This document shows positions 1 to 20,000 of a stretch of DNA of 20,000 bases, one piece after another. The translations under genes and the position numbers were made by a program. Position 1 is the stretch's first letter; each line of letters opens with the position of its first letter. The stretch is taken from sequence record SRR2962707_940; one strand, 5' to 3'. Below the pieces are notes generated by a model. That model had not been told where the DNA came from. It saw only the letters and a list, made by a program, of their open reading frames with translations, and ran no database searches.

Positions 1-69
1 GCTGGGCTTTCCATCCCATTTCCGCAGCGCGATGTGCACTACATTCCACTGCCGAATAAAGCCGACTAA
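1..69 (+). CDS. 3' end of a probable MscS-family mechanosensitive ion channel (partial; starts upstream of the window)
   Basis: Frame +1 reads AGLSIPFPQRDVHYIPLPNKAD* (TAA at 67-69). GxxIPFPQRDVH is the typical C-terminal motif of MscS-family proteins. A terminator hairpin follows. Confidence 0.75.
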   Translation, partial: AGLSIPFPQRDVHYIPLPNKAD

Positions 70-90
70 GCAATTCTTGTTGCTGAAATT

Positions 91-118
91 AAAATGGGTG
101 CCTTTCGGCACCCATTTT
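91..118. terminator. Bidirectional intrinsic terminator between the convergent mscS-like and NCS1 genes
   Basis: Perfect 12-bp inverted repeat AAAATGGGTGCC-TTTC-GGCACCCATTTT with A/T tracts on both sides, between two convergent stop codons. Confidence 0.85.
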
Positions 119-145
119 GCATTTTAATAATTGTTCAAATAAACA

Positions 146-1570
146 TTACTTCTTGGTGATCACGTAGTAGACGAGAGCGCCCAAGGCTGCGCCGATCACC
201 CAAGAGAAGCCGGATAGGAAACCAAGCGCTGGCATCCAAACGGTTGCAATTGAGAAGATCGCAGGCAGGATGAAGGCGATAAGCGCTTTCTTGTTCCAGC
301 CATTGTCGTAGTAATATGCGCCGTCTTCTGAGGCAGAGAACAATTGCTGCACATCCAATTTGCCATGCTTGATCATGTAATAATCAACAATCATGATGCC
401 GTAGACCGGCGCCAAAATCGCACCCAGCGTGTTCACGAAGTTGAAGATACCGATCTGGCTGATCGTTGAAACCCAAAGGCCACCAATGACAAGTGCAAAG
501 CCAGACGTGATCAGACCTCCAACGCGGAAGTTGATTTTGCTCGGCATTAGGTTTGCCAAATCATAGGCTGGTGGAATGAAGTTCGCCACGAGGTTGATAC
601 CAACGGTTGCGGCAAAGAACATGATAGCTGCGATCAATGTTAGAGGCAGAGAATCAACACGCGCGATAATATCGGTTGGGTTGGTAAGTGCCTCACCCCA
701 GATGGCAACGGTTCCCGCTGTCACGATCAATGCGATCAGTGAGAAGAATGCGATGTTGAGCGGCAGGCCGGTAAAGTTGCCTTTTTTCATATCGCCTTGT
801 GTTTTTACAAAACGTGAGAAGTCGCCATAATTGATCACCACGGCTGCAAAATAAGCAATCATCGTGCCGACAATAGCAAGGAATGCGGAGAATGATCCGC
901 CGTCATAATTGCCTGTGCCTTTAAAGATCGTACCCATTTCAGACATCAATCCACTGCCTGCTTTTACCCAGATGACAACCGCTAGGATGATCATGACGAG
1001 ATAAACAAACGGTCCTGCAAAGTTCAGGAATTTGGTGATCCAGTCGATACCGTTCCAGAAAAGCCAGATTTGGAACGCCCAGACAGCCAAGAACGAAATC
1101 CAATCAATGCCGCTCATGCCCAAGAACACGGGGGCACCATTACCGCCCATCAAAGAGCTTAGAAGCAACGCAACCGCTGTCGATGCGAAATAAGTCTGCG
1201 CTCCATACCAAAAAATCGCGACAATCGCGCGAACGATAGCAGGAAAGTTAGCGCCCTTGACGCCCATGCTGGCGCGCGCCATCACAGGAAATGGGATGCC
1301 ATATTTTACGCTTGGCTCACCCATCAGATTGACGAGCCACATCACGAATAGACCGGCCAACATAATGGCCGCAAAAACAGTCCAGCCATTAAGGCCATAA
1401 GATAAGAACAAGGAAGCAGCGAGCGTGTATCCAAACAAGCTCTGCACATCATTGGCCCAGACGTTGAATATTTCGAACCAGCCCCATGTTCGTTTTGATT
1501 TTGGTATTGGTGCCAAGTCTTCATTATATAGACTCGGATCTTGTTTTACGATGATTAGATCGTCGCTCAT
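146..1570 (-). CDS. NCS1-family nucleobase:cation symporter (allantoin/uracil/cytosine permease-like)
   Basis: 474 aa, highly hydrophobic. NCS1 motifs LYNEDLAP..RTW, KYGIPFPVMARASMG, INYGDFSRF, NLVANFIPPAYD and IVDYY. SD-like GAGGGG upstream of the ATG. Confidence 0.92.
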   Translation of the reverse strand: MSDDLIIVKQDPSLYNEDLAPIPKSKRTWGWFEIFNVWANDVQSLFGYTLAASLFLSYGLNGWTVFAAIMLAGLFVMWLVNLMGEPSVKYGIPFPVMARASMGVKGANFPAIVRAIVAIFWYGAQTYFASTAVALLLSSLMGGNGAPVFLGMSGIDWISFLAVWAFQIWLFWNGIDWITKFLNFAGPFVYLVMIILAVVIWVKAGSGLMSEMGTIFKGTGNYDGGSFSAFLAIVGTMIAYFAAVVINYGDFSRFVKTQGDMKKGNFTGLPLNIAFFSLIALIVTAGTVAIWGEALTNPTDIIARVDSLPLTLIAAIMFFAATVGINLVANFIPPAYDLANLMPSKINFRVGGLITSGFALVIGGLWVSTISQIGIFNFVNTLGAILAPVYGIMIVDYYMIKHGKLDVQQLFSASEDGAYYYDNGWNKKALIAFILPAIFSIATVWMPALGFLSGFSWVIGAALGALVYYVITKK

Positions 1571-1597
1571 TGTTGTCCCCTCTTGTTAAATGATGGT

Positions 1598-1676
1598 TGC
1601 ACGATACTCTCCACTGAACTAAAATCGTGCATAACTCCGTGCAAAATTCGAGCATAAATTTGTGGGATGTGTCAAG
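1598..1676. promoter_or_regulatory. Divergent control region with CG(T/A)GCA repeats and a candidate -35 box for the NCS1 gene
   Basis: Inverted repeat TGCACGAT (1598-1605) / ATCGTGCA (1624-1631). Direct repeats CGTGCA (1626), CGTGCA (1638) and CGAGCA (1649). CTTGAC on the minus strand at 1676-1671; the -10 match is weak. Confidence 0.45.
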
Positions 1677-1703
1677 AAGATTCAACTGGGAGGGGATTTA
1701 CTT

Positions 1704-2255
1704 GTGAAGATTGGCTACGCGCGCGTTTCGGCCAAATGGTATCAAAGTGAGATACAAGTCAGCGAACTTGAACGCCAAGGCTGCGATAAGATTTGGAAAG
1801 AGGCGAACCTTGAGGATGAACATCCAGACAAGGCTTTGAAGAGCTTTCTAAAACAAGTATCAAAAGGCGATACGGTGGTGGCGACACGGCTGACTTCTGT
1901 TGCCCATTCGCCTGCAGAATTGCTTCAGCTTATGGAAAAAATTCATAAAAAAGGTGCATTTTTTCGCTCACTTGCAGAACCTTGGGCCGACACCAGCGTG
2001 CACGGTGGTGCGCGGGTGATTGATGCGATTCGCGGCATGATTGATTTTGAGATCGCGATTGCTGATGCTGAAAGCCGCGTTGAAGAAAACCGCCCACAGA
2101 GCTTTGGCTTGTCGCCCGGCAGACCGCAAAAGCTGAAGGAACAGCGGAGGATGCAAGCAATATCGCTCTTAAAGATTGGCAAATCAGCGGCAGAAATTAG
2201 CCGCGTGCTCGGCGTGAGCAGAAGCACGATTTCGCGGCTGCGCAAAAATATGTAA
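1704..2255 (+). CDS. Serine recombinase (resolvase/invertase) family protein with C-terminal HTH; catalytic motifs degenerate
   Basis: Start moved to GTG 1704 (purine-rich SD GGAGGGG just upstream), giving MKIGYARVS... and 183 aa. Family motifs GYARVS, GDTVV, RSLAEPWADT, GRP and the HTH KSAAEISRVLGVSRSTISR are present. The canonical LDRLxR reads LTSVAH. Confidence 0.85.
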   Translation: MKIGYARVSAKWYQSEIQVSELERQGCDKIWKEANLEDEHPDKALKSFLKQVSKGDTVVATRLTSVAHSPAELLQLMEKIHKKGAFFRSLAEPWADTSVHGGARVIDAIRGMIDFEIAIADAESRVEENRPQSFGLSPGRPQKLKEQRRMQAISLLKIGKSAAEISRVLGVSRSTISRLRKNM

Positions 2256-2259
2256 GCGC

Positions 2260-3144
2260 CTAGTTCAGCACAATGTCCAAGCCTATATCGAGCGTTGGGG
2301 CAGCCATAGTGATTTTGGATGTTGAAATATAATCAACGCCAGTTTCTGAGATCGCTTTGATGGTCGCAATATTCACATTGCCGGAGGCTTCAAGTTTGAC
2401 CGCGCCGCCATTATCGGCCTGATTGATGGCAACGGCTTCGCGCAATTGATCGTTGCTCATATTGTCGAGCAAAATAGCATCGGGCTTAGCGCTGAGCGCT
2501 TTGCGCATCTGATCGAGATTATCGACTTCAATTTCCACTTTGACCATATGGCCGACATAGGCACGGGCATTTTCAACCGCCTCAGCCACGCCGCCAGAAA
2601 CAGCGATATGGTTGTCTTTAATCAGGATTGCATCATCCAACCCATAGCGATGGTTGGAACCGCCGCCGCAGCGCACAGCATATTTTTCAAATGTGCGTAA
2701 GCCCGGAATGGTTTTGCGGGTGTCGCAGACTTTCGCCTCGGTATGCGCAATTTCTTTGGCAAATTCAGATGTATAGCTCGCAATACCGCACATATGCATG
2801 AGGAAGTTGAGTGCCACACGCTCTGCAGAAAGCAATGCACGGGCATTGCCTCTAATACGGGCCAATTCATCACCGGGCTTTACGGCATCACCGTCTTTTA
2901 CAAGCGCTTCAAAAACGATGTTTTCATCCATCAAACGAAACGCTGTTTCGGCGACCAGCAAGCCGCTCACATAACCTGCATCACGCGAGGCCATAACAGC
3001 GGTCGCAGTCGTATCAGGGGCAATCGTCGCATTGGTTGTGATGTCACCAGCGCGGCCTAAATCTTCCAGCAAAGCGGCGCGGACAGCCTCTTCAACCATC
3101 AATTTTGGTAAGAATGGTGGCAACGCTTTGTTTGCGGCGGTCAT
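2260..3144 (-). CDS. nadC: Nicotinate-nucleotide diphosphorylase (carboxylating), quinolinate phosphoribosyltransferase
   Basis: Motifs EDLGRAGDITT, DTRKTIPGLR, NHRYGLDDAILIKDNH, EIEVD, LLDNM and EASG. Third gene of nadABC. Confidence 0.98.
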   Translation of the reverse strand: MTAANKALPPFLPKLMVEEAVRAALLEDLGRAGDITTNATIAPDTTATAVMASRDAGYVSGLLVAETAFRLMDENIVFEALVKDGDAVKPGDELARIRGNARALLSAERVALNFLMHMCGIASYTSEFAKEIAHTEAKVCDTRKTIPGLRTFEKYAVRCGGGSNHRYGLDDAILIKDNHIAVSGGVAEAVENARAYVGHMVKVEIEVDNLDQMRKALSAKPDAILLDNMSNDQLREAVAINQADNGGAVKLEASGNVNIATIKAISETGVDYISTSKITMAAPTLDIGLDIVLN

Positions 3145-3147
3145 GGC

Positions 3148-4698
3148 CTAGCCTCTCATTAATTGCGGTACAATCGCTTCTGCTTGCTCTAATGTCAGCA
3201 AAGTGCGGCGTTTCCATGCCGGATCTTCCATTGGAAAATCCGTGCGCGCATGGCCGCCGCGGCTTTCTTCACGGTTCAATGCACACACAGCAATCATTTT
3301 CGCGGTGGTGATCACATTGTCAAAACGCACGGAATGGCTTTCGCGCTGCAGCATTAATATCGCTTCCAGCGCATCGCGCATCCCTTCGCCGTCACGCAGT
3401 ACGCCAAGGTTAGAGCTCATGACATGGCGCAAGGCAGTCATGTTTGGGTGATCGGTGTGCGCGAAATGCTCATCGGTTTCAACTGAACCTGCCTGCCAAT
3501 TGGCCGGTGCATCAGGTAAATCCATCTCGCTGAGCGCATCGGCAATACGCGCAGAAAACACCACGGCTTCAAGCAGTGAGTTAGAGGCCAAACGGTTTGC
3601 GCCGTGTGCGCCTGTTGATGTGCATTCGCCGCAAGCCCAAAAACCTGGCAATGATGATTTGCCATCAATGTCAGTCCAAATGCCGCCCATAAAATAATGC
3701 GCTGCGGGCACAACTGGGATCATTTCTTTAGAAGGATCGATGCCTGCGTCTTGGCAATATTGATAAACGGTTGGAAACTCTTCGGCAAAATTCGGTACCG
3801 CTTCACGGCAATCCAAAAATGCGCCGCGCCCTGATTTTACTTCTGCAAAGATTGAACGAGCAACCACATCGCGCGGCGCCAATTCCAAATCCTTGTGCAC
3901 GCCTTCCATAAAGCGCACGCCTGCCTTGTTAAACAGTTTAGCGCCATGGCCGCGCAGTGCTTCGGTGGCCAGCGGCGCTGGGTCTTCACCCACATCAATC
4001 GCCGTTGGGTGAAACTGCACAAATTCCATATCAGCAAGGCGTGCCCCTGCCCGTGCGGCCATACCAATGCCGCCGCCGCGCGCTTCAATCGGGTTCGTTG
4101 TCACCTCATAGAGGTGGCCGATACCGCCGGTTGCCATAACCACATTTGAGCCATCAATGCGGATTAGCTCTTCGCCGCGCCCTGCATTATCACGGGCAAT
4201 CACGCCGGTGACTTTGCCATCTTCAGACACGAGATCTTCAACCACATAGCCTTCAAGCACGCGGATCGACGGTGTTTTTTCAACCGTTGCGACCAATGCC
4301 TGCATGATAGCGCGGCCTGCGCGGTCGCCTTTCACGCGCACAATCCGGCTTTCAGAATGAGCGGCTTCTCGGCTTGTGGCCAATTTGCCTTCCAAATCGC
4401 GGTCAAATGGCACGCCATATTCCAGCAAATCGTGAATACGGTCTGCGGCCTCTGTCGCCATCGCGGTAATCACGGCCTCATCGACAATGCCATCGCCCGC
4501 AACAATCGTGTCATGGACATGGCTTGCAATGGTGTCACCCTTGCCAACAGCAGCAGCGATACCCGCTTGCGCCCATGCAGAAGAAGCGCCGCGTCCAATG
4601 GGCGCAGCGGCAAGAACGGTAACAGCTTTTGGGGCTAATTTTAACGCACAGAAAAGGCCAGCTAATCCGCCGCCAATAATAAGGATGGGTTTTGTCAC
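3148..4698 (-). CDS. nadB: L-aspartate oxidase
   Basis: FAD-binding [64 protein letters not shown] and REESRGGH. The GTG start overlaps the nadA TGA stop. Confidence 0.97.
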
Positions 4699-5765
4699 TG
4701 CTTTAAATTCACCATGCGATCAACCGCTTTACGTGCGCGGGCCGCCAGCGCTGGATCCACATGGATCTCTTCTTGCATTTCACACAATGCGTCCAAAATT
4801 TTCGGCAATGTGATGCGTTTCATATGTGGACAAAGATTACACGGCTTGATGAATTGAACTTCAGGCACTGAGCTTTCAATATTACCAGCCATAGAGCACT
4901 CGGTCACAAGCAACACTTTAGCTGGCTTATTATCGCGCACATAATTGATCATGCCTGAGGTCGAGCCGGTATAGTCTGACACGGCGACAACAGATGGCGG
5001 GCATTCTGGATGCGCGATGATCTGAATTTCTGGGTCCGCTTCCTTATAGGCCAAAAGTTCTTCGGCGGTAAAACGCTCGTGAACTTCGCAGTGGCCTTTC
5101 CAAGTCAGGATTTTAACATTGGTTTGCGCAGCGACGTTTTGTGCCAAAAACTCGTCTGGAATACAAAACACCGTATCAACGCCGAAGCTTTCCACCACTT
5201 GGACAGCGTTTGAAGACGTGCAGCAAATATCGCTTTCGGCCTTCACATCAGCAGATGTGTTCACATAGGTAACAATAGGCACACCTGGATTTGCTTCGCG
5301 CAGCAAGCGCACATCTGCACCGGTGATTGATTCGGCCAGTGAACAGCCTGCTTTCATATCCGGAATAAGAACCGTCTTTTCTGGATTGAGCAGTTTTGAC
5401 GTTTCTGCCATGAAATGCACACCGCATTGGACGATGATATCGGCGTCCACTTTTTCCGCTTCAATCGCCAATTGCAGGCTATCGCCCGCAATATCGGCCA
5501 CGCAGTGGAAGATTTCTGGCGTCATGTAATTATGCGCAAGAATAACAGCGTTACGCTGCTTTTTCATTTTATTGATCGCATAGACATAGGGCGCGTAGAT
5601 CGGCCATTCGATCTTTGGAATGTGGTCTTTGACCTTCTCGTAAAGATGCGCGGTTTCGCGCTCAACTTCTTCGTTCCACACCAATTCAGGGCGCGGTAAA
5701 ACACCGTAGCGTTCAGCCGCTGTTTTTGGGCTGGTTGTATCTGTCGATGTCGAAACTGAGGTCAT
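4695..5765 (-). CDS. nadA: Quinolinate synthase A ([4Fe-4S])
   Basis: Motifs [42 protein letters not shown] and CPHM. Start placed at ATG 5765 (SD GGAG upstream) rather than 5840. Confidence 0.97.
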
Positions 5766-5937
5766 AACTCGCTCCATAAAAACTTGCGCAATGCGCCTTA
5801 CACAATGACATAAACACTGCAATGAGCGCGTGCAAGCCACATGCCGCTAACAAATTAATTCAACGCTGCAATCAGAAAAATTCAATTGCTATTGCAAAAG
5901 CAAAAAGCCAAACTTTGCCAAAATGGAGAGAGGCTTC

Positions 5938-7164
5938 ATGCGCGCGCAAATTCAACCGGCAAAAGCCGACTATCCTTGGCTTATTTTGGCTGCCGGATGC
6001 GCCATTGCGGCGCTCACCTTCGGCCCGCGCTCGGCGATGGGCTTTTTCCAACTTCCCATGGTTTCAGACATGGGCTGGACGCGCAGCGATTTTGGCCTCG
6101 CGCTGGCTATTCAAAACCTCGCATGGGGCATTGGCCAACCATTTTTCGGCGCGATTGCCGACCGCTTTGGCACTTGGCGGGTCTTGGCAATGTCAGGCAC
6201 AATTTATGCGCTTGGCCTGTTGATGATGGCGCTGCCGCAAAACCTTTGGTATTTGCACATTGGCGGCGGCGTATTGGTTGGCCTTGGCATCGCTTCTGGC
6301 TCATTTGGAATCATCTTATCGGCCTTCGCGCGTAATGTGACAGCTGAACAGCGCAGTTTTGCCTTTGGCCTTGGCACTGCGGCTGGCTCCGCGGGAATGT
6401 TTATATTTGCGCCCTATTCACAAGCGCTTATCAGCAATTTTGGCTGGTCAGATTCACTGCTGATTATGTCTGCGATGATGTTGCTCGTGCCGGTGCTTGC
6501 TATTCCGCTGCGCGGTAACGCCAATTCGGGCACCCAAAAGCAAACTGACGTTGAGCAATCAATTGGCGCGGCTTTGCGCGAAGCCTTTGGCCATCAGTCC
6601 TATTTGCTTCTGGCTTCGGGCTTTTTTGTGTGCGGATTTCAGGTGGCTTTTATCACCGCGCATTTTCCCGCCTATATCGCTGATATTGGCATTGATGCGA
6701 CCTATGCAGTGCTAGCGTTAGCGCTAATTGGATTTTTCAATATTTTCGGCTCGCTGGCCTCAGGCGTCATCGGGCAGAAATATTCAAAACCTATTTTTCT
6801 AGCGCTTATCTATATTGGCCGTTCCATTGCCGTGACCGCCTTTATTCTGCTGCCGCAGTCAGGCATGTCGGTCGTTATTTTTGCGAGCGTCATGGGGCTT
6901 TTGTGGCTATCCACTGTGCCGCCGACCAATGCGCTGGTTGCGATTATGTTTGGCACACGGCATTTGGGTTTGCTCGGCGGTATCGTGTTTCTTGCCCACC
7001 AGATCGGCTCATTTTTGGGCGTATGGCTGGGCGGTTATCTCTACGATATTTACGGCTCTTATAATCCGGTTTGGTGGCTGGGTGTCGGCTTGGGTCTATT
7101 TGCCGCCATCATGCACTGGCCGATTAAGGAAAAAGCGGTCGTGCGCGCCGTGCCTGCAACTTAA
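5938..7164 (+). CDS. Major facilitator superfamily transporter, substrate unknown
   Basis: About 12 hydrophobic segments. MFS motif A GAIADRFG plus GFFVCGFQ and HQIGSFLG. ATG 5938 follows GGAGAGAGG; ATG 5923 is an alternative start. Confidence 0.9.
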   Translation: MRAQIQPAKADYPWLILAAGCAIAALTFGPRSAMGFFQLPMVSDMGWTRSDFGLALAIQNLAWGIGQPFFGAIADRFGTWRVLAMSGTIYALGLLMMALPQNLWYLHIGGGVLVGLGIASGSFGIILSAFARNVTAEQRSFAFGLGTAAGSAGMFIFAPYSQALISNFGWSDSLLIMSAMMLLVPVLAIPLRGNANSGTQKQTDVEQSIGAALREAFGHQSYLLLASGFFVCGFQVAFITAHFPAYIADIGIDATYAVLALALIGFFNIFGSLASGVIGQKYSKPIFLALIYIGRSIAVTAFILLPQSGMSVVIFASVMGLLWLSTVPPTNALVAIMFGTRHLGLLGGIVFLAHQIGSFLGVWLGGYLYDIYGSYNPVWWLGVGLGLFAAIMHWPIKEKAVVRAVPAT

Positions 7165-7165
7165 G

Positions 7166-7885
7166 CTATTTTGAAGCTGCTGCAAAAAATGCGCTGCGCG
7201 TGATCGGCGCTTCCATGCCGCGCGCATGCCATATATCGCGGGCGAAGAAATGACCGGTCAAAATCACTGCATCTTTCAGCTCATCGGCAGAACATTCACG
7301 CGCAGACTTCATAGTCAAAAAGGACGGCAAAGGCAGCATTTTATCAGCCCATGGCGCACCGGCATCTGCGCTGACCGCCTGCCCGCTTTTAGGCGAAACA
7401 TAGATTAGGTTTTCGCGCACGCCTGTGCCCGCGCAGCTGTTTAAATCCAAACCAAAGCCAAGCTCTTCCAGCAGACGCAGTTCAAATTTAATCATCAAAG
7501 GACCGGCAAGCTGAGGCGTGGAAAGATGTTCAATCAACACTTCCAAAGCTGAAAACAGATTATTATGCGGATCGCGCTCCGGCAAAAGCCGCAAATGACT
7601 ACCCAGCAATTGAATGCCATTGACGCCAATGGCGCTGTCCATAAGGCGCGATGCGGTCATGGCCAGCGGCTCAATTTGATAGGTGCCTAAATGCTCATCA
7701 ATGCGCGCGCGCCACACCGCTTCAACGCGGTTGCCCGGCTGCAAAAAGGGCTGCATTTTGCGTGAACGGCCACCGCGCACGAGGCCCAAATGGCGGCCGT
7801 GATTGGGCGTCATCAATTCCACGATAAGACTGGTCTCACCGTGTTTGCGTGTGCCTATGATAATGCCTTCGTCACGCCACTCCAT
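7166..7885 (-). CDS. recO: DNA repair protein RecO
   Basis: MEWRDEGIIIGTRKHGE, GLVRGG, LLEELGFGLDL.C and YVSPKSG. Lies downstream of rnc-era. Start ATG 7885; GTG 7891 is an alternative. Confidence 0.96.
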   Translation of the reverse strand: MEWRDEGIIIGTRKHGETSLIVELMTPNHGRHLGLVRGGRSRKMQPFLQPGNRVEAVWRARIDEHLGTYQIEPLAMTASRLMDSAIGVNGIQLLGSHLRLLPERDPHNNLFSALEVLIEHLSTPQLAGPLMIKFELRLLEELGFGLDLNSCAGTGVRENLIYVSPKSGQAVSADAGAPWADKMLPLPSFLTMKSARECSADELKDAVILTGHFFARDIWHARGMEAPITRSAFFAAASK

Positions 7886-7917
7886 ATTCACATTTCACTG
7901 GTTTGCGTGTCTGTTGA

Positions 7918-8823
7918 TTAGTCGTGGAAGTCGAGGCCCATTTCGCGGTAACGCGCTGGGTCATCGCCCCAATTTTTACGCACTTTAACAAAAAGGAACA
8001 GATGCACGGTTTGCTCAACCAGTTCACCGATCTCTTTACGCGCCAACATAGAAATTTTCTTAATCGCCTCGCCCTGATGGCCGATCACGATTTTCTTCTG
8101 GCTGTCACGCTCAACATAGATCGTTTGCTCGATGCGCACAGAACCGTTGGGGAGTTCTTCCCATTTTTCGGTCTCTACAGTTGTCGCATAAGGCAATTCC
8201 TCATGCAGGCGCTCATAGATTTTCTCGCGGGTAATTTCAGACGCAAGCATACGCATTGGCAAGTCTGAAACTTGATCTTCAGGATAGAACCAAGGGCCCT
8301 CTGGTAGCGCATCAGACAGGCCTTGCAACAAATCTTTGCAGCCTGAACCATTAAGCGCTGAAACCATGAAGGTCTTGTCAAATGATATGCGTTTGTTGAG
8401 CGCAGTTGTCAGCGCCAACAGATCTGGCGGGTCCATCATATCAACTTTATTGAGGATCAACCATTTTGGCTGGCGGATCTCATCAAGCGCATTGAGCATG
8501 TTTTCTTCGTCGCTCAAAATGCCTTTGCGCGCATCAATCATCACAAGCACGATGTCTGCATCATGCGCCCCGCCCCATGCGGTTTTGACCATAGCGCGGT
8601 CGAGCCGGCGCTTGGGCTGGAAAATACCTGGCGTATCCATAAAGACGATTTGTGTGCGATCATGCATAGCAACACCGCGGATCAATGTGCGCGTTGTCTG
8701 AACCTTATGCGAGACGATCGAAACCTTCGAGCCAACCAAGCGGTTGAGCAGTGTCGATTTGCCTGCATTGGGAGAACCAATAAAGGCGACAAAACCCGAT
8801 TTGGTTGGTGTTTCTTCGTTCAT
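7918..8823 (-). CDS. era: GTPase Era
   Basis: G1 GSPNAGKST, QTTR, G3 DTPG, G4 NKVD and a C-terminal KH domain. ATGA overlap with the rnc stop. Confidence 0.98.
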   Translation of the reverse strand: MNEETPTKSGFVAFIGSPNAGKSTLLNRLVGSKVSIVSHKVQTTRTLIRGVAMHDRTQIVFMDTPGIFQPKRRLDRAMVKTAWGGAHDADIVLVMIDARKGILSDEENMLNALDEIRQPKWLILNKVDMMDPPDLLALTTALNKRISFDKTFMVSALNGSGCKDLLQGLSDALPEGPWFYPEDQVSDLPMRMLASEITREKIYERLHEELPYATTVETEKWEELPNGSVRIEQTIYVERDSQKKIVIGHQGEAIKKISMLARKEIGELVEQTVHLFLFVKVRKNWGDDPARYREMGLDFHD

Positions 8824-9551
8824 TTTGTGCTTTCTGACTTATCAGTCCAAACGCGCTCACGGCGCAAAATCTTTTCTGCAGCAGCTTGTTCTGCCAATCT
8901 TTTAGAGCGACCTTTGGCGCTTTCCGGCTTCAATTTGCCGACAGTCACTTCAATCACGAATACGGGCTCATGGTCTGGCCCTTCGCGGGATACTTCCACA
9001 TAATTCGGCATACCGCCGTGATATTTATGCGTCCATTCCTGCAATTCAGTCTTCGCGTCGCGCCGCGCAGCAGTAACATTGAGCGCGCGCTCAGCCCAGA
9101 ACTTCTTAATAAAGGCACGCGCCGCGTCCAAACCATCGTCAAGATAGATCGTTGCAATCAACGCTTCAACCACATCGGCACGCATGTTCTTTTGGCGGTC
9201 AGACTGAACATCGCGCACATCGGCGCCAGCGCGGATAAACTCATGGATATTAAGCTCATCGGCAACTTCAGCCAATGTGTCGGCGTTTACCAGAGCGTTG
9301 AGACGCACAGACAATTCGCCTTCATTGGCGACTAGAAACTTAGAAAATAGCATTTCTGCAACGCAAAGGCCGAGTACACGGTCGCCTAGAAACTCAAGGC
9401 GCTCATAATCTTTGCCGGTGCGGTGCTTAGCGCTGGAATGCGTAAGCGCCCGATCGAGGCGCTCAAGGTCTTTAAACCGGTGCCCCGTCATAGCGACAAG
9501 CTTGGCGAGGCGTTCTGGTCTTACTGTTCCAATTGGTGCATCGGTCACCAT
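8820..9551 (-). CDS. rnc: Ribonuclease III
   Basis: ALTHSS, signature ERLEFLGDRVL, ADVVEALI and a dsRBD (DAKTELQEW, GPDHEP, GRSKRLAEQAAA). Confidence 0.98.
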   Translation of the reverse strand: MVTDAPIGTVRPERLAKLVAMTGHRFKDLERLDRALTHSSAKHRTGKDYERLEFLGDRVLGLCVAEMLFSKFLVANEGELSVRLNALVNADTLAEVADELNIHEFIRAGADVRDVQSDRQKNMRADVVEALIATIYLDDGLDAARAFIKKFWAERALNVTAARRDAKTELQEWTHKYHGGMPNYVEVSREGPDHEPVFVIEVTVGKLKPESAKGRSKRLAEQAAAEKILRRERVWTDKSESTK

Positions 9552-9553
9552 CG

Positions 9554-10300
9554 TTACTTATTAACCGCCGTAAATAAGCGATCTGTGCGCACATCTTCCG
9601 GCCAACGCCAAATTTCTAGCGGCGAAGCACCCTCAGCAAGTGAGAAGAAGATATAGTTTGCGCGGCCAACCAAATTTTCAAACGGCACGAAACCAACGGT
9701 AAAGCGGCTATCAGATGAATTATCGCGGTTATCGCCCATGGCGAAGAAATGACCATCTGGCACAACAAATTCGCGGGTATTATCGCCTTGCGTGCCATCT
9801 GTTAGATCAAGCGTATCGTAGCTAACGCCATTTGGCAGCGTTTCGCGGTAAACATCAACGGCGCGGTCAACTTCAGTGATATCAACATTGTCAATCGTGC
9901 CGGTTTTTACGCGTTTCACGGCCGTGCCATTGATATAGAGCTGGCCTTCTTTCATTTGAATTGTATCGCCTGGCAAACCAACCACGCGTTTAATATAGTC
10001 TAGCTTAGGATTTGGCGGGAACTTGAACACAACAACATCGCCGCGTTTTGGTTCTGAACCCCAAATGCGTCCGCTGAAAATATCAGGACCAAAGGGCAGT
10101 GAGTAGCGTGAATAACCGTATGCCCATTTCGTCACGAAGAGATAATCGCCTTCAAGCAATGTCGGTCGCATAGAACCCGATGGAATTGAAAATGGTTGAA
10201 AAAGCAGAGACCGAATAACCACAGCCAGCAGCAGCGCTTGGATGACAACTGATATGGTCTCGCCAATGCCGCCTGATTTTTTTTCTTTTGTTTTAGCCAA
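9554..10300 (-). CDS. lepB: Signal peptidase I
   Basis: PFSIPSGSMRPTL (catalytic Ser), YIKRVVGLPGD (catalytic Lys) and MGDNRDNSSDSR. TTG start preceded by GAGGAAG. Confidence 0.97.
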   Translation of the reverse strand: MAKTKEKKSGGIGETISVVIQALLLAVVIRSLLFQPFSIPSGSMRPTLLEGDYLFVTKWAYGYSRYSLPFGPDIFSGRIWGSEPKRGDVVVFKFPPNPKLDYIKRVVGLPGDTIQMKEGQLYINGTAVKRVKTGTIDNVDITEVDRAVDVYRETLPNGVSYDTLDLTDGTQGDNTREFVVPDGHFFAMGDNRDNSSDSRFTVGFVPFENLVGRANYIFFSLAEGASPLEIWRWPEDVRTDRLFTAVNK

Positions 10301-10393
10301 CTGATTCTTCCTCGTCTTTCAAAGTCGAATTATCACTCATGCGGCGCGTCATAAACCCTTCGCCGCAATGTCGCAATCAATTACACCCTATTG

Positions 10394-10795
10394 TTATGGT
10401 TGTGGCAGCGCTTCGATGATGACGAAGGCCTGCGCTAATGGATAATCATCCGTTATGGTCAAATGTATGACCGGATAATGCGCCTCAGGCATCATGGATT
10501 GCAATTGTTTTTGCGCTCCGCCTGTCAATTCCATGGTCGGTTTGCCGCTTGGCAGATTGACGACGCCCATATCGCGCCAATAGACCCCGCGTGATATGCC
10601 CGTGCCCAATGCTTTGCACATGGCTTCTTTAGCCGCAAAGCGCTTTGCATAGGAGGCTGCGCGAGCTTTGCGCTTTTCAGATTTTCTCTGCTCAATTGGC
10701 GTATAGATTCGCTGAATGAAGCGATCACCATGATTTTCAAGCGTTTTTTCTATCCGCCGAATATCAATCAAATCGCTACCCAGCCCGATAATCAT
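10394..10795 (-). CDS. acpS: Holo-[acyl-carrier-protein] synthase
   Basis: [33 protein letters not shown] and LTITDD. Confidence 0.97.
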
Positions 10796-11385
10796 GATGA
10801 AGCGCCTGCCTCTTTAGACGGCGCTTGCATATCTCGCGCTTCTTGACGTGCTTGCGCCCGTGTAGAGCGTGCGTTTTGGAAAGCATTGGCCGCAGCGCGC
10901 ATCGGAAAATAGAAAATCGCCCCTGCGATAAGACCTAGAGGAACGCCGCCAATTAGCATTGGCAGGATATAAGGATCCCAAACGGCCTGAAAACCTTCTG
11001 TTTTAAAAGTCGCCATAAAACCGCCTGCATGAGCAGCCGCTTCTAACGGACGACCAAGGATAAAACGGCCAAGACCAAGCGTAGACGCCCAAATGATTGG
11101 GAATGTCAGCGGATTACCGACCGCCGTGCCAAGACCAGCGGCGATAAATGAGCTGCGCGTCAGCCAAGCAATGGTGAATGACAGGATGAAATGAAAGCCC
11201 ATAAAAGGGGTAAAAGAAGCGAAAGTGCCAGCAGCAAAGCCTAAAGCGATGCCATGCGGCGTCGCACGAATGCGCATAACGCGCTTCCAAACGTAACGCG
11301 TAGAGCGTGCCCAATTGCGACGCGGCCAAAGATAGACGCGCATACGCGTCCAAAATTTATCTCTATCGCGTCTTTTGAAAAGCAT
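10792..11385 (-). CDS. DUF2062-family membrane protein
   Basis: MLFKRR..., [19 protein letters not shown] and GNPLTFP. Sits between pyrE and acpS with an ATGA overlap to acpS. Confidence 0.85.
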
Positions 11386-11467
11386 CGACCGCTTCCGTTT
11401 AAATTATCTGAGCATCACATAAGGTGGCGGAACAACCGCTACAACCATTATATGATAATTGGTTTAA

Positions 11468-12046
11468 CTAGATGTTGCGGCTGCCAGGTTTAATCGCGGG
11501 GATAGCGGCCAATTCAGGCGGCAATTTGTCCGCTTCATAGGCTGGCACTTCATATTCAGCCAAGGCAACCAACGGCACGCCAACATCACATTTGCCGCCA
11601 GAACGGTCGATCAAGCAGGCCGCAGCAACCACTTCAACGCCCAGTTCTTTCATACATTCAATGGTTTCGCGGATTGAAAGACCGGTCGTCACAATATCTT
11701 CAACGATGACAACCTTATCGCCCGGCTCAACTTCAAAGCGGCGAAGCCTGAACTTGCCATCCTCGCGCTCCACCCAAATCGCTGTCGCATCCATGTGGCG
11801 TGATGTCTCATAGGCTGGAATAAGGCCGCCGATGGCTGGACCAACGACATATTTCACATCGCCAAAACCAGCATCCTTGATTTTTTGCGCCAATGCTTTG
11901 CACAGTGCTTCTGTTTTGTCTGCGTGCATGAACACACGGGCTTTTTGCAAGAATATAGGGCTTCGCAGGCCGGAGGTTAGGATAAAGTGGCCTTCAAGAA
12001 CGGCCCCTGCACTTTTGAAAATATCAATTACGTCTTCAGTATTCAT
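11468..12046 (-). CDS. pyrE: Orotate phosphoribosyltransferase
   Basis: [17 protein letters not shown]-binding [16 protein letters not shown] and C-terminal KPGSR. Confidence 0.96.
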
Positions 12047-12070
12047 CGTTCAAACCTATTTCTTGCTTTG

Positions 12071-14323
12071 CTAACCGTGCTTGCGTTCTGCCGTACTTAC
12101 TGCGCCACTTTCGCGCAATTGCGCAAGCAGGCGGTTTAGGTGTTTTACATCCCAAACTTCCAAATCAAACAACATTTCAGTGAAATCGGGCGCCGTGCGC
12201 GCCATCGACATGGTGTGAATGTTGCCATCATTATTGGCGATGATCGTTGCTATATCGGCAAGCGATCCGGGCGCATTAATCGCGGTAACGGCGATTTGCA
12301 CTGGAAAACGCACGCGATTATTACGGTCGATATCCCAGCGCACATCAATCCAGCGGTCAGGCTGGTCATCATAAGCTGCCAATGCGGAAGATTCGATTGG
12401 ATAGATCGTCAAACCTTTGCCCGGTGTGGCGATGCCGATAACGCGGTCGCCCGGAACGGCCCCTTCAGGCGCAAAGCGCACAGGCAAGTCACCGCTGCCA
12501 CTGCGAATAGGCAAGGTGCGGTCATTGTCGCTGTCAGGATCTTCTTCTGGAAACTTGAACATCATGCCGTTGGCATTGGTCAAATTAAACCAGCCCTCGC
12601 CGATCAGATCGGGATGGGGGGCGCTGTTTTCGCTATCCAGTTCAAAGTCTGGGAAAACCGCTTTAAGCACGTTGGATGATGCCAGCTCGCCGCGGCCAAC
12701 AGAGGCAAGCAAATCTTCAACATCGGTAAAGCCCAGCGGCTCAAACCCATCTTTGAGAATTTCTTTAGAAAACGGTTTGGCGGCGCGCTGAAATGCACGC
12801 TCCAAAATGCGGCTGCCAAGGCCCGAATATTGCTTGCGCACAGCCATGCGCGTTGCGCGGCGGATGGCCGAGCGCGCTTTGCCTGTGACAACGATATTTT
12901 CCCAAGCCGCAGGCGGTGACGCATTGCTGGAGCGAATGATTTCGACTTCATCGCCATTTTGCAATTGTGAGACAAGCGGCATAATACGGCCGTTGATTTT
13001 CGCGCCAACACAGGCATTGCCGACATCGGTATGCACAGCATAGGCGAAATCGACAGGCGTAGCGCCGCGCGGCATGGCGATCAGACGGCCCTTTGGTGTG
13101 AAGCAGAACACTTGGTCATGGAAAAGCTCAAGCTTGGTGTTTTCCAAGAACTCTTCAGGGCTATCACCCGTAGAGAGCGCCTCAATTGTGTGGCGCAGCC
13201 ACGCATAGGCGTTTGTTTCTCTAAAGTCAGCGGCGGATTTGCCGTTTGGCTTTTTGCTGCCCTTTTCGCTGTCATCATTCGCTGTCAGCTGTTTGTCTTT
13301 GTAGATTGCATGGGTCGCAACGCCATATTCAGCGGTTTCATGCATCGATGTTGAACGAATTTGCAGCTCAACACGCTGATTAGACGGGCCAACAATGGTG
13401 GTATGCAGCGAGCGATAATCGTTGGATTTTGGAATTGAAATATAATCTTTGAAGCGCCCGGGTACCATCGTCCATTCGCGGTGCACTATGCCAAGCGCGC
13501 GATAGCAATCATCATCGTTCTCGACGATTATTCTAAAGCCAAAAATATCGGATAATTGCTCAAGCGACAGGCCCTTGGCTTCCATCTTGCGGAAAACCGA
13601 CCATGCTTTTTTCTGGCGGCTTTTTACGGACGCATGAATGCCCTTATCGGCAAGCAAGGTTTTGAGGGTCGAAGAAATTTCAGCAATGGTGTCTTTGTTG
13701 CGCTCGCCCAATTGCTTAAGGCGCTGGGTAACCGTTTCGTAGCCTTCTGGATTGATATGGCGGAAAGCCAAATCCTCCAGCTCTTCGCGCATGTCTTGCA
13801 TACCCATGCGGCCGGCAAGCGGCGCATAGATTTCCATGGTCTCTTCAGCAATGCGCAAGCGCTTGTCTTCGCGCATATGCTGCAGCGTGCGCATATTATG
13901 CAGGCGGTCGGCCAGCTTAACCAGCAACACCCGCACATCATCAGCAATGGCGAGCAGCAATTTGCGCAAGTTTTCGGCCTGCGCGGCCTTTTTAGAGATC
14001 AGATCGAGTTTTTTAAGCTTGGTAAGACCATCAACAAGGCGCGCTGTATCTTCGCCAAACAATGCTTCGATCTCTACGCGGGTCGCGCTGGTATCTTCGA
14101 TTGTGTCGTGGAGAAGCGCCACGGCAATCGTGTTCTCATCCATATTCATGTCGGTGAGAATGGCGGCAACTTCGAGCGGGTGAGAAAAATAAGGATCGCC
14201 AGATGCGCGTGTCTGGCCACCATGCTTGTTCATGGCATAGACATAAGCCTTATTGAGCAGTGCTTCATTCACATCGGGCTTGTAGCGCTGCACGCGTTCC
14301 ACAAGCTCGTATTGCCGCATCAT
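12071..14323 (-). CDS. spoT: Bifunctional (p)ppGpp synthetase/hydrolase (long RSH; Rel/SpoT)
   Basis: Hydrolase motifs HGGQTRASGDPY and LLHDTIED, KLADRLHNMRT, synthetase RFKDY..PK.N.Y.SLHT and ELQIR, TGS domain FTPKG...DFAYAVHT, and a C-terminal ACT-like domain. Confidence 0.97.
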   Translation of the reverse strand: MMRQYELVERVQRYKPDVNEALLNKAYVYAMNKHGGQTRASGDPYFSHPLEVAAILTDMNMDENTIAVALLHDTIEDTSATRVEIEALFGEDTARLVDGLTKLKKLDLISKKAAQAENLRKLLLAIADDVRVLLVKLADRLHNMRTLQHMREDKRLRIAEETMEIYAPLAGRMGMQDMREELEDLAFRHINPEGYETVTQRLKQLGERNKDTIAEISSTLKTLLADKGIHASVKSRQKKAWSVFRKMEAKGLSLEQLSDIFGFRIIVENDDDCYRALGIVHREWTMVPGRFKDYISIPKSNDYRSLHTTIVGPSNQRVELQIRSTSMHETAEYGVATHAIYKDKQLTANDDSEKGSKKPNGKSAADFRETNAYAWLRHTIEALSTGDSPEEFLENTKLELFHDQVFCFTPKGRLIAMPRGATPVDFAYAVHTDVGNACVGAKINGRIMPLVSQLQNGDEVEIIRSSNASPPAAWENIVVTGKARSAIRRATRMAVRKQYSGLGSRILERAFQRAAKPFSKEILKDGFEPLGFTDVEDLLASVGRGELASSNVLKAVFPDFELDSENSAPHPDLIGEGWFNLTNANGMMFKFPEEDPDSDNDRTLPIRSGSGDLPVRFAPEGAVPGDRVIGIATPGKGLTIYPIESSALAAYDDQPDRWIDVRWDIDRNNRVRFPVQIAVTAINAPGSLADIATIIANNDGNIHTMSMARTAPDFTEMLFDLEVWDVKHLNRLLAQLRESGAVSTAERKHG

Positions 14324-14339
14324 CTAAGTTTTTCGCTCC

Positions 14340-14376
14340 AAAAAAAATACGCAGAACCTGATGGTACTGCGTATTT
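14340..14376 (-). terminator. Intrinsic terminator-like hairpin between rpoZ and rel/spoT
   Basis: The minus strand reads AAATACGCAG-T-ACC-ATCA-GGT-T-CTGCGTA followed by T8 and then immediately the SD GGAG. Confidence 0.7.
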
Positions 14377-14377
14377 A

Positions 14378-14406
14378 ATATAGGACCCAAATGCCTTTGC
14401 GTTAAA
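14378..14406 (-). promoter_or_regulatory. Candidate sigma70 promoter for rel/spoT
   Basis: TTTAAC-N17-CTATAT on the minus strand, against the rhizobial consensus CTTGAC-N17-CTATAT. Confidence 0.5.
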
Positions 14407-14427
14407 GTGCAAAATGCAATTAAAGGT

Positions 14428-14802
14428 TTATAAATCGTCAGTTTTTTCCGGTGGTACAAGACCTTCGATACCAGCAAGCAATTCTTCTTCGCTCATAGAA
14501 ACGAATGTGATTTGCGCAGGCTCATCATCATCGCCCATTGGCTGGTCAGACATGTCTGCTTCTGGCTCATCAACTTCAACATGTTTTTGAAGTGAATGAA
14601 TTAGATCTTCTTCAAGATCGCCCGGTGAGAGTGTTTCTTCTGCGATTTCGCGCAGTGCAACCACTGGATTTTTATCATTGTCGCGATCAATCGTGATCGC
14701 AGCACCTTGAGAAACCAAGCGCGCACGATGGGCAGCAAGGAGTACAAGATCAAAACGGTTGTCGACTTTATCGACGCAGTCTTCGACAGTAACGCGAGCC
14801 AT
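14428..14802 (-). CDS. rpoZ: RNA polymerase omega subunit
   Basis: [35 protein letters not shown] and an acidic alphaproteobacterial C-terminal extension. Confidence 0.98.
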
Positions 14803-14847
14803 TAAGCGTTCCTTTTCGTCGTTTGAATGGGAGTATTAGCTGGTGTG

Positions 14848-14876
14848 CTATACAGCGGTCAAAAGCTAAACGCAAC
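14848..14876 (-). promoter_or_regulatory. Candidate sigma70 promoter for rpoZ
   Basis: GTTGCG-N17-GTATAG on the minus strand, about 45 nt upstream of the ATG. Confidence 0.4.
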
Positions 14877-15001
14877 AAAACTTAACTGCAAATGGTGATG
14901 TTACGCGTTTTTTTCAACCGCGACCGCCTCAACGTGCTCTTTTTCACCAACAATATGCAATCTGGCTTGAAGAGATTGGCGCCGGTCGCTACTCCTTAAA
15001 C

Positions 15002-15643
15002 ATGAAAACTGAACCTGATCACAATTGCGCCCTGTGCCCTCGCCTGCATGATTTCATTGCAGAATGGCGCGTCAAAGAGCCCGAATGGCACAACGGCCCT
15101 GTACCGACTTGGAAGCCACTTGCGGGGCCAGAAAGCGTTAAAATGCTCATTATTGGGCTTGCGCCGGGGCTGCGCGGAGCCAATCGCACGGGACGGCCCT
15201 TTACCGGTGACTGGGCGGGCGATCTTCTTTACGGCACGTTGCTCAAGTTTGGCTTTGCTAAAGGTGAGTATAAGCAATCACCCGATGATGGTATGCAGTT
15301 GATTGATTGCGCGATCACCAATGCGGTTCGCTGCGTTCCGCCGCAAAACAAACCCGTTGGCGCGGAAATAAACACCTGTCGGCAGTTCTTAGAGCCAACA
15401 ATTGCGCATTTTCCCAACTTAAAGACAATCATAACCTTAGGCAAAATCGCCCATGATTCGACGCTGCGTACGCTGGGTGAACGCGTTGCCGCGCATCCAT
15501 TTAGACATTGCCAAGTTCACAGCCTGAAAAACGTCAATATCATATCGAGCTATCATTGCAGCCGCTACAATACGAACACGGGCGTACTGACAACTGAGAT
15601 GTTTGAGGATGTGTTTAGAACGGCGAAGGAAATGGTCGCTTAG
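15002..15643 (+). CDS. Uracil-DNA glycosylase, family 5 (UdgB-like, Fe-S)
   Basis: CALCPRL, motif A GLAPGLRGANRTGRPFTGD, NAVRCVPPQNKP and motif B YHCSRYNTNTG. Confidence 0.93.
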   Translation: MKTEPDHNCALCPRLHDFIAEWRVKEPEWHNGPVPTWKPLAGPESVKMLIIGLAPGLRGANRTGRPFTGDWAGDLLYGTLLKFGFAKGEYKQSPDDGMQLIDCAITNAVRCVPPQNKPVGAEINTCRQFLEPTIAHFPNLKTIITLGKIAHDSTLRTLGERVAAHPFRHCQVHSLKNVNIISSYHCSRYNTNTGVLTTEMFEDVFRTAKEMVA

Positions 15644-16116
15644 GCGCTTTGCGCGAAGGCTTTTGCCAAGATCGCTTCCAGCGCATCGGCATCTGCTTGC
15701 GTGAACGCATCAGGCAAATTGCTGTCGATATCGAACACACCGAGCAATACGTTATCCTTGCCAAACACCGGAATAACCAGTTCTGACTTCGTGGTTGAAG
15801 AACAAGCAATATGACCGTCAAAAGCGTCCACGTCGGCGATCAGCTGAGTCTGACCCAACCGCGCTGCAGCGCCGCAGACACCGCGTGTAAACGGAATAAC
15901 CAAACATCCATGACCGCCCTGATAAGGACCTATTTTCAATAAGTTAGGTTCCGTGACACGGTAAAAACCTGTCCAGTCAAAACGATCATCGGCATGGTGA
16001 ACTTCGCAGGCTATCGTCGCCATCAGCGAGATGACATCGTCTTCACCTTCGATGATTGCGGCAATGATCTGCGCTAAATCAGCATAGTCGACCCGTTTTG
16101 AAACAGCTGAGCTCAT
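15640..16116 (-). CDS. msrC: GAF-domain free methionine-(R)-sulfoxide reductase (fRMsr/YebR-like)
   Basis: DWTGFY, GPYQGGHGC, GVCG, HIAC, SELVIP and DIDS. The three Cys positions typical of fRMsr are present. Confidence 0.85.
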   Translation of the reverse strand: MSSAVSKRVDYADLAQIIAAIIEGEDDVISLMATIACEVHHADDRFDWTGFYRVTEPNLLKIGPYQGGHGCLVIPFTRGVCGAAARLGQTQLIADVDAFDGHIACSSTTKSELVIPVFGKDNVLLGVFDIDSNLPDAFTQADADALEAILAKAFAQSA

Positions 16117-16593
16117 CTAACCATTATCTTTAAGAATACGGGCTTTTTCGCGGTTCCAATCACGCTGCTTAGACGTCTCGCGTTTATCGGCAGCGTTTTT
16201 ACCCTTAGCCAGACCAATCTCGACCTTCGCCCTGCCCTGCTCATTAAAATAGAGCTTGAGCGGCACAATGGTCATGCCCTCACGGTTGACACCGTTTGCC
16301 AATTTCACGACCTGTTTTTGGTGCAGTAATAATTTGCGGCGACGGCGCGGCTCATGGTTGAACTGGTTTGCCTCTAAATATTCAGGCACGTAGGAATTAA
16401 TCAGCCACATCTCGCCATCCTCATAAGAGGCATAGCTTTCAGCGATATTGGCCTCACCATTGCGCAAGCTTTTCACTTCGGTGCCTTTGAGCATGATACC
16501 GGCTTCGAAGTTTTCCAAGATTTCATAGTGGAACCGCGCCTTGCGGTTCTCAGCTACAAATTTATTGGGTGATTTTTGCTTTTTAGGGGCCAT
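16117..16593 (-). CDS. smpB: SsrA(tmRNA)-binding protein SmpB
   Basis: [49 protein letters not shown] and the WNREKAR tail. Confidence 0.98.
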
Positions 16594-16619
16594 AATACTC
16601 TAAATGATGATCTTCTTGA

Positions 16620-17516
16620 TCAATTCAAGATGCCTGCGTGACGCATTGCTGAATCAATCGCCGCACCAGTCGCTTCTTCCACCGGAAAAATCGGTGAACG
16701 GGTCAGGTTTTCCAATTTGCCCAGTTTTGCCAAGGCATATTTCACGCCGGACACGCCAGGCTCAATAAAGAGTGCCGTATGCAAAGGCATCAGGCGATCT
16801 TGATATTCAAGCGCTTTGGCATAATCACCAGCTAGAGTTGCTTCTTGGAACTCAGAACATAGGCGCGGCGCAACATTGGCCGTCACCGAAATAGCGCCAA
16901 CGCCGCCATGAGCATTAAAGCCAAGCGACGACGCGTCTTCAGCAGACAATTGAATAAAATCAGTGCCGCACGTAATGCGCTGCTGCGATACCCGCTCCAT
17001 AGAGCCGACAGCGTCTTTTACGCCCCAAATATTGGCAAAGTCATGCGCGAGTTTACCCATTGTGTCAGGCTTTACGTCCACGACTGAACGGCCAGGAATA
17101 TTGTAGACAAAAATTGGAATGCTGACCGCTTTCGCAATTGCCGCATAATGGGCATAAAGGCCGCGCTGCGTTGGTTTATTGTAGTAAGGCGAGACCACCA
17201 AAATGCTGTCTGCGCCCGCTTTTTCAGCGTGCTGTGCCAATGACACAGCCTCAACCGTGTTGTTTGAGCCAGCGCCGGCCATTACCGGCACACGGCCAGC
17301 GACATGATCTACAGCAATTTCGACCACGCGGCGGTGCTCAGTATGCGACAGTGTCGCGCTTTCGCCGGTTGTTCCCATAGGCACAAGCACCTTTGTGCCC
17401 TCTTCAATCTGCCAGTCGATGAGCGCGCGAAATGCAGCCTCATCCACATCGCCAGCAGCGGTGAAAGGTGTCACGATGGCGGTCATAGATCCGCGGTAGC
17501 TTTGACGGTCCGTCAT
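16620..17516 (-). CDS. dapA: 4-hydroxy-tetrahydrodipicolinate synthase
   Basis: AIVTPF, GTTGES, GAGSN, PYYNKP, YNIPGR and the Schiff-base Lys in GVKDA. SD GGAG. Next to smpB. Confidence 0.96.
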
Positions 17517-17595
17517 ATTTGTCTCCCAACAGCATAAGCTGAAAAATCTTTATGCGCTTTTGAACCCACAGAACATGCTGCGCAAGCGCCAATAC

Positions 17596-17622
17596 ATATA
17601 GATTGCCAATTATTTGGGCAAG
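17596..17622 (-). promoter_or_regulatory. Candidate dapA promoter overlapping a palindromic operator-like site
   Basis: CTTGCC-N15-CTATAT on the minus strand (the spacer is short for sigma70). Overlaps the palindrome TTGCC-AATTATTTG-GGCAA at 17603-17621. Confidence 0.35.
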
Positions 17623-17776
17623 GTATTGAGCAACCAAGATGGTTCGCTAACCGATAAATATATCCCGTGTCCACCACCAGCAATTACAAAAGAGCGTCCG
17701 ATGCCCAATTGCTGACACCCGGCGCATTTATGGTGCGACTCAGATAAGATACATCCGTGTAAGGTAGACTTCAAAT

Positions 17777-19873
17777 ATGGTGAAACGCGTGGCCGCTCGC
17801 TCGAAATTAGCACGCACGCTCTATTATGGTTTCATGGCCAGCTCTGCGCTGGTTATGGGCGTTGGTGTGGTTTATCTTTTTGCGCCGCGCGACTTAAGTT
17901 TGGAAACATCAAACATAGAAGATCAGCATGTATCTTCGATTACAGCTACAGAAAAGCCGGTTTCTCTTACGATTCCCCTCGAACTGAAAACGCTAGAACC
18001 CATTGATTTATCGAACCTTATTCTTGAAAAAGCTCTGGCATCATTTAAAAATGGGGATTTTGGTGCCGTGCGCGAAGCCCAAGATTCGATGGTTAAAGGC
18101 GGCGTTGATTATCAGCTTATTGAGTGGTTGCTTGCCACATCAGGCAGCGGCGCTGTGTCTGCTAGTGAGCTGCGTAAGGCGCAAAAACTACTTGCCGATT
18201 GGCCTAGCCAAACCACGATAGCGCGTAATTTAGAGCGCGCGATGGCGAAAAACCCGCTGACGGTGGCGCAGATGCGCCTAACGCGGGGCGATACGCCGCC
18301 GGAAACCTTTCAAGGCGCTTATGCGCTTGCCCGCACCTATATTTTGACCGGCAATGAGAAAGCAGCGCGGGAACTTCTTGCGCCTTTTTGGCATGATGAA
18401 GCGCTCAGCCAATCCAATGAAAAGGCCGTGATCGAGCATTTTAAAGATGTATTGACGCCGCGCGATCACGAAATTCGCTTTTTCAATATGATGGTGCGTG
18501 AGCGCATTTCATCGGCAGGCATAGTTGCGGAAGCAATGAATTGGCAAGAACTCCATAAAGCATGGGCGGCGGTTATCCGCACGCAAAAACAAGCGCCCAA
18601 GCTGATGGATGCGCTCAGCGAGACGGACAAGAAAACGGCGGCCTATGCCTTTATGCGCGTTGAATATTTGCGCCGCAAAGAACAAGACGATGAGGCGATC
18701 AAAATTTTGAACGCACTGCCCGCCGATGCCGATTATCTGATTAATCCCGATCTTTGGTGGAATGAACGGCGTATCATATCGCGCCATAAATTTGAGCAAG
18801 GCGATGCCGAAGCCGCATTTTCATTGGCGCAAGGCCAGATTGGCGGCGATGAAGAAACGCAGGTTGATGCAGCTTTTCATGCTGGTTGGTATGCGCTGCG
18901 CGGCTTGAAGGACAAAGCCAAGGCTGCGCCGTATTTTGAAAAGATTACCGAGATCGCAAAAGGCGATATTTCGCTATCGCGTGGCTATTATTGGTTGGCG
19001 CGTGCCAGTGAAGTTGAAAAATCCGCGACTGATAATTTCGAGAAAGCGGCATCATTTTCAAAGACTTACTATGGCATTCTTGCCGCTGAAGCCTTGGGCA
19101 AAGCGCCTGCTCTGCCAGGCATCCCGCAGATGGCCGAAGCTGCTCCAAGTGCTGCGCCAGTTCTAGCGATTGACCGGCTTGTGGCGGCAAATGAACCGCA
19201 GATGGCGCGTAATCTCTATTTAGCTTTGGCTTGGCATTTGGACGATCCGGCGCAATTGCGGCTTCTGTCTGAACATGCGCAGCGTCAGGGTGATTATTAT
19301 GCAGCGCTAAAGATTGCGAAAACCGCCGATTGGCGCGGTATTAATGTCGGGCTTTTAACCCATCCGCTTGGCGCGATATCCAACGCAACCGGCTTAGAGC
19401 CGCAAGATCATGCGCTGGCCTATGCCGTGGCGCGTCAAGAAAGCGAATTTAACGTCGGCGCGGTCTCATCGGCCAAGGCGCAAGGGCTTTTGCAGGTACT
19501 ACCGGCCACAGCCAAACAGATGGCGCAGAAAATCGGCCTAGCCTATGCGCCTGAAAAGCTCACCAGCGATGCCAATTATAACGCAAGGCTCGGCACGGCC
19601 TATCTTGATTCGCAGCTTGCAGCCTTTGATGGCTCATACATATTGACGTTTGTGGCTTATAATGCCGGTCCGCGCCGCGCAAAGGAATGGATTGAGCGCT
19701 TCGGTGATCCGCGCGGTCAATCGCTTGACGAGATTATCGATTGGGTAGAGAAAATTCCCTACCCCGAAACGCGCAATTACGTTCAGCGGCTGATTGAAAA
19801 TCTGCAAGTCTATAAAATGCAACTCGGGCAATCGGCATCGATCAGCAATGATCTGCAATTTGGTAAGCGCTAG
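17777..19873 (+). CDS. slt: Soluble lytic murein transglycosylase (Slt70-like)
   Basis: N-terminal hydrophobic anchor or signal, long helical region, and a C-terminal SLT domain with RQESEF (catalytic Glu), GLLQVLP, AYNAG and IPYPETRNYVQR. The exact start codon is uncertain. Confidence 0.92.
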   Translation: MVKRVAARSKLARTLYYGFMASSALVMGVGVVYLFAPRDLSLETSNIEDQHVSSITATEKPVSLTIPLELKTLEPIDLSNLILEKALASFKNGDFGAVREAQDSMVKGGVDYQLIEWLLATSGSGAVSASELRKAQKLLADWPSQTTIARNLERAMAKNPLTVAQMRLTRGDTPPETFQGAYALARTYILTGNEKAARELLAPFWHDEALSQSNEKAVIEHFKDVLTPRDHEIRFFNMMVRERISSAGIVAEAMNWQELHKAWAAVIRTQKQAPKLMDALSETDKKTAAYAFMRVEYLRRKEQDDEAIKILNALPADADYLINPDLWWNERRIISRHKFEQGDAEAAFSLAQGQIGGDEETQVDAAFHAGWYALRGLKDKAKAAPYFEKITEIAKGDISLSRGYYWLARASEVEKSATDNFEKAASFSKTYYGILAAEALGKAPALPGIPQMAEAAPSAAPVLAIDRLVAANEPQMARNLYLALAWHLDDPAQLRLLSEHAQRQGDYYAALKIAKTADWRGINVGLLTHPLGAISNATGLEPQDHALAYAVARQESEFNVGAVSSAKAQGLLQVLPATAKQMAQKIGLAYAPEKLTSDANYNARLGTAYLDSQLAAFDGSYILTFVAYNAGPRRAKEWIERFGDPRGQSLDEIIDWVEKIPYPETRNYVQRLIENLQVYKMQLGQSASISNDLQFGKR

Positions 19874-19952
19874 ACCAACGACGCAGTCACAATCTTTTTT
19901 TGATGAAGCTAAGTATCTGAAAGACATGTGCAATCAACATTTCACTACGCAT

Positions 19953-19983
19953 AAAAAAACCCGGCAGTTACCTGCCGGGTTTT
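19953..19983. terminator. Bidirectional intrinsic terminator downstream of slt
   Basis: AAAACCCGGCAG-TTAC-CTGCCGGGTTTT, a perfect 12-bp stem with A7 on the left. It probably also serves a convergent gene outside the window. Confidence 0.88.
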
Positions 19984-20000
19984 CTCATTCAAGTCTGATA

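Follow-up and report, generated by a model that had tools for sequence, protein, structure and literature searches.

A resolvase-derived protein gene (183 aa; positions 1704..2255, + strand) has lost the catalytic arginines of the small serine recombinases, and its product is probably a transcription factor that has kept the repressor role of a TnpR-like resolvase alone, regulating a divergent transporter gene and itself. The gene lies in a 20,000-nt stretch of sequence record SRR2962707_940, called the window below and numbered from its first letter. Its residue losses are those of a clade of single origin that evolves under purifying selection, and in which the gene forms a fixed pair with an NCS1-family transporter gene across a conserved array of direct repeats. 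The assignment draws on the open reading frame and its translation, Pfam, AlphaFold2 and Foldseek, and an alignment of the clade (A2).

An intact gene encodes a protein with the resolvase fold

Direct reading of the sequence shows a frame unbroken over 183 codons from a GTG start, with a Shine-Dalgarno-like GGGAGGGG (1688..1695, + strand) 8 nt 5′ of that start, in agreement with the sequence-only reading that preceded this work, which had described an intact ORF with a good Shine-Dalgarno sequence. An alternative longer frame opens at a GTG at 1662; we take 1704 to be the real start because all homologues start at MKIGYARVS. Residues 1-100 of the protein form a former catalytic core, 103-127 helix E, 139-141 a GRP arm and 146-182 a helix-turn-helix (HTH). 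The motifs quoted in that reading are all found as written: GYARVS, SAKWY, NLEDEHPD, GDTVV, T64-S65-V66-A67-H68, RSLAEPWADT, FEIAIADAESRV, GRP and the HTH.

Pfam Resolvase (PF00239) matches the protein at 50.9 bits (cut-off 23.3), HTH_23 at 38.2 bits and HTH_7 at 24.6 bits (cut-off 23.8), which places both families that had been proposed as a check, Resolvase and HTH_7, above their gathering cut-offs. Recombinase matches in NCBIfam are all sub-threshold, and the protein atlas returned solely generic recombinase clusters. Among solved structures, phmmer matched the sequence best to Gin (4m6f), at 53 bits over residues 1-177, and to gamma-delta resolvase, with which the window protein is about 22-24% identical. 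An AlphaFold2 model built on alignment A2 (pLDDT 81.2, pTM 0.59) predicts a beta-alpha core, a long helix at 103-127 and a three-helix C-terminal domain, with a pLDDT of about 91 for predicted helix E. Foldseek matched this model to 39 PDB chains at E ≤ 0.001, with 1gdt_A at the top (E 4.7e-11) and with gamma-delta resolvase at site I (1gdt), Tn3 resolvase at site III (5cy1/5cy2) and Sin at site II (2r0q) as the leading entries; structure prediction, also suggested earlier, thus recovered a resolvase fold. With the invertases Gin and Hin (4m6f, 3uj3) the window protein shares GYxRVS, GDT(L/V)V and GRP, whereas their DRLGR motif and ER...ERT helix E are both missing from it; these enzymes moreover act on inverted sites bounding an invertible segment, and none was found here.

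The decisive arginines are missing throughout a clade

Residue equivalences, given in Tn3/gamma-delta numbering, come from aligning the protein with Gin and gamma-delta resolvase in phmmer and with canonical relatives in MAFFT. The window protein keeps the equivalents of Y6 (window Y5), R8 (R7) and the nucleophile S10 (S9, in the GYxRVS motif); E116 corresponds to E118, and E33 stands at the position of D36. Absent are the equivalents of Q14 (window Y13), S39 (L36/E37 at S39/G40), D67 (T64), R68 (S65), R71 (H68), R119 (I117) and R125. In the enzymes R68 makes contact with the scissile phosphate.

For Tn3 resolvase, the available text of Olorunniji & Stark 2009 (PMC2794168) names Y6, R8, S10, D36, R68 and R71 as crucial, describes R68 and R71 mutants as severely defective, with R71 mutants 'not inert', and reports substantial activity left in mutants of D67, S39, E118, R45, R119 and R125. 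Since mutants of D67, S39 and R119 stay substantially active, the decisive losses are those of R68 and R71, and an earlier statement that D67, R68, R71 and R119 are all needed for catalysis stands for R68 and R71 and falls for the other two. Of the six crucial residues, the window protein still has four (Y5, R7, S9 and E33). We infer, and with some force from this residue pattern, that it no longer cuts DNA and is in that sense dead as an enzyme.

Out of 354 candidates from a word-indexed search, 108 proteins reached E ≤ 0.001. Fifty-eight full-length proteins (P0002-P0059), 43-92% identical, share the changes of the window protein and form with it the 59 rows of alignment A2, which was compared with 49 canonical-side proteins; P0061, a 114-aa fragment, was excluded from alignments and trees. 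Arg at R68 is present in 0/59 clade members and in 49/49 canonical-side proteins, and the search for an intact DRLxR motif in the closest homologues, which had been named as evidence that would count against a dead resolvase, thus came out in favour of that claim. The other positions follow the same division: Arg at R71 (5/59 in the clade, 49/49 on the canonical side), Gln at Q14 (0/59, 49/49), Asp at D67 (0/59, 46/49), Ser at S39 (2/59, 46/49), Arg at R119 (1/59, 46/49) and Arg at R125 (2/59, 48/49).

The clade keeps Tyr at Y6 in 56/59 proteins, Arg at R8 in 57/59 and Ser at S10 in 58/59 (A2), the sole exception at S10 being P0054, which has Ala; Q19, D59 and E118 are likewise kept. Two residues are newly fixed, W12 in 59/59 and Y13 in 58/59. 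Three clade members carry N-terminal extensions, and W12 is present in those too. The retention of Y5, R7 and S9 would be unexpected if the pocket were wholly without a role, and residual or altered chemistry may persist there.

The conservation of these three residues makes a still-active recombinase the main rival explanation, one that would use a non-canonical site and act on direct repeats, so as to change repeat number or to switch phase by excision or inversion. The residual activity of R71 mutants points the same way; the absence of Arg at R68 from every clade member, together with the joint loss of Q14, D67, S39 and R119, for seven conserved positions in all, argues against it, and we return to this possibility with the evidence from the repeats themselves.

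A maximum-likelihood tree of 108 rows separates the 59 proteins from the rest at a branch with an SH-aLRT of 100, and the same branch has an SH-aLRT of 97 in a 38-row tree; the clade arose once. When 1.84 billion representatives were searched exhaustively with a profile, three clusters alone scored 232 bits or more and the next score was 158.6 bits, a gap from which we conclude that the clade is small. P0111, one of the three clusters, combines RWH with DQIARS, and its helix E is half-degenerate; in the 38-row tree it falls on the internode that separates the clade from the canonical proteins, and it looks like a surviving intermediate. Proteins of Vibrionaceae, Pelagibius and Sneathiella (P0054, P0055, P0057, P0046) are among the clade members. 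The gene is rare and patchy: a class-wide sample of 401 genomes contains it once (in the centre genome alone), and it occurs in 1/41 relatives of genome G001. A metagenome scan with generic search patterns gave 80 loci, one of which (L080) belongs to the clade, and the 72 matching plasmid records hold no clade member, the best identity there being about 37%.

The canonical relatives P0060 and P0063-P0091 are 35-43% identical to the window protein and have the same AEPWADT loop and VSRSTISRL recognition helix; in contrast to it, they keep STxGQ, DRLARS and FER..I..RT and occur on plasmids.

Purifying selection acts on every domain

The loci used for synteny are the window, L001-L006 from species genomes, L080 from the metagenome scan, and L164 and L165 from relatives of genome G002; L003/L004, L005/L080 and L002/L164/L165 are close sets among these ten. 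Nei-Gojobori distances were calculated on the coding sequences of the window and nine loci, giving 45 pairs. The 14 pairs with unsaturated dS have dN/dS values of 0.036-0.338, and the remaining 31 are saturated at synonymous sites, with pN at 0.14-0.38. Individual values are 0.036 for L003-L004 (dS 0.59), 0.080 for L005-L080 (dS 0.78), 0.114 for L164-L165 (dS 1.27) and 0.227 for L002-L164 (dS 0.91). A dN/dS near 1, sought as a sign of a young pseudogene, is far from what the usable pairs show.

Taken by domain, the five least saturated pairs have dN/dS of 0.03-0.18 in the former catalytic core, 0.01-0.28 in helix E and 0.02-0.21 in the arm and HTH. The former core is constrained like the HTH, which argues that the N-terminal domain is kept for a reason. 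The proposal that selection acts for DNA binding only was therefore right about the HTH and too narrow overall, since the core is as constrained and Y5, R7 and S9 are kept.

These data also bear on the view that the gene is a functionless decaying pseudogene or an annotation artefact. Its Pfam score is weak for a resolvase, which speaks for this view; yet the frame is intact in 10/10 loci, the 59 proteins are alike in length, synonymous sites are saturated between genera while core, helix E and arm plus HTH are each constrained, and W12 and Y13 are invariants specific to the clade. The loci, with identities of 49-77%, are not assembly duplicates of one sequence. We regard a pseudogene as next to impossible, and the earlier argument that the losses are not random decay is borne out.

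The gene is paired with an NCS1 transporter gene

The presumed target of the putative regulator is an NCS1-family transporter of 474 aa encoded at 146..1570 on the − strand (Pfam Transp_cyt_pur, 284.9 bits), which stays short of NCBIfam's allantoin permease thresholds and matches the hydantoin permease Mhp1 at 81 bits. In the window the two genes are divergently transcribed. On the other side, nadC, nadB and nadA are convergent with the 183-aa gene, the end of nadC lying 4 bp past its stop codon. A role as a regulator of the NAD pathway, considered for this adjacency, was rejected, as nadA, nadB and nadC are near the gene in 0/9 other loci. The further genes of the window are an MFS gene, recO, era, rnc, lepB, acpS, spoT, rpoZ, smpB and dapA. 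The window is ordinary chromosome, and no transposase or mobile-element gene occurs within its 20 kb, as had been stated earlier for transposases nearby.

An NCS1 orthologue (73-90% identity) divergently adjoins the clade gene in 9/9 other loci, hence in 10/10 with the window, and the conserved synteny proposed as a check is thus present throughout. The remaining neighbours are varied chromosomal genes that differ from locus to locus. A second NCS1 paralogue occurs at L005 and L080, and at L005 an rve-type ORF lies downstream. Among 41 relatives of G002, the clade gene and the NCS1 orthologue occur in the identical three and neither is found in the other 38. More distant NCS1 relatives in the class sample (L168-L170, 58-65% identity) have neither regulator nor array. 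Given this fixed adjacency and co-occurrence, and the absence of the gene from the more distant NCS1 loci and from the 72 plasmid records, the clade gene and the NCS1 gene behave as a two-gene chromosomal module.

A protein that binds DNA without regulating its neighbour, whether as an architectural or nucleoid protein or as a decoy that poisons incoming resolvases through mixed dimers or occupancy of their res sites, would account for the conservation of helix E and the HTH and for a recognition helix, VSRSTISRL, that is common to the canonical relatives. It would also fit a canonical relative on a Xanthobacter plasmid (the copy in L166), in which five of the seven TGCAWAW motifs of the locus are clustered just 5′ of the gene; this cluster resembles the core of the repeat described below. 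Such a role does not account for a gene that is always paired, and co-occurs, with a single NCS1 orthologue, nor for an array confined to the shared intergenic region, and we consider it improbable.

A phased array of direct repeats separates the two genes

All ten intergenic regions contain two to four direct CGTGCAWAA repeats with a strict 12-bp period, followed by GTCAA (1626-1675 in the window). The candidate operator of the window consists of three in-phase direct repeats at 1626..1657 on the + strand, namely CGTGCATAA at 1626, CGTGCAAAA at 1638 and CGAGCATAA at 1649, spaced by 12 and 11. A putative degenerate fourth unit, TGTGGGATG (1661..1669, + strand), matches at 4/9 positions and lies in the register of the fourth copy at other loci. 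Four units are present at L001, L002, L005, L080, L164 and L165, and two clear units at L003, L004 and L006. L003 and L004 have extra, weaker copies closer to the transporter gene. The array has the same orientation in 10/10 loci.

The conserved GTCAA box (1671..1675, + strand; TTGAC(A/T) on the minus strand) follows the last repeat in 10/10 loci and lies 29-33 bp from the start codon of the regulator gene in 8/10, the exceptions being L002 (87 bp) and L165 (70 bp). L002 carries an inserted tandem duplication between the box and the start. The box could be the -35 element from which the transporter gene is transcribed, and the array would then lie over that core promoter; a promoter scan of 1400-2400 found no sigma-70 consensus site, and promoters and operator are thus only presumed to overlap. 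No Rfam family matches in the window, which leaves a riboswitch or leader explanation of the intergenic conservation unsupported.

We built a weight matrix from the nine other loci alone and ran it over the 20-kb window for three-unit chains. The site at 1626(+) ranked first with 39.8 bits, the next unrelated site scoring 9.6 bits and the maximum of 50 shuffles being 13.8. Single units with at most one mismatch were found 17 times in the window against 18.3 expected; as lone units are thus not enriched, the signal is the phased cluster. Over the ten regions, 42/45 matrix hits fall on the coding strand of the regulator, a figure that is circular for the nine training loci. Searched across five genomes, a two-unit pattern gave 13 matches, six at the NCS1 locus and seven scattered singly, with no second array seen elsewhere; G002 has zero two-unit matches, its units deviating from the pattern. 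CGTGCAWAA clusters are absent at the canonical relatives L007-L021 and L081-L086, which have other HTH subtypes, and L125, the sole other locus with an SxSTISR helix, has no motif.

The variation in repeat number among loci is also what an active recombinase working on direct repeats could produce. The remaining evidence argues the other way: a limited, sequence-based look found no convincing inverted-repeat pair or crossover-like site flanking the intergenic region, the orientation of the array is constant, and neither the chromosomal surroundings nor the plasmid records offer a mobile-element context. Set beside the lost arginines, these observations make an enzyme that still recombines DNA very improbable. 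The candidate operator and the invariant NCS1 pairing support instead the earlier suggestion of a DNA-binding regulator, and we favour its more specific form, a transcription factor for the transporter gene and its own.

A TnpR-like repressor role as the likely mechanism

In such a protein the resolvase fold, helix E, the minor-groove arm and the HTH would be kept, and the arginines that activate the scissile phosphate would be gone. Dimers, or a pair of dimers, would occupy the 12-bp direct repeats between the clade gene and the NCS1 gene; with four repeats, two dimers could overlap both divergent promoters. Binding would then control both promoters, most likely by repression. We take the 12-bp unit to be what a single resolvase arm and its HTH would cover, as in the gamma-delta site I structure. 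Direct repeats are unusual targets for a symmetric HTH dimer, which counts against the proposal that the protein binds the repeats.

Two known systems offer partial models. According to the available text of one source (PMC7157771), TnpR autoregulates tnpR and tnpA through res, which lies between the divergent genes, and the clade protein would do as its main task what is a side job for TnpR. Tn3/gamma-delta TnpR and the clade protein share the fold and the domain order (catalytic core, helix E, arm, HTH), and in both the gene diverges from its partner, with the presumed sites in the shared intergenic region (10/10 loci here). They differ in that the clade protein has lost R68, R71 in all but a few members, and Q14, S39, D67 and R119; in that its partner is a chromosomal NCS1 transporter and that of TnpR a transposase; and in that the clade has 12-bp direct repeats, whereas res is built of three inverted-repeat dimer sites with a crossover site. 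The second model is Sin: in the portion of its structural description available (PMC2428073), site II consists of head-to-tail repeats on which a Sin dimer docks in a catalytically inactive geometry, with the serines far from the DNA. The clade repeats also share one orientation, and binding to them may have a geometry like that of Sin at this non-catalytic site. Sin, however, acts as an enzyme at site I and uses site II as an accessory, and no equivalent of site I was found in the clade, where the array reaches up to four units and the enzyme residues are gone.

Set against small serine recombinases as a class, the window protein has the domains, the predicted fold and the nucleophilic Ser. 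It lacks R68/R71 and a mobile context and, as far as a limited look at the sequence shows, a recombination site, which in the class consists of two copies (res, hix/gix) of inverted half-sites around a central crossover dinucleotide. It is a resolvase homologue without these hallmarks of the enzymes, plausibly working as TnpR does at res. In the full-text literature open without subscription, a search turned up no small serine recombinase described as catalytically inactive and as regulating a host gene, and the available text of a review of mobile-element recruitment (PMC8987985) treats active invertases and tyrosine resolvases alone.

In a further and bolder reading, which we think unlikely, the old active-site pocket did not simply decay but was rebuilt as a ligand sensor; the protein would then be a one-component transcription factor that responds to a ligand through a former recombinase catalytic domain. 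Y5, R7 and S9 would line the pocket together with the invariant aromatic pair W12-Y13, which stands in place of G/D-Q; the putative effector would be the heterocycle that the NCS1 protein carries, or a phosphorylated form of it, and its binding would alter the helix-E dimer and so free the 12-bp repeat array.

Should the preferred reading, a TnpR-like repressor of the transporter gene and of itself, be right, the public labels of the clade ('recombinase family protein', 'DNA invertase', even 'transposase') would be wrong for a whole conserved clade. The secondary repressor activity of an enzyme would have become its sole function once the catalytic arginines were lost, with the intermediate P0111 surviving. 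The pair would offer a compact protein-operator system of four 12-bp direct repeats and a resolvase DNA-binding domain, and would bear on how serine recombinase dimers read direct as against inverted sites. Attention is also drawn to an NCS1 transporter of marine Alphaproteobacteria that would be regulated and is so far unstudied. The representatives from the profile search include many other singleton relatives without catalytic residues, and the clade may be one case of a recurrent route to catalysis-free resolvase homologues.

Catalytic-residue loss outside the dead clade

A sequence with intermediate motifs, P0111 (188 aa), was placed by the tree on the internode separating canonical relatives, which carry Arg at the Tn3 resolvase R68 position, from the dead clade of homologues lacking it. 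Its motif set is likewise intermediate between the two: RWH stands in place of G-Q, D67 and R71 are retained and R68 is gone (DQIARS), and helix E reads FEKNLATSQ. Among the 50%-cluster representatives aligned from the profile search, we also observed eight small serine recombinases in which R8, S10, R68 or R71 is missing (P0143, P0148, P0151, P0155, P0163, P0199, P0234 and P0241), all of them retaining an ISRL-type HTH. Judging from alignment, catalytic residues may have been lost repeatedly in the region of the family around these representatives.

A candidate ancestral half-site

The Xanthobacter dioxanivorans plasmid locus L166 encodes a canonical relative (recombinase gene 2453-3046) with the same recognition helix as the dead clade, VSRSTISRL. 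Across the whole locus we counted 7 TGCAWAW motifs, versus 2.3 expected by chance, of which five fall within 66 bp directly upstream of the recombinase gene (L166:2360-2425), including the inverted pair TTATGCAAAT and ATTTGCATAA. This clustering hints that TGCAWA, the core of the repeats, is the ancestral half-site of the subfamily.

Transporter loci of the dead clade

Two further clade loci, L003 and L004, are collinear across 14.5 kb, and dS between them is approximately 0.4-0.6. The pair is labelled as an uncultured alphaproteobacterium and a 'Pseudomonas marincola' MAG, and the 'Pseudomonas' label of the MAG locus is probably a binning error. Additional weaker repeat copies were seen in both, approximately 70-110 bp from the start of the NCS1 transporter gene. 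The Rhodobacteraceae-type loci, L005 and L080, both carry a second NCS1 paralogue, 57% identical to the first and placed in tandem after the paired gene (L005:3902-5320 and L080:454-1872).

Gene boundaries in the window

Directly downstream of the NCS1 stop codon, a perfect inverted repeat of 12 nt with a 4-nt loop (window 91-118; AAAATGGGTGCC / GGCACCCATTTT) is probably the terminator of the transporter gene. At the other end of the divergent pair, only 4 bp separate the stop codons of the regulator gene and the convergent nadC (window 2255-2260), and no terminator-like hairpin was found between them; in this genome alone, transcription of the regulator gene could collide with that of the nadABC operon. 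The longest nadA frame (window 4695-5840) opens with a GTG that adds approximately 25 residues outside the Pfam NadA model, whose match begins at residue 88. Translation of nadA probably begins at a downstream ATG instead.
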